Assembly: GCA_963736115.1 (NCBI GenBank)
Contig: CAVTNR010000014.1
Location: 64,001 to 128,000 of the forward strand
From: an uncultured bacterium
Lineage (GTDB): Bacteria; Zhuqueibacterota; QNDG01; DTFT01
Direction of reading: 5' to 3'
Length of the DNA stretch: 64,000 nt
Part shown: piece after piece, positions 1 to 64,000 of the stretch
How the letters are laid out: the number at the start of each line of letters is the position of its first letter
How positions within the stretch are numbered: position 1 is the first letter of the stretch
Notes under the pieces: model-generated
Told to the model about the DNA's origin: nothing
Database searches by the model: none
The model's input: the letters and a program-made list of their open reading frames with translations, nothing else
Position numbers and translations under genes: made by a program

Positions 1-70
1 CAATTTCAAGGAGAAGGCGCAGTTCGCGGCCGAGGAATCGGCCCAGACCGCGCCGAAAGTCCAGTTCTGA
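1..70 (+). CDS. 3' end of a CDS entering the window (…NFKEKAQFAAEESAQTAPKVQF*)
   Basis: Open frame from position 2 to TGA 68-70, followed by a terminator; product not identifiable. Confidence 0.5.
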   Translation, partial: NFKEKAQFAAEESAQTAPKVQF

Positions 71-100
71 CCGTTTCCCGATTTTTCAAAACGGATTTTC

Positions 101-142
101 CCATCCCGCCTTCCTTACAAGGGAAGGCGGGATGGCCTTTTT
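101..142 (+). terminator. Intrinsic terminator
   Basis: CCATCCCGCCTTCC / GGAAGGCGGGATGG stem followed by CCTTTTT. Confidence 0.8.
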
Positions 143-218
143 CGGAACGGAGTCAGCCGGCCGCCCGGCAGGCGCTCTGATCGCCATAGGGTTCCACCCC
201 GCGATCCGGGGCCAAGTC

Positions 219-245
219 GTAGGGTGGGCCTTCGGCCCACCCTAC
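219..245. repeat. GTAG-type REP-like palindrome
   Basis: GTAGGGTGGGCC-TTC-GGCCCACCCTAC; related copies at 21448-21515. Confidence 0.6.
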
Positions 246-263
246 AACTGAGGAAATGAAACA

Positions 264-3239
264 ATGACCGAACCTGAAGAAAATAGCCGATCCGCAACTC
301 CGGAAGATGGGGGCGTCGACCTGACCCCGAGCCAGCGCCAGGCCGTCGAGCACGGAAACGGTCCCCTGCTGATCGTGGCGGGCGCGGGCACGGGGAAAAC
401 ACTCGTTCTCACTCGGCGCATCGCGCACCTGATCCGGTCCAAACGCTTCAGGCCGGAGGAGATTCTGGCCCTCACGTTCACGGAAAAAGCCGCGGCCGAG
501 ATGGCTGAACGCGTGGATGTGCTTCTGCCCTACGGTTTCGCGGCAGTGAATGTGTCCACCTTCCATGCCTTCGGGGACCGGATTCTCCGGGAGTATGCGA
601 TCGAGCTCGGGCTGAATCCCGATTTTCAGGTGCTCTCCGAGGCCGAGCAGGTCATCCTGTTCCGGGAGCACCTTTTTGATTTTCCTCTGAAACATTACCG
701 GCCTCTCTCTGATCCCACCAAGTTCATTCAGGCCATGTTGAAAGTCATTTCCCGGGCGAAGGACGAGGACGTGTCCCCTGAGGACTATGCGGCTTACGTG
801 GCCGCCCTGCGGAAGGATCCGAAATCGGACCCGGAGGAAACCGGACGGCAGGCCGAAATCGCCGGAACCTACGCGGCTTACCAGCGCCTGCTGGCTGAGA
901 AGGGGAAGGCCGATTTCGGCGACCAGGTCACGCTGACTCTCCGGCTGTTCCGCGAACGGCCGCATGTGCTCAGCGAGGTCCATAAGCGGTACCGGGCCAT
1001 TCTGGTGGACGAGTTTCAGGACACGAACTACGCGCAGTTCCAGATGGTCCAAATGCTGGGCGGCCCTGAGGCCAATGTCACCGTGGTCGGCGACGACGAC
1101 CAGTCGATCTACAAGTTCAGGGGCGCCGCGATTTCCAACATCCTGGGCTTCAGAAAGACGTATCCACAGGCCCGGCTGGTCGTGCTCACCGGGAATTTCC
1201 GCTCCAGTCAGGAGATTCTTGACACGGCCTACCGGCTCATCCAGCACAACAATCCCGACCGGCTCGAGGTGCAGGAGCAGTTCGACAAGCGGCTGGTCTC
1301 GAACCGTGCCGAAGGCTCTCCGGTCGAACATATCCATGCGGATTCCCTGACTTCCGAGTCGGACCGGGTGGCGGCCCTGATTCAGGAAATGCTCGAGTCC
1401 GGGAAGGCCGTTCCGAACGACATTGCCATACTGGTACGGTCCAACTCGGACGCGGACCCTTTTCTGCGGGCGTTGAATCTCAAGAATATCCCGTGGCGTT
1501 TTTCAGGAAACCGGGGTCTGTACGGCAGGAGCGAGGTCCGCCTGCTGATTTCCTTTCTCCGTACGATTTCCGATTCCGGGGATTCGCTGAACCTTTTCGC
1601 TTTCGCGTCCTCTCCTGTGTACCAGATGCCGATGGAGGATCTTCTGCTGTGCGCGAACGCGGCCCGGCGTTCAAACCGGCCGCTGATGGACGTATTCCGG
1701 ACCGCGGCAACCGAAGATCCGGCGAAGAGCGGACGGCCCGAAACGGATTCTTCGAAGAATCGGGATCCGCTCGCCGGTCTGACGGACGAGGGCCGCATCA
1801 CGGTCCGGAAGCTCACGGCGGATATCCGCGCGTACGCCGAACTGTCGCGTGACCACGCGACGGGCGTCGTCCTGTATCAGTTCCTGATGCAGTCCGGTTT
1901 TCTGAAGCGTCTGTCCCAGAGCGCGGACCCGGAGGACGGCGTCCGCATTCAGAACATCGCCCGGTTCTTCGACGTGGTCGGATCCTTCGGCCGGATGGCC
2001 GAGGAGGATCGTGTGTTTCAGTTCGTCCGGCACCTCGAAATGCTCATGGAGGCGGGCGACGATCCCGGCACCGCGGAGACGGATCCGGACCTGGAGGCGG
2101 TCAGCGTGCTCACCGTGCACCGGGCCAAGGGGCTTGAGTGGCCGGTGGTGTTCATGGTCAGCCTGGTCCATCAGAAATTCCCCCACACCCGGCGGTCCGA
2201 CGCGCTTGATTTGCCAGAAGCACTGGTCCGGGATGAGCCCCCGAAAGGCGATTTTCACATGCAGGAGGAGCGGCGGTTGTTCTATGTGGCCATGACGCGG
2301 GCCCGGGACCGGCTGTTTTTCACGGGTGGAGCGGATTACGGGGGCGCCCGGATCCGGAAAGTCAGCCCCTTCGTGCTCGAGGCCCTGGACCGGCCGCATG
2401 TGGACCAGGTGAACTTCCGGTCCGGCGCGGAGGAACGGATCCGGCGTTTCGCGCCGATCGAGACCTCCTTCACGGAGCTGTCCGCGCCTCTTCCGGACGA
2501 CCGTGTGCTGCAGCTCTCGCACTTTCAGGTGGACGATTACCTCACCTGCCCCCTTAAATACAAGTATGTCCACATCCTGCGCGTACCCATACTCGAGCAC
2601 CACACCGTGGTGTACGGGAAATCCCTGCACAAGGCAGTCGAACTGTACCACGAACGAAAAACGAGCAGGGTCCCGGTCGCGCTGGAGGACCTTTTGGCCG
2701 CCTTCGAATCCGAATGGAAGAGCACGGGATTCCTGTCGGCCGCTCACGAGGAACAGCGCTTCGAGGCCGGGCGGAACGCGCTTCGGCGTTTCTTCGAGAC
2801 CGAGGAGACATCGGGCGCTGTGCCGATCCTGGTGGAGGAAAAATTCAGTTTCCTCATCGGGTACAACCGGATGGAGGGGCGCTGGGACCGGGTCGACGAA
2901 AGGGACGGCCGTATCGTGATCGTCGATTTTAAGTCCTCCGAAGTGTACCAGCAGGAGGCCGCGGACAAGCGGGCCGCTGAAAGCCTCCAGCTGGCCATAT
3001 ACGCCATGGCCTTTCAGAGGGCCTTCGATCGGCCCGTGGAATCCACGGAGCTCCGGTTCCTGGAATCGGGCCTGGTCGGTCGGGCGCCGGTCACGCCGAA
3101 GCGGCTGGAAAAGACGGAAACGGCCGTGCTTGAGGCCGCAGCCGGGATTCGCGGCCGGGACTACACAGCCAAACCTTCCTACCAGAGCTGTCGGTTCTGC
3201 GCCTATTCCGAGGTATGCCCCAGCGCGGCCGGGAGATGA
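264..3239 (+). CDS. UvrD/PcrA-family SF1 helicase fused to C-terminal PD-(D/E)XK nuclease with Fe-S cysteines (AddA/AdnB-like)
   Basis: AGAGTGKT, LVDEFQD, VGDDDQSIY, TVHRAKGLEW, EERRLFYVAMTRA; nuclease GRWDRVD…IVDFKS, QLAIYA; Cys in YLTCPLKY and CRFCAYSEVC. Confidence 0.93.
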   Translation: MTEPEENSRSATPEDGGVDLTPSQRQAVEHGNGPLLIVAGAGTGKTLVLTRRIAHLIRSKRFRPEEILALTFTEKAAAEMAERVDVLLPYGFAAVNVSTFHAFGDRILREYAIELGLNPDFQVLSEAEQVILFREHLFDFPLKHYRPLSDPTKFIQAMLKVISRAKDEDVSPEDYAAYVAALRKDPKSDPEETGRQAEIAGTYAAYQRLLAEKGKADFGDQVTLTLRLFRERPHVLSEVHKRYRAILVDEFQDTNYAQFQMVQMLGGPEANVTVVGDDDQSIYKFRGAAISNILGFRKTYPQARLVVLTGNFRSSQEILDTAYRLIQHNNPDRLEVQEQFDKRLVSNRAEGSPVEHIHADSLTSESDRVAALIQEMLESGKAVPNDIAILVRSNSDADPFLRALNLKNIPWRFSGNRGLYGRSEVRLLISFLRTISDSGDSLNLFAFASSPVYQMPMEDLLLCANAARRSNRPLMDVFRTAATEDPAKSGRPETDSSKNRDPLAGLTDEGRITVRKLTADIRAYAELSRDHATGVVLYQFLMQSGFLKRLSQSADPEDGVRIQNIARFFDVVGSFGRMAEEDRVFQFVRHLEMLMEAGDDPGTAETDPDLEAVSVLTVHRAKGLEWPVVFMVSLVHQKFPHTRRSDALDLPEALVRDEPPKGDFHMQEERRLFYVAMTRARDRLFFTGGADYGGARIRKVSPFVLEALDRPHVDQVNFRSGAEERIRRFAPIETSFTELSAPLPDDRVLQLSHFQVDDYLTCPLKYKYVHILRVPILEHHTVVYGKSLHKAVELYHERKTSRVPVALEDLLAAFESEWKSTGFLSAAHEEQRFEAGRNALRRFFETEETSGAVPILVEEKFSFLIGYNRMEGRWDRVDERDGRIVIVDFKSSEVYQQEAADKRAAESLQLAIYAMAFQRAFDRPVESTELRFLESGLVGRAPVTPKRLEKTETAVLEAAAGIRGRDYTAKPSYQSCRFCAYSEVCPSAAGR

Positions 3240-3357
3240 GGCCCGGAACCGGGAACCGGAAGGGGGGAGTCGGGGTTCACTTATATCCGGCATTCTTCAG
3301 CGTACCGCCGGCCGGATCAGCCGGAAATGATTGATTAACATAGAACGGAGATCGTGC

Positions 3358-3873
3358 ATGGATTTCTTTGAAACGGTTCAGGCCAGGCGTTCGGTGCGCT
3401 CATTCAAACCGGATCCCGTGGACGCTGAGGCGCTCAGCGGTATTCTGGAGGCGGCCCGTCTGGCGCCATCCGCGAACAACAGGCAGGAATGGCGATTTGT
3501 CGTCGTGCGGGATCCGTTGACGCGTCAGATGCTTTCAATTGCCGCGGAGGGACAGGCCTTCGTGGCTGAGGCGCCCGTGGTCATCGCGGCTTGCGCCTCG
3601 GAATCGGATCATATCATGCACTGCGGCCATCCGGCCTATGCCGTTGACCTGGCCATCGCCATCGAGCACATGGTTCTGGCCGCGGCCAGCCTCGGGTTGG
3701 GAACTTGCTGGATCGGCGCGTTCAATCAGGCGAGGGTACGGGAAATCCTCGGTATTCCCGATTCCGTGGCGGTCGTGGAACTCCTGGCCCTGGGCCATCC
3801 GGCGGCCGTTCCCGGCCCCAGGCCGCGCAAATCCATGAATGAGATTGTGGCGTACGAGAAGTGGACGTTTTGA
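3358..3873 (+). CDS. Nitroreductase family protein
   Basis: RRSVRSF, APSANNRQEWRFVVV, LGLGTCWIGAF; ATG 3358 after GGAG. Confidence 0.93.
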   Translation: MDFFETVQARRSVRSFKPDPVDAEALSGILEAARLAPSANNRQEWRFVVVRDPLTRQMLSIAAEGQAFVAEAPVVIAACASESDHIMHCGHPAYAVDLAIAIEHMVLAAASLGLGTCWIGAFNQARVREILGIPDSVAVVELLALGHPAAVPGPRPRKSMNEIVAYEKWTF

Positions 3874-3910
3874 TCAGATCTCGGATTTCCGAATACGGAA
3901 TTGAAGCGGC

Positions 3911-4164
3911 CGGTAGCCGCGGGCTTCAGCCCGCGTTTGAAAAAGAATCGCCAGACCATAAGTGACCGGTAGCCGCGGGCTTTAACCCGCGTTTGAAAGA
4001 GAATCGCCAGACCATAAGTGACCGGTAGCCGCGGGCTTTAACCCGCGTTTGAAAGAGAATCGCCAGACCAAAAGCGATCGGTAGCCGCGGGCTTCAGCCC
4101 GCGTTTGAAAGAGAATCGCCAGACCATAAGTGATCGGTAGCCGCGGGCTTCAGCCCGCGTTTGA
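3911..4164. repeat. Tandem array of 4.5 x 56-bp units, each carrying a GTAG-type REP hairpin
   Basis: Units start at 3911, 3967, 4023, 4079 and 4135; GTAGCCGCGGGCTT(C/T)A(G/A)CCCGCG plus a nearly invariant linker. Confidence 0.9.
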
Positions 4165-4235
4165 GACCATTTGAATAGAACGTAAGACTTGTCCGAAAGG
4201 CCCGCTGAGAAAACGCGGGCCATTTCGGACCTACA

Positions 4236-4284
4236 TTTGAACTTTGAACTTTGAACTTTGAACTTTGAACTTTGAACTTTGAAC
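4236..4284. repeat. (TTTGAAC)7 heptamer array
   Basis: Seven perfect copies just upstream of the FmdB gene. Confidence 0.95.
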
Positions 4285-4298
4285 TCAGAGGTTTCTTT

Positions 4299-4526
4299 AT
4301 GCCCACTTACGAATTCAGCTGTAAAAAATGCGACAACCGGTTCAGCACATTCACGACGATTTCGCGCAAATCCGAGATACGGTGCCCCCAATGCGGGGCC
4401 GAGGATCTGAGGGAACACTACGGCGTGCCCTCAATCGGGGGCAGTCTTTCAGCCCCGTCCGCCGGAACCGGAGGCCATAGCTGCGGCGGATCCTGCTCGG
4501 GCTGCGGCGGATCCTGTAAAACCTGA
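4299..4526 (+). CDS. FmdB-family zinc-ribbon regulatory protein
   Basis: MPTYEFSCKKC…CPQCG plus Cys/Gly-rich tail; GAGG RBS. Confidence 0.9.
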   Translation: MPTYEFSCKKCDNRFSTFTTISRKSEIRCPQCGAEDLREHYGVPSIGGSLSAPSAGTGGHSCGGSCSGCGGSCKT

Positions 4527-4552
4527 TCCCCGGACGAAGCGTGCGAGCGGAC

Positions 4553-4873
4553 ATGGAAAAAGAAGCCCTTCCCGGATCATTCGACGATTTGCTGACGCAG
4601 GCCGGCCTGCCGGTTCTCGTCGATTTCCGCGCGGACTGGTGCGGCGCGTGTCGTTCCCTGGATCCCGTTCTGAAGCGGATCGCAGCCGGGTACAAGGGCC
4701 GGGTTCTGACGATCCGCATCGATGTGGACAAACGGCCCGCGATCGCATCCCGATATGAGGTGTCCGGCATTCCGACGGTCATCCTGTTCCGGTCCGGCAG
4801 ACCCGTGATGCGTTTCTCCGGCGCTTTACCGTTTGATGAATTCAAAAAACAACTGGACCAGGCGCTTCTGTAA
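4553..4873 (+). CDS. Thioredoxin
   Basis: VLVDFRADWCGAC, cis-Pro motif GIPTVILF. Confidence 0.92.
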   Translation: MEKEALPGSFDDLLTQAGLPVLVDFRADWCGACRSLDPVLKRIAAGYKGRVLTIRIDVDKRPAIASRYEVSGIPTVILFRSGRPVMRFSGALPFDEFKKQLDQALL

Positions 4874-4911
4874 AACGATTTCGTCCAGCCCTCCAACCCG
4901 GTTTACCAGGA

Positions 4912-5529
4912 ATGAGCCCAGACCCTTCCATTCATCCCATGCTCGAAATCGAGAGCCGCATCCGCGAATCCGGCGTGGAATGGATAGCCGGAGTGGACGA
5001 GGCGGGCCGCGGTCCTCTGGCCGGTCCGGTGGTGGCCGCGGCCGTGATGTTCCGTCCGGATGACTTCCATGACCGCGTGCGCGATTCAAAGAAAATCCGG
5101 CCATGCGAGAGGGACAGCCTGTACGACTGGATCCGTGAAAACGCGGCATCCGTGGGCGTCGGGATTGTGGGGCCGGAACGCATCGACGAGATCAACATAC
5201 TCCAGGCGACCTATGCGGCCATGCGCGAAGCCCTTGCCTCCCTGTCGCCTGCACCCAGGCATATTATAGTCGATGGGAGACCCATTTCCGGAGCTTCGAC
5301 ACCGCAAACCGCAGTGATCCGCGGAGACGCCAGGTGCTTCAGCGTGGCGGCGGCTTCCATCATCGCCAAAGTGGTCCGCGACCGTTTGATGTGCGAATAT
5401 GACAAGGCGTATCCGCATTACGGATTTGCACGGCACAAGGGATACGGAACCCGTCTGCATGTCGCGGCCATACGCGCTCACGGGCGCTGTCCGATACACC
5501 GGCAAACCTTCCGGATTCCGGAATGGTGA
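4912..5529 (+). CDS. rnhB: Ribonuclease HII
   Basis: AGVDEAGRGPLAGPVVAAAV, DSKK, AAASIIAKV, HKGYGT. Confidence 0.97.
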   Translation: MSPDPSIHPMLEIESRIRESGVEWIAGVDEAGRGPLAGPVVAAAVMFRPDDFHDRVRDSKKIRPCERDSLYDWIRENAASVGVGIVGPERIDEINILQATYAAMREALASLSPAPRHIIVDGRPISGASTPQTAVIRGDARCFSVAAASIIAKVVRDRLMCEYDKAYPHYGFARHKGYGTRLHVAAIRAHGRCPIHRQTFRIPEW

Positions 5530-5900
5530 AAACGCCTCGTAATAAGCGATCCGAGGGCAGACGTTCCGAGGATGAGGCCGGCCGCCATCTGGAGTCCAAG
5601 GGGCATGTCATTCTCGAAAGGAATTTCCGGGCTGTACGGGGTGAGATTGACCTCATCACCAGAGACGGGAACGTGCTGGTTTTCGTCGAAGTCAAATCCG
5701 CAACATCCGGAATGTTCGGTTCCCCTGAGGAGCGTGTGACCTGGCGTAAACGGCGCCAGATCGGGAAAGTGGCGTTGGCCTACATCACGGATCGCGGGCT
5801 CGGGGACTCGGACTGCCGTTTCGACGTGGTGTCCGTGATCTGGTCCGAGTCCGGACCTGAAATCCGGCACATCGAAAATGCGTTCTGGCTCGATCGATAG
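5523..5900 (+). CDS. yraN: YraN/UPF0102 endonuclease-like protein
   Basis: ILERNFR…GEIDLI…LVFVEVK…RFDVV…HIENAF; typical position after rnhB. Confidence 0.92.
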   Translation: MVKTPRNKRSEGRRSEDEAGRHLESKGHVILERNFRAVRGEIDLITRDGNVLVFVEVKSATSGMFGSPEERVTWRKRRQIGKVALAYITDRGLGDSDCRFDVVSVIWSESGPEIRHIENAFWLDR

Positions 5901-5910
5901 GGGGCGGACA

Positions 5911-6300
5911 ATGGAAGACACGGAATCCGAAATCCTGAAAAGAGCGGCGCGCAAACAGCGTCTGGGCCTGCTATACGAAGGTCTTCGCTGGGCTTTGGTG
6001 ATCTGGCTGCTTTTGCCTCTTCTTGGCCTGGTCCGCGGCTCTTTCTCGGTAGGCCGGGTGGTGCTTGGCATCGCCCTGTTCGTCGTTTTTTCCGGAAAAC
6101 TGTTTTACGACACCATGATCAGCGAGTTCATCCGGCAGAAAAGGCCGTCCCTGAAACAGGATATGATCGGCATACTTGGCATGATTCTCGGCGTCCTGCT
6201 GATCGTCGGTTTCGTCGTGGTGATGGTGGGTCTCCTGTTGGCGAGGTGGCAGGAGAGCGCTGCAACGGGTATGGGAGGCGGCGCAGGTTCGGAACCGTAA
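5911..6300 (+). CDS. Hypothetical membrane protein (about 3 TM segments)
   Basis: Hydrophobic stretches; follows yraN closely. Confidence 0.7.
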   Translation: MEDTESEILKRAARKQRLGLLYEGLRWALVIWLLLPLLGLVRGSFSVGRVVLGIALFVVFSGKLFYDTMISEFIRQKRPSLKQDMIGILGMILGVLLIVGFVVVMVGLLLARWQESAATGMGGGAGSEP

Positions 6301-6429
6301 GGGTTCTGAAACCCATCTCTTTCTGAGCGTATCTTATATAATTGATAATTAACGATTTACGATTCACGACGAACGATTTTCGATCGTTCCATACTGTCTC
6401 TTTCCTCCTTTCTTATCATCAAAATTAAC

Positions 6430-6458
6430 TTGCGTTTCCGTCTCTGAAAGATTATACT
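6430..6458 (+). promoter_or_regulatory. sigma70-like promoter
   Basis: TTGCGT-N17-TATACT, immediately upstream of the palindromic element at 6462. Confidence 0.6.
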
Positions 6459-6461
6459 GAT

Positions 6462-6596
6462 AGATTGAAGATTCCCCGTCGTCCGCTACGCGGGATTAAG
6501 CTATTGTATCTGTAAATTATTGAAGACAATCCGCGGGCCTTCAATAATGAAAAATCAGATAGCTTGATCCAGCGTAGCTGGGGGAATCTTCTATCT
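6462..6596. repeat. Dispersed ~135-bp palindromic element, copy 1
   Basis: Imperfect palindrome GAAGATTCCCC…GGGGAATCTTC with internal GCGNAGC hairpins; its reverse complement aligns with 48197-48328 and 61925-62039. Confidence 0.85.
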
Positions 6597-6701
6597 GCAT
6601 AGAAGAAAATATATTATATTCGCTCGCTTTCCCCGCTGTCCAGTTGCGCGGGACAGCGGGGAATGCGAGCGAACAGATTGACCAGATGGAGGATCCGGGC
6701 C

Positions 6702-8051
6702 ATGAAACGCTATTCGTGGTTATTCATCCTCGTTATTCTATCCGCATCCCGCTGCAATCTGCTCAAGGATATCCAATTCACTGCCGCGGGCCTGACCGGG
6801 GAGGAACTCCGTTTCGTAACAGCCGCGCCCGCTGATCTGCATTCCTCCGACGCCGCAGCCGCTTTTCTCCACAACGGCGATATTCTGCTTGTTTTCAAGT
6901 CATCCGCACCCGATCCGGGAGCCGACCGCACAAAAAATGTATTTGTGACGCGTTCCTCCGACCGGGGCCGGAGCTGGAACCCTCCCGAGACTGCTTTCAG
7001 CGCGTCATGGGACTTCCGTAATCCCGTGCTTGCGTCCATCCCGGATGGACCCGTTCTTCTGGCTTTCGGATGGCAGGACGCGGACGCGTCTTCCCGTGCC
7101 CATGGAGACCCGGGTTTCTTCGTCAGCCATTCCTCGGATAACGGCGTTTCGTTCTCAACTCCCAGACTGGTCCGCACACCGCAGGCAGGCCGGGTGGCCA
7201 CGTCCGGGAGCGCGGTTGTGCTCGAGGACGGATCCGTCCTGCTTCCCCTGACCGCGGGAGACGGGATCCGGCTGGCCGTTTCCAAAGACAACGGCGAGAA
7301 CTGGACCATCGGTCCTGCAATCGCGGAGAACGCGGCTTCGACGCGCAGGAATCCCTCGCTTGTCCGCCTTCCGGACCGCAGGTTGTTCTGTCTGTTCGAG
7401 CAGGGATCCGCTTCTCCGCGGCTCATGACCTGCGAATCGTCCGACAACGGGATCACCTGGAGCGGACCGGTCGATACCGGCATGCTGGGCAGCCGGCCGT
7501 CATGCGCGGCTCTCACCGGCGGTGTTCTGGCCTGCGTTTTTACGGACCGCTGGCCTTCCGGCATCGGCCTGATGCGGAGTTTTGACGGGGGTCTGCGCTG
7601 GGAGTGCATGGAACAGCTTTCTTCTTCGGATTCGGAATGTAAAATCGTGCCGATGAACGGGGACACACTGCTCGCGGTGTGCGGACCGGATCAGGGGAAA
7701 ACGGGCGCGGCTCTGAAGGCCGCGGTTTTCGCCGATGTCGCGCCCGGGCCGCCGGCCGGACTGTCCGGCTCCTACAAGCACGGAAAAGGAAATCACCTGC
7801 GCTGGAATGCGAAAAAGCACGCGGTTTATTACGCGGTTTACAGGGACACGTCTTCTCTTGCGGATCCGCCGCCTGCCGGCCTGCGGCTGGCCACCACGGG
7901 TTCAGCGGGTTTCTCGGACGTTTCCGTAGATTCGGGCAGAACCTATTACTACCGGGTCACGGCCGTGCGTTCGGAAAACGCCCCGGTGCCGGGATCCGAA
8001 GGACCGCCGAGCGAAGAACTTGCGATCCGGGCGGTGGAGAAGAAAAAATAA
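6702..8051 (+). CDS. Sialidase-like/BNR (Asp-box) beta-propeller, probable lipoprotein, with C-terminal FN3-like domain
   Basis: GGAGG RBS; signal peptide ending in Cys; repeated SxDxGxxW (SSDRGRSW, SKDNGENW, SSDNGITW, SFDGGLRW); YYYRVTAV. Confidence 0.8.
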   Translation: MKRYSWLFILVILSASRCNLLKDIQFTAAGLTGEELRFVTAAPADLHSSDAAAAFLHNGDILLVFKSSAPDPGADRTKNVFVTRSSDRGRSWNPPETAFSASWDFRNPVLASIPDGPVLLAFGWQDADASSRAHGDPGFFVSHSSDNGVSFSTPRLVRTPQAGRVATSGSAVVLEDGSVLLPLTAGDGIRLAVSKDNGENWTIGPAIAENAASTRRNPSLVRLPDRRLFCLFEQGSASPRLMTCESSDNGITWSGPVDTGMLGSRPSCAALTGGVLACVFTDRWPSGIGLMRSFDGGLRWECMEQLSSSDSECKIVPMNGDTLLAVCGPDQGKTGAALKAAVFADVAPGPPAGLSGSYKHGKGNHLRWNAKKHAVYYAVYRDTSSLADPPPAGLRLATTGSAGFSDVSVDSGRTYYYRVTAVRSENAPVPGSEGPPSEELAIRAVEKKK

Positions 8052-8151
8052 GTTCATAGTTCATAGTTCATAGTTAGAGACGGTATTCAACAAGATTCAA
8101 CAATAACTCTTTTTCTGATAACTATGAACCATGAACCATGAACTATGAACT
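8051..8151. repeat. Inverted heptamer-array element A: (GTTCATA)n … (YATGAAC)n
   Basis: Starts at the upstream stop codon; contains CTCTTTTTCT, the reverse complement of the AGAAAAAGAG found in elements B and C. Confidence 0.85.
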
Positions 8152-8163
8152 CGAAAAGGATCA

Positions 8164-9288
8164 TTGACCTTCATGCACAGGGATTCATCCAAAATATCCT
8201 TGAAGACGATTGTGGGAATCACCGCGGGCGACCCCGCGGGCATAGGACCTGAAATCACCGTGAAATGCCTCAAATCGAGGCATTTTCCCAAAGATGTGAC
8301 CCCGGTTCTTTTTGCGGACCGCGTCGCGATCGACCAGGCGGCGCGTCTGCTCGGCGTGAAAGTTGCGCTGGCCGAAGTGTCGGACCGAAAGTCCGCGCTC
8401 CGGACCGGCAGGGCAACGGCTTTCGTGCCCACCGGGGTTCTCAACGGTCCGGTCCGTCCCGGCCGCGTGTCCGCGGACTGCGGCCGGAGCGCGCATCTCT
8501 CGATCACGGCCGCGATCGGCTGGGCTCTCAGGGGATGGGTGGATGGCGTCGCAACCGCCCCGATCCAGAAGGAGGCGCTCCGCCAGGGAGGATGCCGGGA
8601 ACTCGACCACACCGGGATTCTGAAAGTCAACACCGGCGCTGTTGATGAGACCACGCTCTTCGTGACCGGATCCCTGCGTGTTTTCTTTCTGACCCGGCAT
8701 TGCAGTCTGGCCGACGTGCCGGGACGCATCACCCGCGAGGGCATTCTGCTCGCGATTCCGAGATGCCTCCGCTTTCTCGGTCAGCTGGGCATACGCCGTC
8801 CTTCCCTGGCCGTCGCCGCCCTGAATCCGCACGCGGGTGAAGGCGGCATGTTCGGAGACGAGGAGATCAGGATCATCGGACCGGCAGTCGCGGAGGCCCG
8901 GGCATCCGGTCTGAAAGTCGAAGGTCCGATTCCCGCGGACAGCGTGTTTCATCTGGCGCGTGAAGGCCGGTATGACGGTGTTCTTTCCCTGTACCACGAC
9001 CAGGGCCACATCGCGACCAAGACGCTTGATTTCAGACGTACCGTGAGCCTGACCATGGGACTGCCCTTCCTGCGCACGTCCGTGGACCATGGCACGGCTT
9101 TCGACATCGCGGGCAGGGGAATCGCGGACGAGACCGCCATGATCGAGGCGGTCATCGCGGCCGGTCTCTACGCGAAACGGGTCCGGCGCGCGCAGGCCGC
9201 GGATCGAGCCCGCCGCGGCGCGGAGTTGAAAACATCCACTGCGAAGGGCGCGGCAGAAGCAGCGGCCCGCCGGACGGAGCGGCCATGA
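8164..9288 (+). CDS. pdxA: 4-hydroxythreonine-4-phosphate dehydrogenase
   Basis: GDPAGIGPE, TAPIQK, ALNPHAGE, YHDQGH, LPFLRTSVDHGTAFDIAG. Confidence 0.93.
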   Translation: MTFMHRDSSKISLKTIVGITAGDPAGIGPEITVKCLKSRHFPKDVTPVLFADRVAIDQAARLLGVKVALAEVSDRKSALRTGRATAFVPTGVLNGPVRPGRVSADCGRSAHLSITAAIGWALRGWVDGVATAPIQKEALRQGGCRELDHTGILKVNTGAVDETTLFVTGSLRVFFLTRHCSLADVPGRITREGILLAIPRCLRFLGQLGIRRPSLAVAALNPHAGEGGMFGDEEIRIIGPAVAEARASGLKVEGPIPADSVFHLAREGRYDGVLSLYHDQGHIATKTLDFRRTVSLTMGLPFLRTSVDHGTAFDIAGRGIADETAMIEAVIAAGLYAKRVRRAQAADRARRGAELKTSTAKGAAEAAARRTERP

Positions 9289-10190
9289 TTTCCAGCCTGT
9301 TGTCCTTCAAACCGCTCGATCTGGCGGACCGGGAGACGCTCCGTTCCGCGTTCCGCGCCTACAACCCGGAAACATCCGAATGGACGTTCACGAATTTTTT
9401 CATCTGGCGCAGTTATTACCGGTTCGAATGGGCCCGCGATGAAGACCTGATCGTTTTTCTGTGCAGGCCGGAAAACCAGGAGCCCTTTCTGCTGATGCCG
9501 ATCGGACAGGCCCCCCGGGCGGAAAAAGCGCGTTTCCTTCTCCGCGCTCTGGGTGAAGAGACCGGCGTCCGGTCTCCCGCAATTCACAAAGCGGACGCCC
9601 GGTTCGCGGCTGAACTCGAAGGCCTGCCCGATTTCTCCGTCGAGCCCGAGCGCGACCATTTCGATTACGTCTATGACCGGAAAGCGCTGGCCTCCCTGTC
9701 CGGCCGGAAGCTCCACTCCAAGAAGAATCACCTGAACCGGTTCGAGAGAATCCATCCGGACGCCCGGTATGCGCCGATCGACGCGTCCCTGGTTCCGGCC
9801 TGCATCGAGGTGCTCGACCGGTGGCACGAATCGCGCAACAGCGGGCACAACCCCGTTCTTCTGGCCGAGTCGCAGGCGGTGCGGGAGGCGCTCGGCCATT
9901 TCGAGGCACTCCAGCTCAGCGGCGGCGTCATCCTGATCCGCGACAAGGTCGAAGCGTTCACGCTTGGAAGCGAACTCAGTTCGGACACGGCGGTGGTGCA
10001 CGTCGAAAAAGCGGACCCCGAAATCCCGGGCCTGTACACGGCCATCAACCAGCGTTTCGCCTCGGATGCATGGACCCAGGCATCCTTTTTCAACCGTGAG
10101 CAGGACCTGGGGGAAGAGGGCCTGCGCAAGGCGAAACAGTCCTACAATCCGGCCCGCCTCGTTGAAAAATTCATCGTTCGGCTCCGGTAA
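9285..10190 (+). CDS. DUF2156 family protein (aminoacyl-transferase/GNAT-like fold)
   Basis: DYVY…LSGRKLHSKKNHLNRF, VHVEKA, NREQDLGEEGLRKAKQSYNP. Confidence 0.88.
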   Translation: MISSLLSFKPLDLADRETLRSAFRAYNPETSEWTFTNFFIWRSYYRFEWARDEDLIVFLCRPENQEPFLLMPIGQAPRAEKARFLLRALGEETGVRSPAIHKADARFAAELEGLPDFSVEPERDHFDYVYDRKALASLSGRKLHSKKNHLNRFERIHPDARYAPIDASLVPACIEVLDRWHESRNSGHNPVLLAESQAVREALGHFEALQLSGGVILIRDKVEAFTLGSELSSDTAVVHVEKADPEIPGLYTAINQRFASDAWTQASFFNREQDLGEEGLRKAKQSYNPARLVEKFIVRLR

Positions 10191-10193
10191 ACC

Positions 10194-13100
10194 ATGGATC
10201 TTTCCCCTCAGGCCATCCAGCGTCTCGTTTCTCCGAACATTTACGAACGGGGTCTCCGCTACCGGCGGGAGGGACGGGTCCGCGTCGAGACCGCGGGACC
10301 GGACCGCATTGTGGCCACGGTGCAGGGCCGCAGGCTGTACCGGGTGACGGTGAGGCCGAAAGGAAACCGCCTGGACGCGTTCTGCGACTGCCCTTACCCG
10401 GAGCCGTGCAAGCACATCGCGGCGGCCCTCATCAAGGCGAGGGAGGATCTCGAGGCCGCGGCCGCGGGTTCCGTGAGAGGGGAGGATTCCGAAGAACTCA
10501 CCGCCGGGGAGAAACTGGCACGGCTCGCGGAGGAATCCGCCTCAGGCCCGGCCAGGCGCTGGCGCGTACTCTTCCACCTGCGGTTGCACCCCCATTCCTG
10601 GTCCCTCACGCCCGTGCGCGCCTTCATCCGGCAGAACGGAGATCTGGGCCGCACTGAGGAAATCCTCGACTCCCGGCTGGACCCGGACGAGGACGCCTAT
10701 GCGCCGAACGACCCGTTCATTCTTCCGGCCCTGGAACAGATGAGCGGTTCCAGGCGGCCCTTTCATCCGTGGCGGTCAGAACAACCCGCATCCCGTGAAT
10801 TTCCGTACGGCGCCGAGCTGGGCGGGCTCTTCGATCTGCTGACCGGCAGCCGGATCCTGCTCGCCGGCGGATCCCATTCCGGAAAACCGGTCGAGTTCGC
10901 CTCCGCGGCGTGCAGGCTCGAACTCGAGATGGCGCGGGCCGGCGAGAAAATCGAACTCAGAACGGTTGCCGTTTTTCCGGACCGCAGGGAATCGCTCACC
11001 GACGGCGCGGTCCGCTGGCTCACGGCCAGGCCTTCCTGGATACTCCGGGATCGCACCCTTTTCCGCGCCGATCACCCGGCTTCGGCTTTTCCCGTTCTCC
11101 ACGCGGCCCTGGTCCGACATCCCGTCCGGATGCGTGAGGACGAAGCCGGCCGATTCATCCGTTCCGCGGCGCCCGCGCTCGGGTCGGGCCTGGTGCTTCC
11201 GGAGGGATTCGAAATCGTGCAGGCCGACCGACTGGAGAGGCGCCGGCTGGAAGTGAAGGAAACAGGAGAAGGCCTGCGACTCAGGCTGGTTTTCCGGTAC
11301 GGGGACGCGGAAGTGGACTCCGCGGAACCGGCCGCGGATTTCCTGAAACCGTCTTCGGACGAAAAGCGTTTCCTCCGGATCCTGCGCGACGTCACGGCTG
11401 AAGCGGACGCGCTGAAAAGAGTGACTGCAACCGGAGTCAGGCGGGACACCGCGGGCGCATTGACCGTGCCTCACAGGAAGGCGCTGGACTGGCTTCTCGG
11501 GGAAACGGCCGGACTGGCCGCGGCCGGAATTAGTATCGAGGGTCTGGCCGGCCTGAACCGGTATAAGGTCAGGCGCAGGCGTCCTGAATTGAAACTGGCT
11601 GTTTCCTCGGGCATCGATTGGTTCGATCTGCGTTTTGCCGTGACCTTCGACGGCGCGTCCGTGCGTTTTGAGGACCTGGCGGAAAGCGTTGAAAAGAAAA
11701 CGCGTCTGGTCCGCCTGGCCGGCGGCGCGGTCGGCGAACTGCCGGCGGAATGGGCGGAAGCCTTTCGCTCCGTCTTCCACTTCGGACGCCGCGGACGGGA
11801 TTCGGTGCGCCTGTCCAGATGGCAGGCCGGGCTGATCGAGGCATTGATCGAGGGCGCGGCGTCCGCGGAAACGGACGAGCCCTTCCGGAAGACACTGGAA
11901 CGCTTGAAGGGATTCAACGGCATTGTGCGCCAGGAGCCCCCGGCCGGATTCACCGGGACCCTGAGGCCTTATCAGCGGGCCGGCCTCGACTGGCTGTGCT
12001 TTCTCAAGACGGGGCCTTTCGGCGGCCTGCTCGCGGATGACATGGGACTCGGCAAGACCGTTCAGACGCTCGCCTTTCTGATGAAGGAGAGGGAAGATGG
12101 GGCACGGGATCCTTTTCTCATCGTCTGCCCGACGACCGTGGTGTTCAACTGGGAGCATGAGATCCGCCGCTTCACGCCGGGCCTGACCGTACTCACGCAT
12201 GCGGGTCAGGACCGGGCCCGGGACCTGTCGGGTTTCAAGGGCACGGACATCGTGCTGACCAGCTACGGAATCCTCCTGCGGGACATCGCGTTGTTCCGGA
12301 AAACATCTTTCCACTGTGTGGTGCTCGACGAATCCCAGAAAATCAAGAATCCCGCGACCCTGTCCAGTCGCGCGGTACGGACGATCCGTTCGCCCTTTCG
12401 GCTCGCGCTGACCGGAACGCCGGTGGAAAACCGCGCCGTGGAGCTCTGGTCCCAGTTCGCCTTTCTGAACCCGGGTCTTCTCGGTAGCCTTGAGGCCTTC
12501 AGGCGGGAATTCGCCGGCCAGGTGGACAAGGCGGAATCTCCGGATGCCGCGGCCGCGGTGCGAAGGCTGACGCATCCCTTCATTCTGAGGCGGACCAAGG
12601 AAGCCGTCGCCCGGGAACTGCCCCCGAAAGTGGAGCAGACCTATCTCTGCCCCATGAATCCGGCCCAGGAAAAACTGTACCACAAATGGCGGGATTACTA
12701 CCGGGTGCGCATTCTCGAATCGATCGAATCGGAGGGAATCGGCCGCTCGCGCATGCTCGTGCTCGAAGGCCTGCTCCGGCTCCGGCAGATCGCCTGCCAC
12801 CCGAAACTCGTCGGGGAGGAGCACACCGGTTCGGAGAAATTCGAATCTCTGAAGGAAATTCTGGAGGATGTCGTTTCGGAAGGGCACAAGGTGCTCGTCT
12901 TCTCCCAGTTCACCAAAATGCTGGCCATCGTGCGCCAGCACCTGGACGGACGCGGCATCCGTTATGCCTATCTCGACGGACGCACGCGGAACCGGGAGAA
13001 GACGGTTACGGAATTCCAGTCCGCCTCGGGCCCCCCGATATTCCTGATCAGCCTGCGCGCGGGCGGTACGGGCATCAATCTCACGGCCGCGGATTACGTG

Positions 13101-13337
13101 ATCCTGTACGACCCCTGGTGGAACCCCGCGGTCGAGCGACAGGCCGTGGACCGGAGTCACCGGATCGGCCAGGACAAGAACGTGTTCGTCGTGAAGCTGA
13201 TCGGCAAGGACACGATCGAGGAAAAAGTGCTCGAGCTCCAGGAAAAGAAGAAGCGCATCGTGACCAGCCTGATCGCGGGCGAGGCGGAGGCGTTCAAGAC
13301 CCTGACCCGGCAGGATATCGAAGCGCTGTTCGGGTGA
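10194..13337 (+). CDS. SWIM zinc finger-SNF2 family helicase
   Basis: CDCP…CKH (SWIM); LADDMGLGKT, LDESQKIKN, LTGTPVEN, SLRAGGTGINLTAAD, DRSHRIGQ. Confidence 0.95.
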   Translation: MDLSPQAIQRLVSPNIYERGLRYRREGRVRVETAGPDRIVATVQGRRLYRVTVRPKGNRLDAFCDCPYPEPCKHIAAALIKAREDLEAAAAGSVRGEDSEELTAGEKLARLAEESASGPARRWRVLFHLRLHPHSWSLTPVRAFIRQNGDLGRTEEILDSRLDPDEDAYAPNDPFILPALEQMSGSRRPFHPWRSEQPASREFPYGAELGGLFDLLTGSRILLAGGSHSGKPVEFASAACRLELEMARAGEKIELRTVAVFPDRRESLTDGAVRWLTARPSWILRDRTLFRADHPASAFPVLHAALVRHPVRMREDEAGRFIRSAAPALGSGLVLPEGFEIVQADRLERRRLEVKETGEGLRLRLVFRYGDAEVDSAEPAADFLKPSSDEKRFLRILRDVTAEADALKRVTATGVRRDTAGALTVPHRKALDWLLGETAGLAAAGISIEGLAGLNRYKVRRRRPELKLAVSSGIDWFDLRFAVTFDGASVRFEDLAESVEKKTRLVRLAGGAVGELPAEWAEAFRSVFHFGRRGRDSVRLSRWQAGLIEALIEGAASAETDEPFRKTLERLKGFNGIVRQEPPAGFTGTLRPYQRAGLDWLCFLKTGPFGGLLADDMGLGKTVQTLAFLMKEREDGARDPFLIVCPTTVVFNWEHEIRRFTPGLTVLTHAGQDRARDLSGFKGTDIVLTSYGILLRDIALFRKTSFHCVVLDESQKIKNPATLSSRAVRTIRSPFRLALTGTPVENRAVELWSQFAFLNPGLLGSLEAFRREFAGQVDKAESPDAAAAVRRLTHPFILRRTKEAVARELPPKVEQTYLCPMNPAQEKLYHKWRDYYRVRILESIESEGIGRSRMLVLEGLLRLRQIACHPKLVGEEHTGSEKFESLKEILEDVVSEGHKVLVFSQFTKMLAIVRQHLDGRGIRYAYLDGRTRNREKTVTEFQSASGPPIFLISLRAGGTGINLTAADYVILYDPWWNPAVERQAVDRSHRIGQDKNVFVVKLIGKDTIEEKVLELQEKKKRIVTSLIAGEAEAFKTLTRQDIEALFG

Positions 13338-13378
13338 CAAAGGGTTCCGCGTTCCGGGTTCCGGGTCGAGAGGGGGGT

Positions 13379-13410
13379 GTCATCCCCGAATTCTTTAATC
13401 GGGGATCCAG
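13379..13410. repeat. GTCAT-type REP-like hairpin
   Basis: GTCATCCCCGA-ATTCTTTAA-TCGGGGATCCAG, preceded by short GGTTCCG heptamers. Confidence 0.5.
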
Positions 13411-13611
13411 GGGGGTGGGGAATGGATGTCATATAGCTTTGTTCGACATTAAATATCCGGCCCCCGGGAAAAATCTTCCACCTATACATGGAAAAAATTG
13501 CCACTACAGGTAGAAAAAGGAAGTACAGTAAACGAATGAGATTGCGTAGGAAAGGTACCTAATCCCATAAAAAACAATAAATTTATGCTTTCCCCTAAAT
13601 GTATGATGGTA

Positions 13612-13627
13612 TGGCACACGTTTTGTA
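13612..13627 (+). promoter_or_regulatory. sigma54-like promoter (-24/-12)
   Basis: TGGCACACGTTTTGTA = GG-N10-GT, one deviation from GG-N10-GC. Confidence 0.55.
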
Positions 13628-13637
13628 TATGGTTATG

Positions 13638-13702
13638 GTAGCCATCAAAATTCCTTTCCTCTTCCCCTAAAGCCGTTGTTCCTTCAACGGCTTTTCTTTT
13701 TT
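13638..13702 (+). ncRNA. Candidate ~65-nt sRNA with anti-SD-like seed and intrinsic terminator
   Basis: Lies between the sigma54 box and hairpin AAAGCCGTTG-TTCCTT-CAACGGCTTT plus U-tract; single-stranded CCATCAAAATTCCTTTCCTCTTCCCC. Confidence 0.45.
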
Positions 13703-13729
13703 GACTTTATCGCGCTTGCTGACTATATT
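13701..13729 (+). promoter_or_regulatory. sigma70 promoter of mutY (near-leaderless)
   Basis: TTGACT-N17-TATATT; ATG only 9 nt downstream with no SD. Confidence 0.7.
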
Positions 13730-13738
13730 AACCCTTCC

Positions 13739-14860
13739 ATGATTGCTTCCCAGAGGATAAAATTCCGCTCCAGACTGGTCCGCTGGTTCAGGGCCAGCCG
13801 CAGACCTATGCCCTGGCGGGAAACGGACGACCCTTATAAAATCTGGATTTCCGAGACCCTTCTCCAGCAAACCCAGGTCGCCACAGCCACAGGTTATTAC
13901 CTTCGGTTCATTGAACGCTTCCCGGATGTCCGGAGTCTCTCCAGAGCCAGGCTTCAAACCGTTCTGAAGCTCTGGGAGGGATTGGGCTATTACGCCAGGG
14001 CCAGGAACCTGCTTCGCGCAGCTGCCGAGATAGTGCGCCGGTTCGACGGCCGCGTGCCGGACCGCATGGAGGACCTGCTCTCCCTTCCGGGCATAGGCCG
14101 TTACACGGCCGGCGCCGTACTCTCCATCGCGTACGGCCAGCCCGTGCCGGTTTTGGACGGCAATGTGATCCGCGTCCTATCCCGCCTTTTCCGTGTCGAG
14201 GAGGATAGCGGCAAGCCTGCCACGCGGGAGTCTCTGTGGGATCTGGCCGCTTCGCTCATGCCCCGGTCCGGAACACGGGATTACAACGAAGCGATCATGG
14301 AGCTCGGGGCCGTGATCTGCGTTCCCAGAAATCCCTCCTGTCCGGAATGTCCTGTCCGTACTGTCTGTAAGGCCTTTGCCGCGTCGGTCCAGAACGATTA
14401 TCCGAGATCCTCTCCGAGAAAAGCCATTCCGCACAAGGATGTCACGGCTGGAATCATCTGGAAAAACGGCAAATTTCTGATTACATTACGTCCGGCAAGA
14501 GGTATGCTCGGCGGGCTGTGGGAATTCCCGGGCGGCAAGGCTGAGCCTGGCGAGACCCTGGAACAATGCCTGAAGCGGGAGATCCGCGAGGAACTCGGCA
14601 TTCATATCCGTGTCCTGAGAAAACTGGTTTCAGTCAATCACGCGTACACGCATTTCCGGATCACGCTTCACGCTTTTGAATGCCTGGCCGGGGCCGGCCG
14701 CATACGGCCGATTGCCTGCGATGATTATAAATGGATTACGTCCCGCGAGCTCGACCGCTATCCGTTTCCGGGCGCGGACCGTAAAATCATAGCCCTGCTG
14801 AGCCGCATCGATCCGCCGGGACGCGGATCGCTCCGGTCGGATAAAGGAGAAAGCAAATGA
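13739..14860 (+). CDS. mutY: A/G-specific adenine glycosylase with NUDIX-like C-terminal domain
   Basis: PWR…DPYKIWISE.LLQQT, WEGLGYYARARNL, LPGIGRYTAGA, CxxxxxxCxxCPxxxxC Fe-S motif, WEFPGGK. Confidence 0.96.
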   Translation: MIASQRIKFRSRLVRWFRASRRPMPWRETDDPYKIWISETLLQQTQVATATGYYLRFIERFPDVRSLSRARLQTVLKLWEGLGYYARARNLLRAAAEIVRRFDGRVPDRMEDLLSLPGIGRYTAGAVLSIAYGQPVPVLDGNVIRVLSRLFRVEEDSGKPATRESLWDLAASLMPRSGTRDYNEAIMELGAVICVPRNPSCPECPVRTVCKAFAASVQNDYPRSSPRKAIPHKDVTAGIIWKNGKFLITLRPARGMLGGLWEFPGGKAEPGETLEQCLKREIREELGIHIRVLRKLVSVNHAYTHFRITLHAFECLAGAGRIRPIACDDYKWITSRELDRYPFPGADRKIIALLSRIDPPGRGSLRSDKGESK

Positions 14861-15192
14861 AGATTGCTCATTTAGAGGACGTTCCAGCCGAACCCGTCAC
14901 GGTCGAAGGCGCCGAACAGACGTCAATCCGCTGGCTGATCGCCAAGGAAGACGGCGCGCCGAACTTCGTCATGCGGCTGTTCGAGATCGGCCCGGGAGGC
15001 CGGACGCCCCTGCATACGCACTCCAACGAGCATGAAGTTTTCGTAGTCGAAGGAGAGGGATCCGTCTGGCGCGATGGGGCCGATGTTCCGATCATGCCGG
15101 GTACAGCGGTTTTCGTTCCCGGAAGCGAGAAGCACTGCTTCAAGAACCGGGGGAATACACCTTTCCGTTTCCTCTGTCTCATCCCCGTCTGA
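14857..15192 (+). CDS. Cupin domain protein
   Basis: TPLHTHSNEHEVFVVEGEG…VFVPGSEKHCF. Confidence 0.9.
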   Translation: MKIAHLEDVPAEPVTVEGAEQTSIRWLIAKEDGAPNFVMRLFEIGPGGRTPLHTHSNEHEVFVVEGEGSVWRDGADVPIMPGTAVFVPGSEKHCFKNRGNTPFRFLCLIPV

Positions 15193-15229
15193 CCATGTGC
15201 GCCCGGCCGGTTATAAAGGAACGTTTATT

Positions 15230-16885
15230 ATGGAAGGAGAAACCTTGAGAATCGCAATGGTTGCGCTGGCCTGCATCGGCCTCGGCTGGCTGTCAGGATG
15301 CGGCCCCGGAGCTGAGGAAAAAGCCGCGGCTGAATTCGTCGCTGAAAAAACGGCTGAACTCGAACCGCTCATGAAAGCAGCGAATCTCGCCTACTGGAAG
15401 GCTTCCACGACAGGCGATGAAACCGCGTACGCGGAATACGCTGAGGCTGATCTTGCGATTCGAAAGGTGTATTCGGACTCCGCGGGATTCGGCCTGCTCG
15501 CCGGATGGAAAAAGGACCTGAAAAAGGCCGATCCGCTCCTGTTCCGCAGAATAGAACTCCTGCACAACGCCTTTCTCATCAACCAGGTCGAACCCGGTCT
15601 GCTCAAGGAAATCGCGGACCTGGCCGCAGCCACTGAAGGCCGGTTCAGCACGTTCCGGGGCCTCATGGACGGCAAGCCGGTCACTGCGAACAAAATCAGC
15701 GAGATACTCAAGGAATCCCGCGATTCGGCGGAGCGGAAGAAGGCCTGGCAGGCCTCCAAGCAGGTCGGGGCCGCGGTCGCGGACGATGTGATACGGCTCG
15801 TCAAGCTCCGGAACCGCGCAGCTCAGGCCGCGGGATACGACAATTACTACAGCCTCGCGCTCGCTGCCGCGGAACAGGATGCGGCTGAGGTCAGCCGGCT
15901 GTTCGATGCACTTTACAGTCAGACGGAAGAGCCGTACGGACGGGTGAAGGCGGAAATCGACTCCCTGGTAGCGGCTCAGTCCGGCGTCCGGACCGCGGAT
16001 CTTCGGCCCTGGCATTACCGGGATCCCTTCTTCCAGGAAGCGCCTCAGGCTGGCTTGGAGGAACTGGACCGTTTCTACAAGGGTCGCGACATCAGCGGCC
16101 TGGCATCCGCCTATTTCACGTCCATCGGCATGCCTGTCGATTCCGTTCTCTCGAAGAGCGATCTGTTCGAGCGCGAAGGCAAGAACCCGCACGCGTTCTG
16201 CACGGACATTGACCGGAACGGCGACGTTCGCATTCTCTGCAACATCCGCGACAATGAGCAGTGGATGGAAACCACCCTGCACGAGCTCGGGCATGCGGTG
16301 TATTCCTATTACACGGACCGGAGCCTGCCTTTCCTGCTTCGCGACGCTGCGCACGCCTTCACCACCGAGGGTGTGGCCGAGTATTTCGGCGCCTTGTCGC
16401 GCGATGCGGACTGGATGGAAGCGAATCTCAAGATATCGAAAGAGGACGCGGACCGTATCCGGCCTGCGGGAAGGGGCATGACCCGGGCCCAGAAGCTCGT
16501 TTTCGCGAGATGGGACATGGTCATGACCGCTTTCGAGCGGGGGCTGTACGAGAACCCGGACCGCGACCTGAACGCGTTCTGGTGGGATCTGGTCGAAAAA
16601 TACCAGGGCGTAAAACGGCCCGAGGGCCGGAACGAGCCGGACTGGGCGGCCAAGATCCACTTTGTCATGGCGCCCTGCTATTACCACAATTACCTGCTCG
16701 GCGAGATGTTCGCGTCGCAGATGCGGGTCTCGATCGCGTCCCTGCGCCCGGAACAGGTCGGCGGGTTTTTCCGAGAGAAGGTGTTCGAGCCCGGAACGCG
16801 GTATTCCTGGAACGAAATGATCAAAAGGGCCACCGGCGAGCCGCTGAATCCGAAGTATTTCACGGAAGAGGTGGTGAAGGAATAG
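15230..16885 (+). CDS. M2/M3-family zinc oligopeptidase, lipoprotein
   Basis: Lipobox LSGC; HELGH and downstream TEGVA; YYHNYLLG. Confidence 0.88.
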   Translation: MEGETLRIAMVALACIGLGWLSGCGPGAEEKAAAEFVAEKTAELEPLMKAANLAYWKASTTGDETAYAEYAEADLAIRKVYSDSAGFGLLAGWKKDLKKADPLLFRRIELLHNAFLINQVEPGLLKEIADLAAATEGRFSTFRGLMDGKPVTANKISEILKESRDSAERKKAWQASKQVGAAVADDVIRLVKLRNRAAQAAGYDNYYSLALAAAEQDAAEVSRLFDALYSQTEEPYGRVKAEIDSLVAAQSGVRTADLRPWHYRDPFFQEAPQAGLEELDRFYKGRDISGLASAYFTSIGMPVDSVLSKSDLFEREGKNPHAFCTDIDRNGDVRILCNIRDNEQWMETTLHELGHAVYSYYTDRSLPFLLRDAAHAFTTEGVAEYFGALSRDADWMEANLKISKEDADRIRPAGRGMTRAQKLVFARWDMVMTAFERGLYENPDRDLNAFWWDLVEKYQGVKRPEGRNEPDWAAKIHFVMAPCYYHNYLLGEMFASQMRVSIASLRPEQVGGFFREKVFEPGTRYSWNEMIKRATGEPLNPKYFTEEVVKE

Positions 16886-17057
16886 AGAAATTTCAACGCC
16901 GATCGCCCGGGATTCCGACGGTCCCGGGCGTAGAGTGGCTCATGATCGCGCCAGGGTTCTACCCTGGCACGCATCGTAAACCATGCGGCCAATTGCCTCG
17001 ATCACGCCGGGCTTGCACCTGGCAGAAAAAAAAAGCCAACTTTCCCGGGAGGCTCCC

Positions 17058-18446
17058 ATGAAACATAGATGCTTTATCCTGTTCGGATGCCTGCTCTTCG
17101 CCTCGATCCTGTCAGCCGATGACGGCTGGCAGAACCTGTTCAACGGCAAGAACTTGAGAAACTGGCAGGTTCTGAACGGAGACGGCGAATTCAGGATTGA
17201 AGACGGTGTCATCGTGGCCGTAAGCAGGATGGGCATCCCGAATACGTTTCTGTCCACGAAAAAGAGTTACGGCGATTTCATCCTTGAATACGATGTCCGG
17301 ATCGATTCGGGATTGAATTCCGGCGTGCAGATCCGCAGCCAGAGCCTGCCTGAATACCAGAACGGCCGCGTTCACGGGTACCAGGTCGAAATGGATCCCA
17401 CGCCGCGCGCGTGGACCGGTGGTATCTATGATGAGGCAAGGCGGGGATGGCTCTACAATCTCGAATGCAATCCGAAGGCGAAAGCGGCTTTCAAGCCGGA
17501 GGATTGGAACCATTTCCGGGTCGAGGCGATCGGAAACCACATCCGTGTGTGGCTGAACGGAACGCCCTCAGCGGATATCGTGGATGACATGACTCCAAAA
17601 GGATTCATCGCTCTTCAATCGCATGCCATTTATGCCGAAAGCGATGCGGGCAAAACTGTCCGGTTTCGGAATATCCGCATCCGCACTGACCATCTGGATG
17701 AAGTAAAAACACCGATTTCCCAAGAAATCCCCCAAAACAACTATCTGAATAACACCCTCACCGAGCGGGAAAAGAAGGATGGCTGGCGGCTTCTCTGGGA
17801 CGGCACAACCGCGGCTGGATGGCGGGGCGCCAAACTGAATCATTTTCCGGAGCAGGGCTGGAAAATAGCGGACGGCATGATCACAGTTATCAAATCGGGT
17901 GGGGGCGAGTCAAAGGGCGGCGGGGATATCGTGACCGTGAAGACCTGCAAAAATTTCGAGCTGGAGGTGGATTTCAAGATCACTGAAGGCGCGAACAGCG
18001 GCATCAAATATTTCGTGGATACGGAATTGAACAAGGGAGAAGGTTCGTCCATCGGGTGCGAATACCAGATTCTGGATGACAAGCTCCACCCCGATGCCAA
18101 ACTGGGCACTGCCGGCAACCGGACCCTGGCGTCTCTGTACGACCTCATTCCCGCGGACGCGCATTTCTGCGCGCCGAACGAGAGCACAGCCAAACGCGTG
18201 AACGAGTATGGCTGGAACCGGGCGAAGATCGTTGTGAACGGGAATCACGTGGAGCACTATCTCAACGGAATCAAAGTCGTCGAATACGACCGCCGCACCC
18301 AGGTGTGGCGAGCGTTGGTGGCGCGGAGCAAATATGCGGTCTGGCCCGGTTTCGGGGAGGCGGAGGAGGGACACATTCTGCTCCAGGACCACGGGGACGA
18401 GGTTTCATTCAAGAACATCAAGATCAGAGAAAAGGACGCGTCATGA
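17058..18446 (+). CDS. Two-domain DUF1080 (3-keto-disaccharide hydrolase/lyase) protein, secreted
   Basis: Signal peptide; [31 protein letters not shown]; second copy [27 protein letters not shown]. Confidence 0.9.
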
Positions 18447-19777
18447 GCGAAAACTGGTCGAGACGGGACTTCATCCGGAACGCGTCCGCAGCTTCCCTGG
18501 GATTGACGTTCGGCATGACCGCTTTACGCGCAAAAGGCCAAAGCCGGATCATCGGCGCGAACGACCGGGTGAATTTTGGGGTCATCGGATTGCACGGCCG
18601 GGGGCGCGAGCATATCCTGTCCATCAACGCATGCCCGAACGCGGCAGTGACCCATGTGTGCGATGTGGATCAGCGAGAACTGGAACGGGGCGCGGCGCTC
18701 GTGCGGGAGGTTTCAGGAAAATCGCCTCAAACGGTAAAGGATTTCCGCGTCCTGCTTGAAAGCAGGGATGTGGACGCGATTGCCATAGCGACACCTGAGC
18801 ACTGGCACGCGCCCATGGCCATACTCGGGTTGCAGGCCGGCAAGCACGTGTATGTGGAGAAACCGTGCAGTCACAATCCGGCCGAGGGCGAGATGCTGAT
18901 CCGGGCACAACGGAAAACTCAAAGGCTCGTGCAGATGGGCAATCAGCAGCGGTCCTCGCCCCACACGCAGGAAGCCATGCAGAAAATTCACGAAGGCATC
19001 ATCGGCCGAGCCTGTTACGGCAAGGCCTGGTACAACAACAAACGGCCGGGTATCGGGGTGGGGCGCCAGGTTCCCGTGCCTGCGGAACTCGATTGGGATC
19101 TCTGGCAGGGGCCGGCGCCGAGGCGTCCGTACAAGGACAATATCCACCCCTACAACTGGCACTGGTTCTGGCACTGGGGCACGGGCGAAACCCTGAACAA
19201 CGGCACGCACGAGGTCGATCTATGCCTCTGGGCGCTGAACGTGAAAACTCCCGATTCCGTGAGCGCGAGCGGAGGCCGGTATCATTTCAAGGATGACTGG
19301 GAATTCTATGACACTCTGGTCACGGAATACGCCTACGCGGACAAGATGATCACCTGGGAGGGCAGAAGCTGTAACAACATGAACCAATACGGCCGGGGCA
19401 GGGGAGTGACGATTCACGGCACTGAAGGCACGGTCCTGATCGATCGAAACGGATATGAGATTTATGACAACGACAATAAGCAGAGTTTTTCCTTTTACAA
19501 ACCGGAGATGGACGCCACGACCGGATTGGCGGGCGGCGGGCCCATGACTGACGCCCATTTCGCCAATTTGGTCAATGCCATCCGGGTCGGAGAAAAGCTG
19601 AATTCGCCCATCGAAGAGGGAAATCTGAGCGTGACCATGCTGCTGCTCTCCAATATCGCGTGGAAGACGGGGCGGACATTGAAGCTCGATCCATCCAATG
19701 CGCATATACAAAAGGATAAAAGGGCAATGGCCCTGTGGGGCCGCGAATATGAAAAGGGGTGGGAACCGAAGGTGTGA
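18443..19777 (+). CDS. Gfo/Idh/MocA oxidoreductase, Tat-exported
   Basis: [42 protein letters not shown]. Confidence 0.93.
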
Positions 19778-19791
19778 TCGGTTCTCCACTC

Positions 19792-19863
19792 GGCCCCCTG
19801 ACAAGCCTTCAATCATGATCCATCTGATTGATTGGTCCCGCGCAGCGGGAGGGGCAACGGGGG
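19792..19863. repeat. Partial copy of the ~135-bp palindromic element
   Basis: GCCTTCAAT-N~20-TTGGTCCCGCGCAGCGGGA. Confidence 0.65.
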
Positions 19864-19933
19864 TTGCCTAAAGGTTTAACCGGACATTCATGTATATAAC
19901 TAAACTTGACTCATGATCGTACGGGATGAGAAA

Positions 19934-21430
19934 ATGACGCAGGAGCAAATTTCCGGGTCCGTGTCCCGCCGCTCTTTCCTCGTGTCCTCAGCTGCCGCAG
20001 GGCTTGCCCTGGTAAACGCACCGCGAGCATTGAGCGGTAAAACGAGTCAGCGGGTGATAGGCTCCAATGACCGGATCAGGCTGGGCATCGCAGGCTTGCG
20101 TATCAAAGGCGCCTATCACATAGACATGTTCCGCGAAATGGATGATGTGCAGGTGGCGGCCATCTGCGATGTGGACAGCGACATTCTGGCCCGTGAAGCG
20201 GCCAAATTCGCTACGGCTGGCGAATCCGTGAAAACCTATTCGGATTACCGTCGGATGCTTGAGTCCCCGGATATCGATGCGGTTGTCGTCTCTACCCCCA
20301 ATCACTGGCACTCCCTGATGGGCATATGGGCGTGTCAGGCGGGCAAGGATGTGTATGTCGAAAAGCCGGTTTCACACAGCGTATGGGAAGGCCGGCAGCT
20401 CATCCGTGCCGGCCAGAAATACGGCCGGGTGGTTCAGGCTGGGATGCAAAAACGATCGGATGAGGGGTTGATCGAGGCTTTCCGTTATATTCGCGCGGGG
20501 AATCTCGGAAAAATCACACTGGTGCGGGGACTGTGTTACAAGCGCAGGACCTCCATTGGAAAAGTGAACGGTCCCCAGCCTATCCCGAAGCAAATCGATT
20601 ATGATTTATGGACCGGTCCGGCAGCGCTCGAGCCGCTCAGGCGGGAAAACCTGCATTACGACTGGCATTGGTTCTGGAATACGGGAAACGGTGATATCGG
20701 AAACCAGGGCATTCATGAAGTGGATCTTTGCCGATGGGTGCTGGATGAACCCGGATTTCCCCGATCGGTCATTGCCTACGGCGGCAGGTACGGATATGAA
20801 GATGACGGCGAAACCCCCAACACGCAGGTCATTGTGTACGATTATGCATCGGCTCCGATGATTTTCGAGGTCCGGGGACTGCCCCGTTCCTCGGGCAGTG
20901 AGGCCATGGATGATTACAAGGGAACCCGGATCGGCGTGGTGATCCAATGCGAAAACGGATATTTTGCAGGCGGAGATGGCGGGGGATGGGCGTATGACAA
21001 TTCCGGAAAGAAGCTCAAGCAATTTATCGGAACCGGAGGCGTAAAAGAGCATGCCGTCAATTTCATCCGTGCGGTTCGGGAACGCAAGCCGTCCGATTTG
21101 AACGGCGCTATTGAGGACGGGCACATTTCGTCAGCGTTGTGCCATATGGGGAACATTTCCTATCGGTTGGGAACGGAAACGGATTACGATACAGCCGGCA
21201 AATCCATGTCAGGCGACTCCTGGATGGAAGACACGTTCAATCGGTTCGGCAGCCACCTGGAGAACAACAGTTTGTCCTTACCTGGAATTCGCGTGTGCGC
21301 CGGCCCCAGGCTGGAGGTGGATCAGGCATCCGAATCCTTTGTGAGCAAAGAGGCCTACGACCCGGCGTATTTCGCCAATCTTCTGCTGAGGCGGGAATAT
21401 CGAGCGCCTTTCGTGGTTCCTGAATTTTGA
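19934..21430 (+). CDS. Gfo/Idh/MocA oxidoreductase, Tat-exported
   Basis: SRRSFL; STPNHWH, GKDVYVEKPVSH, DYDLWTGPA. Confidence 0.93.
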   Translation: MTQEQISGSVSRRSFLVSSAAAGLALVNAPRALSGKTSQRVIGSNDRIRLGIAGLRIKGAYHIDMFREMDDVQVAAICDVDSDILAREAAKFATAGESVKTYSDYRRMLESPDIDAVVVSTPNHWHSLMGIWACQAGKDVYVEKPVSHSVWEGRQLIRAGQKYGRVVQAGMQKRSDEGLIEAFRYIRAGNLGKITLVRGLCYKRRTSIGKVNGPQPIPKQIDYDLWTGPAALEPLRRENLHYDWHWFWNTGNGDIGNQGIHEVDLCRWVLDEPGFPRSVIAYGGRYGYEDDGETPNTQVIVYDYASAPMIFEVRGLPRSSGSEAMDDYKGTRIGVVIQCENGYFAGGDGGGWAYDNSGKKLKQFIGTGGVKEHAVNFIRAVRERKPSDLNGAIEDGHISSALCHMGNISYRLGTETDYDTAGKSMSGDSWMEDTFNRFGSHLENNSLSLPGIRVCAGPRLEVDQASESFVSKEAYDPAYFANLLLRREYRAPFVVPEF

Positions 21431-21447
21431 TAGCCCGGGATACCGAA

Positions 21448-21515
21448 GTAGTAGGGTGAGCCGGTAGGCCCACCATTGATCGCGCCAGTAGTAGGGTGGG
21501 CCGGTAGACCCACCA
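21448..21515. repeat. Two tandem GTAG-type REP units (40-bp period)
   Basis: GTAGTAGGGTGRGCCGGTAGRCCCACCAT x2; same family as 219-245. Confidence 0.7.
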
Positions 21516-21876
21516 TCATCACGGTCATTGCCCCAGGGTTCCAATCCCAAGCGAAAAGAGCCCAGATTTCCCTTGTTTTATTCTTTCTAAGGATTTATAT
21601 TAACTTCAATAATTTATTGCCAGTTGCAGTCCTTGTTCTCGATACGGGAGGGAATACATGCCGTTCGAAGTCAGGGAATTTTCCTCGAAAAATACTGGTA
21701 ACCGTCTGAACCCTGCAGGGTTTTCATTACTTATTCTACATTTCGTGCCTTTTTATTCCCTCTCCTTTTGTTCGATTTATTACAACTTATCAAATGCCTA
21801 TTTTAATCAAACTTATTCATTCGCTATTGGGAATATAGCATGAGAAGTCTCATTACAAAATCCTGTTCCATTCATT

Positions 21877-21999
21877 CCACTAATAGGAAAACGTTTTTCC
21901 TATTAGTGGGAAAAGCTCAATTTTACCCAGTGATAGGAAAATATTTACCAGTAATGGAAATATGTTTATAGTTTTGGAACCATCTAATAATAGTTATGC
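21877..21999 (+). mobile_element. Candidate integron attI site
   Basis: Core GTTATGC at 21993-21999 (GTTATGCGA complements TCGCATAAC of attC1); preceded by ATCTAATAATA and AT-rich TAATAGGAAA-type repeats, including a 15-bp inverted repeat at 21877-21909; no attC-like left arm. Confidence 0.5.
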
Positions 22000-22063
22000 G
22001 AGATATATGTCAATACGATTTAAAATGAACTAATATAATTACAGGAAACGGATTATATACTTC

Positions 22064-22354
22064 GTGAAAACAATTTTAATAAATTTACTAGGAATAATTA
22101 TATATAGTGGTCCCGTAATTTTCTATTTAATAACCAGATTCATAGGGTCCATTAAAAATGATAGATTGACCAATAGATTGTTTGTAGGTCAAATATTATT
22201 TCAAGCGATAGTAGGCATAATATTAATATATAGATATTTTCAAAATAAGTTTATTATTGAAGATTTAATAGTATTGTTTATTTGTGGAGCAATCACAATA
22301 ATTATCGATATAATATATATTCCTATTAGATTAATTGAGTTAAACGGGAAGTAA
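22064..22354 (+). CDS. Gene-cassette 1 ORF: small AT-rich membrane protein
   Basis: Three hydrophobic segments; lies between core site 21993 and attC1. Confidence 0.65.
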   Translation: MKTILINLLGIIIYSGPVIFYLITRFIGSIKNDRLTNRLFVGQILFQAIVGIILIYRYFQNKFIIEDLIVLFICGAITIIIDIIYIPIRLIELNGK

Positions 22355-22406
22355 AATATACCAATTACAGATTTATAAATATTGATTAAACAGATAACTG
22401 ATTTTC

Positions 22407-22513
22407 GCATAACCCGTTAATCGTGCGGACGGTGCCCTAATCGGTCTTGACTTCCTGGAGGGGCGTGCAATGCGAAATATCCCATTGCCGCCCGCACATC
22501 AACCATGTTATGC
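22407..22513 (+). mobile_element. attC site 1 (intact)
   Basis: GCATAAC…GTTATGC; arms GTTAATCGTGCGG / CCGCACATCAAC pair with an extrahelical base. Confidence 0.85.
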
Positions 22514-23167
22514 GGATATATGAGGTATTCAAATATGATCATACGAATATTCCCGTCAGCTGTGATAAGGTACCCAGCGATAGTTCATCAGATAAAAATA
22601 AAGCTGACTATTTCCCTGTTGAATTGAACACTAAATGGACATATCAGTATTCATCATATTTTATTTCGAGTGGTTTTGATGGCGATTTCGTAGAAGCAAC
22701 AGATGAATGGGAAATTATAAATAAAACAATAAATGATACGGTTATAATTTATACAGTAAATAGAAATTCAAAGGAAGAATTTGAAAAGAAATATCAATTG
22801 AAGAATTGGTTAAAATACGATACAACCATAATAAATAATGAGATGAGCGTGTTCAATATTTATGAAAATATTCATTTAAATGTAATATCGATTGACTTAA
22901 AAGAAAGCGATAGTATGAATTACCTAAAAATGGAAATTATCATCTTGAACATTAAACGGAGTAGGATCAATACCACCTGGAAGTATGGTTATGTTTCGAT
23001 TTGGTGATTATATCGTTGGCCATGGTCTAGTCAGGGAAGATATCAAACCTATAAATATAAAAATAGAAGGTGTGACGTATCATGGTCTTATTAAATTTGA
23101 TAAACAATCTATAAAAATTTATCCAATAATCATTACCCATAAAGTTATTAGAAAAATATCTTACTAG
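22510..23167 (+). pseudogene. Degenerate cassette-2 gene (lipoprotein-like, DYFP…WTY motif)
   Basis: SCDK…DYFPVELNTKWTY without an intact signal peptide; split into ORFs ending at 23007 and 23167. Confidence 0.5.
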
Positions 23168-23249
23168 AAATCTGTCGGTTGCTCAACCATATTATAAACT
23201 TGATGCATACAAATTATTAGATACATTATTGATTAAAATACTAAAATTG

Positions 23250-23280
23250 GCATAACACGATCATTCTCGGGACGGTGCCC
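23250..23280 (+). mobile_element. attC site 2, left arm (interrupted by IS)
   Basis: GCATAACACGATCATTCTCGGGACGGTGCCC; homologous to the attC1 left arm and pairs with 24728-24753. Confidence 0.85.
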
Positions 23281-23399
23281 CTTTAAAAAGGACAAAGTCA
23301 AGTATAAAATATCCTCTCGGGCGAAAACAATATGTTTTCGCCTAATGTAAAGATGGTTTGGATTGACGTAACAGCGTTCGTTCTTTGAAAAACTCTGTC

Positions 23400-23590
23400 T
23401 CTGTGCCGATTCAATATCGTTGAACGTCAATGGCGTCCATACCCCTTTCCGGGCTTGACTCTCTCAGATCGAGAGCGTTCCGAAATCGTCTCAGAACTAT
23501 CCCAGATATCTTATCGGCACTGCGAGCCTGACTTCCCAATCCCTACTGCGGATCTCTAGGATCCAGCACCGTCCCCGGGCTTGTCGGGCT
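23400..23590 (-). ncRNA. Bridge RNA / seekRNA of the IS1111-group element
   Basis: Minus-strand guides GGACGGTGC and AGTAGGG match target GACGGTG-CCC-TACT; AAGATATC and AAAGGGG match donor AAAATAT-CCC-CTTT; RNA ends are approximate. Confidence 0.8.
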
Positions 23591-24589
23591 CGGCCAGTGA
23601 CGCACTTTTACTCGTGTTAGTTTTTTCCCTTTAAAGGTAAAATCATAATCAGATTTCTTGGTGATGACGTGATACACGATACGGGCCAGTTCTTTGGCAA
23701 CCAGGTTCCGTGCAAGGTGTTTGTTTTTTTTACGGCATTTTCTTTGATAGAAGTCCCGGATTTCAGGGTAATTCGTGTAGGCGCTAACAGCCGCATCGTT
23801 GAAAACAATTTTTAGATAGTTATTGCCGGCTTTTGATTCTTTTTTGCCGTGCTTGCATTTTCCGCCCGAATTGGAAGCCGCAGGCACGACTCTCGAATAG
23901 GAGAAAAACTTTTTTTCCGTTGGGAATCTTGAAAAATCCCCAACTTCGAGAAAAATGGTGAATGCACTGATTTTACCGATACCTGGAATCCAGAGAATTC
24001 TCTGAACATCCTCATTGAGGACGACTTGAGGATAAATCGTTTTTTCCAGTTCTTTGACTTGTTCGTTTAGGAAATTGACATGCTCATCAAGCTGCTTGTA
24101 CTGAAATTGAAAAAGACCGGGTAGATCATCAGGATCGGTTACGTTGAATTTCTCAGTCAATCGGCAGATACTGTTTACGACACACGTTTTTCTTTGAATC
24201 AGGCGAAGTCTGGCTCTCATGAGATCGCGTTTATCCCTGAGAACGGGATCGATTTGATGGGCTTCAGGTATATAATCGATTCTAAGTAATTGTGCCATGG
24301 TTGTGGAATCGATTTGGTCTGTTTTGATTTTAGCAGTGGATATGGCTTTGAGTTTGTTGGTATTGGCCAGGATCATCTCGATGCCGTTCCCGTGAAGCAG
24401 GTCGGCGATCCAATACCATCCATTTGTGGATTCGACGACAACTTTGTGTGTGTTGCCAAGTTGTTGAAAATAATTGAGTATTTTATCGGGATGATTGTAT
24501 ATTTTCTGTTGCTCGATGACAACGCCTTTCTCATCGACGGTTGTCAGGTGAGAGAAGCTTTTATGAAGATCGATGCCGGTGTAATACAT
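23543..24589 (-). CDS. IS110-family DEDD recombinase/transposase
   Basis: GIDLHK, VVVEST, KTDQIDS, IPGIG, SNSGG (catalytic Ser), GNNYLK; GGGAGG RBS before ATG 24589. Confidence 0.96.
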   Translation of the reverse strand: MYYTGIDLHKSFSHLTTVDEKGVVIEQQKIYNHPDKILNYFQQLGNTHKVVVESTNGWYWIADLLHGNGIEMILANTNKLKAISTAKIKTDQIDSTTMAQLLRIDYIPEAHQIDPVLRDKRDLMRARLRLIQRKTCVVNSICRLTEKFNVTDPDDLPGLFQFQYKQLDEHVNFLNEQVKELEKTIYPQVVLNEDVQRILWIPGIGKISAFTIFLEVGDFSRFPTEKKFFSYSRVVPAASNSGGKCKHGKKESKAGNNYLKIVFNDAAVSAYTNYPEIRDFYQRKCRKKNKHLARNLVAKELARIVYHVITKKSDYDFTFKGKKLTRVKVRHWPSPTSPGTVLDPRDPQ

Positions 24590-24678
24590 GACGGGCCTCC
24601 CTGCTGACATTGGTGATTTTATGCTAATTTAATCACCTTGAATGAAAAGGGAAAGGACGTCCTTTTTGAAAATATCCC

Positions 24679-24753
24679 TACTCAGTTGTGGCTTTTTGAA
24701 AGCTGTGCAATCCGTAACCGATCATGTCCGCCCCGAGATGATCACCGTTACCA
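24679..24753 (+). mobile_element. attC site 2, right arm
   Basis: TACTCAGTTGTGGC…GTGCAATCCG…CCGCCCCGAGATGATCACC-GTT; homologous to attC1 and attC4. Confidence 0.85.
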
Positions 24754-24899
24754 TCTGGTTAGATGAGATTACTATAAACTATTTTAAAAAGTTAGCTGAT
24801 GAAATTGATGTGCCCTATCAGACATTAATCAATCTTTATCTAAGAGATTGTGCTGCTACTAATCGAAAACTATCTTTAAAATGTCGACCGGCCGGTTAA
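24747..24899 (+). pseudogene. 5'-truncated BrnA/CopG-like antitoxin remnant
   Basis: VTIWLDEITINYFKKLADEIDVPYQTLINLYLRDCA begins exactly at the attC2 GTT; no N-terminus or toxin gene. Confidence 0.7.
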
Positions 24900-24961
24900 T
24901 TTTCTCGGCCAACCCCAGATCCAATTGTGTCATTCGTTGAACCATACTGTGGAGCGAATCA

Positions 24962-26764
24962 ATGCTAAAAGAACATCCAAGAGGGTTACTTGTCGCATTC
25001 ATCGCCAACATGGGCGAACGCTTTGGCTTTTACACCATGATGGCCATTCTGGTGCTGTTCCTGCAGGCCAAATATGGTCTCAGCGAAAGAGAAGCAGGAA
25101 GTTACTACAGCTGGTTCTATTTCGGTATTTACGCGCTGGCGCTGTTTGGCGGCACGATAGCGGATTGGAGCAAAAAGTACAAGCTGGTCATTCTGGTTGG
25201 TCTGCTCGTCATGTTCTCCGGTTACATTATTATGAGTCTGCCGGGCAACACCCTTGCCATGACGCTGATCGGTCTTTTTATCATTGCCTTTGGCAATGGT
25301 TTATTTAAAGGCAACCTGCAGGCGGTGGTCGGTCAGATGTACGACAATCCGCAGTACTCCAAAGTCCGCGACTCCGCATACATGATTTTCTACATGGGCA
25401 TAAACGTCGGCGCTTTTTTCGCGCCATTTGCCGCCACAGCGGCCCGCAACTGGTTTTTAAAGACACAAGGGCTGCTCCACGACGGCAGTATGCCTGCCAT
25501 GTGTCATGCCTTCATGCGCGGAGAAATGAACGATATCGGAAAATTTCAGGCGCTCGCCGACAAAGTCTCCGGGCAAACGGTCACAAATCCGGGCGTATTT
25601 GCACAGCATTATATCGATGTTTTCTCCAGGGGTTACAATTATGCCTTTGCGCTCGCGGCAGGGGCGATGATTCTTTCCACCCTGGTTTTCGTCATTTTCA
25701 ATAAACATTTGCCGAACAAAGAAAATTCGGCCGTCAAGGAGAAAGTTGGTAAGGGATCACTGTCTTTTGTCTTGGCGCTGATCGCCGCCGCGGCATCAGC
25801 CGGTTTGGCATACCTCGCCTCCGGCAATGTGGACATATCGTTCGCTATCGGTCTTTTCATCGGGTTTGTAACATGGATCGTGCAGATTTCCACCAAAGAA
25901 GAACGGCCGCGCATCGTCGCCCTGCTACTGGTATTCCTAGTGGTCATCTTCTTCTGGATGTCATTCCACCAGAATGGGCTCACGCTCACCTTCTTCGCCC
26001 GCGATTATACGGTCAAGGAAGTCGGTCCTTTCACCAACATATTCTTCGATCTCACATCCATGCTGGTATTTATCGGAGCGGTGGCCGGATTTTTCCTGCT
26101 CCTGCTGAACAAGAAATCGTTGGGCAAATTGATCGGCGGAGTCATGTTGGCTGGTTTAGGCTATTTAACCTATTACTTTGTCTCGCGAAATCAGACTTTA
26201 AATCCCATCGCCCCCGAAGTATTTCAGTCATTCAATCCGCTCTTCATTGTTGCGCTAACTTTTCCGGTGATGGCCATTTTCGCCTGGTTGAATCGAAAAA
26301 ATATTGAGCCTTCAACGCCGAAAAAGATCGGCATCGGCATGATCATCGCATCCATCGGCTTTCTCATCGTGCTGGTCGCCTCCCTCAAGCTGGTGTCGCC
26401 GCACATGCTGCAATACGTCGACGGGTTCGGCAAGCAGGCGTACAATCCGGTGCCGGATACATCGCGGGTCTCGCCCTACTGGCTGATCCACAGTTACCTC
26501 ATCCTCACCATTGCAGAACTATTCCTCAGTCCGATGGGATTGTCTTTTGTGTCGAAAGTTGCGCCAGTGCGTTTCCAGGGCGTGATGCAGGGTGGCTGGC
26601 TGCTGGCTACGGCCGTTGGTAACAAGCTCCTGGTCGTCGGCAGTTACTTCTGGGGCAAACTGGATCTGTGGCAGCTTTGGGGTATTTTTATCATCTGCTG
26701 TTTGTTATCGGCTGGATTTATTTTTTCAATCATGAAAAGGCTAGAGCAATCCACCAAAAGCTGA
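24962..26764 (+). CDS. POT/PTR-family proton-dependent oligopeptide MFS transporter
   Basis: MGERFGFY, GNGLFKGN, FYMGINVGA, FQSFNPLFI, AELFLSPMGLS. Confidence 0.93.
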   Translation: MLKEHPRGLLVAFIANMGERFGFYTMMAILVLFLQAKYGLSEREAGSYYSWFYFGIYALALFGGTIADWSKKYKLVILVGLLVMFSGYIIMSLPGNTLAMTLIGLFIIAFGNGLFKGNLQAVVGQMYDNPQYSKVRDSAYMIFYMGINVGAFFAPFAATAARNWFLKTQGLLHDGSMPAMCHAFMRGEMNDIGKFQALADKVSGQTVTNPGVFAQHYIDVFSRGYNYAFALAAGAMILSTLVFVIFNKHLPNKENSAVKEKVGKGSLSFVLALIAAAASAGLAYLASGNVDISFAIGLFIGFVTWIVQISTKEERPRIVALLLVFLVVIFFWMSFHQNGLTLTFFARDYTVKEVGPFTNIFFDLTSMLVFIGAVAGFFLLLLNKKSLGKLIGGVMLAGLGYLTYYFVSRNQTLNPIAPEVFQSFNPLFIVALTFPVMAIFAWLNRKNIEPSTPKKIGIGMIIASIGFLIVLVASLKLVSPHMLQYVDGFGKQAYNPVPDTSRVSPYWLIHSYLILTIAELFLSPMGLSFVSKVAPVRFQGVMQGGWLLATAVGNKLLVVGSYFWGKLDLWQLWGIFIICCLLSAGFIFSIMKRLEQSTKS

Positions 26765-27039
26765 GTGGATTGTGTAATAATAACGGCCTCGAAATTCGAG
26801 TTCCAGGCCGATTCTGGCAGAAAAATGGGTAAAATTCAATCGAGTCCGGATGCGATGCAAATGAAAATTTCAATCAACGATGATTTTGATTTTCACCATA
26901 TCACACAAAAATGGGGAATACTCCACTTTCATATACCTCCAACTTCCGGATATAAATACCCCGATCCAGCAGTGAAGCCCGGCATCATGATGCGCCCGGG
27001 GTTCGGAAACTCCGGGCGATCAAAAATATAATAAATATT

Positions 27040-27161
27040 GTATAACCCATGCATTTTGCTGGACGCAACCCGAACGTGCAATTTTCATAGTTGGCTGATC
27101 ACTTCATGGTTAGTAATGTATTTTAACCTTTAAGGTTGCGCCGCAAATGCTTGCGTTATGG
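27040..27161 (+). mobile_element. attC site 3 (intact)
   Basis: GTATAAC…GTTATGG; arms GCATTTTGCTGGACGCAACC / GGTTGCGCCGCAAATGC pair with three extrahelical bases. Confidence 0.85.
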
Positions 27162-27408
27162 TAGAAATCGTGGCAATTTTAAGTTTTCAAAGAAATATAT
27201 TAGATCAATAAAACTGCCAGGGGCGCCTGCCCATACCTAACCCCTCCCCTGAACGGCGCCTGGCAGTAACGAAAACAAAAGAAGAAGATATAATAGAAGA
27301 AGAAGGGAAATAGTGTAATCGGCAATTTTTAATTATACTAAAAATGTAAATTTGAAAATGTACGACTTCTTGTTTGAATCCTCTTTTAGAACAGAAAAGA
27401 TACTTCGA

Positions 27409-27500
27409 CCATAACCCGCACCTTGGACTCAGTTGTGGCTTCCTGGAGCCCGTGCAATCCGAAAGCAATCATGCCCGCCCGCACAGGTTGCCCGTTGTGA
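27409..27500 (+). mobile_element. attC site 4 (internally deleted left arm)
   Basis: CCATAAC (complement of GTTATGG at 27155)…GTTGTGA; middle and right part closely match attC1/attC2. Confidence 0.8.
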
Positions 27501-27584
27501 GTTGTTTGAGAGCGCAATAAAGTTGAACTCGACGTGCCGCACACTTTCAAAAGAACGGTAAACGTTAAAGCTGAAAATGATGCA

Positions 27585-27625
27585 TAAAAGACGGTTACTT
27601 TCTTCAAGAAAGTAACCGTCTTTTA
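27585..27625. other. Perfect 20-bp inverted repeat (terminator or operator)
   Basis: TAAAAGACGGTTACTTTCTT-C-AAGAAAGTAACCGTCTTTTA. Confidence 0.6.
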
Positions 27626-27653
27626 ATCGGGATAATAGAAAAGGGAGGAAAAG

Positions 27654-28568
27654 ATGAGAAACAAAATCATTATTCTTATATCCACCTGTATTTACCTTTT
27701 TCAAACAGGTTGTGTTGAGGATCCTCTTTCATCGATCTTTCATTTCGACAACTCGGACAATCGGGTTCTTTTTTACGCGATTTCCATTGAGAATAATCGG
27801 GATATCGGCATTTATATCATGGATCCGGACAGTCTGAATGCCGAATTGATCATTCAGGGAGCATACAGTTACCCGATCTGGCAGGACACTAAAGACAAGA
27901 TCGCGTATCAGGACCTAACCGATTGTTCAGTTGAAATCAGGTCTTTGAATGACAGAAACAGTCCCCCACTGGAGTGCATCCCTTACAACCAAAATTTCCT
28001 TTTTATGCGTCATTCAATCCTTTTGGGTTCATACCTGTTTTCATCTCAAATCGGGGGCGGATCTAAAATCGTGATCATGAATGATGAAGGAGATTCCTGC
28101 AGGACGATCAGCCAGTCGAATTATTTCGAAGGAAATCCCGTAACAAGCGCATTCGGATCCCGGATTTATTTTTCGAGGGAAGTGAATGGATTTGACGGCA
28201 TATTCAGGATGGATCGTAACGGTGAAAATGTCGGTGAAATCCTGTCGTGCAGGGCAAATCTAAACACGTTTTCAGTCAGTTATGACGGCAGTCTCATCGT
28301 CTCGCCCCGGTACGTCGACGACGAAGGCGATATCATCGTATTCGATCTGGAATCCAATCAGATACTGCATGAAATATTCCCGTCTGTCCCGGGGATCCCG
28401 CTGTACACATCCTTTTCATCGGACAACCGGACCGTTTATTTCGTTAATGGATTTCCGAACGATTACTCCAAACCCAGAAATTTATACCGGGTTGATATCG
28501 ACGGCTCGAATCTGGAGCAACTGACGCATTTTACGGACAGGATGGTCAGCCGTCCGCTGGCTTGGTAA
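27654..28568 (+). CDS. TolB-like beta-propeller lipoprotein
   Basis: GGAGG RBS; signal peptide ending TGC; IYIMDPDS, IFRMDRNG, LYRVDIDGSNLEQLT. Confidence 0.8.
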   Translation: MRNKIIILISTCIYLFQTGCVEDPLSSIFHFDNSDNRVLFYAISIENNRDIGIYIMDPDSLNAELIIQGAYSYPIWQDTKDKIAYQDLTDCSVEIRSLNDRNSPPLECIPYNQNFLFMRHSILLGSYLFSSQIGGGSKIVIMNDEGDSCRTISQSNYFEGNPVTSAFGSRIYFSREVNGFDGIFRMDRNGENVGEILSCRANLNTFSVSYDGSLIVSPRYVDDEGDIIVFDLESNQILHEIFPSVPGIPLYTSFSSDNRTVYFVNGFPNDYSKPRNLYRVDIDGSNLEQLTHFTDRMVSRPLAW

Positions 28569-28570
28569 CG

Positions 28571-28607
28571 GAACGCTCCGGGAGGTTCGGAATCTCCCGG
28601 AGCGTTC
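28571..28607. terminator. Hairpin between convergent genes
   Basis: GAACGCTCCGGGAG / CTCCCGGAGCGTTC. Confidence 0.6.
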
Positions 28608-31170
28608 ATGCTATTTCCACACACTCCATATCTATTCCCATCCAATCCCTCTTGTCCGGCAAATGGAACGCCCCTTTCAGAAAATCCTCGACGGAAAACT
28701 TGATGCCTGCCTTCAATTCGATTATCCAAGTCCCATCGTTTGGCGGCCTTGAAACAGTCAGCGACTCCAGTATCTTTTTCTTTAGGGCCGGTGCCGAGAA
28801 CGTGAATGTCTGGTTTCCGTCCGACGGGCCTGTGCGGGTGGCAGCCAGGCCTTTCGACCGAAAATATTCCGAAGCCTCGAACGGGAAAGGGGAGAGGATG
28901 CGGAAGCGGAAGGCTGCGGGCTCATCCTGAACCTCCCCCATTAAAACTCCAGTACTCCCCAGAAGGCGGTTGACATTAGCCAGCTTATCCGCATCAGTTA
29001 ACAAGCCTCTGAGCACCGGCAACCCCTCCGGCCTCCACCTGAGCGTCAGAATATCCTCCCCCCACAGCCAGGCCGGATTTTCCCTGGACTGCCAGAAGGA
29101 TCCTGCAAATCCGAAATAATGGGAGATCAGTGATGCGTCCGTAAGCATCAAAGTGGAGGACATCGCGGATGCCAGAACATTCCGGTCCACGCCTCGGAAA
29201 TTCCGGCTTGCGCGGACGGACAGACGGACTTCGATAATGGATTTTCGAACAGCGGTCACACGTTGTGCCAGATCTTCAGCGAATCGGCCGGAGATAGGAG
29301 AACGTTCCGGATGGGGAAGGTCAGGGCAGGCTGCGCAATCGCCGCAGGATCCGTCAGGAGAATCCGGACGGCCGCAGGGACGCATCTCGATGAAGTCCCG
29401 GTTTTTCTCCCATCTGGCAACGAGGGAATCGTATGAAATTCCGGTTTCGACGACGCGCCACGGTTTGTTCCGTCCTTCGTCCGTGGAATGACCTTTCAGA
29501 AGGGAATTCGGATCTATGCCTGCGGCTGTCAGGCGTGCTCTGAATTCGGAAACAAATCGCGCCGGAACGCTTCGGAAATACAGCCGTTCCGTTTCAAGCG
29601 CGGTCGACTTCAGTATCTCCCCGATTCGACTGTCTCCGGGACGGACGAGAACCTGGGAAAGCCAGTATTCCTCAGGTGATGCGGACTCCCTGAATTCGAA
29701 ACCTTTCAAAGTCACAGATCGGCTTATCCGTCGGAGCACTTCCGAAATCGTTTCCATGGATGGGGCGTCCTCGAATTCAAGAGGGGTCCATGGAAACCGG
29801 ACCAGCGGCGTGACTGAGAATTGCACGCCCGGACTGCGGCCTGTTTTCGTCTGAATCGAACGGAGCCGGTTCAGCAGGGCTTCGAATTCCGTGTAATCGT
29901 CCTCCGATTCAAGACCGGGCGCGATCAGGAAAATCTTGAGGCTGCGCAGGGGGACTTTATGGATTTCTAAAAGGCTGGAGTAAAGCTGTTCATCGTCGAT
30001 CTGCTTGTTCAGGTAGCGCCGGAGGCGTCCGGAAATGCCCTCCAGCCCGCAGGTCAGGTTTGATTTACCGACAGCGTGGAGAAGGGGGGCAAGGCCGGAG
30101 TCGGATGCGAAACGGTCGAACCGCTGGCTCTTCAGCCGCACCCGGTCGAAACGATCGGCAGCGCGGCCGATCAGGCCTGCAAACCGGCTATGGGCGTTGA
30201 AATTGAAAGCCGCGAGTTCGATTTGGGACAGCCCTATTCCGGCCTTGAGCCCGTCCATTTCACGGAACAGATATTCTTCAGGATATTCCCCATAGGGTTT
30301 CAAGGCCCAGCTTTCAGCGCAGAACGAGCAGGACGAGGGGCATCCGGAGCTGATCCACAGCGGCGCGCAACCGGCCTGGGATTCTCCGGGAAGCACAGGC
30401 GCGGATGCGGCTGTCGTGACACCGTCCGTTTCCCGTAAAAGTGAAGTCGGCCGGCCGACTGTCGTACGGCGCAGGTGATCCGGTTGAATGAAACCATCTA
30501 CGGATTCCAGGGATTCGAGTATTTCCCTCTTGGAGAGACCCTTTTCCGTACCTTCCCGGCACATCCGGAATACGTCAGCCACAGGCCCGGTTCCGTTACC
30601 GATGAACACACCGTCCACAAGCGGGTCCGCGTTCCAGAAAACGGACGTATGCAGGCTATTGGCGCCCCCGAGAATGACAAGAGGCACGTCCGGCCGGGGC
30701 AGGCGTTCGGATTTGGATAGAGGGATGCCGCTCCTGGTCATCAGAACCGGAAGGTTGATCAATTCCTGAACGCAGGAGTTGGAGACAGCAAGAAGGTTAA
30801 AATCCAATGGACCGCGTTTTGAGGATATGCCCAGCCACCAGGGAAGACCTGCCTGTTTGAATGTCGGAAGGTCATTGGGCGGCGGGAGGAAGGCCAGATC
30901 AGGAAAAGTCGAAGGATCGGACGCGGCGATTGCGTATAAAAGCCTGTGCGTCCATGAATCCACAGAATCATAATAGGAGGAAAGTCGGGCGATGAGCAGG
31001 CGGAAAGGCCGGTCCCGCATTGCCGAAGGAGGCAGGAGGTTCCATCCGCAGCCTCTCAGCCAGACGCCCCCGCCGGTCAGGCGGTGACCGTTTGTTTCAT
31101 ACCAAGGGGTGAAGTCCATGAGTGTCCGGTTAAATGAATTTGGCCCGGGTTGGATACTCCGGGCCATCAA
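28606..31170 (-). CDS. Large radical SAM protein (TIGR03960-like uncharacterised group); start may be a downstream ATG
   Basis: CPSSCSFC; N-terminal GIPL…R…PLVILGG…DGVFIG; later C-x9-CGDCAAC cluster. Confidence 0.8.
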   Translation of the reverse strand: MMARSIQPGPNSFNRTLMDFTPWYETNGHRLTGGGVWLRGCGWNLLPPSAMRDRPFRLLIARLSSYYDSVDSWTHRLLYAIAASDPSTFPDLAFLPPPNDLPTFKQAGLPWWLGISSKRGPLDFNLLAVSNSCVQELINLPVLMTRSGIPLSKSERLPRPDVPLVILGGANSLHTSVFWNADPLVDGVFIGNGTGPVADVFRMCREGTEKGLSKREILESLESVDGFIQPDHLRRTTVGRPTSLLRETDGVTTAASAPVLPGESQAGCAPLWISSGCPSSCSFCAESWALKPYGEYPEEYLFREMDGLKAGIGLSQIELAAFNFNAHSRFAGLIGRAADRFDRVRLKSQRFDRFASDSGLAPLLHAVGKSNLTCGLEGISGRLRRYLNKQIDDEQLYSSLLEIHKVPLRSLKIFLIAPGLESEDDYTEFEALLNRLRSIQTKTGRSPGVQFSVTPLVRFPWTPLEFEDAPSMETISEVLRRISRSVTLKGFEFRESASPEEYWLSQVLVRPGDSRIGEILKSTALETERLYFRSVPARFVSEFRARLTAAGIDPNSLLKGHSTDEGRNKPWRVVETGISYDSLVARWEKNRDFIEMRPCGRPDSPDGSCGDCAACPDLPHPERSPISGRFAEDLAQRVTAVRKSIIEVRLSVRASRNFRGVDRNVLASAMSSTLMLTDASLISHYFGFAGSFWQSRENPAWLWGEDILTLRWRPEGLPVLRGLLTDADKLANVNRLLGSTGVLMGEVQDEPAAFRFRILSPFPFEASEYFRSKGLAATRTGPSDGNQTFTFSAPALKKKILESLTVSRPPNDGTWIIELKAGIKFSVEDFLKGAFHLPDKRDWMGIDMECVEIA

Positions 31171-31182
31171 GTCAAAGGTTTA

Positions 31183-31680
31183 TCACGGGGACGGATTACC
31201 GGTAGGCCCGTGCCGACGTCCAATCCGCAATCCGATTTCCATAACCACACACAGCCCGACCCAGACTGGAGCGAACGCGACAATATCTCCAGCCCAGAAC
31301 AGGCCGAATCCGAAATCATGATACGAGAAGGGGAAGAGCCAGAAATTATTGCCCGTTACCTGCTTCTGAAAACAGTCCAGGAGAAAGTGGAAAAGCCCCC
31401 CTGCAACCAGAAAGCGGAACGCCGTTGGCTGGAAAGGTTTCTCGAAACGCGAAGCCAGAAGCCCTGAAGCGGCCAGAAGCCCGGCCGGTGTGTGGAAAGC
31501 GACCACCCAGTCGTGCACACCCGGGAAGAGGATGTACAGGGGGCGGCTGAGAATGTCCGGCAGGATGACGCCGAGAAAGAACAGCATGCGTTTCGAAGCG
31601 TCGTCCCTGGAGGGCTTCAGGATCTCAACCGGCCGGCGGATCAGGTAACCGATGGCCGCGTGCGTGACCAGATCAGGCAC
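31183..31680 (-). CDS. YdjM-like membrane metal-dependent hydrolase
   Basis: MPDLVTH, GVILPD, FHTP, HFLLD, LFPFS. Confidence 0.8.
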   Translation of the reverse strand: MPDLVTHAAIGYLIRRPVEILKPSRDDASKRMLFFLGVILPDILSRPLYILFPGVHDWVVAFHTPAGLLAASGLLASRFEKPFQPTAFRFLVAGGLFHFLLDCFQKQVTGNNFWLFPFSYHDFGFGLFWAGDIVAFAPVWVGLCVVMEIGLRIGRRHGPTGNPSP

Positions 31681-32119
31681 GGATCCTCCTGTAAAACGTC
31701 CTATCCCGGAAATCGAAGCGGAACCGGATCAGGAAGAGGAGAACGATCAAAGCCGCAGGGATCAGGGAAATGATCATTTTCTCCCTGCGACCCCGGGCGA
31801 CGACGATGCGTGCGGCTTCCAGTGATCCGTCCTCGCGCAGGACCGCCTTCAGTCCAGTGTATTCACCGGATTTCAGTCCGGTTGTGTCCGCATGGACGAA
31901 AACGGGTTTCTCCCCTCGCTGGAGCAGGGTGAACCCGTCCGGTCCGATCGGACCGATCATCGGCTCCCGGAAGGACTCGATCACGCGCCCCCTGCAGCGG
32001 CCCGGATCCCGCACGCATTCCCTGTAGGAAATCCATGGATGATGCAGCCTGCCGTAAACGGACAGGCCCGCGAGCAGTAGAATCCAATATCGTGTCGATC
32101 CGAATCGGAAGTTTCTCAA
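31673..32119 (-). CDS. Hypothetical membrane-anchored protein (OB-fold-like)
   Basis: N- and C-terminal TM segments; overlaps the next gene by 8 nt. Confidence 0.6.
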   Translation of the reverse strand: MRNFRFGSTRYWILLLAGLSVYGRLHHPWISYRECVRDPGRCRGRVIESFREPMIGPIGPDGFTLLQRGEKPVFVHADTTGLKSGEYTGLKAVLREDGSLEAARIVVARGRREKMIISLIPAALIVLLFLIRFRFDFRDRTFYRRIRA

Positions 32120-32200
32120 GCCGTCTCTCCGGCTGTGATGTTTATCGTTTTCATGCCTGATAATATAGGACGTTTACGGGGCGGAAGCAATGCTTTTCCG

Positions 32201-32229
32201 TTGACATTGGGACGAAAAACGTTTATTTT
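32201..32229 (+). promoter_or_regulatory. sigma70 promoter
   Basis: TTGACA-N17-TATTTT. Confidence 0.65.
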
Positions 32230-32262
32230 GAATATCCGGCCACGCATGCACAAGAGGTCACA

Positions 32263-32742
32263 ATGAAAATCGGCATTCTTTCTGATTCCCACGACAACCT
32301 TCCTGCCATTGCCAAGGCAGTGAGCATATTCAACGACATGGAGGTCACCCATGTTCTGCACGCGGGCGATCTCGTGTCGCCGTTCACGTCCATACCCCTG
32401 AAGACGCTCAACATGGAATTCACGGCCGTGTTCGGCAACAACGACGGCGAAAAAGTGGGATTGTCCAACGTGTTCCGCGGCCGCATTCACCGGGCCCCGT
32501 ATGCCCTTGAAATCGGGGGGAAGAAGATACTCCTGATGCACGAGCCGGACGCTCTCGAAGCCCTGGTCGCGAGCGGGCATTATGACGCCGTGATCTACGG
32601 TCACACCCATGAGCCCGTCATACGGCGAGGCAAGACTCTGGTGATCAACCCGGGCGAGTCCTGCGGCTGGCTCAAGGGAGACCGCACCATTGCTGTATGG
32701 GATATAACGTCGGGGGATGCAGGGATTATGCCGCTGGCTTGA
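32263..32742 (+). CDS. YfcE/MJ0936-family metallophosphoesterase
   Basis: SDSHDN, HAGD, GNND, YGHTH, INPGE. Confidence 0.93.
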   Translation: MKIGILSDSHDNLPAIAKAVSIFNDMEVTHVLHAGDLVSPFTSIPLKTLNMEFTAVFGNNDGEKVGLSNVFRGRIHRAPYALEIGGKKILLMHEPDALEALVASGHYDAVIYGHTHEPVIRRGKTLVINPGESCGWLKGDRTIAVWDITSGDAGIMPLA

Positions 32743-32749
32743 GGAAAAA

Positions 32750-32839
32750 AGTTCATAGTTGATAGTTCATGGTTCATAGAAAAAGAGAATCCGTTTATCC
32801 GACCCCATTTTATTAACCATGAACCATGAACCATGAACT
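32750..32839. repeat. Inverted heptamer-array element B
   Basis: GTTCATA/GTTGATA/GTTCATG array, AGAAAAAGAG, short spacer, CATGAAC array. Confidence 0.85.
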
Positions 32840-32844
32840 AAAGT

Positions 32845-32875
32845 AAAGCCCCCGGCTCCACGCCGAGGGCTTTTT
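32845..32875. terminator. Bidirectional terminator
   Basis: AAAGCCC-CCGGC…GCCG-AGGGCTTTTT between convergent genes. Confidence 0.6.
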
Positions 32876-32914
32876 GTTTTCAGGAAATCCAACCGAACGA
32901 AATATCCCGTCCGT

Positions 32915-35900
32915 TCACCTCACCAGCATCATCCGCTGCACCTTTTTCCATCCTTCAGCTTCTATGACCGCGAAGTACAGGCCTGAGGCCTCCCCGTCGG
33001 TGCGCCAGGCGACCTCGAACACGCCGGCGGCCTGGCGGCCGTCCACGAGCGTGGCCACCACCTGGCCCCGCAGGTTCAGGACGCGAAGCCGCACGGGACC
33101 GGGCCTGGGCAGACCGTATCGGATCGTGGTCTGCGGGTTGAACGGATTGGGGTAATTGCCGTACAGGGTGTAGCGGTCCGGAGGCGCTCCGATGCGCTCG
33201 GCATCCACGCCCGTGCCCAGAATGCGGATGTACAGCGTATCCGAGGCGGTCAGGCCGCCCCGGTCGCGTACCGTGAAAAGCACCCTGAAGTTTTTGTCGA
33301 CATTGAAGCCCAGGAAGGTCGCGGTGCCGGTTTTCTGGTGGATGGAGATGCCCACGCGCACGGAATCCAGAAGCCGCGAGGTCCAGAACAGGGACGTATC
33401 CGGATCGTCCGGATCCGTGATGTAATCGTTGAGAACCAATTGCCATTGCAGTGTCTCGGACAACCCGAACGAGGGATCCGGGAACGGCATGACGAACCTC
33501 GGCGGATCATTCACTGGACGGATCAGGACCGTGACCAAGAGGGTGTCGGAGAGACTGCCGTCGTTCACGATCACTGAAAAGGTCGCGGTCGGCGGGACGT
33601 TCACGGGAACGCCCGAAAGCATGGGTCCGGATGCGGTCAGCCAGGCAGGGACATCCGTGAAGCGTATCGAATAGTGAGGGCCGTCCACGTCGAATGCGGT
33701 CGCGGTGTATGAAAAAACCTGGTTCTCGAAGGCCTCGGCCGTGTCCGGGGACGTGACGCGGGGCGGATCATTGACCGGTTGGACCCGGATGAAAACACGC
33801 ATTGAATCGGACGCGTTCCGGCTGTCCGTCACAGCCAGTACGAAGCAGGTATCCACCGCGTTTTCGGGGATCATGCCCGTTGCCGTGCTGTCCGAGGCCC
33901 TGAGCCAGGAGGGAAGGCGGTGGAAAGTGAAACGGAACGTGTCCGCTTCCGGATCCGATGCGCGGGCCGTGTAGATGAAACGGACATCCTCGACAGCCGT
34001 GACAGTGTCCGGGCACGCGAACACCGGCGGGTCATTGACCGGCGTGACCGTCACGGTGACGATGCGTTCGGATGCCAGGCTGCCGTCTGACGCGACGATT
34101 TTGAAGGTGAACGTGACCGGTCCGTTCTCTGGCGGTGTTCCGGAAACAACGGCTCCGGCATGGTTCAGCCAGGCAGGATGGTCGACGAAATCCCAGACAA
34201 TGGATGTGCCTTCGGGATCCGTTCCTGCAGCTGTGTAGGAAAAGATCTGATGCTCCACGGCCGCGGCCGTGGCCGGAGAGGTGATCACCGGGGCATCATT
34301 GACCAGCGTGACCGTCACGGTGACCGTGCGTTCGGCTGACAGTGCGCCGTCCGATGCGACGATTTTAAATGTGAAGGACGCAGGCACGCCTTCAGGCGGA
34401 GTCCCGGAAAGAACCGCTCCTGTATGGCTCAGCCAGGCTGGATGGTCCGTGAAATCCCAGGCAATGGCCGTTCCTTCGGGGTCCGTTCCTGCCGCGGTGT
34501 ATGAGAAGGCCTGATGCTCGGTTGCCGCGGCCGTGGCGGCCGAGGTGACGACCGGCGGATCATTGACAGCCGTGACGGTTACGGTGACGACACGTTCAGC
34601 CGCGAGTGCGCCGTCCGATGCGACGATCTTGAAGGTGAACGTGACAGGCCCGTTTTCAGGCGGGGTTCCGGAAATGACGGCTCCGGCGTGGCTCAGCCAG
34701 GCGGGATGGTCGACAAAATCCCAGACAATGGCTGTGCCTTCGGGATCCGTCGCGGCCGCGGTGTAGGAGAAGGCCTGATGCTCGGTCGCAGCGGCCGTGG
34801 CGGGCGAAGTGATGACCGGAGCATCATTGACCCGGGTGACGTTTACCGTGACCGTGCGTTCGGATGCCAGTGCGCCGTCCGACGCGACGATTTTAAAGGT
34901 GAACGACGCGGGGACACCTTCAGGCGGTGTCCCGGAAATGATCGCGCCTGTGTGGCTCAGCCACGCGGGATGGTCCACGAAATCCCAGACAATGGCCGTG
35001 CCTTCGGGATCCGTCGCGGCCGCGGTGTAGGAGAAGGCCTGATGCTCGGTTGCCGCGGCCGTGGCCGGGGACGAGATGACCGGTGGATCATTGACCCGGG
35101 TGACGTTTACAGTGACCGTTCGTTCGGCTGCCAGTGCGCCGTCCGAGGCGACGATTTTGAATGTGAAGGATGCGGGGACGCCTTCAGGCGGTGTTCCCGA
35201 AATGACGGCTCCGGTGTGGCTCAGCCAGGCGGGATGGTCCACGAAATCCCAGACAATGGCCGTGCCCTCGGGATCCGTTGCGGCCGCGGTGTAGGAGAAG
35301 GCCTGATGCTCGGTTGCCGCGGCCGTGGCCGGGGAAGAGATGACCGGCGGATCATTGACCGGCGTGACGTTCACGGTGACGACTTTGGAACTGGTCACGA
35401 ATCCGTCCGTGACATTGATCCGGAATGTGTGACCGCCGCCGGCGCCCTCTCCCGGCGTGCCGCTGATCACCGCTCCAGTGAAAGACATCCAGGCCGGATA
35501 GTCCTGGAACGAGAACGTGAGCGCGTCGCCGTCCTCATCCACGGCTGTGGCCGTGTATGTGAATGTCTGGTGCTCGATCGCGGCCGCGGTGGCGCCCGAC
35601 GTGATCACGGGCGCCTCATTGACCTGGTTCACGAGAACCGACACCTGTTTGGTGTCCGTCAGTGTTCCGTCGCTCGCGATCAGTGTGAATGTGCCGTTGG
35701 GCGTGCCATTGGCGGGTGTGCCCGAAACCTGATTGGGGCCCGAAACGGCGAGCCAGGCGGGCAGGTTGCGGAATTCAAATGTGACCGGGTCGTTTTCCGG
35801 ATCGGATGCGGTCGCCGTATAGGTGAAAAGGACTTTTTCCGTGGCGATCGCGCCGAGCGGCGATGTGATGACAGGCGCGTCGTTGACCTGCTGGACTGTC

Positions 35901-38900
35901 ACAGTCACGTTCCGCGTGGATGTGAAAATGCCGTCGGAGACGCTGATGGTGAAGGACCCGCTGTGGTCCTGCTCGCCCGGCGTGCCGGAAACGGTCGCGC
36001 CCGCGGACGTGAGCCATGGAGAAGCGTTCAGGATCTGGAAGGTGAGGACATCCCCGTCCGCGTCGGTCGCGGTCGCCGTATAGGAGAAGGGCGCGTCCTC
36101 GGTCGCCGAGGCCGTTGCCGGGGACGTGATCTGCGGGGCGCTGATCTGAACCGTGAAGGTCCATTCAGCGGAAGTGCGGACGTTTCCCGCGACATCGTAG
36201 GCCAGGACCTTCCAATTATGCGTCCCGTTCGCCAGCGCGTCCGTCAGCGTGAGCGTCGTGTCGGTGAGCCCGAGGAATCCGACCTTGAGGACGCCGTCGA
36301 GGTAGAATTCGAATTTCCAGAATTGGGACCGGCTGTCCGAAGTGGAATGCCAGCGGTAGGACGGCTTGTTGGTGTGTACGGTGCTCCCGGCCGCGGGCGC
36401 GATCAGGGTGAAAGGGGCCGGCGGCGTGGCGTCGCTGTTGAACCCCCACTGGGCCGAGTTCTCCCCGTTTCCCGCCCGGTCCAGAGCCCGGACGAACCAT
36501 GTGTGACTGCCGTCCGCGAGCGGAGCCGTCAGCGTGGCGGTGGTTCCCGTGATGCCCGAGACCTGAACCGACCCGTCTACATAGAGCTGATAGGACTGGA
36601 TGCCGGAGCGGGCATCCGTGGCCGCGTTCCAGGTGAAGGTCGGCAGGGCCTGATTCACCCAGTTCCCGTTGGCCGGCGAGACCGGCACGGGCGCGGTGGG
36701 CTTGGTCGCATCCACGCCGATGATACGGGCCGCAGTCGAGGTTCTGACGTTGCCCGCATTATCGAAGGCGCGGACGCTCCAGGTATACGACCCCTCCGCC
36801 AGGGCCTGGGCGTCCGTGAGCGTCACCGATGTCGAAGACGGCGGAATATTGTCCACCCGTACGGCGCCGTTCACGATCAGCTGATGCTTGGCAAGCCCGC
36901 TGCCCGCGTCGGACGAAGCGGCCCAGGTTAAAACCGGCGTGGTATCCGCGGTCCACGCTTCGTTCGCGGGTGACACGAGCGTGAAGGCCGCGGGCTTCAC
37001 CGAATCGGCCTTGACCGTCCAGGTCTGGGTGGATTTCCGGACATTCCCCGCGTTGTCCACGGCATTGACGTACCAGGTGTGGGTTCCCATGGTCAGGGCG
37101 ACGGAAGACGTGGATGTCGTACCGGACGGGATGTTGTCCAGTTTGAGCAAATTGTCCACGAACAGCTGGTATTTGCCGAGGCCGGCAATGCCCACGTCGG
37201 TCGTGGCCTGCCATTGAAAGACCGGATTGGCCGTCACGACCCACTGATTGTCCGCCGGGGCCGTCAGACTGAACGCATTCGGCGCGCTCTGGTCGTCCGA
37301 CGTGTTGATGCGCCAGGTCTGGCTTGCTGTCCGGACATTCCCGGCCACGTCCACGGCCTTGATGGTCCAGGTATGGAGTCCGTTCGACAGCTTCTGGCCC
37401 TCCGTGAGCGTGCTGGAGGTGGTCGTCAGGTTGTCCAACAGCAGATTCGAGTCCACCCACAGCTCATAATGGAATCCGCCGGAGAGGTTGTCCGAGGTGG
37501 CCTGCCATGTGAAGGTCGGCGTCGGGTCGTCCGACGCGTTGTCCGCGGGAGAGACCAGGTTGAACGCGGCGGGCGGCGTTGAGTCGATGATGAACAGCGG
37601 CGAGAGGAATTCGTCCGCGACCAGCCCCTTGTCGTTGACCGCCTGGATCTTCAGGCGGACATTCTCGCTGTTCACGGTGGAGGGTGTCCAGGACAGGCTG
37701 ACGGCCGACTTGGATACGTTCGTGTTCACGGTCACGGGATAGTTGTCCCCGGGCGTGACCGAAGCCTTCACCGCCAGGTGATGGAACAGGCCGGACGTGA
37801 ACCGGTTGGTCCATGTGATCGTGTGGGCCTGGTCGCCCCGCCACCGTTCGCCCGCGGCTGGAGCGGTGAAGGCGATCACGTCGTTGACCAGCAGTCCATA
37901 AACATCCGCTTTTCCGGCGGTCCGGCCGTCCTGCCACACCGTGATCATTCCGCCGGAACCGTCGGACACGGCGGTCTGGTTCTGCTGGCTGCCGGTCCGG
38001 GTGACGATCGGGAGGCCCCGGTCGCCCCACTGGCGGGCGCCGTTTCCGTTGATCCGCTGGGCGAAGAGTTCGATGTCGGATCCGGTTTCATTGTCGTTCC
38101 AGACGACGATCGCGCCCTGGGATCCGTCGGGCACGGCCTCGGGCGAGTATTGGAGCCCGGCGGACGCGTTGACTACCACGCCGTCCGCGGTCCACTGGAC
38201 GGCGCCGGCCGCGCTTACGCGCTGGGCGTAAATATCGTATCCCGTCCGGTTGTCGCACCACGTCACGACCGCGCCGCCCAGACCGTCCCCCGTGATCCGG
38301 CTGGTATACTGCGCGTTCACGGCCGCGCACACGGCGACGCCGTTTCCGGTCCAGCCCAGGCCTCCGGATACGTCCACGGCCTGCGTATAGATATCCGAAG
38401 ATGCGCCCCTGGAATCATCCCAGCAGACGACCCATCGTGTGCCGGACAACGCGATGCGGGGCGTCATCTGGTTTCCGGCCGCGTCGCAGAGGACTTTTCC
38501 GTTGGAAACGAAAACAGCGGAACCGGAGGCATTGATGCGTTGAACGTAGATGTCGTAATTTGTCAGGGACTGCCGGTTGTCCTGCCAGACAATCATCACT
38601 CCGCCCGCGTTGTCCAATGTGACGCTGTGCGAGGACTGGGAGTTGACGGCCGTGCACACGGCCACGTCATTGGCGTCCCATTGTTTGACGCCGGACGCGT
38701 TCATGCGCTGGGCGTAGAGGTCAGGCGATGAACCGTTGCGTTTGTCCTGCCAGACGACGATCACGCCGCCGGCCCCGTCCGATTCGGCCCTGGGCTGGGA
38801 CTGCTCGCCGGTCTTGTTGCAGAGGGATATCCCATCCGTTCCCCACAGTTTCGCGCCGGAGGAATCGAGACGCTGGATGAACAGATCGCCTGAGAGCGTG

Positions 38901-39265
38901 TCCTCCCAAGCCGCATAAACGCCCCCGGATCCGTCCGCCGCGAGCGTGGCGTAACGCTGGTTTCCGGCCGCGCTGATCACGGCGACACCCGTGCCCCAGC
39001 GGAGCGCGCCGGAGGCGTCCAGCCAGTTTATATAGATATCCTTATCCACGGCGGGCCGCACTTCCCAGGCAAAAAATACGCCTCCATGACCGTCCGGAAC
39101 CGCCGCGACATGCGCTGTGGAAACGCCGGTTGAACCGAGAAATTGACCGTCTTCTGTCCATTGAGTTTGCGCCTGCAGAATACGGGGTGTTGACCAGGAG
39201 AGGATGAAGAGGACGAACAGTGTCCGATTGATCCCTCTGGATTGAAATTTTGTCACGGCTGTCAT
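32915..39265 (-). CDS. 2116-aa secreted surface protein: DGxGG beta-propeller, FN3/Ig-like domains, cadherin-like/He_PIG repeats, T9SS-type C-terminal domain
   Basis: Signal peptide; DGxGG…W.D.R…DIYAQR repeats; VND(A/P)P.ITS…YTA.A.DPEG repeats; NYPNPFNPQTTIRY…SGLYF. Confidence 0.9.
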   Translation of the reverse strand: MTAVTKFQSRGINRTLFVLFILSWSTPRILQAQTQWTEDGQFLGSTGVSTAHVAAVPDGHGGVFFAWEVRPAVDKDIYINWLDASGALRWGTGVAVISAAGNQRYATLAADGSGGVYAAWEDTLSGDLFIQRLDSSGAKLWGTDGISLCNKTGEQSQPRAESDGAGGVIVVWQDKRNGSSPDLYAQRMNASGVKQWDANDVAVCTAVNSQSSHSVTLDNAGGVMIVWQDNRQSLTNYDIYVQRINASGSAVFVSNGKVLCDAAGNQMTPRIALSGTRWVVCWDDSRGASSDIYTQAVDVSGGLGWTGNGVAVCAAVNAQYTSRITGDGLGGAVVTWCDNRTGYDIYAQRVSAAGAVQWTADGVVVNASAGLQYSPEAVPDGSQGAIVVWNDNETGSDIELFAQRINGNGARQWGDRGLPIVTRTGSQQNQTAVSDGSGGMITVWQDGRTAGKADVYGLLVNDVIAFTAPAAGERWRGDQAHTITWTNRFTSGLFHHLAVKASVTPGDNYPVTVNTNVSKSAVSLSWTPSTVNSENVRLKIQAVNDKGLVADEFLSPLFIIDSTPPAAFNLVSPADNASDDPTPTFTWQATSDNLSGGFHYELWVDSNLLLDNLTTTSSTLTEGQKLSNGLHTWTIKAVDVAGNVRTASQTWRINTSDDQSAPNAFSLTAPADNQWVVTANPVFQWQATTDVGIAGLGKYQLFVDNLLKLDNIPSGTTSTSSVALTMGTHTWYVNAVDNAGNVRKSTQTWTVKADSVKPAAFTLVSPANEAWTADTTPVLTWAASSDAGSGLAKHQLIVNGAVRVDNIPPSSTSVTLTDAQALAEGSYTWSVRAFDNAGNVRTSTAARIIGVDATKPTAPVPVSPANGNWVNQALPTFTWNAATDARSGIQSYQLYVDGSVQVSGITGTTATLTAPLADGSHTWFVRALDRAGNGENSAQWGFNSDATPPAPFTLIAPAAGSTVHTNKPSYRWHSTSDSRSQFWKFEFYLDGVLKVGFLGLTDTTLTLTDALANGTHNWKVLAYDVAGNVRTSAEWTFTVQISAPQITSPATASATEDAPFSYTATATDADGDVLTFQILNASPWLTSAGATVSGTPGEQDHSGSFTISVSDGIFTSTRNVTVTVQQVNDAPVITSPLGAIATEKVLFTYTATASDPENDPVTFEFRNLPAWLAVSGPNQVSGTPANGTPNGTFTLIASDGTLTDTKQVSVLVNQVNEAPVITSGATAAAIEHQTFTYTATAVDEDGDALTFSFQDYPAWMSFTGAVISGTPGEGAGGGHTFRINVTDGFVTSSKVVTVNVTPVNDPPVISSPATAAATEHQAFSYTAAATDPEGTAIVWDFVDHPAWLSHTGAVISGTPPEGVPASFTFKIVASDGALAAERTVTVNVTRVNDPPVISSPATAAATEHQAFSYTAAATDPEGTAIVWDFVDHPAWLSHTGAIISGTPPEGVPASFTFKIVASDGALASERTVTVNVTRVNDAPVITSPATAAATEHQAFSYTAAATDPEGTAIVWDFVDHPAWLSHAGAVISGTPPENGPVTFTFKIVASDGALAAERVVTVTVTAVNDPPVVTSAATAAATEHQAFSYTAAGTDPEGTAIAWDFTDHPAWLSHTGAVLSGTPPEGVPASFTFKIVASDGALSAERTVTVTVTLVNDAPVITSPATAAAVEHQIFSYTAAGTDPEGTSIVWDFVDHPAWLNHAGAVVSGTPPENGPVTFTFKIVASDGSLASERIVTVTVTPVNDPPVFACPDTVTAVEDVRFIYTARASDPEADTFRFTFHRLPSWLRASDSTATGMIPENAVDTCFVLAVTDSRNASDSMRVFIRVQPVNDPPRVTSPDTAEAFENQVFSYTATAFDVDGPHYSIRFTDVPAWLTASGPMLSGVPVNVPPTATFSVIVNDGSLSDTLLVTVLIRPVNDPPRFVMPFPDPSFGLSETLQWQLVLNDYITDPDDPDTSLFWTSRLLDSVRVGISIHQKTGTATFLGFNVDKNFRVLFTVRDRGGLTASDTLYIRILGTGVDAERIGAPPDRYTLYGNYPNPFNPQTTIRYGLPRPGPVRLRVLNLRGQVVATLVDGRQAAGVFEVAWRTDGEASGLYFAVIEAEGWKKVQRMMLVR
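34040..35360 (-). repeat. Five near-identical 264-bp (88-aa) intragenic repeats
   Basis: Anchor (G/A)AAATCCCAG at 34187, 34451, 34715, 34979 and 35243; ends approximate. Confidence 0.92.
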
Positions 39266-39324
39266 GGGCGTGAATCCCCTAATTGCATATTTTTCAATAA
39301 AGAGATTAATCCATATGATTTATA

Positions 39325-39340
39325 TGCAAATTGCATACCA
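39325..39340 (-). promoter_or_regulatory. sigma54 promoter of the large surface-protein gene
   Basis: Minus strand TGGTATGCAATTTGCA (GG-N10-GC), about 60 nt upstream of the ATG. Confidence 0.65.
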
Positions 39341-39476
39341 TATCCGTAACTCAATACGAATTAATGGATTGATACGCCTGAGTCCGGCTGGACAGGGATA
39401 ATTTGGTTGACTAAGTGCCTAAAATTGTTTATTTTTTCCTTTCATTCTTTTCTGAAAGATTAAAAAAATCAAAAAC

Positions 39477-41042
39477 ACGCAAAAAATCCGCGGTAAGATT
39501 CTCTGGGCCGACGATGAAATCGACATGCTGAAGCCCCATATTCTCTTTCTGGAAGAGAGGGGGTATGATGTCACGCCCGTCACCAATGCCGAGGATGCCC
39601 TGAGCCTCACCCGGCAGGAGCGGTTCGACATCATCCTGCTCGATGAAATGATGCCCGGCATGGACGGACTGCAGGCGCTCCGTCTGCTCAAGGAAAATGC
39701 GCCCTCCATCCCCGTGGTCATGATCACGAAGAGCGAGGAGGAGAACCTGATGAATGAGGCGATCGGCGGTCAGATTGAGGAATACCTGACCAAGCCGGTC
39801 AATCCCAGTCAGGTTTTCTCCTCTTGCATGAGGATTCTGGAGAAACAGAAGATATCCGGGGAGAAACTGACCCGGGATTACACGGCCGAATTCAGCGAAA
39901 TCGCCTCCCTTATGGACGGCCCGATTCCGGCCGAAGGCTGGATGAACATCCACCTGAAGCTGTGCGAACGTGAACTCGATCTGGACGAGCATCCCGACCT
40001 GGGGCTCCGCCAGACCCTGCAGGACCAGAGGCGTGAATGCAACGCCGCCTTCAGCCGTTTTGTAGAGGAGCAATATGCGTCCTGGGTGCGTTCGCAGCCG
40101 GACAACCGGCCGGTCCTTTCCTCGGACGTGATCCGCAAATCCGTCCTTCCTCTCCTTTCCGGAGATCGTCCAGTTCTCTTCGTGGTTGTGGACAACCTGC
40201 GGCTTGATCAGTGGCTGGCCATCGAACCCCTGATGTATCCTTTCTTCTCCATCCGCCGGGAACTGTACTTCTCGATACTGCCGACGGCGACGCCCTATTC
40301 GAGAAACAGCCTGTTCGCGGGCTGTTTTCCGGCCGAGATCGAAACCCGGTTTCCCGATTTCTGGCGGGACGGCGAGGACGATGAATCGAGCCGGAATCGG
40401 CACGAGCACCAGCTGCTTGATGCCCAGCTCGCCCGGCTGGGCGTCAAGCTTCGGCAGGAACTCCGCTACACCAAAATCATGGATTCCGAGGAAGCCTGGA
40501 ACACCGCGAAACACGCCCAGTCGCTTTTTAGCTCGCCCCTGACCGCGCTTGTGTTCAATTTTGTGGACCTGCTCGCGCACAAGCGGAGCGGCTCCGACAT
40601 CCTCAGGGAAATCGTTCCCGACGAATCGGCGTATCGCTCCCTGACGCGTACATGGTTCGAGCATTCGGCGCTCTTCCAGATTCTCCGGGCCGCGTCGGAA
40701 TCCGGGGTCCGTGTCGTCCTGACGTCGGACCATGGCTCGCTCAGGACCATGCGCGGCGCCACGGTTTATGCCGACAAGGAGACATCCACCAACGTGCGGT
40801 ACAAAATCGGGCGCGCCATCAAATGCGATCCGAAACAGGCCATTTCCCTGAAGGATCCCGGGAAATTCGGCCTTCCGGCCCGGGGCATCAGCGCCAATTA
40901 CCTGCTCGCCCGGGAGGACTACTACTTCGTTTATCCGACCAATTACCACAAGTACCTGTCGCTGTACCGCGACAGCTTCCAGCACGGAGGCGTGTCCCTC
41001 GAGGAAATGGTGCTTCCGCTGGTGACTCTGACGGAACGGTGA
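39477..41042 (+). CDS. porX: PorX-like response regulator (receiver plus PglZ/alkaline-phosphatase domain); start codon non-canonical and uncertain
   Basis: KILWADDEIDMLKPH…LLDEMMPG…MITKSEEE; LPTATPYSRNSLF, TSDHG, FQHGGVSLEEM; adjacent to tsaE. Confidence 0.88.
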   Translation, partial: TQKIRGKILWADDEIDMLKPHILFLEERGYDVTPVTNAEDALSLTRQERFDIILLDEMMPGMDGLQALRLLKENAPSIPVVMITKSEEENLMNEAIGGQIEEYLTKPVNPSQVFSSCMRILEKQKISGEKLTRDYTAEFSEIASLMDGPIPAEGWMNIHLKLCERELDLDEHPDLGLRQTLQDQRRECNAAFSRFVEEQYASWVRSQPDNRPVLSSDVIRKSVLPLLSGDRPVLFVVVDNLRLDQWLAIEPLMYPFFSIRRELYFSILPTATPYSRNSLFAGCFPAEIETRFPDFWRDGEDDESSRNRHEHQLLDAQLARLGVKLRQELRYTKIMDSEEAWNTAKHAQSLFSSPLTALVFNFVDLLAHKRSGSDILREIVPDESAYRSLTRTWFEHSALFQILRAASESGVRVVLTSDHGSLRTMRGATVYADKETSTNVRYKIGRAIKCDPKQAISLKDPGKFGLPARGISANYLLAREDYYFVYPTNYHKYLSLYRDSFQHGGVSLEEMVLPLVTLTER

Positions 41043-41046
41043 ACGG

Positions 41047-41508
41047 ATGGCCGGTCCGGAGCTGATTGGGTCGGAGAGCCGCGAGGATACGCTGAAAGCC
41101 GGGGAGGCGTTTTCGAAGCGGCTGGTTCCCGGCGATGTGGTCGCGCTGAACGGTGAGCTGGGCAGCGGAAAAACGGTGTTCATCCAGGGGGTGTGCGCCG
41201 GCCTGGGGGTTCGGGAAACCGTCACCAGTCCGACCTTCACCCTCCTTCAGGAATACACGGGTCGGCTCAGGGTTTTTCATTTCGATTTCTACCGGCTGGA
41301 ATCGGTTGAGGCTGTCGCGGCGCTCGATTTGACGGCCGCGTTCGAGGGCGGAGGGGTCTGTCTCATCGAGTGGGCCGAACGGGGCCGGCCGCTGCTTCCT
41401 TCGGACCGTTTCGAAGTGGAACTCGACCCCGTTTTCGAGAGCGGCCAGCCGTGCCCGGACAAGCGCCGTATCCGCATCCTTGCCCCTGCCGGCCGGGAGG
41501 CTGTCTGA
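41047..41508 (+). CDS. tsaE: tRNA t6A biosynthesis ATPase
   Basis: GELGSGKT, VTSPTFTL, HFDFYRL, IEWAE. Confidence 0.95.
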   Translation: MAGPELIGSESREDTLKAGEAFSKRLVPGDVVALNGELGSGKTVFIQGVCAGLGVRETVTSPTFTLLQEYTGRLRVFHFDFYRLESVEAVAALDLTAAFEGGGVCLIEWAERGRPLLPSDRFEVELDPVFESGQPCPDKRRIRILAPAGREAV

Positions 41509-42179
41509 CTGTCATTCTCGGCATCGAGACCGCCACGCCGGTCTGCTCGGTGGGGCTTGCCCGGAGCGAAGGACCGGCCGGTGAAATCAGCGTTGAAGCG
41601 GCGAACGCGGCCGCGGAACGCCTCCCGGACTGTGTGCGTTCGGTGCTGTCCGCGGCCGGCCTGACGCCCGCGTCCCTGGACGGGGTGGCGGTCTCCATCG
41701 GCCCCGGATCCTACACGGGTCTGCGCATCGGCCTGTCGTTCGCAAAAGGCATCTGTTTCGCGGCCGGCAAACCGATCGCCGCGGTGCCCACGATGGACGC
41801 CTGGGTTCGGATGGCGCCGGCGGTTCTGCCCACGGCCTGCGTGCTGATGCACAGCCGCAAAGGCGAGGTGTTCCGAGCCGTGTACCGGGCGGTCAGCGGC
41901 CGATGGGAGAGATTGGGCGGATTCGAAGCGGTTCCGGTCGAAGGCCTGGCCGGCGGGCTTCCCGCGGGGCCTGTGCTGTTTCTCGGCGACGGTAGCCGGA
42001 AACACCGCGAAGCCATTGAGGGAATGCTCCCGGACGCCCGGTTTCCGGAGGGCGTCGGTCCGAATCCCAGCGGCGTACAGGTCGCAGTGATCGGCGGGGA
42101 AATCCTGGCCGCCGGAGGCGCGGCGGACCCGGACACGCTTTCGCCGATGTACCTTCAGAACTTCCAGGGCATGCCGTGA
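41505..42179 (+). CDS. tsaB: tRNA t6A biosynthesis protein; probable CTG start
   Basis: ILGIETAT, GPGSYTGLRIG…AKGI; CTGA overlap with tsaE stop after GGGAGG. Confidence 0.9.
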   Translation: MTVILGIETATPVCSVGLARSEGPAGEISVEAANAAAERLPDCVRSVLSAAGLTPASLDGVAVSIGPGSYTGLRIGLSFAKGICFAAGKPIAAVPTMDAWVRMAPAVLPTACVLMHSRKGEVFRAVYRAVSGRWERLGGFEAVPVEGLAGGLPAGPVLFLGDGSRKHREAIEGMLPDARFPEGVGPNPSGVQVAVIGGEILAAGGAADPDTLSPMYLQNFQGMP

Positions 42180-42661
42180 ACGCGAGCGCCGCAACCGGGA
42201 TCATCCGCCGCATGATTCCGGATGATCTGGACCGTGTTCTGGAAATCGAGAATCTGAGTTTCAGCATGCCGTGGAGCCGGACGGGCTTCGAGGCGGAGCT
42301 CGCCAAGCCGTACGGAAGATCCCTGGTGTTCGCCGCGGACGACCGGGTGAACGGGTATCTGGTCGCGTGGCGCGTGGAGGAGGATCTGCACATCGCGAAC
42401 CTGGCCGTGCATCCGGAACATCGCAGGCAGGGTGTCGCCGAGATGCTGCTCCGGCACTGCCTGGAGGAGGACGCGGACGCGGCCTGGGCCGGCCTGGAAG
42501 TGAGGGTCTCCAACGCCGCCGCCCTGGCACTGTACCGGAAATTCGGTTTTTGTCCGACCCGTGTGCGCCGGGCGTACTATTCCGACAACCGGGAGGACGC
42601 GGTCATCATGACCAAGGACCTGACCCCCTCAATCACGAGGAATCCGAATGGCGTGGTTTAA
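42176..42661 (+). CDS. rimI: Ribosomal-protein N-acetyltransferase
   Basis: HIANLAVHP…RRQG, LEVRVSN, YY.DNREDA. Confidence 0.93.
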   Translation: MNASAATGIIRRMIPDDLDRVLEIENLSFSMPWSRTGFEAELAKPYGRSLVFAADDRVNGYLVAWRVEEDLHIANLAVHPEHRRQGVAEMLLRHCLEEDADAAWAGLEVRVSNAAALALYRKFGFCPTRVRRAYYSDNREDAVIMTKDLTPSITRNPNGVV

Positions 42662-43487
42662 GCGCATCAAACCCGGAATCCGGGTCCAGAACAAGATGGA
42701 GATGCCGGACGGGCTCTGGGTGAAATGCGACGGCTGCGACGAGGTGATCTACAAGAAACAGCTGGCCTCGAACAGCCATGTCTGCCCGAAATGCGATTTC
42801 CATTTCAGGATCGGGGACCGCGGCTATCTCGACCTGCTGCTGGATCCCGAATCCTTCGAGGAAACCGACGCGGACATGGAGTCCACGGATTTTCTCCACT
42901 ACCGGGATACGAAGCGCTACTCGGACCGCATCCGCGAGAATCAGCGGAAGACCGGCCTTCGGGACGCCATCCGGACCGGAACGGGCCGTCTCTGCGGGAA
43001 GCCGGTGGTGATCGGCGTGATGAATTTCGATTTCATCGGCGGCAGCATGGGTTCCGTGGTGGGGGAGAAGATCGCACGGGCGACCGACCTGGCGGCGGAA
43101 CGGAAATGCCCGTTGATCCTGGTGTGCGCCTCGGGCGGCGCCCGCATGCAGGAATCCATTCTGTCCCTCATGCAGATGGCGAAAACGTCCTCGCGCATCG
43201 CCCGGTTCTCGGACCAGGGCGGGCTGTACATCCCGGTGCTGACCAACCCGACGACCGCGGGCGTCGTCGCGAGTTTCGCGATGCTCGGCGACCTCAACAT
43301 CGCGGAGCCGGGCGCCCTGATCGGTTTCGCCGGGCCGCGCGTCATCAAGCAGACCATCGGCCAGGACCTGCCTCCCGGCTTCCAGCGCTCCCAGTTCCAG
43401 CTGGATCACGGTTTCGTGGACCTGATCGTGCACCGCAAGGAGATGCGATCCACGCTTGACCGGATTCTGCGTTTCTGCGTGGCGTGA
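42648..43487 (+). CDS. accD: Acetyl-CoA carboxylase carboxyltransferase beta subunit
   Basis: LWVKCDGC…CPKC, GGSMGSVVGEK, SGGARMQE, GFAGPRVI. Confidence 0.97.
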   Translation: MAWFKRIKPGIRVQNKMEMPDGLWVKCDGCDEVIYKKQLASNSHVCPKCDFHFRIGDRGYLDLLLDPESFEETDADMESTDFLHYRDTKRYSDRIRENQRKTGLRDAIRTGTGRLCGKPVVIGVMNFDFIGGSMGSVVGEKIARATDLAAERKCPLILVCASGGARMQESILSLMQMAKTSSRIARFSDQGGLYIPVLTNPTTAGVVASFAMLGDLNIAEPGALIGFAGPRVIKQTIGQDLPPGFQRSQFQLDHGFVDLIVHRKEMRSTLDRILRFCVA

Positions 43488-43645
43488 CGGACGGCTCGGG
43501 AGCGTCCGGCCGCCGGACGCCGGAACCGTCCGGCATCCTTCCGGACAGGCGGGCGGAACCAACCGTGGCAACCGGCGCAGGTTGACGCAGATGCGTCCCG
43601 ATTCCCATAAAAAAACGGGCGTCCCTCAGCCCGGATGAAAGGCAC

Positions 43646-44416
43646 ATGGCCCGAAAACCCATCATCCTCCTGACCAATGACGACGGCATCTCCGCGGCCG
43701 GCATATACGCGCTGCACCGGGAACTGAGCCGGATCGCGGATGTCTCGGTCATCGCGCCCTACACCGAGCAGTCCGCCGTGGGCCACGCCATCACCATCCA
43801 CGATCCTCTCAGAGTCTGGGAGTTCGAGAAGAACGGAAAGCTGTTCGGACACGCGGTCACCGGAACGCCCGCGGACTGCGTCAAGATCGGATACTGGGCG
43901 CTGATGCGGAAAAAGCCCGACCTCGTCGTCTCGGGCATCAATCTGGGACCCAACACCGGAATCAATACGATCTATTCGGGCACGGTTTCCGCGGCCACCG
44001 AGGGCTCTTTTCTCGGCGTGCCCTCCTTTGCCGTGTCCCTCGCCACGTACCGGGATCCGGATTTCCGGTACGCGGCGCGCTTCGCCGCCCGGCTGGCCGT
44101 CCGCCTGCACCGCGAGGGCCTGCCGCGCGGCATCTACCTCAACGTCAATGTTCCGAACCTCCCTGAAAAGGCGATCCGCGGCGTGCGGATCACGCGGCAG
44201 GGCCTCGCCCCGTGGCGCGAGGAGTTCGACCGGAGAACCGATCCCAGCGGCCGGACGTATTTCTGGCTCACCGGGCAGAAGATGAATCAGGAGAAAGAGC
44301 TGGACGTGGATGACGGGGCCGTGTCCGCCGGTTATGTGGCCGTTACCCCCGTGCATTACGATCTCACCCAGTATGGATTCATGGACCGTCTCAAGTCCTG
44401 GAAACTCGAAAAGTAG
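43646..44416 (+). CDS. surE: 5'/3'-nucleotidase
   Basis: [27 protein letters not shown]. Confidence 0.97.
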
Positions 44417-44427
44417 GAGGATGCCGC

Positions 44428-45960
44428 ATCGCGCCGGAAGAGAAAATTCTGATCCTGGATTTCGGCTCCCAGTACACCCAGCTCATCGCCCGACGGGTCC
44501 GCGAACAGAAGGTGTTCTGCGAAATCGCGCCGTTCAATATCCCGGCCGGAGAAATACGCGCCCAGTCGCCGAAAGGGATAATTCTGTCCGGGGGTCCGTC
44601 CTCCGTCTATGCCCCGGCCGCGCCCATCCCGGACCGGGATCTTTTCAGCCTGGGGATACCGGTGCTCGGCATCTGTTACGGCCTCCAACTGATGGCACAC
44701 CTGCTCGGCGGGCAGGTGGACCGTGCCGCACTGCGGGAATACGGACCCGCTGATTTTTCCGTGGACGACGACGCGGACCTTTTCGCCGGGCTCTCGCCCG
44801 GATTCGGGGTCTGGATGAGCCACGGCGACCACCTGGAGTCCATGCCCGCCGGGTTCGTCCGGCTCGGGCACACCGAAAACGCGGCGCTGGCCGCCATGGC
44901 GGACCGGTCCCGGAACCTGTACGGCGTCCAGTTCCACCCCGAAGTGGCGCATACGCCCAGGGGCGACGAGGTCCTGAGGAATTTTCTCGTCGCGGTCTGC
45001 GGCTGCCGCTGCGACTGGACGGCCGAGCACTTCGTCGAGTCGGCCGTTTCCGCGATACGCGGCCGCGTCGGCCGGGACCGGGTGCTGTGCGGACTGTCCG
45101 GAGGGGTGGATTCGGCCGTCACCGCGGCGTTGATCCACAGCGCCGTGGGAGACCAGCTGACCAGCGTGTTCGTGGACAACGGAATGCTCCGGAAAGGCGA
45201 ATGGGACGAGGTCCGGCGCGCGTTCCGGCATCTCAACCTCGTATCCGTGGACGCCTCCCGTGACTTTCTCTCGGACCTGGATGGAGTCACGGATCCCGAG
45301 GAGAAGCGCAAGCGGATCGGCAAGCGCTTCATCGACGTATTCGAGGCGGAAGCCGCGAAAATCGGGGGCGTGCGTTTTCTCGGACAGGGCACGCTTTATC
45401 CGGACGTCATCGAGAGCGTTTCGACCTGGGGGCCCTCGGCCAAGATCAAGTCGCACCACAATGTCGGGGGCCTTCCGGAGCGGATGGGGCTGAAACTGGT
45501 CGAGCCGCTCCGCGAGCTTTTCAAGGACGAGGTGCGGGCTGTCGGCCGCGTGCTCGGCCTGCCTTCCGAAATTCTCGACCGGCATCCGTTTCCCGGTCCC
45601 GGGCTGGCCGTCCGCGTCCTGGGGGAGGTGACCGAACCGAGGCTTGCCATCCTGAGGGAGGCGGACGCGATCTTTATCCATGAACTCCGGCGTTCCGGCT
45701 GGTACGACCGGGTCTGGCAGGCCTTCACCGTTCTTCTGCCGGTTCAGACCGTGGGCGTGATGGGCGATGAGCGCACATACGAGCACGTGGCGGCCCTGAG
45801 GGCCGTGACCAGCATCGACGGCATGACCGCGGACTGGGCGCGGCTTCCGGATGAGCTGACCGCCCGGGTTTCGAACCGGATCATCAACGAGGTCAAGGGC
45901 ATCAACCGCGTCGTAATGGACGTCAGCTCGAAACCCCCGGCGACGATTGAATGGGAGTAA
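44428..45960 (+). CDS. guaA: GMP synthase (glutamine-hydrolysing); probable ATC start
   Basis: [18 protein letters not shown] lies upstream of the ORF-track start; [26 protein letters not shown]. Confidence 0.96.
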
Positions 45961-45965
45961 AAAAA

Positions 45966-46185
45966 AGTTCATAGTTCATGGTTCATAGTTCATAGTAAAT
46001 CAGTTCATAGTTGATAGTTCATTGTTCATAGAAAAAGAGGTTTTTCCGGCTTTACCTGTTTTGGATTTCAGGCTTCAGCCTTTCGTCCACGAAATGAAAC
46101 CTTGGAGAGTGAATTCCATGGTTTCAATTTTTGCCGTCACATCTTTTTCCTTGAACTATGAACTATGAACCATGAACTATGAACT
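45966..46185. repeat. Inverted heptamer-array element C
   Basis: GTTCATR array, AGAAAAAGAG, ~110-nt core with hairpins, YATGAAC array. Confidence 0.85.
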
Positions 46186-46230
46186 GTTGGTGAAGAAAAG
46201 AATCAGTCTTCCAAGAAAGGTATATCGAAA

Positions 46231-48063
46231 ATGTGCGGAATAGTCGGCTACGTCGGTGAACGTCAGGCGCTTCCCATTCTCATCAGCGGGTTGAAACGGC
46301 TCGAGTACCGGGGGTACGATTCGGCCGGCGTCGCAATGATCCGGGACGGTTCCATCTGGTCCGACAAGAAGAAGGGCCGGATTAGCGACCTCGAACTCAG
46401 CCTCGCGAAGCAGCCGTCCGACGGGTTCCTGCCCGTCGGCATCGCGCACACGCGGTGGGCCACGCACGGCGCGCCTTCCGACGTGAACGCGCATCCCCAT
46501 TTCGACTGCAAGCGGAACATCGCCGTGGTGCACAACGGCATCATCGAGAATTACGCCGAGATCCGGCGCGGTCTCATCGAAAAAGGCCACGTATTCGTCT
46601 CCGAAACCGATTCCGAGGTGCTGGCCCATTTGATCGAGACATTCGACCGGGGCGACATGGTCGCCGCCATCCAGCAGTCGCTTCATCTCGTCCGGGGCAC
46701 GTTCGGCATACTCGTCCTGACGTCCCGTGAGCCCGACCGGCTCTACGCGGCCCGGCGGGGGAGCCCGTTGGTCATCGGTCTGGCGGACGACGAGAATCTC
46801 GTGGCTTCCGACGGTTCCGCCCTGGTCGAGCACACCAAGAAAGTGATCTACCTTTCGGATGACGAGATGGCCGCCATCGACCGCCGCGGCGTCCAGGTCC
46901 GGACCCTTCAGGACAGCCGGGTTTCGAAATCCGTCGAACAGCTGTCCTTCGGTCTCGAACAGATCCAGAAGGGCGGTTACGACCATTTCATGCTCAAGGA
47001 GATCTTCGAACAGCCCGAGACGATCGGCGACTCCATGCGCGGGCGGCTTCTTCCGGACGAAGGACGCGCCAAACTCGGCGGGCTGGAGGGCTATCTCGAG
47101 CGGATCCGGAACAGCGAGCGCATCATCATCACGGCCTGCGGCACGTCCTGGCATGCCGGTCTGATCGGCGAATATCTGATCGAGAAACTCGCCCACATTC
47201 CCGTGGAAGTCGAATACGCTTCCGAGTTCCGCTACCGCGATCCCATTCTTTCGCGGAACGACACCGTGATCGCGATCAGCCAGTCCGGCGAAACCGCGGA
47301 CACCCTCGCGGCCGTGCGGGAGGCCCGGCAGAAGGGCGCGCTCGTCCTCGGCCTCTGCAATGTGGTCGGCAGTTCGGTCGCCCGCGAGACGGCGGCGGGA
47401 GTCTACCTGCACGCCGGGCCCGAGATCGGAGTCGCCTCCACCAAAGCCTTCACATCCCAGGTCGCCGTACTCAGTCTGATCGCGCTGGCCCTCGGCCGGA
47501 TGACCTCGCTCTCGAACGACGAGGGCCGGCTCATGGTCCAGGAACTGATGTCCATCCCGGACAAGATCCGCGCCATCCTGGGACAGACGGACCGGATCCT
47601 GGCGCTGGCCCGGAAAATGACGGAAAAACGCAACGCGCTGTACCTGGGACGGGGATTCAATTACCCCGTGGCTTTGGAGGGCGCGTTGAAGATGAAGGAA
47701 ATTTCGTACATCCACGCCGAGGGGTACCCGGCCGCGGAGATGAAGCACGGGCCCATCGCCCTGATCGACGAGGACATGCCGGTTGTTTTCCTCGCGGTGA
47801 AGGACCCCGTGTATGAGAAGGTGCTGAGCAACATCCAGGAAGTGAAAGCGCGGGGCGGCTGGGTCATCGCGGTGGTCAATTCCGGCGACCGGGACGCCGC
47901 CCGGAACGCGGACGAGGTCATCGAAATCCCCGAGACGTCACAGCCTCTCTCGCCGATGCTGACCGTAATTCCCCTTCAGCTGCTGGCCTATCACACCGCC
48001 GTCCTGAAAGGCTGCGACGTGGATCAGCCGAGAAATCTCGCCAAAAGCGTCACCGTGGAATAA
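46231..48063 (+). CDS. glmS: Glutamine-fructose-6-phosphate transaminase
   Basis: MCGIVGY, LEYRGYDSAG, HTRWATHG, SQSGETADT, PRNLAKSVTVE. Confidence 0.98.
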   Translation: MCGIVGYVGERQALPILISGLKRLEYRGYDSAGVAMIRDGSIWSDKKKGRISDLELSLAKQPSDGFLPVGIAHTRWATHGAPSDVNAHPHFDCKRNIAVVHNGIIENYAEIRRGLIEKGHVFVSETDSEVLAHLIETFDRGDMVAAIQQSLHLVRGTFGILVLTSREPDRLYAARRGSPLVIGLADDENLVASDGSALVEHTKKVIYLSDDEMAAIDRRGVQVRTLQDSRVSKSVEQLSFGLEQIQKGGYDHFMLKEIFEQPETIGDSMRGRLLPDEGRAKLGGLEGYLERIRNSERIIITACGTSWHAGLIGEYLIEKLAHIPVEVEYASEFRYRDPILSRNDTVIAISQSGETADTLAAVREARQKGALVLGLCNVVGSSVARETAAGVYLHAGPEIGVASTKAFTSQVAVLSLIALALGRMTSLSNDEGRLMVQELMSIPDKIRAILGQTDRILALARKMTEKRNALYLGRGFNYPVALEGALKMKEISYIHAEGYPAAEMKHGPIALIDEDMPVVFLAVKDPVYEKVLSNIQEVKARGGWVIAVVNSGDRDAARNADEVIEIPETSQPLSPMLTVIPLQLLAYHTAVLKGCDVDQPRNLAKSVTVE

Positions 48064-48074
48064 TGGAGGCTTTC

Positions 48075-50147
48075 ATGAATCTGTCAGCGAGCGTATTCCC
48101 CGCGGCCCGCTTCGCGGGATCAAGCTGTTTGATAGCTGCATTATTGAAGACTTGCCGCGGGGATAGCGAGCGAATAACAGATGTCTCTGCTCTACGGATA
48201 GAAGCTTCCCCGGCTTCGCCGGACCAAGCAACTAGATTCTCTCTGGTTGAAGGCCCGCCGCTTGCCTTCATCCAGAAGGCATATAATAGCTTGGTCCCGC
48301 GCAGCGGGACGGCGGGGAGCTTCAAATCCCGCAGACTTTTCGCGTCCGTCGCCGTCTTCCTGGCCGTACTCGCGGCCGGCAGCCTCACGGCGGCGACCGC
48401 CGAATCCCCGGACAGCGTGTTTTCCGCGGCGGTCTCCGCCTACAAAGCCGGACGCAACGCGCAAGCGCTTTCCGCGCTCGAGGCGCTGGACACGAAACAG
48501 CCGGGTCACAGCCTGACTACGGCTTCGCTTCTCATGCAGGCGAAGGCGCTGTCCCGCATGGGCGAGAGCCAGCGCAGCCGCGAAGCGTTTGAGGAGCTCA
48601 TCCTCGCGCATCCCCGGAGCGGTTATGTCGACGACGCGCGCTACGGGCTCGCCGATCTTCTGTACCGGCGCAACGACGCGCGCGGATCGCTGCTGCAGCT
48701 GCTGTCGCTGATCGCCGGCGGCGGGAACCGGGCGCTGGTTGAAAAGGCCGAGGCCCGCGGCCAGGAAATCATGGAATTCCATTTCACGACGGAGGAACTC
48801 CGCAGTCTGGTGCGGGACGTGCCCGATGAGAAAGGGAAGGCCTTCGTGACGCTGACGGCCGCGCGGCGGAACATCCAGGACCGCCGCTTCGAGACCGCCC
48901 GGACCGACCTCGACCATTTTCTGCGCTCGGCCCCGGACAATCCCTACGCGTCCCAGATGGAGAAACTGCTCGGACGGGCGGAATCGCTGGGCAAGGGCAC
49001 GGCCGTGATCGGCGTCATCCTTCCGCTGTCCGGGCCCCTGGGGGACCAGGGCGGCCAGGTGCTGGCGGGCATCCAGTACGCGGTCAAGATCAACAACGAG
49101 AAGATGCAGCTCAAGTTCGAACTGCTGGTCCGGGATTCGGAGGGCAGTCCGGTGCAGGCGATCCGGGCGGCCCAGGAAATCTGCCGCAACAACGACGTGG
49201 TGACGGTGATCGGCGACCTGGACAGCCATCTCTCAGAGTCCGTGGCCGCGGTGGCCCAGGAGAATGAGGTGCCCTGCATCGCGCCGCTGGCGATGTCCGA
49301 CGGGATGACCGGCATCGGTCCCTACGTCTTCCAGTTGAACGGCACGCTCGGCGACCGCGGACGCGTACTGGCGGAGTACGCCTGCTCCTCGCTGGGGCTG
49401 AAACGCTTCGCCATGCTCACGCCGGGAGACGCCTACGGCCGGGTGCTCCGGAAGGCTTTCGCGGAGGAAGTCGCCCGTTCAGGCGGGGAGATCCTCGCGG
49501 ATCGGACATACACGGAGGATATAAAGGATTTCAGCCCGATCCTGGCCTCCATCCGCGAAGCCGGTCTCAAGCGGTTCCTGCAGGACAGTGTGCGCGCGGT
49601 CCGGGGCGATGTCTCCGGCGAGATCGTGAAAGGCGCGATCGACCGGAAAGCCTCCCGGATGCTTGACAATCGGGACATTCCGGTGCGGTCCGTGGAAGGC
49701 TTTTTCATCCTGCCCAACCGCGGCAGCCTGGAATCCATTCTGGCCCAGATCCACTATCAGAATCTGGAGACCCAGCTTCTGGCCGGCTCCTCGCTGGACG
49801 ACCTGTCCGTGCTGCTCGGGCGGAAGGAGTTGCTCGACGGCATCGTTTTTTTCAGTGAATATTTCGCCGACCCCTACAGCCCGCGCGTGGCCGCCTTCCG
49901 CGCGGGATTCCGGAAGGAGTCGGGCCGGAATCCCGGCAGCATGGAAGCCATCGGATACGACGCCGCATCGGTCGTGCTTGAGGCCATGGGCGACAAAACC
50001 ATGCCCCGCTCCGAAATCCGGGATGCCCTCGCGGCCGTCCGCAATCTGGACGGCATACGCGGCAAAATTTCATTCGACGGGAATCGCGTCAATTCGGCTT
50101 TCCGCCTTCTGCAGTTCCGGGAAGGCCGCGTGGACATGGTTCGGTAG
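48075..50147 (+). CDS. TPR plus periplasmic-binding-fold protein (LpoA/LppC-like) with repeat-derived N-terminal extension
   Basis: GGAGG-N6-ATG at 48075; signal-like segment after the repeat; TPR helices; IGVILPLSGP…GYDA. Confidence 0.8.
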   Translation: MNLSASVFPAARFAGSSCLIAALLKTCRGDSERITDVSALRIEASPASPDQATRFSLVEGPPLAFIQKAYNSLVPRSGTAGSFKSRRLFASVAVFLAVLAAGSLTAATAESPDSVFSAAVSAYKAGRNAQALSALEALDTKQPGHSLTTASLLMQAKALSRMGESQRSREAFEELILAHPRSGYVDDARYGLADLLYRRNDARGSLLQLLSLIAGGGNRALVEKAEARGQEIMEFHFTTEELRSLVRDVPDEKGKAFVTLTAARRNIQDRRFETARTDLDHFLRSAPDNPYASQMEKLLGRAESLGKGTAVIGVILPLSGPLGDQGGQVLAGIQYAVKINNEKMQLKFELLVRDSEGSPVQAIRAAQEICRNNDVVTVIGDLDSHLSESVAAVAQENEVPCIAPLAMSDGMTGIGPYVFQLNGTLGDRGRVLAEYACSSLGLKRFAMLTPGDAYGRVLRKAFAEEVARSGGEILADRTYTEDIKDFSPILASIREAGLKRFLQDSVRAVRGDVSGEIVKGAIDRKASRMLDNRDIPVRSVEGFFILPNRGSLESILAQIHYQNLETQLLAGSSLDDLSVLLGRKELLDGIVFFSEYFADPYSPRVAAFRAGFRKESGRNPGSMEAIGYDAASVVLEAMGDKTMPRSEIRDALAAVRNLDGIRGKISFDGNRVNSAFRLLQFREGRVDMVR
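48095..48328. repeat. Composite copy (half unit plus inverted full unit) of the ~135-bp palindromic element
   Basis: 48095-48162 aligns with 6471-6537; 48197-48328 aligns with the reverse complement of 6462-6596. Confidence 0.85.
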
Positions 50148-50151
50148 AGAC

Positions 50152-50907
50152 GTGTTTTTCGAGAAACGGCACGGCCTGTTTGTCGGCCGCTTTCCGGCAT
50201 GGGCCGGAAAGCCCGGCCTCCGGCACGCCTTCAGTACGAGGCGCGGCGGGGTCAGCCGGCCGCCTTTCGGCACGCTCAACCTGGGACTGAACACGGAGGA
50301 CGACCCGGTTTCAGTCCGGGAGAATTGGGTCCAACTCTCCCGGGCCGCGGGTCTGGACCGCGACCGCATGGCGTTCACGCGCCAGGTCCACGGCGAAGCG
50401 ATCGCGGCCGCCGAAGCGCCCGGCGTCTTTCCGGACACGGACGCTCTTGTCACGGACACCGCGGAACTGGCGCTCGCCGTTCAGGTCGCGGACTGCGTGC
50501 CGGTTTTCCTTTACGACCCGAGTCGGAAGGCCGTCGGACTCGCGCACGCGGGGTGGAAGGGATCGGCTCTCGATATCGCGGGAAAGACGGCCGCCGCCCT
50601 GGTCGAACGCTTCGGATCAAAGCCCGCGGATCTGTCCGCGTGCATCGGGCCGTCGATCGGCCCCTGCTGTTTCGAGGTCGGGCCGGAGGTGGCGGAGCGG
50701 TTTCCGTCCCGGTACCTGGAACATGGCCGGCTGGATCTCTGGGCTGTCAACCGGGATTCGCTGATCGCAGCCGGGATGGATCCGAACGCCATCCATATCA
50801 GCCGACTGTGCACCGTATGCCACAGGGACTGGTTCTTCTCCCACCGCGGAGACGGGGGGAAGACAGGGAGGATGGCGGCGGTGATCGGGCTGGAGAAGAC
50901 AGAATGA
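50152..50907 (+). CDS. pgeF: PgeF/YfiH laccase-domain protein
   Basis: FSTRRGGVS, QVHG, ADCVPV, HAGWKG, IGPSIGPCCFEVG, FFSHR. Confidence 0.93.
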   Translation: MFFEKRHGLFVGRFPAWAGKPGLRHAFSTRRGGVSRPPFGTLNLGLNTEDDPVSVRENWVQLSRAAGLDRDRMAFTRQVHGEAIAAAEAPGVFPDTDALVTDTAELALAVQVADCVPVFLYDPSRKAVGLAHAGWKGSALDIAGKTAAALVERFGSKPADLSACIGPSIGPCCFEVGPEVAERFPSRYLEHGRLDLWAVNRDSLIAAGMDPNAIHISRLCTVCHRDWFFSHRGDGGKTGRMAAVIGLEKTE

Positions 50908-50969
50908 GTATAAGCGCCGGCGGTCATTGTTTCTGACGATATCCGCAATATTTACTGGAATCAAACGGC

Positions 50970-50998
50970 TTGACAATAATCGGGAAATTCCGCATATT
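50970..50998 (+). promoter_or_regulatory. sigma70 promoter
   Basis: TTGACA-N17-CATATT. Confidence 0.6.
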
Positions 50999-51107
50999 TA
51001 AGGATCAGAAGAGGTATTGGTCACGCGAGACAGCGGTTTAAACTCAACCAATATCATTTCGGTAAACCAATTATTGCAGTAAGTTCATTCAACCGGAGGA
51101 GGAAAAG

Positions 51108-51671
51108 ATGAAAAAGCGATTTGTGGTGGCTGGTATTCTGGCGGTATGCCTGGCGGCGGGGTCCTCTGTGTTCGCCAAATCCAACATCGGATTGAACGGA
51201 TGGGGCGCCAAGGTCGGTTATGTCAGTCCCGAAGACATTGACGGAACCCTTGGATTCGGCGCCGTCGTCGATCTCGGAACCTTGACTCCTACGACCACGC
51301 TCGAAGGCGAAGTGCTTTACTGGGGCAAGAGTGAAAAGGAAAGCGGCGTTGAATTCAGCTATTCTCAGATTTACATCTCCGGAATCGCCAAGTATTACTT
51401 CAACAAGGCGAAAAAAGGGGCCAAATGGCTTCCTTATGCCGGGGGCGGCGTCGGGCTGGTGCTCGGCAAGGCGAAGGTCAAGTACGAAGGCAATGATTTT
51501 TTCGACGGCGATGACAGCTCCGACTCGGAAACCGATCTGGGCATTCATCTGGTCGGCGGCATGAAATATCCCATCGACGCGAAAAAATACGCGTTTTTCG
51601 AGGCGCGTTATTCCATGGATGGCGCCGATTTCTTCGGTATTTTCGGCGGCATCGTATTCAAACTGAAGTAA
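51108..51671 (+). CDS. Outer-membrane beta-barrel protein
   Basis: GGAGG RBS, signal peptide, PYAGGGVG, FFEARY, terminal aromatic-containing strand. Confidence 0.85.
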   Translation: MKKRFVVAGILAVCLAAGSSVFAKSNIGLNGWGAKVGYVSPEDIDGTLGFGAVVDLGTLTPTTTLEGEVLYWGKSEKESGVEFSYSQIYISGIAKYYFNKAKKGAKWLPYAGGGVGLVLGKAKVKYEGNDFFDGDDSSDSETDLGIHLVGGMKYPIDAKKYAFFEARYSMDGADFFGIFGGIVFKLK

Positions 51672-51745
51672 GCCGTCCTCAAACACCGGGGAAGAAGGAC
51701 AAAGCCTGCCCGGAATTGAGACTGTTGTATCCCAATCGTTTTTCG

Positions 51746-51780
51746 AAGGCCTTGGCGGTAGTTCCGCCAAGGCCTTTTTT
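51746..51780 (+). terminator. Intrinsic terminator
   Basis: AAGGCCTTGGCGG / CCGCCAAGGCCTT plus T-run. Confidence 0.85.
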
Positions 51781-51951
51781 CGGACACAGGGCCGCGGCGC
51801 GTCATTACGGGATGCTGTCGCCTCCCTTGATATAACTGGTATACCCGCAGTTACTGGAACACACGAGTCCGGAATGAAGCCCGATCAGGAGTATGGTTCC
51901 GCCTCTTTGACTGCAGCGAATCGACGGATCGTCATTCCGCGGAATTACAGG

Positions 51952-51980
51952 TTGCATCTGAAAATCAAAAGACTTATATT
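51952..51980 (+). promoter_or_regulatory. sigma70 promoter (near-leaderless)
   Basis: TTGCAT-N17-TATATT; ATG 10 nt downstream with no SD. Confidence 0.55.
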
Positions 51981-51990
51981 GTTTTTCCAT

Positions 51991-52719
51991 ATGTTACAGA
52001 CAATTTTAAAACCGCTTCGGATCCGCCTTCCGGCTGTGTTGGGGATCCTTTTCGCCTTGCACGGACTCGCGACCGGCCAGTCCGGCTCGGTCGAGCTCAA
52101 CCATTCCCTGCGCTTCCGTTTCGGATTGAGCGATCCGTTGAGCCCGGAACCTTTCCGTGAGAACTGGAGAACCGGATTGAGCGCGGACCTCTCCTTTCAG
52201 GCATCCGTGACCCGGTATGTCGAATTTACGGCAGGCGCCGGTTACACGGTATTCAGGCTGAACAGCCGACGGTTGTCCGGTGCGTTCAACCGCACCGCGG
52301 CCGCCGCCGCCTCTTTCGCTTTCGAGAAAGGCGCGTACCGGCTGGGTCTTCTGCATGCCGGTCTGAATGTTCATTTCGGTTCTCTCTGGAAGCCGGTTTC
52401 TTATTTTCTGCGGGCCGAAGGCGTTCTTGCCCTGGCGCACCAGGATGACATGATTCTGATCCAGGAATTCGGCGGGCAGAGGGTGCGGGAGAGAATCGAC
52501 CTCGGAGCGGACGAGGCCGCGCCCGGCGCGGTAGCGGCTGTCGGCGCCAAGATACGCGTGGATAAACGGGCTTTTATCGTTCTCTCCGCGGACGGTTGCG
52601 TTCTGCGGACATCCGATCAGGCCGGCGATTCGGATCAGGCCGCCTTGCGTCTCTCCCGGGCCCAGGGCAAAGCCACGGTGTTCACCACGTTCCGCGCCGG
52701 ACTGGACATTCAGTATTGA
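51991..52719 (+). CDS. Probable outer-membrane beta-barrel protein
   Basis: Signal-like N-terminus, alternating beta strands, C-terminal Tyr. Confidence 0.6.
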   Translation: MLQTILKPLRIRLPAVLGILFALHGLATGQSGSVELNHSLRFRFGLSDPLSPEPFRENWRTGLSADLSFQASVTRYVEFTAGAGYTVFRLNSRRLSGAFNRTAAAAASFAFEKGAYRLGLLHAGLNVHFGSLWKPVSYFLRAEGVLALAHQDDMILIQEFGGQRVRERIDLGADEAAPGAVAAVGAKIRVDKRAFIVLSADGCVLRTSDQAGDSDQAALRLSRAQGKATVFTTFRAGLDIQY

Positions 52720-53759
52720 CCCGGTCGCTCCAGGACATTCAGTCGCTGATCCGGGGCGCAGACGCGGGTAAAACGCCCGCGGTCTGCTTCCTCTTCGGAG
52801 AGGAGACCTACTGGATGGACCTGGCCGTGAAGGCCTTCCGCAAGGCGCTCATCCGGCCGGAGACGGCTGATTTCAACTGTGACCTGCTTCAGGCCGATGA
52901 GACGGACGGTGAGTCGGTCGTCCGGATCGCAAGTTCGTTTCCGCTCATGTCCGACAAGCGCCTGGTTGTGGTCAAGTCGATACAGAAATTTTCGCCGAAC
53001 GACAAGAAACGTATCCTTACCTACGCCCAGGCGCCTCTGGCTTCCACATGCCTCCTGCTGACGGCCGCGGAAGCCGACCGCAGGCAGTCCTTTTACGCCG
53101 AACTGACCGCCCTGACAGCCGCGGCCGAATGCAAGCCCCTGTATGAGAATCAGGCGGTGGATTGGGTGGCGCAAGCGGTGAAACTGCGGAAACGCGGCAT
53201 CCAGCCGGAGGCGGCCGCCCTTCTGGTTCAGCAGACAGGCACGGGCCTGTGGCCGCTGACGCATGAAATTGAAAAGCTCATCACGTACGCGGGAGAAAAA
53301 ACAGAACTGGAACTGGCCGATGTCGAGGCGGTCACCGGATTCTCCCGCAGGTACAATACCTGGGATTTCGCGGACGCCGTCGGGAGAAAGGACCTGGAAA
53401 CAGCACTGGAAGTGCTGCGGAAACTGCTCCGGCAGCGTTCGACCGGCCCGGCGCTGATTATGGACCTGCATCGGAGGGTTCTGCTGCTGACCCGGGTTCT
53501 GATCCTCCTGTCGGAGCGGACGAAAAAAGAGGCCATGGCTTCCGCGCTCAGGGTCAAGCCGTTTTTTGTGGATGAGTATATTGCACAGGCGCGCCGGTTC
53601 TCCATGCCGGAATTGCGTGTCGCGGACCGGACCCTTCTGGAGGCGGATTTCCAGATCAAAACCGGACGCCTGGACGGTGAATCCGCGATGGTGCTGGCTG
53701 TGTACGACCTGATCCGGGGCCGGCAAGGCCGGCGCTACTTCACCGGGGAATCCCTCTGA
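52716..53759 (+). CDS. holA: DNA polymerase III delta subunit
   Basis: FLFGEETY, FPLMSDKRLVVVK, EIEKL, ADFQIKTG; TTGA overlap start. Confidence 0.9.
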   Translation: MTRSLQDIQSLIRGADAGKTPAVCFLFGEETYWMDLAVKAFRKALIRPETADFNCDLLQADETDGESVVRIASSFPLMSDKRLVVVKSIQKFSPNDKKRILTYAQAPLASTCLLLTAAEADRRQSFYAELTALTAAAECKPLYENQAVDWVAQAVKLRKRGIQPEAAALLVQQTGTGLWPLTHEIEKLITYAGEKTELELADVEAVTGFSRRYNTWDFADAVGRKDLETALEVLRKLLRQRSTGPALIMDLHRRVLLLTRVLILLSERTKKEAMASALRVKPFFVDEYIAQARRFSMPELRVADRTLLEADFQIKTGRLDGESAMVLAVYDLIRGRQGRRYFTGESL

Positions 53760-53781
53760 CCGGCTGATTGCGGGTTCTCAC

Positions 53782-53810
53782 GGAACTTTTGCCCGGAACC
53801 CATTGTTCAA
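53782..53810 (+). promoter_or_regulatory. sigma-E-type (ECF) autoregulatory promoter
   Basis: GGAACTT-N16-GTTCAA directly upstream of the ECF sigma gene. Confidence 0.6.
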
Positions 53811-53826
53811 TATATTGAAAGCGCCT

Positions 53827-54414
53827 ATGCTGGACAAGAAACAGCCGCCGACGCCATCCGACGAGAACCTGATCGAGCGGTTTCAGAACGGCGATGTGTA
53901 CGCGTTCGAGCAAATCGTGCATCGATACAAGGATCCGCTGTTGAACTTTGTATACCACTTTCTGGGCGACCGGATCGACGCGGAAGACGTGGTGCAGGAG
54001 ACTTTTTTGCGTGTGTACCGCAACAAGCACATGTACCGGAGCATCGCGAAGTTCTCGACCTGGATCTACACCATCGCCGGCAATCTGGCCAAGACCGAAC
54101 TTCGGCGCCGGAAACGGCGTCGGCTTTTTTCAATTCATTCCTCCGGATTCGACGAAAAGGGCTATGACATCCCGGATCCGCTGAGGACGGCCGATTTGCA
54201 GGTGGACGGGGAAATGAAGGAGGCCGTCATCCGCAAGGAGATCGACGACCTGCCCGTTCGTTTCCGGGAAGTGGTGGTCCTGCGCGACGTGCAGGATTTC
54301 TCGTACGAAGAAATCAGCGACATGCTGAAAATACCCATCGGCACCGTGAAATCGCGGGTCAACCGCGGGCGCCTGAGGCTCCAGAAGCGCCTCGGCGACC
54401 TGATCGAGAAATAA
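53827..54414 (+). CDS. ECF RNA polymerase sigma factor (RpoE/SigW-like)
   Basis: DAEDVVQETF, FSTWIYTIA.N, SYEEIS…PIGTVKSRVNRGR. Confidence 0.95.
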   Translation: MLDKKQPPTPSDENLIERFQNGDVYAFEQIVHRYKDPLLNFVYHFLGDRIDAEDVVQETFLRVYRNKHMYRSIAKFSTWIYTIAGNLAKTELRRRKRRRLFSIHSSGFDEKGYDIPDPLRTADLQVDGEMKEAVIRKEIDDLPVRFREVVVLRDVQDFSYEEISDMLKIPIGTVKSRVNRGRLRLQKRLGDLIEK

Positions 54415-54430
54415 TTTCGGAGGACCTTGC

Positions 54431-55000
54431 ATGACCCCTTGTCATCGGGATCACAATGACATCCTGAATTTCGCCGACGGCGGCCTGGATCCCGACCGGG
54501 AGAAACAGGTGAGCCGGCATGTGGAGGAGTGCTGCGATTGCGCCAGGCTTCTCCACAAAATCCGCCTGCAGAGAAGCTGTCTGAAGAATCTCACCCCGCT
54601 CACGACCGGGGAGAATTTCAACGTGCTGCTTCACGAGCGGATACGCCGGGAGATGGCCGGAAAACAGGGTCTGTTCCACCCCGTCCTCGACCGCAGATGG
54701 ATTCCGGTTTCGGCGGTGGCGGTCGCCGTGCTCGCCGTGGGTGTCTGGATGCTGAATCGGAAATCCACAGCGACCGCGGACCTGTCTGTGCCCATAGCAC
54801 TGAAGTCGGCGCCGGCGGCTCCGGCCACGGCGCCATCCGGCCGCAGGCCGCGTGTGCAGTACGTCATTGAGGAGTATGTGCCGGCCGAAGCCGCACAGGC
54901 TTCCGCGGACTCCGCCGCAGGCGCCGTTCCGGTCGACACTTCGGAACGGATACGCAATCTCGAAGCCCTGCGGGAGCGGCTTGTTCCGGTGAGTTTTTAA
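54431..55000 (+). CDS. Zinc-binding (ZAS, zf-HC2) anti-sigma factor
   Basis: HVEECCDC (HxxxCxxC), one TM segment. Confidence 0.88.
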   Translation: MTPCHRDHNDILNFADGGLDPDREKQVSRHVEECCDCARLLHKIRLQRSCLKNLTPLTTGENFNVLLHERIRREMAGKQGLFHPVLDRRWIPVSAVAVAVLAVGVWMLNRKSTATADLSVPIALKSAPAAPATAPSGRRPRVQYVIEEYVPAEAAQASADSAAGAVPVDTSERIRNLEALRERLVPVSF

Positions 55001-55017
55001 GTGGTTCCGGAGGAACC

Positions 55018-55962
55018 GTGCGGCGAATGAGAATATGGATTTTCGTCATGCTGACCGCCGGACAGGCGCTGTCGCAGAAAGCGTCCTCCGGCCCGGTTGA
55101 GATCGCCTCGGCCGTGCAGAAGGCGCTCCCGTCAGTCCTGAGCGTCGAGACCGTTTCAGGTGGCGTTCAGGACGCCTGGACGCGGGTCGGATCCGGGTTT
55201 CTGTTCGGAGACCGTTACGCGGTCACGCGTAAGACGGTCATCGACGGGGCGGACAGCATCGTCATCGCGCTGACCGACGGACGCCGGGCCCCGGCCCGTC
55301 TGGTCGCATGCGATCCGGCGACAGGAACCGCGGTTCTGGAGCACGGAATGACGGGCATCACCCCGATCCCGCCCCACGAATCCCCGGAGCCTGCGGAAGG
55401 CGCCGCGCTGGCGGTCCTCGGCAATTCGATCGGCGTCTTTCCCTCCGTCACACTGGCCCGGTTCATCAGCAGTCGGCCGGACGGTCTCATGGAAATTGAT
55501 GGTATGATCCCGCCCGGAAACAGCGGCAGTCCGGTGCTGGACGAAACCGGCCGCCTGACGGCTGTCATCATCGGCTGGGTTCAAGACGGAGCGACACCCC
55601 CGGTCGTCACCGGTCTGGCGCTTCCCGCATCCAAGGTGCTCCGGTTTCTTTCCTCCCTGCGGGAGCAAAGAGAGAGAGCCGGCTGGATCGGTTTGTCGGC
55701 CGTTGATTTGACCGGGAAAGAGCATCGGACCGGCGTAAAAGTGGTTTCCCTCCTGCCCGGAGGCCCCGCGGATCTGGCGGAATTGTCCGTCGGAGACACC
55801 ATTGTCCGGTTCCAGGATGAGCCGGTGCGGAGGGCCGCCGACCTCGCGGAACGGGTGCGATGCACGGCGCCCGATTCCAGAATCACTTTCACCATCCGAA
55901 ACGGAGGCAAGGAAAGCGTACGAAAAGTGAAGGTTTCCACCATGCCCAGGCGGTCGCCGTAA
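55018..55962 (+). CDS. HtrA/DegS-like trypsin-fold plus PDZ protein with degenerate catalytic triad
   Basis: GSGF, PGNSGSP, PDZ (GWIGL…GGPADLAEL.VGD.I); His and Asp positions substituted. Confidence 0.85.
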   Translation: MRRMRIWIFVMLTAGQALSQKASSGPVEIASAVQKALPSVLSVETVSGGVQDAWTRVGSGFLFGDRYAVTRKTVIDGADSIVIALTDGRRAPARLVACDPATGTAVLEHGMTGITPIPPHESPEPAEGAALAVLGNSIGVFPSVTLARFISSRPDGLMEIDGMIPPGNSGSPVLDETGRLTAVIIGWVQDGATPPVVTGLALPASKVLRFLSSLREQRERAGWIGLSAVDLTGKEHRTGVKVVSLLPGGPADLAELSVGDTIVRFQDEPVRRAADLAERVRCTAPDSRITFTIRNGGKESVRKVKVSTMPRRSP

Positions 55963-56077
55963 AGAAGTTCTCCTGCCGGGCTCTCAGCCCCGCAACCCCC
56001 GCTTTGCGTCATTTTTATTTGACTTTAGCCGTATTTTTCGTAAATTACATTTTATTTCGATTATCAGCAAGTCCCGT

Positions 56078-57379
56078 ATGGACGGGCCGTTTCGGAGTCG
56101 AACCATGCCAGGGCATAACGGACGATCCGTACTTCTCATGACGCTTCTGCTGGCAGCAGCGGCCGCAGGATTTTTTATTCCGACTTCAGGCAATCCATGG
56201 GCTTTCTCCCTTCTCAAGGCCGGATTGTTCGTCTGTGTTGCGGCCATCGGGCTGTTCGCGCTCTTTAAATCCCGTTTTCCATGGGAGAGCCGTCCGGCCG
56301 AAGCGCCGGCCCGCTCCGAAGAAGCCCGTGCCGGTTCCGGTCCGTCCGAGAGCGGCTCGGGCCGGTCGTGGGAGGGATTCGGCAAAGCGTTCGGGTCCTT
56401 CTATCGCAAATACCTGAAAATGGTCCGGGTTTCCATGGCCGCGTCCTCGATCGCCCTTTTCTTCCGCAAGGACGGCATACTCAAGCTCGAATACGGCGAG
56501 GACGCGGGAGGATCCATTGAACCGCATCTGGTATCGTCCGACGCCGGTCTTCTGGCCCAGGTCATGGCGAATAAAACGCCGTATCTTCAGAACCATCTGT
56601 CGTCCGGCTTTTCCATGTCCGGAAGGCCGGGCACCGAGGTCCGCTCCTTTCTCGGCGCGCCCCTTTGCGCCAAGGACGATGTCGTTGGAGTGCTCGCGAT
56701 CGGCAGCGAGGCGCCGGACGACTTCGGAGAGGCGGACCTCGCGATGGCGGCCCAGGTTGCGGACCTGATCACCGAGGTGATGTTCGCCTACCGGCAGGGC
56801 CTGGAGGAGGAAATCGAAGGGAAGGTCTTCAAGGTTCACCTCGATTTCATACGCCGCCTCAAATCGTCCGAGGGCGAGGATGAACTGGTCACGCACTTCA
56901 CGCAATGCCTCATGCGGCTGTTCCGGTTCGACCGGTTCACCCTGAACCTCCGCGCCGATAAAAGCGAGGAGGGCGTCATCCAGTTCGTCCAGGGCCAGAT
57001 GGACGGACTCGCGCCGGGCATCCGTTTCCCGCTTGACGAGGGACTCAGCGGATGGGTCCTGAAACGGAACACGCCGCTCATCATCGCGGACATCGGCGAG
57101 GGGGATTATCTGCGGCCCCGGTATTTCAAGGGGGAGAACAACAAGCACGGCCTTCGCTCATTTATCGGCGTCCCGCTCGGGGATGCCGGAGGCGCCTGGG
57201 GCTGTTTCAGCCTCGAGAGCCGCCGGCCCGGGCAGTACGGCGAAAAGGCGAGGGACGTGCTGATTAATTTCGCGACGCAGTTCGAGCTGGCTTTCCAGCG
57301 CATGCGCTGCGGCCGCCAGATTCAGTCCATCCGGCAGACCGACAATCCGTCGGGATCCGCCCGTTTCGAATTGGAATAG
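56078..57379 (+). CDS. Membrane-anchored double-GAF domain protein
   Basis: Two TM segments; RSFLGAPL…VGVLAI and GLSGWV…RSFIGVPL GAF motifs; no output domain. Confidence 0.8.
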   Translation: MDGPFRSRTMPGHNGRSVLLMTLLLAAAAAGFFIPTSGNPWAFSLLKAGLFVCVAAIGLFALFKSRFPWESRPAEAPARSEEARAGSGPSESGSGRSWEGFGKAFGSFYRKYLKMVRVSMAASSIALFFRKDGILKLEYGEDAGGSIEPHLVSSDAGLLAQVMANKTPYLQNHLSSGFSMSGRPGTEVRSFLGAPLCAKDDVVGVLAIGSEAPDDFGEADLAMAAQVADLITEVMFAYRQGLEEEIEGKVFKVHLDFIRRLKSSEGEDELVTHFTQCLMRLFRFDRFTLNLRADKSEEGVIQFVQGQMDGLAPGIRFPLDEGLSGWVLKRNTPLIIADIGEGDYLRPRYFKGENNKHGLRSFIGVPLGDAGGAWGCFSLESRRPGQYGEKARDVLINFATQFELAFQRMRCGRQIQSIRQTDNPSGSARFELE

Positions 57380-57395
57380 AAAGGAGTCGTCTTTC

Positions 57396-57590
57396 ATGGC
57401 CAAGGCAAAAAGCTTCGCCGACAAGGTGGCGAAGAACGCAATGGATTTCAAGAAGCATTGCCCCAAATGCAAGGAGCCGTACGCCAATATCCAGCTGGTG
57501 AAGGCTGAAAAATCCGCTTCCGGCAGCTGGCGTTTCAACGACCGTCATGTGGCTGTCTGCAAGTGCAACGAAAAGGAAGTCGTCCAATAA
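57396..57590 (+). CDS. Small basic zinc-ribbon protein, possible bL38/DUF4295 homolog
   Basis: AAAGGAG RBS; MAKAK…CPKC…VKAEKSASGSWRF…CKC. Confidence 0.7.
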   Translation: MAKAKSFADKVAKNAMDFKKHCPKCKEPYANIQLVKAEKSASGSWRFNDRHVAVCKCNEKEVVQ

Positions 57591-57616
57591 TCCGGAAAAC
57601 CCCCGAACCCGGCCGG

Positions 57617-58201
57617 ATGGTCCTGGCCACGCGGAATGCGGATAAAGTGGCGGAAATCAGGCGCATTCTGCGGCTTCCCCCCGGCGGTCTGGCCTCCCTC
57701 CTGGATTATCCGGAAATCCCGGAAATTGAAGAAACGGGTCTGACGCTCGAGGACAATGCGCTCATCAAAGCGAGGGAGTCGCACAAGCGGACGGGCCTGC
57801 CGTCCCTGGCCGACGACACGGGGCTGGAGGTGGAGGCACTGAAGGGCGCGCCGGGCGTTTTTTCCAGCCGTTTCGCCGGACCGGACGCGAGTTACGCGGA
57901 CAACCTGCTGAAGCTTCTCCGGGCAATGGAGGGGATACCCGAGGGCAGCCGTCAAGCGCGGTTCCGTTGTGTTGTGGCGCTCAAAGCGGGGGCACGCGAG
58001 GAATGGGTGGAGGGGAACCTCGAGGGCGTTATCCTGAGAGAATCGCGGGGCACGGGCGGATTCGGATACGATCCGGTCTTTTTCATCCCCCAGGCGGGCA
58101 AAACCCTCGCGGAGATGTCCATGGAGGAGAAGAACGCGGTCAGCCACAGGGGCGTCGCGTTCAGGCGCATGGCACAACTGCTCGCGGAAAGGCCGCTTTA
58201 A
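57617..58201 (+). CDS. rdgB: XTP/dITP diphosphatase (Ham1 family)
   Basis: LATRN..KV.EI, ADDTGL.V.AL.GAPGV.S.R, GFGYDPVF, SHRG. Confidence 0.95.
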   Translation: MVLATRNADKVAEIRRILRLPPGGLASLLDYPEIPEIEETGLTLEDNALIKARESHKRTGLPSLADDTGLEVEALKGAPGVFSSRFAGPDASYADNLLKLLRAMEGIPEGSRQARFRCVVALKAGAREEWVEGNLEGVILRESRGTGGFGYDPVFFIPQAGKTLAEMSMEEKNAVSHRGVAFRRMAQLLAERPL

Positions 58202-58233
58202 GGCGGAACCTTCCAGTACAGGAAAAAGGAGTT

Positions 58234-58308
58234 CGGGGCGTGGCGCAGCCCGGCTAGCGCACCTGCTTTGGGAGCAGGGAGTCGCAGGTTCGAATCCTGC
58301 CGCCCCGA
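58234..58308 (+). tRNA. tRNA-Pro(TGG), CCA not encoded
   Basis: Acceptor CGGGGCG/CGCCCCG; anticodon arm CCTGC-TTTGGGA-GCAGG; T-arm GCAGG-TTCGAAT-CCTGC. Confidence 0.97.
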
Positions 58309-58311
58309 CCG

Positions 58312-58367
58312 AAAAACCGGACTGCAGGATTCGCTTCATGCGGAGAATTGCAGTCCGGTTTGTTTTT
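58312..58367 (+). terminator. Terminator-like hairpin after tRNA
   Basis: AAACCGGACTGCA / TGCAGTCCGGTTT plus GTTTTT. Confidence 0.7.
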
Positions 58368-58466
58368 GGGTAGAGATTGGGGCGGAGGCGTTTGTGCGCT
58401 TTCGATACCTGCCGGCCGCATCCATCCGGCCGGAGATGCCGGAAATCACCAGAGGAGGGTGTTGCT

Positions 58467-60701
58467 ATGAAAATCGCATGGGTGGGTCGATTTCAGGTTC
58501 TTACACGGTTGTTTTTCGCCCTGCTTTTCTCCTCTGTCCCGGTCACGGATGCTTCATCCCCTGAATCCCTCGGCCCGTACGGCGGGCAGTTCGAGTGCAT
58601 CGGCGCATCCGCGTCCGACCCGGAAATCCTGTATGCGGGAACCTGGTACGGCGGCATCTGGAAATCGACGGATTCCGGAGAGCGCTGGAATTACCTGGGT
58701 TTCCGGGGAGACCGGGTGATCGAATCGATCGCCGTCGATTGCGGCGACCCGGACAGGGTCTTCTGCGGCTGGCGGGTTCCGAACAGCCGGACAAGCTCCA
58801 GCGGCGCGGCGAGAAGTCTGGATGGAGGCCTGACCTGGGAGGAGATATTCGCTCCCGTCCGCAAGGTCGCGGCATCTCCGCTTGTGAGAAACGTGGTATT
58901 CGTCGGCAATCAGAACGGTTTGTACCGTTCCACGGACGGCGGGGACGCATTCATCCGGATCGACACTTCATTCGGATACAACAATATCTTGGTGATCACG
59001 CCGGATCCGATCGATCCGGCCGTCTGTTACCTCGGCACGGATAATGCGATTTACAAGTCCGTCGATTCGGGCGACCATTGGGTCAAGCTGAGGGACGTCT
59101 TCGATTTCATGACGTATCCAGGCTATGTCAAAGACATCTCCGTGTCCGGGATCGACAACCGCATCGTTTTGACCGCGACCGGCCGGGACGGTCTCCTGGT
59201 CAGCGAGGACGGCGGCCTGACGTGGAGAAAGCGCGATTCCGGCGCGACGGGCGCTTTTTGCGATCCTGCGGACCGTGATGTCATTTATGCGGCCCATCTC
59301 AGCGGATTCGAAAAGAGCGAGGATCTCGGACGCACATTTCAACCGCTGAGTTCCGGACGATACACGTGGGCCAGCATGGTCGGAGGAAGCATTTGGGCGT
59401 ACGATGAAGAATCCGGCGGACTGCTGAGAAGCGGGGATCGGGGAGTATCATGGACGCTCGCGAACAGCGGGGCCTGCAATACCGAAGTCCTGTCGCTCCT
59501 GCATGAAGGAGAGGGCGGTCTTTTGGCCATCACACGCTCAGGATTCAGCGGTACGCTGATCCGGCTGAAAGGCGAGGCCTGGGAAATCGTCCGGGGCGTG
59601 CAGACGGGAAGCCGCCTATATTCAGGCGTAGAAAAGGATCGTCTGTATATGATCGGAGGATGGGAGGATTTCCACAAAAGCACGGATCAGGGGAACACAT
59701 GGGATGATGAATGCACCGGGCTTCCGTATTGCGTACCGGTGGATCTGGCTGTCGATGGAGACACACTGTATCTGGCCACTGTGATCGATTTCGAAGGGCT
59801 CGACGCTGGGATTTACAGGTCCACGGATGAGGGGGACACGTGGTCTTTGTCGAGCGAAGGTCTTCCGGGGTATACCCGGGAGCACCTGGGCATTTCTCGG
59901 ACAGGGCCGATCGACGTATATTCAGTCGCGATCGATCCGAGCCATCCCTGGCGCGTGTATGCCGGTTCCTACGGGCATTTTTTCAGATCGGACAATTCCG
60001 GGGGAAACTGGAAGCAGGTTTTCTCGTTCGACGGCCCTGAGCCTGGAGTGTTCGAGGCGGTCGTTCCGGATCCGGACGGGTCCGGCCGTGTCTTCGCGGT
60101 AGTCAACTTCTGGGATGACGAAAAACCGAACGCGCTTTATCGGAGCGAAAATGACGGGATTTCTTTCGAAAAAATCGACTGCCCGCTGGATCGGGTTCTC
60201 TGCCTGTATTTTGATCCGGACAACGGTTCCCTTTACGCCGGAGGGGAAAGCGGGGTTGTCCGTTCCACGGACAAGGGTTCGGAGTGGAAACGCGTCGGTG
60301 ATCCATGGGACCGGCAAGCCGTGTCCTGCCTGGCGAAAAGAGCCGGAAGCGATGAACTGTACGCCGGGACCGTCGAAAGCGGCGTGTACCGGATCCGTCT
60401 CGGCACGGGAGTCCTCGGAACCGGCAGAATGCAACCCGAGGCGTTACTTCTTTTCCAGAATCACCCGAATCCCTTCAACGCATCGACCATCATTCGTTTC
60501 AGGCTACCGCAGGCCGCGGTTGTGACACTGGACCTGTTCGACCGGACGGGAAGGAAGATCGAGACACTGATGTCCGGGTCCAGGGCGGCCGGGGAGCACA
60601 GGGCCGTCTGGCGGCCGGAGGGACTTCCGAGCGGCGTCTATCTGTGCCGGCTTCGGGCGGGCGGATACTCCGAAACCAGGAAGCTGATTCTGCAGAAGTG
60701 A
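58467..60701 (+). CDS. BNR/Asp-box (VPS10-like) beta-propeller protein with T9SS-type C-terminal domain
   Basis: GAGGAGG RBS; many S.D.G..W repeats; QNHPNPFNASTII…LPSGVYLCRL. Confidence 0.88.
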   Translation: MKIAWVGRFQVLTRLFFALLFSSVPVTDASSPESLGPYGGQFECIGASASDPEILYAGTWYGGIWKSTDSGERWNYLGFRGDRVIESIAVDCGDPDRVFCGWRVPNSRTSSSGAARSLDGGLTWEEIFAPVRKVAASPLVRNVVFVGNQNGLYRSTDGGDAFIRIDTSFGYNNILVITPDPIDPAVCYLGTDNAIYKSVDSGDHWVKLRDVFDFMTYPGYVKDISVSGIDNRIVLTATGRDGLLVSEDGGLTWRKRDSGATGAFCDPADRDVIYAAHLSGFEKSEDLGRTFQPLSSGRYTWASMVGGSIWAYDEESGGLLRSGDRGVSWTLANSGACNTEVLSLLHEGEGGLLAITRSGFSGTLIRLKGEAWEIVRGVQTGSRLYSGVEKDRLYMIGGWEDFHKSTDQGNTWDDECTGLPYCVPVDLAVDGDTLYLATVIDFEGLDAGIYRSTDEGDTWSLSSEGLPGYTREHLGISRTGPIDVYSVAIDPSHPWRVYAGSYGHFFRSDNSGGNWKQVFSFDGPEPGVFEAVVPDPDGSGRVFAVVNFWDDEKPNALYRSENDGISFEKIDCPLDRVLCLYFDPDNGSLYAGGESGVVRSTDKGSEWKRVGDPWDRQAVSCLAKRAGSDELYAGTVESGVYRIRLGTGVLGTGRMQPEALLLFQNHPNPFNASTIIRFRLPQAAVVTLDLFDRTGRKIETLMSGSRAAGEHRAVWRPEGLPSGVYLCRLRAGGYSETRKLILQK

Positions 60702-60868
60702 ACCGGATGTTCGGCTCCCGGTCATCCACTGCGATGTTTTAAAGGGAATTCCCAGCAGACCACGACGCGGGAGTCGGGAAAAACGCAGGTCGGGTGAAGG
60801 GACCTGTCCGGTCGTGAGCGTGTTTCCAAAATACCGGCACTCCTTTGATCAAAGACAAGGAGAAGTGA

Positions 60869-61780
60869 ATGATCCGTTCAACCGGAGCACAGAGCATTCT
60901 CGCGGTTTGCATCTCCATCGCGTCGATTTCGGCCGCGCAGGAGACACCTGGAGACACAGACCGGTCCGGGGCCGGAGCGGACACCGACCGCATCCGCGTC
61001 GTCATGCGCGCGGACGACTTCGGTTTCACGAACGCAGCCAATCAGGCGTGTATCCGGGCCTTTCGGGAGGGCATCCTCACCTCGGTGGAGGTTCTGGTTC
61101 AGGCGCCCTGGTTCCTGGCGGGCGCGGAACTGCTCAGGCAGAATCCCAGTCTGGATGCCGGCGTCCATCTCAGCCTGACCTGCGAATGGGATAATTACAA
61201 ATGGCCGCCTCTGTCGCACGCTCCGGGCCTGCGCATGCCAGACGGCTTTCTGCCCGTTACCAACGAAGATTTCGACGGTCTGAACGCTCCGCTCCAATCC
61301 GTGGAGCGGGAATTCCGAAATCAGATAGAAACGGCGCTCCGCCACATCCCTCAGCTCTCGCATCTGTCCACGCACATGTCCGCGCCGACATCGACCCCGG
61401 CGCTGCGCTTTCTCCTTGTGAAGCTGTCCCTGGAATACAAACTGCCGCTTCAACCCGCGGGCGTGACACAGATGGAGGGCATGTGGGGCGAACCGGTCGA
61501 GAAAAAGGAGTCCTTTCTCGCGGACGCCCTGTCCGGCTGCGGGCTCGGCGGCATGATGTTCGTCTGCCATCTGGCGCTGGATGACGCCGAAACCCGGGCG
61601 ATACGCGGAACCGGGCATGACGCCATGACGCGGATGGCGGCGCATCGGCAGGCTGAAACGGATGCGGTTATCAGTGCGACGATCAGGAAAATCATAATTG
61701 AAAGGGACATTTTACTGGTCGGTTACACCGGTAAAACCCGTCCCGAACCGTCACGGGAAGACATGAAAACCAATCCCTGA
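60869..61780 (+). CDS. ChbG/YdjC-family deacetylase, secreted
   Basis: RADDFG, GVHLSLTCEW, SHLSTHM; signal peptide. Confidence 0.85.
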   Translation: MIRSTGAQSILAVCISIASISAAQETPGDTDRSGAGADTDRIRVVMRADDFGFTNAANQACIRAFREGILTSVEVLVQAPWFLAGAELLRQNPSLDAGVHLSLTCEWDNYKWPPLSHAPGLRMPDGFLPVTNEDFDGLNAPLQSVEREFRNQIETALRHIPQLSHLSTHMSAPTSTPALRFLLVKLSLEYKLPLQPAGVTQMEGMWGEPVEKKESFLADALSGCGLGGMMFVCHLALDDAETRAIRGTGHDAMTRMAAHRQAETDAVISATIRKIIIERDILLVGYTGKTRPEPSREDMKTNP

Positions 61781-61924
61781 GACGGAACCAACCGGACTTT
61801 CACCGGACCGATCGGGCATGCCCGGATGGACCGCAAGTCAATCGGGCGGCCAGAAGTCTGTTCATTCCGGTTCCAATCTTTTTAGTGAGTCGGAGATTGG
61901 GCTTCTGGCCGCTCCGACGGGTCT

Positions 61925-62139
61925 GATTCCCCGGCTTCGCCGGACCAAGCAATGAGATTTGTTCATTATTGAAGGCCCGCCGCTTGCCTTCAATATGATA
62001 AAAAAATATACTAGCTTGGTCCCGCGCAGCGGGACGGCGTCCATCATCCAAGTTACTTGTGATTCCCCGTTGCTTGTCTTCAATACTTTAGATATAGAAT
62101 AGCTTGATCCCGCGCAGCGGGCGGCGGGGTCCTTCAATC
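61925..62139. repeat. Composite copy (full plus half unit) of the ~135-bp palindromic element
   Basis: TTCCCCGGCTTCGCCGGACCAAGC…TTGAAGGCCCGCCGCTTGCCTTCA…AGCTTGGTCCCGCGCAGCGGGACGGCG shared with 48206-48314. Confidence 0.88.
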
Positions 62140-62340
62140 ACGAATAACCGCAAGGAAGGTCCGGTTCCGGCCGGTATCTCGGTGTTCTCCACGAACCGAC
62201 GGGCGGTCAACGGAAAGACCGATCCCAATCCGCCGGAATCGGATAACCCGTGCAGACTGGAATGTTTTACTTTCATTTTGCCAAATCGTACATCCTTTTC
62301 AAACCTCCCCGATGGCTATTCTGCGAATATAGTTTATAAT

Positions 62341-62396
62341 AATCAAAAACTTAGACATGGATTGATTCCGTTCATTCCGTTGGCATATTATTTGTA
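62341..62396 (+). promoter_or_regulatory. IHF site plus sigma54-like promoter
   Basis: AATCAAAAACTTA (WATCAANNNNTTR) at 62341-62353; TGGCATATTATTTGTA at 62381-62396. Confidence 0.55.
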
Positions 62397-62450
62397 ATAT
62401 GCTCAATGGGATTTCTCCGAAAAGGGATTGTGATTTTAAGGGGATTGTTG

Positions 62451-62633
62451 ATGAACGGAACTCAAATCCGGGAACTCCGCGTCACCATGGGCCTGACGCA
62501 GGAGGAGTTCGCCCACCGTCTGGGAGTCACCCTCTGCACGGTGAACCGGTGGGAGAACAACAAAGTGGCTCCCAGCCGGCTCGCCATCAGACAGCTTCAG
62601 AGCATTGTTTCTTCGAAACGGAATCAGAATTGA
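62451..62633 (+). CDS. XRE-family HTH transcriptional regulator
   Basis: IRELR…GLTQEEFAHRLGVT..TVNRWEN…PS. Confidence 0.88.
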   Translation: MNGTQIRELRVTMGLTQEEFAHRLGVTLCTVNRWENNKVAPSRLAIRQLQSIVSSKRNQN

Positions 62634-62724
62634 AACGGCAAGGGATGCGTGTTCCGCGGAAACGCCGCGGCCGTGGGGGAGCGGGCCGGAAACGAGTTCA
62701 CCGATTGACAGGGAGTCGGATCCC

Positions 62725-63522
62725 ATGACTTGGAGTGACGCCGTCGGCGCCATGAATGCCGAGATACTCATCGTCGAGGACAGCCATACCCAGGCGCAGC
62801 ATCTCCGCCACGTTCTCGAACTCAACCGGTACAAAGTGACGATCGCCTACAACGGCGAGGAGGCCTGCCAGGCGCTTCTGAAGTTCAAGCCGACCATCAT
62901 CATCAGCGACGTGGTGATGCCCGAGATGGACGGCTACGAGCTTTGCCGGCGGATCAAGCAGAGCGAGGAAACCCGGAAGATCCCGGTGATCCTGCTCACT
63001 CAGCTTTCCAGCCCCCACGACATCATCAAAGGGCTCGAGTGCGGGGCCGATCATTTCATCACAAAGCCGTACAACAAGGAACACCTGCTTTCGCACCTGC
63101 AGTACATCTGCGTCAACCGGGAACTCCGCAAGAATTCCATGGCGGATCTCGGCATCGAGATATTTTTCGCGGGCCACAAGCATTTTCTCACTTCCGACCG
63201 GATCCAGATTCTGGACCTCCTCTTCTCGACCTATGAGGCGGTCATGCAGAAGAACCGGGAGCTCGAGCAGACGAATCAGCGGCTGCAGCATTCCCTGGAT
63301 ACCATCAAGACGCTCGGCGGTCTCATACCGATCTGCTCCCACTGCAAGAAAATCAGGAACGACAAGGGATACTGGCAGCAGCTGGAGATCTACATCAAGG
63401 AGCACACGGACGCGGAATTCACCCACGGATTGTGTCCGGAGTGCGAGAAATCGATCTATTCCAAGTATGCGACGAAGGACGACGGCCGGAAAAAGGCCCC
63501 CCGGAAACCCGCGGGACAATGA
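62725..63522 (+). CDS. Response regulator (receiver, coiled coil, C-terminal CxxC…HGLCPEC zinc domain)
   Basis: ILIVEDS, IISDVVMPEMDG, IPICSHCKKIR…FTHGLCPEC. Confidence 0.9.
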   Translation: MTWSDAVGAMNAEILIVEDSHTQAQHLRHVLELNRYKVTIAYNGEEACQALLKFKPTIIISDVVMPEMDGYELCRRIKQSEETRKIPVILLTQLSSPHDIIKGLECGADHFITKPYNKEHLLSHLQYICVNRELRKNSMADLGIEIFFAGHKHFLTSDRIQILDLLFSTYEAVMQKNRELEQTNQRLQHSLDTIKTLGGLIPICSHCKKIRNDKGYWQQLEIYIKEHTDAEFTHGLCPECEKSIYSKYATKDDGRKKAPRKPAGQ

Positions 63523-63929
63523 GGATGACATCCGACATGCCCAAGCGCATTCTTATCATCGAGAACAACGCGGTCTTCCGCAAGACGCTACGGATGCGTC
63601 TTGAGTCGAACGGGTATGAGACGGTAGACGCGGAGAGCGGATTGGAAGGCCTCAACGCGGTGCGCAAGGAGAATCCCGACCTCGTGATCACCGACATCAT
63701 GCTGCCCGGGCTCGACGGGCACAAGGTCTGCCGGATGATCAAGTTCGACCGGAAGCTGTCCCGCATTCCCGTCATTGTCCTGACATCGCGCGATCTGGAC
63801 CAGGACGCGGAGATCGCGAAACAGTGCGGCGCAGACGCGTTCGTCCTGAAGACCACACGGCCGCCGATACTGCTGGAGGTCATCCGCCGTCTGCTGGAGC
63901 GCGAGCAGACTGCGGAAACGTCCCCCTGA
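63519..63929 (+). CDS. Single-domain response regulator
   Basis: ILIIENN, DLVITDIMLPGLDG, GADAFVLK; ATGA overlap. Confidence 0.88.
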   Translation: MRMTSDMPKRILIIENNAVFRKTLRMRLESNGYETVDAESGLEGLNAVRKENPDLVITDIMLPGLDGHKVCRMIKFDRKLSRIPVIVLTSRDLDQDAEIAKQCGADAFVLKTTRPPILLEVIRRLLEREQTAETSP

Positions 63930-63958
63930 ACCGGCGTCCACCGGACGCCGGTTCAGGG
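63924..63958 (+). terminator. Strong hairpin at gene end
   Basis: CCCTGAACCGGCGTCC-ACC-GGACGCCGGTTCAGGG; no U-tract. Confidence 0.5.
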
Positions 63959-64000
63959 AGACACGTCACCCAACCTGGATTCAATGCTGGAGTTTTTCAT

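What the first reader, a model, noticed from the sequence alone, without database searches (positions are those of the whole stretch)
23250..24753. Complete attC-targeting IS1111 bridge-recombinase system with all four RNA guides readable
Seen in sequence: the junctions are GACGGTG-CCC-CTTT (23271-23284) and AAAATAT-CCC-TACT (24669-24682). The empty target is therefore GACGGTG-CCC-TACT and the circle donor is AAAATAT-CCC-CTTT. The minus-strand RNA reads, in order: GGACGGTGC-tgg (23574-23566, matches target left), a GGATC/GATCC hairpin, AGTAGGG-attgg (23547-23541, complements target right), AAGATATC-tgg (23512-23505, matches donor left with one mismatch) and AAAGGGG-tatgg (23448-23442, complements donor right). 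The loops are closed by AGCCCGAC/GTCAGGCT and GTGCCGAT/ATCGGCAC stems. Established: IS110/IS1111 elements use a bridge/seekRNA, IS1111-group elements encode it downstream of tnp, and some IS1111 elements target attC sites. Inference: this is an intact, reprogrammable recombinase with a CCC core, from a poorly sampled lineage and programmed against a lineage-specific attC family.
Basis: partly seen in the sequence, partly recalled or inferred. Interest (0 to 1): 0.92.

Follow-up and report, generated by a model that had tools for sequence, protein, structure and literature searches.

The report
RNA-guided insertion sequence inside an integron site
This is an intact jumping gene of the IS1111 type that carries its own guide RNA and sits in an integron recombination site matching that RNA; it is a well-supported new example of a mechanism described in 2024.

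Summary
Window 23281-24678 (minus strand) is a 1398-bp IS1111-type element. It has a 348-aa DEDD transposase (PF01548+PF02371), 9-bp subterminal inverted repeats, a short left end and a long right end holding a structured RNA (about 23398-23596).

Their meaning is supported by comparison with 160 related loci:
- The RNA is conserved in 157 of 161 sources.
- Its main stem shows compensatory changes.
- The right-end guide recurs exactly at the element's end in 111 of 145 loci.
- Both target guides follow their flanks (0 of 2000 permutations reach the observed match).
- One close relative (L093) has a 4-base guide change mirrored in its flank.

The target is an attC-like repeat with 17 sites in this genome, arranged in cassette-type arrays. 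An uninterrupted exact copy of the target lies on another contig.

- The shared core is 2 nt (CC on the + strand), not 3.
- The left-donor guide is the weakest.
- The element belongs to a large, deeply branching clade whose usual target is the attC end motif. This element and its nearest relatives insert 21-23 nt further inside.

attC-targeting IS1111 elements with seekRNA/bridge RNA are already published, so this is a new member of a known kind. No RNA or transposition data exist.

The parts
23281..24678 (-). The insertion sequence: 1398 bp, counting one copy of the repeated CCC. The boundary is ambiguous within that 3-nt repeat (23278-23280 and 24676-24678).
   Evidence: Junction strings. 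Close relatives L092 and L093 align up to these ends and not beyond, apart from the attC-like flanks. A metagenome contig joins 23277 to 24676, skipping 1398 bases with 3 shared letters. Single copy in the genome. GC 0.433 against 0.582 for the window.
23543..24589 (-). Transposase gene: 348 aa from the ATG at 24589 (M8 of the longest ORF, which starts at 24610). The stop codon TAG is at 23545-23543.
   Evidence: PF01548 (2.3e-14) and PF02371 (7.5e-18). NF033542 scores 174.6 bits against a cut-off of 140. Homologs are 338-348 aa and M8 is an invariant column. GGAGG lies 6 nt upstream of that ATG (read).
23398..23596 (-). Bridge/seekRNA region. The RNA ends have not been mapped. Its first roughly 55 nt overlap the 3' end of the transposase gene.
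   Evidence: An nhmmer profile finds it just after or overlapping tnp in 157 of 161 sources. Fold z = -3.3. Compensatory pairs in 77 non-redundant RNAs. No Rfam family matches.
23583..23591 (-). 5' arm of stem P1, which closes the target-binding domain. It pairs with 23523-23532.
   Evidence: 9 pairs, 95-100% canonical, with 2-5 canonical pair types per position among 77 RNAs.
23523..23532 (-). 3' arm of stem P1.
23566..23575 (-). Guide 1 (GGGACGGTGC). It is complementary to the element-orientation top strand of the right flank, which on the + strand is the left flank 23269-23278.
   Evidence: 10-nt exact match. Compensatory change in L093 (guide GCAA, flank TTGC). Family permutation test 0 of 2000.
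23550..23564 (-). Hairpin GGATCC-loop-GATCC lying between the two target guides.
   Evidence: Pairs at columns 37-40/48-51 are 82-99% canonical with 3-5 pair types.
23541..23547 (-). Guide 2 (AGTAGGG). It is identical to the left flank plus core in element orientation (+ strand 24676-24682) and contains the transposase stop codon.
   Evidence: Family test of guide 2 against the left flank: 2.63 against 1.12 contiguous nt beyond the core, 0 of 2000 permutations.
23505..23512 (-). Guide 3 (AAGATATC). It is complementary to the left end of the element (+ strand 24669-24676) with one mismatch.
   Evidence: This is the weakest guide: 5 exact nt here, reached in 3628 of 5000 shuffles. The family signal is small but real.
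23442..23448 (-). Guide 4 (AAAGGGG). It is identical to the right end of the element plus core (+ strand 23278-23284).
   Evidence: In 111 of 145 loci the locus's own 7-mer recurs exactly once 100-260 nt downstream, and 9 different 7-mers are involved.
23513..23520 (-). 5' arm (GTGCCGAT) of the outer stem of the donor-binding domain. It pairs with 23403-23410.
   Evidence: Modest family support: longest complementary run 5.18 against 4.77 in 45 RNAs, 0 of 500 permutations. RNAalifold instead pairs the GCC with a nearer GG, so this stem is less certain than P1.
23403..23410 (-). 3' arm (ATCGGCAC) of that outer stem.
23285..23293 (.). Subterminal inverted repeat, right-end copy (AAAAAGGAC on the + strand).
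   Evidence: k = 9; offsets 5 and 8 nt from a 2-nt core, as in most relatives.
24659..24667 (.). Subterminal inverted repeat, left-end copy (GTCCTTTTT on the + strand).
23296..23301 (-). TTGACT at the right end, a candidate -35 box of a promoter that would be completed by the ATATTT left end in the excised circle (inference).
   Evidence: TTGAC starts 24 nt from the end of the core in 108 of 113 loci.
23245..23280 (+). Left part of the interrupted attC-like repeat. It contains GCATAAC and the guide-1 target.
   Evidence: nhmmer hit at profile positions 2-37 (genome C14:87245-87280).
24676..24754 (+). Right part of the interrupted attC-like repeat.
   Evidence: nhmmer hit at profile positions 35-113 (genome C14:88676-88754).
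22402..22516 (+). Neighbouring uninterrupted attC-like repeat carrying GGACGGTGCCCTAAT, which has 1 mismatch to the target.
   Evidence: Its bottom strand folds as one long imperfect hairpin, -22.1 kcal/mol, z = -2.48.

Best explanation
An intact IS1111-type insertion sequence lies in an attC-like recombination site of an integrase-less cassette array. It encodes a DEDD/serine RNA-guided recombinase. Downstream of that gene, and partly overlapping its 3' end, it encodes a roughly 200-nt bridge RNA (seekRNA) with two internal loops.

In the target loop, guide 1 pairs with one strand to the right of a 2-nt core. Guide 2 pairs with the other strand to the left of the core and across it. In the donor loop, guides 3 and 4 do the same on the joined ends of the excised circle. 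The inferred cycle is excision to a circle, followed by RNA-directed insertion at GGACGGTG-CC-(C)TACT. This sequence sits at the inner end of the first arm of this genome's own attC family, 21 nt from the GCATAAC end. The transposase gene runs antisense to the cassette ORFs.

Shown here: the anatomy, the RNA structure by covariation, the covariation of guides with flanks and ends, and the presence of free targets. Inferred only: that the RNA is made, that it binds the protein, and that the element still moves.
For: Protein. PF01548 and PF02371 match. NF033542 'IS110 family RNA-guided transposase' scores 174.6 bits against a cut-off of 140. D14, E60 and D98 are invariant, and D101, P243 and S248 nearly invariant, among 33 homologs. 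There is distant similarity to the IS621 transposase (8wt6, E 2.5e-7) and the ISCro4 transposase.

RNA. It is conserved in 157 of 161 sources; the 4 without it are L078, L085, L086 and L094, whose held DNA ends within or about 50 nt after the transposase match. Stem P1 is 95-100% canonical with 2-5 canonical pair types per position in 77 non-redundant RNAs. The hairpin between the guides, and GGG/CCC pairs inside the donor loop, also covary.

Guides.
- Guide 4: the locus's own 7-mer recurs once 100-260 nt downstream in 111 of 145 loci, across 9 different 7-mers.
- Guide 1 against the right flank: mean contiguous match 4.17 against 3.28 (sd 0.10) for 102 non-redundant pairs, 0 of 2000 permutations. 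The contiguous match is 9 nt in the window, 8 in L092, 8 in L093 (after a 4-base change on both sides) and 8 in L162.
- Guide 2 against the left flank: 2.63 against 1.12, 0 of 2000, for 43 pairs.
- Core: the last 2 nt of guides 2 and 4 are equal in 144 of 145 loci (GG 98, TG 44, GT 2).

Target. The attC-like family has 17 sites in the genome. Same-strand arrays lie on C12 (6 sites) and C16 (6 sites), with neighbouring copies a few tens of bases to about 1.4 kb apart. The exact 15-mer target lies uninterrupted at C16:1798, and 6 more sites have 1 mismatch. All seven are inside attC copies, against 0.013 exact and 0.56 within 1 mismatch expected by chance.

Other samples. In run X1 a contig about 92% identical covers 23270-24680 at depth 24.4, while flank contigs sit at 3.5-5.8 and continue into different sequences. 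One contig joins the two flanks exactly across the element.
Against: - No RNA data: no listed sequencing run holds the element as RNA, so transcription and RNA ends are unknown.
- No sigma-70-like promoter was found directly upstream of the RNA, and no terminator-like site by the scan's rule.
- The element is single-copy in this 87%-complete genome although 7 good targets are free. It may be inactive or slow, or further copies may have been lost at contig ends.
- Guide 3 is weak. It has 5 exact nt here (3628 of 5000 shuffles do as well). In the family its invariant ATATC could equally be a structural stem with the conserved GATAT near the 3' end (as in the fold), or could reflect a conserved -10-like left end.
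- In the guide-1 test several loci matched poorly. L096 and L091 score 0 in the fixed register (9 and 6 nt by eye when shifted by 2 and 1). L113 scores 0, L163 scores 1, and L064, L150, L067 and L068 score 2.
- Left junctions could be placed uniquely in only 56 of the 108 loci where an inverted repeat was found.
- The joint seen was obtained at 85% likeness with 27 letters on its shorter side. The tool warns that such joints often come from other organisms, so it shows a related empty attC, not excision in this genome.
Confidence: 0.86

Rival explanations
1. The element uses only the short two-guide seekRNA (target loop). The 'donor loop' matches are not guides. The ends would be recognised through the flanking target halves and the subterminal inverted repeats, as proposed for IS1111 elements in the seekRNA paper.
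For: PMC11187229 (sections 9 and 10 read) reports that an 82-nt seekRNA holding only the two target matches supported ISEc11 transposition, and that target-derived flanks of the donor were needed. Guide 3 is weak here. Its ATATC can pair with a conserved GATAT within the RNA.
Against: Guide 4 equals the element's right end plus core in 111 of 145 loci, across 9 different 7-mers. The core dinucleotide of the donor loop changes together with that of the target loop in 144 of 145 loci. Bridge RNAs with donor loops were predicted for IS1111 elements (PMC11208160, passages read).
Confidence: 0.1
2. The element is a dead relic. The guide matches only record the original insertion, and the element no longer moves.
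For: It is single-copy, although one exact and six 1-mismatch targets are free in the same genome. There is no RNA evidence.
Against: The ORF is open, with the family's invariant residues in place. The guides match the flanks without decay, at 10 of 10 and 7 of 7 nt. Relatives about 92% identical occur at several attC contexts, at higher depth than their flanks, in another sample. The genome is 87% complete in 31 contigs, and contig C16 starts inside an attC copy, so copies may have been lost.
Confidence: 0.25
3. The target repeat is not an integron attC but another palindromic repeat family (REP-like), as targeted by IS1111 members such as ISPa11.
For: No integrase gene lies next to any array. 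The only integron-integrase match (C12:324986-325908) is split over two frames with an internal TGA, and it lies more than 200 kb from the C12 array. The middle of the repeat is conserved, RNAalifold found no consensus structure, and one copy folds no better than shuffles. No attC covariance model was available.
Against: The copies form same-strand arrays, on C16 at 650-980 bp starts, with short ORFs between them. They begin with (G/C)(C/T)(A/T)TAAC-like words and end with GTTA(T/G)-like words. Their arms change in a compensatory way between copies while leaving single unpaired bases. The genome scores 345 bits on TIGR02249 against a cut-off of 265. 90 of 102 related elements sit directly against a TTA(G/T) flank, as expected for attC ends.
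Confidence: 0.12

Closest known systems
ISKpn4 / ISPst6 / ISPa25 / ISPa21 (IS1111 elements that target attC sites; the 'IS1111-attC group')
   Same: They insert site- and orientation-specifically into integron attC sites, near the 5' end and antisense to the cassettes (PMC3001079, passage read). ISKpn4 and ISPst6 make a seekRNA from the region downstream of tnp that co-purifies with the transposase and carries a top-strand match 5' of a bottom-strand match (PMC11187229, sections 8 and 9 read). The window element shows the same layout, order and orientation.
   Different: The insertion point lies 21 nt inside the attC arm instead of at its end. The guides are matched to a chromosomal, lineage-specific attC family. 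The transposase is at most 34% identical to anything in 72,556 plasmid records. I could not obtain the reference sequences, so common descent with that group is untested. The original descriptions (Tetu and Holmes 2008; Post and Hall 2009) were not held and are cited only through other papers.
ISEc11 (IS1111 family, seekRNA shown to be programmable)
   Same: Downstream non-coding RNA, subterminal inverted repeats with unequal terminal extensions, no target duplication, a circular intermediate, and a transposase of 330-350 aa (PMC11187229, sections 6 and 7 read).
   Different: ISEc11 has a linear, non-attC target. Its two-guide short RNA was sufficient in the assays, whereas here the donor-loop guide 4 and the core covary as in bridge RNAs.
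IS621 bridge RNA and recombinase (IS110 group; PDB 8wt6)
   Same: Two internal loops, each with two guides that read opposite strands on either side of a shared core dinucleotide. The recombinase has a DEDD plus serine architecture (PMC11208160 passages).
   Different: In IS621 the RNA lies in the left end, upstream of the gene, the inverted repeats are 2-3 bp, and the guide order is reversed. Protein similarity is only E 2.5e-7. The core here is GG or TG (in element orientation), and no Rfam model matches.
ISPa11 (IS1111 family, targets REP palindromes)
   Same: An IS1111 element whose seekRNA is aimed at a genome's own repeated, foldable sequence family (PMC11187229, sections 4 and 8 read).
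   Different: The repeat family here is cassette-associated and attC-like rather than REP.

Membership tests
IS110 superfamily of RNA-guided DEDD transposases | N-terminal DEDD (RuvC-like) domain plus the C-terminal Transposase_20 domain | tested here: met
   PF01548 residues 12-150 and PF02371 residues 203-289. NF033542 scores 174.6 bits against a cut-off of 140.
IS110 superfamily of RNA-guided DEDD transposases | Conserved acidic residues and the P-x4-S-G motif (motif as given in PMC11187229, section 6) | tested here: met
   D14, E60 and D98 are invariant; D101, P243 and S248 are nearly invariant in 33 sequences. The window reads P243-AASN-S248-G249. Which residues are catalytic comes from the paper and recall and was not tested.
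IS1111 group | Subterminal inverted repeats of 7-17 bp (PMC11208160 passage) | tested here: met
   9-bp AAAAAGGAC at 23285-23293, with its complement at 24659-24667. Repeats of 7-12 bp at the same offsets occur in the 56 relatives with a placed left end.
IS1111 group | Short left end, long right end, and guide RNA in the right end downstream of tnp | tested here: met
   The left end is 89 nt (24590-24678) and the right end 262 nt (23281-23542). The RNA lies at 23398-23596.
IS1111 group | Segment complementary to the top strand lies 5' of the segment complementary to the bottom strand (PMC11187229, section 9) | tested here: met
   Guide 1 (5') is complementary to the element-orientation top strand of the right flank. 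Guide 2 (3') is identical to the top strand of the left flank.
IS1111 group | Transposase groups with IS1111 in a phylogeny | not tested
   No ISfinder reference set was on hand. Identity to IS4321/IS5075-family transposases on plasmids is only 22.1-22.5%.
IS1111-attC group (Tetu and Holmes 2008) | Insertion in attC near its 5' end, antisense to the cassette genes (PMC3001079 passage) | tested here: met
   tnp is on the minus strand. The candidate cassette ORFs 22064-22354, 22447-23007 and 24642-24899 are on the plus strand. The insertion lies 21 nt from GCATAAC at the 5' side. The position therefore differs by 21 nt from the clade's usual site.
IS1111-attC group (Tetu and Holmes 2008) | Monophyly with ISPa21/ISPst6 | not tested
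   Reference sequences could not be obtained. The paper is not held.
Integron attC site | Inverted end motifs (recalled consensus RYYYAAC ... GTTRRRY) around imperfectly paired arms with unpaired bases | tested here: met
   GCATAAC...GTTATGC occurs at 22407-22511, and similar ends occur in most of the 16 aligned copies. The arms change in a compensatory way between copies. The bottom strand of one copy folds with z = -2.48, but another copy gives z = -0.93. The right end of the interrupted copy reads GTTACCA, which does not fit the recalled consensus.
Integron attC site | Same-strand arrays separating short cassettes | tested here: met
   6 copies on C16 at 3-4017 and 6 on C12 at 109343-113064, all on one strand. 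3 copies lie in the window.
Integron attC site | Recognised by an attC covariance model and recombined by an integron integrase | not testable with these tools
   No attC model is in Rfam (one search gave no hit) or otherwise on hand. The genome's only TIGR02249 match is split and distant from the arrays.
Bridge RNA (as defined for IS621) | Two loops whose guides share one core dinucleotide and match target and donor | tested here: met
   The core is equal in 144 of 145 loci. Guides 1, 2 and 4 covary with flanks and end. Guide 3 does so only weakly.

The most novel reading that the evidence does not exclude
Within a large, uncharacterised clade of attC-seeking IS1111-like elements, found mostly in Ignavibacteria-, Bacteroidota- and Gemmatimonadota-labelled genomes, one sub-clade has moved its insertion register. 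This sub-clade comprises the window, L092, L093 and L096, and probably L097, whose right flank is cut after 8 nt. They share 57-97% transposase identity. Their insertion point has shifted from the conserved attC end motif to the variable inner end of the arm, 21-23 nt away. Their guides must therefore track each host lineage's own attC family. In this sub-clade the target loop is also overprinted on the transposase C-terminus, with the stop codon inside guide 2, so retargeting and protein-tail sequence are coupled. Other members (L091, L162, L163) appear to have left attC altogether. Together these give a natural series of reprogramming events.
Probability: 0.6. Interest if true: 0.5.

Novelty: new member of a known kind. 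Interest (0 to 1): 0.4.

Why it matters
It adds a cleanly readable natural example in which guides, core, ends, free targets and a compensatory guide/target change in a close relative can all be read from sequence. It also points to a large clade that looks unstudied: 1073 protein matches and 243 genome loci, with at most 34% identity to plasmid-borne relatives. This clade aims RNA-guided recombinases at integron attC sites outside the clinical class 1 context. That bears on how cassette arrays are disrupted or stabilised in environmental bacteria. It also widens the pool of recombinase and bridge-RNA pairs with GG or TG cores that could be tested as tools. It does not change the known mechanism.

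Tried and rejected
Rfam. The search of 22500-25500 at E up to 1 gave no match, so the RNA belongs to no curated family.

Promoters and terminators. The scan found no promoter-like site directly upstream of the RNA and no terminator-like site by its rule. The hairpin GGCGAAAAC...GTTTTCGCC at 23320-23342 is only something I read in the sequence.

attC consensus fold. RNAalifold on 16 attC copies returned no consensus structure. The compensatory arm changes are therefore read by eye from that alignment.

Expression. No RNA holder is listed for this stretch, and no run held more than 0.16 of its words.

Reads. laid contigs only, at 85% likeness. They show related elements and related empty attC sites in other samples, not this genome's own reads.

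Reference elements. I tried to reach ISKpn4 or ISPa21 through the plasmid collection. The two loci I opened, L172 and L173, are not in integron contexts, so no direct comparison with the experimentally tested seekRNAs was possible. Supplementary figures and files of PMC11187229 and PMC11208160, which hold the ISKpn4 seekRNA fold and the IS1111 bridge RNA predictions, were not seen and may already include members of this clade.

Left-end search. A first search that demanded 7 nt of guide 3 with at most 1 mismatch placed a candidate in only 25 of 145 loci. It was replaced by the inverted-repeat-anchored search.

Three-nt core. I considered it and rejected it (6 of 145 loci).

Not attempted. The taxon of the host genome was not determined.
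Full report
**What is there.**

The longest ORF on the minus strand, 23543-24610, carries the two Pfam domains of IS110-family transposases. It passes NCBIfam's 'IS110 family RNA-guided transposase' model at 174.6 bits against a cut-off of 140. Homologs are 338-348 aa, and the methionine at position 8 is an invariant column. The gene is therefore most likely 23543-24589 (348 aa), with GGAGG 6 nt upstream of its start codon.

The element is 1398 bp if one copy of the repeated CCC is counted. It has a 9-bp subterminal inverted repeat (23285-23293 and 24659-24667), a short left end of 89 nt and a long right end of 262 nt. It is single-copy in the 3.34-Mb, 31-contig, 87%-complete genome. Its GC content is 0.433 against 0.582 for the window. 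It lies in a low-GC island at about 20-28 kb.

**The RNA.**

The minus strand of 23390-23600 folds into two domains at -80.3 kcal/mol (z = -3.3). I collected 160 loci encoding relatives:
- 80 from genomes, at most 53% identical, mostly MAGs labelled Ignavibacteria, Bacteroidetes, Melioribacter, Gemmatimonadota or Rhodothermales.
- 80 from metagenomes, including L092 at 95%, L093 at 87%, L094 at 90% (partial), L095 at 69%, and L096 and L097 at 57%.

A profile built from five RNAs found the region in 146 of 160 loci. After two rounds it was found in 157 of 161 sources, the window included. In the four without it (L078, L085, L086, L094), the held DNA ends within or about 50 nt after the transposase match.

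In 77 non-redundant RNAs, taken from the 106 of 157 rows with few gaps, the stem closing the target domain has 9 pairs. These pairs are 95-100% canonical with 2-5 canonical pair types each. In the window this stem is 23591-23583 with 23532-23523. The small hairpin between the two target guides, and a GGG/CCC pairing inside the donor domain, also covary. The outer stem GTGCCGAT/ATCGGCAC has only modest support (5.18 against 4.77; 0 of 500 permutations; 45 RNAs), and RNAalifold preferred another partner for its GCC. Rfam has no matching family.

**Do the guides mean anything?**

Within the window alone only guide 1 is beyond chance. Its 10-nt match is reached in 5 of 5000 shuffles, against 548, 3628 and 382 for guides 2, 3 and 4. 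All four together are reached in 0. The family comparison supplies the rest. I read the four guide positions off the profile alignment for 145 loci.

- Guide 4. The locus's own 7-mer recurs exactly once 100-260 nt downstream in 111 of 145 loci, across nine different 7-mers. This marks the right end of each element.
- Guide 1. The 11 nt beyond that end match the reverse complement of the locus's own guide 1 better than that of other loci. The mean contiguous match is 4.17 against 3.28 (sd 0.10, max 3.60), 0 of 2000 permutations, for 102 non-redundant pairs.
- Clearest single cases. L093 reads GGACGCAAC in the guide where the window reads GGACGGTGC, and its flank reads TTGCGTCC where the window reads CACCGTCC. 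L162 has an unrelated guide with 8 of 8 matching.
- Misses. L096 and L091 score 0 in the fixed register but match 9 and 6 nt when shifted by 2 and 1. L113 scores 0 and L163 scores 1. L064, L150, L067 and L068 score 2.
- Left junctions. I anchored these on the inverted repeat, and they could be placed uniquely in 56 of 108 loci.
- Guide 2. It matches the left flank beyond the core at 2.63 against 1.12 nt (0 of 2000; 43 non-redundant pairs).
- Guide 3. It shows only a small signal beyond its invariant ATAT (2.86 against 2.08 of 5; 0 of 2000; 21 pairs).
- Core. The last two letters of guides 2 and 4 are the same in 144 of 145 loci (GG 98, TG 44, GT 2). The last three are the same in only 6. The core is therefore a dinucleotide: GG in element orientation, CC on the + strand. 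The third C is particular to this small clade.

**The target.**

The flanks belong to a repeat of about 110 nt with 17 sites in the genome:
- Six on C12 at 109.3-113.1 kb and six on C16 at 0-4 kb, each set on one strand. Starts are 650-980 bp apart on C16; gaps on C12 run from 33 bases to about 1.4 kb.
- Three in the window: 22402-22516, the interrupted one, and 27400-27503.
- One each on C8 (partial) and C22.

The copies start with words like GCATAAC and end with words like GTTATGC. Their arms differ between copies in a compensatory way while leaving single unpaired bases. The bottom strand of the copy at 22405-22512 folds as one long imperfect hairpin (z = -2.48), but a second copy does not stand out from shuffles.

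The genome has one integron-integrase match, at 345 bits against a cut-off of 265. It is split over two frames with an internal TGA and lies more than 200 kb from the C12 array. I read this as attC sites in cassette arrays that lack a nearby integrase. I hold that reading at about 0.8 to 0.9, because no attC model was on hand.

The 15-letter target occurs uninterrupted at C16:1798. Six more sites have one mismatch. All seven are inside attC copies, against 0.013 exact and 0.56 within one mismatch expected by chance.

**Place in the family.**

In 90 of 102 non-redundant relatives the right flank begins TTA(G/T). With the core's last G this makes a GTTA... word like the attC end motif. The clade as a whole is thus attC-seeking, in the orientation reported for IS1111 elements in integrons: near the 5' end and antisense to the cassettes (PMC3001079, passage read).

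The window, L092, L093 and L096 instead have 21-23 nt of attC arm between the insertion point and that word. Their reconstructed sites fold as attC-like hairpins. L097's right flank is cut after 8 nt, so its site could not be judged. The sites of L091, L162 and L163 do not look attC-like.

Against 72,556 plasmid records the transposase is at most 34% identical, and 22.1-22.5% identical to IS4321/IS5075-family proteins. Whether the clade shares descent with ISPa21, ISPst6 and ISKpn4 could not be tested.

**Other samples.**

No run holds more than 0.16 of the element's words, and none holds it as RNA. Laid at 85% likeness, run X1 has a 1428-nt contig covering 23270-24680, with 107 differing letters, at depth 24.4. 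Contigs at the flanks sit at depth 3.5-5.8 and run on into different sequences. One contig joins 23277 to 24676 (skipping 1398, 3 shared letters). Other contigs in X1 and X4 carry ...GGACGGTG followed by CCCTACT... without an element. These are related elements and related empty sites in other communities. They agree with the boundaries and with mobility in the clade, but they are not evidence for excision in this genome.

**Mechanism.**

I take the element to work as published for IS110/IS1111 elements. It excises to a circle, and the recombinase-RNA complex then pairs guides 1 and 2 with the two strands of the target and guides 3 and 4 with the joined ends around a shared GG core. A TTGAC word sits 24 nt from the right end in 108 of 113 loci. 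Together with the invariant ATATTT left end it would form a promoter only in the circle. This is an inference, by analogy with the junction promoter of ISEc11, which I know only from the reference list of PMC11187229.

**Comparison and verdict.**

attC-targeting IS1111 elements have been known since 2008-2009 (cited through PMC11187229 and PMC3001079; the originals were not held). ISKpn4 and ISPst6 were shown to make a seekRNA with the same order of matches, and reprogramming was shown for ISEc11 (PMC11187229, sections 4, 6-10 and 13 read). Bridge RNAs with target, donor and core loops were predicted in the right end of 93% of IS1111 elements (PMC11208160, passages read).

It is a new member of a known kind. 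What is modestly new is the shifted insertion register, the lineage-specific attC target, and the size and depth of the clade.

Noticed in passing
window 23541-23600: The transposase ORF runs on into the target-binding loop, and its stop codon TAG (23545-23543) lies inside guide 2. The window's nearest relatives are 344-348 aa, while most of the clade is 338-339 aa. The overlap therefore seems particular to this sub-clade, and it would couple guide sequence to the protein tail.
   Followed up: partly
genome C12:324986-325908 (loci L007, L009): The only integron-integrase match (TIGR02249, 345 bits) is split into two pieces in different frames and has one internal TGA. It lies more than 200 kb from the attC array on the same contig. 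It may be a decayed integrase or an assembly error.
   Followed up: no
window 27400-27503: This attC-like copy lacks the segment matched by guide 1. It reads CCGCACCTTGGACTCAG where the others read ...GGACGGTGCCCTA..., so it would not be a target.
   Followed up: partly
window 24962-26764: A 600-aa POT-family peptide transporter gene lies between two attC-like copies in the low-GC island. This is unusually large for a cassette. It may not be a cassette at all.
   Followed up: no
window 24642-24899: A short ORF with a weak CopG-antitoxin match (23.2 bits, below the cut-off of 28) starts inside the right part of the interrupted attC. That attC end reads GTTACCA instead of a GTTRRRY-like word.
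   Followed up: no
loci L091, L162, L163: These relatives have guides and flanks unrelated to attC. L162 matches 8 of 8, and the reconstructed sites do not fold as attC-like hairpins. The clade therefore also contains members retargeted away from integrons.
   Followed up: partly
window 23296-23301 and relatives: TTGAC is conserved exactly 24 nt from the right end in 108 of 113 loci. This is consistent with a promoter assembled only at the circle junction.
   Followed up: partly
window 24652-24665: A perfect 14-nt palindrome AAAGGACGTCCTTT overlaps the left subterminal repeat. It is imperfect in L092, L093 and L094.
   Followed up: no
window 23442-23459 and 23566-23584: Guides 1 and 4 are both preceded by the same word CAAGCCCGG. 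Guides 2 and 3 are both followed by TGGGA-type words. The two loops may be an ancient duplication or may share protein contacts.
   Followed up: no

Follow-up and report, generated by a model that had tools for sequence, protein, structure and literature searches.

Can the guides of an RNA-guided transposase be written in the last codons of the transposase gene itself, stop codon included, and does the choice of target then decide how long the protein is? The question is raised by a minus-strand insertion sequence, at about 24677-23278 of the window (by which we mean the whole 64,000-nt stretch of DNA analyzed here), that sits in an integron attC site. An earlier note on this DNA had proposed that a target-binding loop is overprinted on the C-terminus of the transposase, a claim that is borne out by the matches between guides and flanks and by the covariation of a stem. 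The region in question is very probably the target-binding loop of an IS1111-type seekRNA/bridge RNA, and it overlaps the last 15 codons of tnp on the same strand.

The element and its attC site

The element, its gene and the sites that it touches are the following:

23278-24677 (-): insertion sequence of the IS1111 group, with the GG core included at either end (24677-24676 and 23279-23278); ends read from the sequence
23543-24589 (-): tnp, a 348-aa IS110-family DEDD transposase; likely start MYYTGID at 24589 (the start in the ORF list is 24610)
24659-24670 (-): left subterminal inverted repeat TTCAAAAAGGAC, from sequence reading and a motif-anchored search
23282-23293 (-): right subterminal inverted repeat GTCCTTTTTAAA, from sequence reading and a motif-anchored search
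24676-24682 (-): left half of the attC target, AGTAGGG
23269-23278 (-): right half of the attC target, GCACCGTCCC, which is the L' arm
22427-22439 (-): unoccupied attC copy with TAGGGCACCGTCC

Judged by its sequence features, the element is a member of the IS1111 group of the IS110 family. The transposase matches the Pfam domains DEDD_Tnp_IS110 (PF01548, 2.3e-14) and Transposase_20 (PF02371, 7.5e-18) in the domain order of IS110, with the DEDD (RuvC-like) domain N-terminal and Transposase_20 C-terminal. It scores 174.8 bits with NCBIfam NF033542 ('IS110 family RNA-guided transposase', cut-off 140), in a match that covers residues 4-312 only, and its homologues start with MxYTGID. The two subterminal repeats are identical at 11 of 12 positions and are extended by GGATATT (7 bp) ahead of the left repeat and by GGG (3 bp) behind the right one. 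The left end of the element reads ATATTTTCAAAAAGGAC and its right end GTCCTTTTTAAA GG. The non-coding ends, about 88 nt upstream of tnp and about 263 nt downstream, have the layout of the IS1111 group as described by Siddiquee et al. 2024 (PMC11187229). The 3.3-Mb draft genome holds one full copy of the element; a search for further copies across this genome found none, and the part that recurs is the attC portion of the flank only. A small ORF with a CopG/BrnA-like look (...YQTLINLYLRDCA...) adjoins the left end at 24642-24899 (+), and its upstream region is the attC half interrupted by the element. This ORF has no match in NCBIfam.

The target itself is, on the layout of the flanks and of their copies, an integron attC site. 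The insertion has one orientation and a fixed position within attC, and its flanks rebuild a site of attC layout. The 13-mer TAGGGCACCGTCC occurs in 6 exact copies in the genome, where about 0.1 are expected by our own arithmetic: four on one contig, 0.6-1.0 kb apart, one in the window, and one on a third contig. Each copy lies in a site of about 125 nt, made of ..TAAC, GTGCGGACGG, a spacer, CACCGTCCGCAC and GTTAGC or GTTATG. This order matches the R''-L''...L'-R' layout of integron attC, and the last part is GTTRRRY-like. We gave weight to exact and one-mismatch copies only; with up to two mismatches the 13-mer is not enriched, either in the window (2 against 1.5 expected) or in the genome (68 against 158 for the reversed control).

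Arrays of attC-like sites are seen in the window, on contig 16 at 64-3991 (L167), and on contig 12 at 109535-112180 (L168), with a spacing of 0.6-1.5 kb and AT-rich small ORFs in between. Contig 12 also has a match to an integron integrase (345 bits, above the cut-off, with one internal TGA), about 213 kb away. In most relatives of the element (among L007-L165), the insertion point is precisely (T/G)G|TTA within a GTTRRRY-like core, and G|TT of the attC core is the crossover point of integron integrases.

The loop and the 3' end of tnp

By analogy with ISEc11, ISKpn4 and IS621, an RNA of the element would pair with both attC strands around the GG core and direct insertion there. As in characterized relatives, it would be cotranscribed with tnp, the transposase would bind it, and the joined ends of the element would be read by a second part of it, which is branched (23520-23403). 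The parts of this putative RNA are, in 5' to 3' order:

23583-23591 (-): 5' strand of the P1 stem, GAGCCCGAC, from the third base of the P333 codon to the second base of the T336 codon
23577-23582 (-): loop motif A-AGCCC, the last base of the T336 codon and codons S337-P338
23566-23575 (-): right-target guide GGGACGGTGC, codons G339, T340 and V341 and the first base of L342
23550-23564 (-): P3 hairpin GGATC-CTAGA-GATCC within the loop, codons L342-P347, from folding
23539-23547 (-): left-target guide AGTAGGG, including the GG core, then AU, in the sense of the left flank; it holds the TAG at 23545-23543
23524-23532 (-): 3' strand of the P1 stem, GTCAGGCTC, with one C-A mismatch at 23529
23403-23520 (-): predicted donor-binding part, with closing stem GTGCCGAT/ATCGGCAC

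On the minus strand, tnp ends in ...CCG GGG ACG GTG CTG GAT CCT AGA GAT CCG CAG TAG. The earlier note had placed one guide in the codons for P-G-T-V-L and the stop within the second guide. Both placements are correct: GGACGGTGC lies at 23574-23566 within these codons, and the TAG (23545-23543) lies inside AGTAGGG (23547-23541). About 49 nt of the loop are inside the coding sequence, among them the complete right-target guide and some of the left-target one. The left guide is followed by AUUGGGAAG and then by the 3' strand of the stem. The same nucleotides serve as guide and as codons, so that the target dictates both residues 339-342 and the place where the frame stops. If the TAG of the window were removed, the frame would continue for 43 codons to a TGA.

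The CCC of the A-AGCCC motif may pair with GGG at 23537-23535, as the two are paired in the minimum-free-energy fold and their columns are invariant. At the C-A mismatch of the stem, the 97% identical relative L086 has a G that restores a G-C pair. Given this mismatch and the single copy in the genome, the copy in the window may be impaired or inactive. Just past the stem, CAGTG at 23522-23518 can pair with CACTG at 23600-23596, in the His-Trp codons of the window, and in most relatives a conserved GCC that follows the stem is a possible partner for the GGC of TGGCC, the columns being invariant. The guide RNA may start even further upstream within the gene.

The relatives that we gathered come from 79 loci in genomes and 80 in metagenomes. 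Over the region of interest they give 104 distinct sequences, 102 of which have a common scaffold at protein identities of 46-97%. The clade is found mostly in Ignavibacteria, Bacteroidota, Gemmatimonadota and their relatives. The scaffold opens with TGGCC and one 9-nt strand of the stem; A-AGCCC, the first guide and C-T-G come next, followed by a variable hairpin, the second guide, (G/T)GATTGGGAAG and, last, the strand that completes the stem. An alignment of homologs had been suggested as a check on the conservation of the RNA scaffold. The window has CAAGCCCGG at 23583-23575, and the AAGCCC part of it, as well as the TTGGG on the 3' side, is invariant or nearly so in the 102 aligned relatives. 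The two exceptions, L114 (a deletion) and L120 (an insertion of about 23 nt), are altered inside the target loop and the tail codons, and are probably decayed elements.

The stem is kept by changes on both sides. In the 102 sequences, 97.9% of the cells of P1 are paired and 8 of the 9 pairs have changed on both sides. Over the structure as a whole, the paired share is 87.0% of the cells, against 68.9% in shuffles and 31-44% with a slid partner; none of 500 shuffles reaches the observed value on four of five measures, and 22 of 500 do so on the fifth. Counted separately over the 46 different stem pairs, 397 of 414 cells are paired, compared with 284.5 +/- 7.2 after shuffling. The inner hairpin varies in length, and its columns pair in 59.5% of the cells of the MAFFT alignment, a low value because this region is poorly aligned.

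Could the overlap be a form of regulation, in which guide and transposase, made from one transcript, exclude each other? Excision of the guide would strip the last codons and the stop from the message, and ribosomes reaching the stop would unfold the loop. The 5' strand of the stem lies 38-48 nt upstream of the stop and the overlap is retained in 102 of the 104 relatives, as this reading would predict, but the overlap could equally be neutral compaction. The classic IS1111 member IS4321, which sits in the Tn21 inverted repeat, also stands against it. IS4321 shares with the element described here a long right end, subterminal repeats that are extended by 7 bp and 3 bp, and the placement of the top-strand match 5' of the bottom-strand match. 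However, in the one plasmid copy that we inspected by eye (L173), the 9-nt match to the right flank, AAAACGGAA, is at 1681-1689, which is 97 nt past the TAA at 1582-1584. With guides some 97 nt and more past the stop, the mechanism works without overlap. The guides of IS4321 being clear of the coding sequence, the overlap is a feature of this clade and not of IS1111 elements generally. A regulatory role is thus possible but doubtful. We propose just as tentatively that the overlap is a built-in switch that sets the ratio of transposase to guide and limits transposition, each retargeting also testing a new tail. If true, a stop that is part of a guide and a new tail with each retargeting would explain the disordered and expendable C-terminus of the clade.

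The preferred reading, a target-binding loop written over the end of the gene, can also be set against one in which the C-terminal WPRxxSP motif and the tail are kept for the protein, for example as an RNA- or DNA-binding tail, the patterns in the nucleotides being by-products. In the relatives, the 5' strand of the stem takes up the third base of a Pro codon, an Arg codon (Ser in the window), the next codon, and the first two bases of the codon that follows, under the protein motif W-P-R-x-x-S-P. Protein constraint does reach at least residue 333: W332 and P333 are almost invariant, the third base of this Pro varies synonymously (CCG 49, CCA 47) while staying paired to the far strand, and K328 uses both AAA and AAG freely. 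From codon 334 on, however, amino acids change while base pairing stays. Residues 335-336 vary, and changes in their codons are matched by changes in the 3' strand of the stem. The Ser codon of the motif is AGC in 91 of the 102 relatives, and the others have AAC (Asn, 9 relatives) or TGC (Cys, 2 relatives), whereas TCN is absent; each change is of one base and alters the amino acid, which is as expected of an RNA motif and not of protein constraint. The residues past P338 have neither sequence nor length in common. The AlphaFold2 model, built from a 48-sequence alignment, has a mean pLDDT of 86.9 and falls below 50 for residues 334-348, so that the tail is predicted to be disordered, and the NCBIfam profile stops at residue 312. 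A tail conserved for the protein is improbable in view of these observations.

Judging from codon use, protein constraint yields to RNA constraint at about codon 333/334. The earlier note had set the limit of conservation at about KKL. Variation is indeed free, but only after S337-P338 and at residues 335-336; nearer to KKL the expectation fails, as K328, W332 and P333 are conserved with synonymous variation. The protein would tolerate the overlap since only a clade-specific tail follows about residue 333; as this tail is predicted to be disordered and varies freely, the coupling is probably of low cost.

Guides and flanks

The right-target guide GGGACGGTGC (23575-23566) is the exact reverse complement of GCACCGTCCC (23278-23269), directly after the right end of the element. 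AGTAGGG is identical to the 7 nt at 24682-24676, directly ahead of the left end, and the whole left-guide segment (23547-23539) is identical to 24682-24674. With the GG core, the rebuilt target reads AGTAG[GG]CACCGTCC, with one guide for each side and both guides extending into the core. The guides match opposite strands across the insertion point, and the top-strand match is the 5' one. The right guide of the window reads the L' arm, and it resembles the L'' arm that pairs with L'. Among the relatives, the right guide with the next C resembles the attC inverse core RYYYAAC, and in this way imitates the pairing partner of the targeted arm.

The position of the right junction was located independently of the guide, by a motif-anchored search, which leaves the comparison in the window with zero search freedom. 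At this position, the right guide of the window matches its flank at 10 of 11 nt (GGACGGTGC against flank GCACCGTCC). The same score is found in L086, whose target is that of the window, in L087 (GGACGCAAC against GTTGCGTCC) and in L047, and 9 of 11 nt match in L089 (GGATGCGGC against GCCGCATCC) and L094 (GATTGGAAC against GTTCCAATC). Over the 46 anchored loci and the 7 variable nt, the mean match of a guide to its own flank is 3.13, compared with 2.18 after permutation (sd 0.15; maximum of 5000 permutations 2.74). The anchors are off by 1-2 nt in L083, L084, L115, L118 and L139, and wrong in L147, and this lowered the scores of own pairs. In the main family, the right match covers little more than GTTA and 2-3 further nt, with an anchored score of 6-7 of 11 at many loci. 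In an unanchored scan over the whole family, the right guides of a locus itself (7.68 of 11) are barely separated from foreign right guides (7.35). Left guides match their own left flanks at 8.73 of 12 nt, against 7.68 of 12 for guides from other loci. The left guide of the window matches over 7 nt exactly, or at 10 of 12 nt counting the following AT, and its TAGGG part is common across the attC family. Read together, these alignments indicate that the guides are real guides and not chance matches.

We considered the AT that follows AGTAGGG as an additional target-specific guide and rejected it, as it is part of the family-wide GATTGGGAAG motif. This AT matches the first bases of the left end of the element itself, which fits a putative handshake-type contact. 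In the predicted donor part, inspection by eye shows that AAGATATC can pair with the left-end sequence GATATTTT if one G-T is allowed, and that AAAGGGG (23448-23442) is identical to the right end and core.

For the predicted donor part, the 204-nt fold gives z = -3.47. The single-sequence fold of the 89-nt loop is unexceptional (z = -1.58; 14 of 200 shuffles as good or better). A search of Rfam over 22300-25000, with E up to 10, returned only SNORD60 at E = 7.6, below its gathering score, which we take as a chance match to a snoRNA. When sequencing runs were searched for the sequence, no run of RNA type listed it, and the shares in the DNA runs were all 0.18 or less. It is highly improbable that the complementarities are due to chance or to a captured piece of attC, with no functional RNA loop overlapping the gene: the likeness of the guide to the attC L'' arm (GTGCGGACGG) could let attC-derived sequence mimic complementarity to L', and neither the fold of the loop alone nor the sequencing runs lend support to an RNA, but guides and flanks co-vary in five distinct pairs at the anchored position, the closing stem covaries in 8 of its 9 pairs, and the scaffold is common to 102 relatives down to 46% and up to 97% protein identity.

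Stop codon, target choice and tail length

The target-binding loop that we favor makes the end of the protein depend on the target, and the relatives give natural variants of this dependence. In 84 of the 102 relatives, the gene ends W-P-R-x-x-S-P-x-x-TAA, the TAA being the third codon of the tail. This TAA, together with the two sense codons ahead of it and the next C, forms RYYTAAC-like strings. GCCTAAC, for example, is what the attC R' core GTTAGGC reads on the opposite strand. Among the anchored loci with the TAA (n = 36), the flank begins with GTTA in 31 and has it shifted by 1-2 nt in 3 more, while GTTA is absent in 8 of the 10 anchored loci that lack the TAA. From this correspondence between TAA and GTTA we conclude that the stop codon of the main family belongs to the right-target guide.

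One relative has TGA at the position of the TAA and 17 have no stop there, mostly with flanks that show a different target. The 17 read on, to stops 4-26 codons later: 10 relatives stop after 4-6 codons, in the loop of the inner hairpin, 6 do so in the left guide or core, and one, L152, ends beyond the loop after 26 codons. Those in the left guide or core are TAG in the window and in L086, TAA in L084, and TGA, from a TG core plus A, in L108, L141 and L149. The frame of L152 crosses the whole target loop into the donor-loop region, and L156 is a second metagenome record of the same insertion. In L108, L141 and L149, an in-frame, constant TGA, made of the TG core and the A of TGATTGGGAAG, acts as the stop. 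Such a TGA may be a fail-safe terminator for retargeted elements.

Retargeted lineages thus lost the TAA and read on, so that in nature the length of the protein is tied to the choice of target. This coupling had been inferred beforehand from the window, and the natural variants, 84 of 102 with the TAA in the guide and 17 that read on for 4-26 codons, substantiate it. That the stop lies within the second guide is true of the window and of L086 but is special to those two: the 87% identical L087 ends at a TGA within the loop of the hairpin, at the place of AGA in the window. Hence, the stop in the left guide would be a recent state of the sub-lineage of the window. The long-tailed form has transposed, as the 97% identical L086 occupies a different attC copy from the window. 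In the history that we propose, the ancestral state of the family would be a TAA stop within a right-target guide that reads the GTTA of the attC R' core; the lineage of the window would have switched its target to the L' arm and, with the TAA gone, come to end 8 codons later.

Much of the mechanism is known from other elements. Siddiquee et al. [quoted passage not shown] According to the text of the same paper, ISEc11, ISKpn4/ISPst6 and ISPa11 have, as here, a DEDD transposase, subterminal repeats, an RNA 3' of tnp, and two matches that overlap at the insertion point (PMC11187229). ISKpn4 and ISPst6 also aim at attC, like the element in the window (PMC11187229). In contrast, the seekRNA of the ISEc11/ISKpn4 type is described there as non-coding (PMC11187229), whereas about 49 nt of the loop in the window are coding sequence. 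The insertion points differ too: that of the window is at the L' boundary and that of the main family at G|TTA of R', and the site of ISKpn4 is another, as given in Table 1 of PMC13604230. Transposases from a plasmid collection have at most 32% identity among the matches listed, which makes the clade distant from plasmid-borne members. Two of these matches were tried as stand-ins for ISEc11/ISKpn4 and rejected, H37 because it is a truncated, unrelated IS110-family gene and H3 because it is an IS110-family gene abutted by ISKpn26.

The bridge RNA of IS621, as described in the text of Durrant et al. 2024 (PMC11208160), also has an internal loop with two guides on opposite strands and a 2-nt core covered by both, and a second loop that reads the element's own ends, as predicted here. 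Unlike in the window, it is encoded at the left end, upstream of the coding sequence, and with the reverse guide order (PMC11208160). The same text places IS1111 bridge RNAs 'within the RE' and states that the flanks used took in 50 bp of the 3' coding sequence (PMC11208160); the models of Durrant et al. may therefore contain this stem, on which their text is silent.

Term searches of the texts of PMC11187229, PMC11208160 and PMC12288879 returned no statement that a guide overlaps the transposase coding sequence or holds its stop, nor did those of PMC13604230, PMC13626964 and 10.64898/2026.10.21.760802, although figures and supplements may differ. The last of these, a 2026 preprint (10.64898/2026.10.21.760802), describes guide RNAs mined from intergenic sequence. 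Our literature searches returned no text reporting a seekRNA or bridge-RNA guide inside a transposase coding sequence. The class of mechanism and the existence of attC-aiming IS1111 elements are therefore already known, and the overlap of guide and coding sequence is new as far as the text found goes. In the omega RNA of IS200/IS605 TnpB, the scaffold overlaps the 3' end of the effector coding sequence and the programmable guide is outside the gene. The coding part of omega RNA is thus scaffold, whereas in the window the programmable guide itself is coding and holds the stop codon.

RNA-guided recombinases of the IS110/IS1111 type are under development as genome-writing tools, and their guides are generally ascribed to the non-coding end. 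Searches limited to intergenic sequence or to the non-coding end would cut RNAs such as this one short, with loss of the 5' strand of the stem and of the first guide. A change of guide made in cis alters the protein and can delete its stop. The earlier note had concluded that the overlap matters for engineering. The coupling does exist, but its practical weight is smaller than this suggests: the tail is predicted to be disordered and looks expendable, natural tails vary, and the RNA, guides included, can be given in trans (PMC11187229).

For the biology of the family, the system illustrates clearly how pairing with a DNA target, here the GTTA of attC, can fix the identity of a stop codon. Its guides mimic the attC arm that is normally paired with the targeted arm, and natural retargeting can be read as a trace left in protein length. 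The overlap hence matters for the annotation of these RNAs and for the co-evolution of guide and gene.
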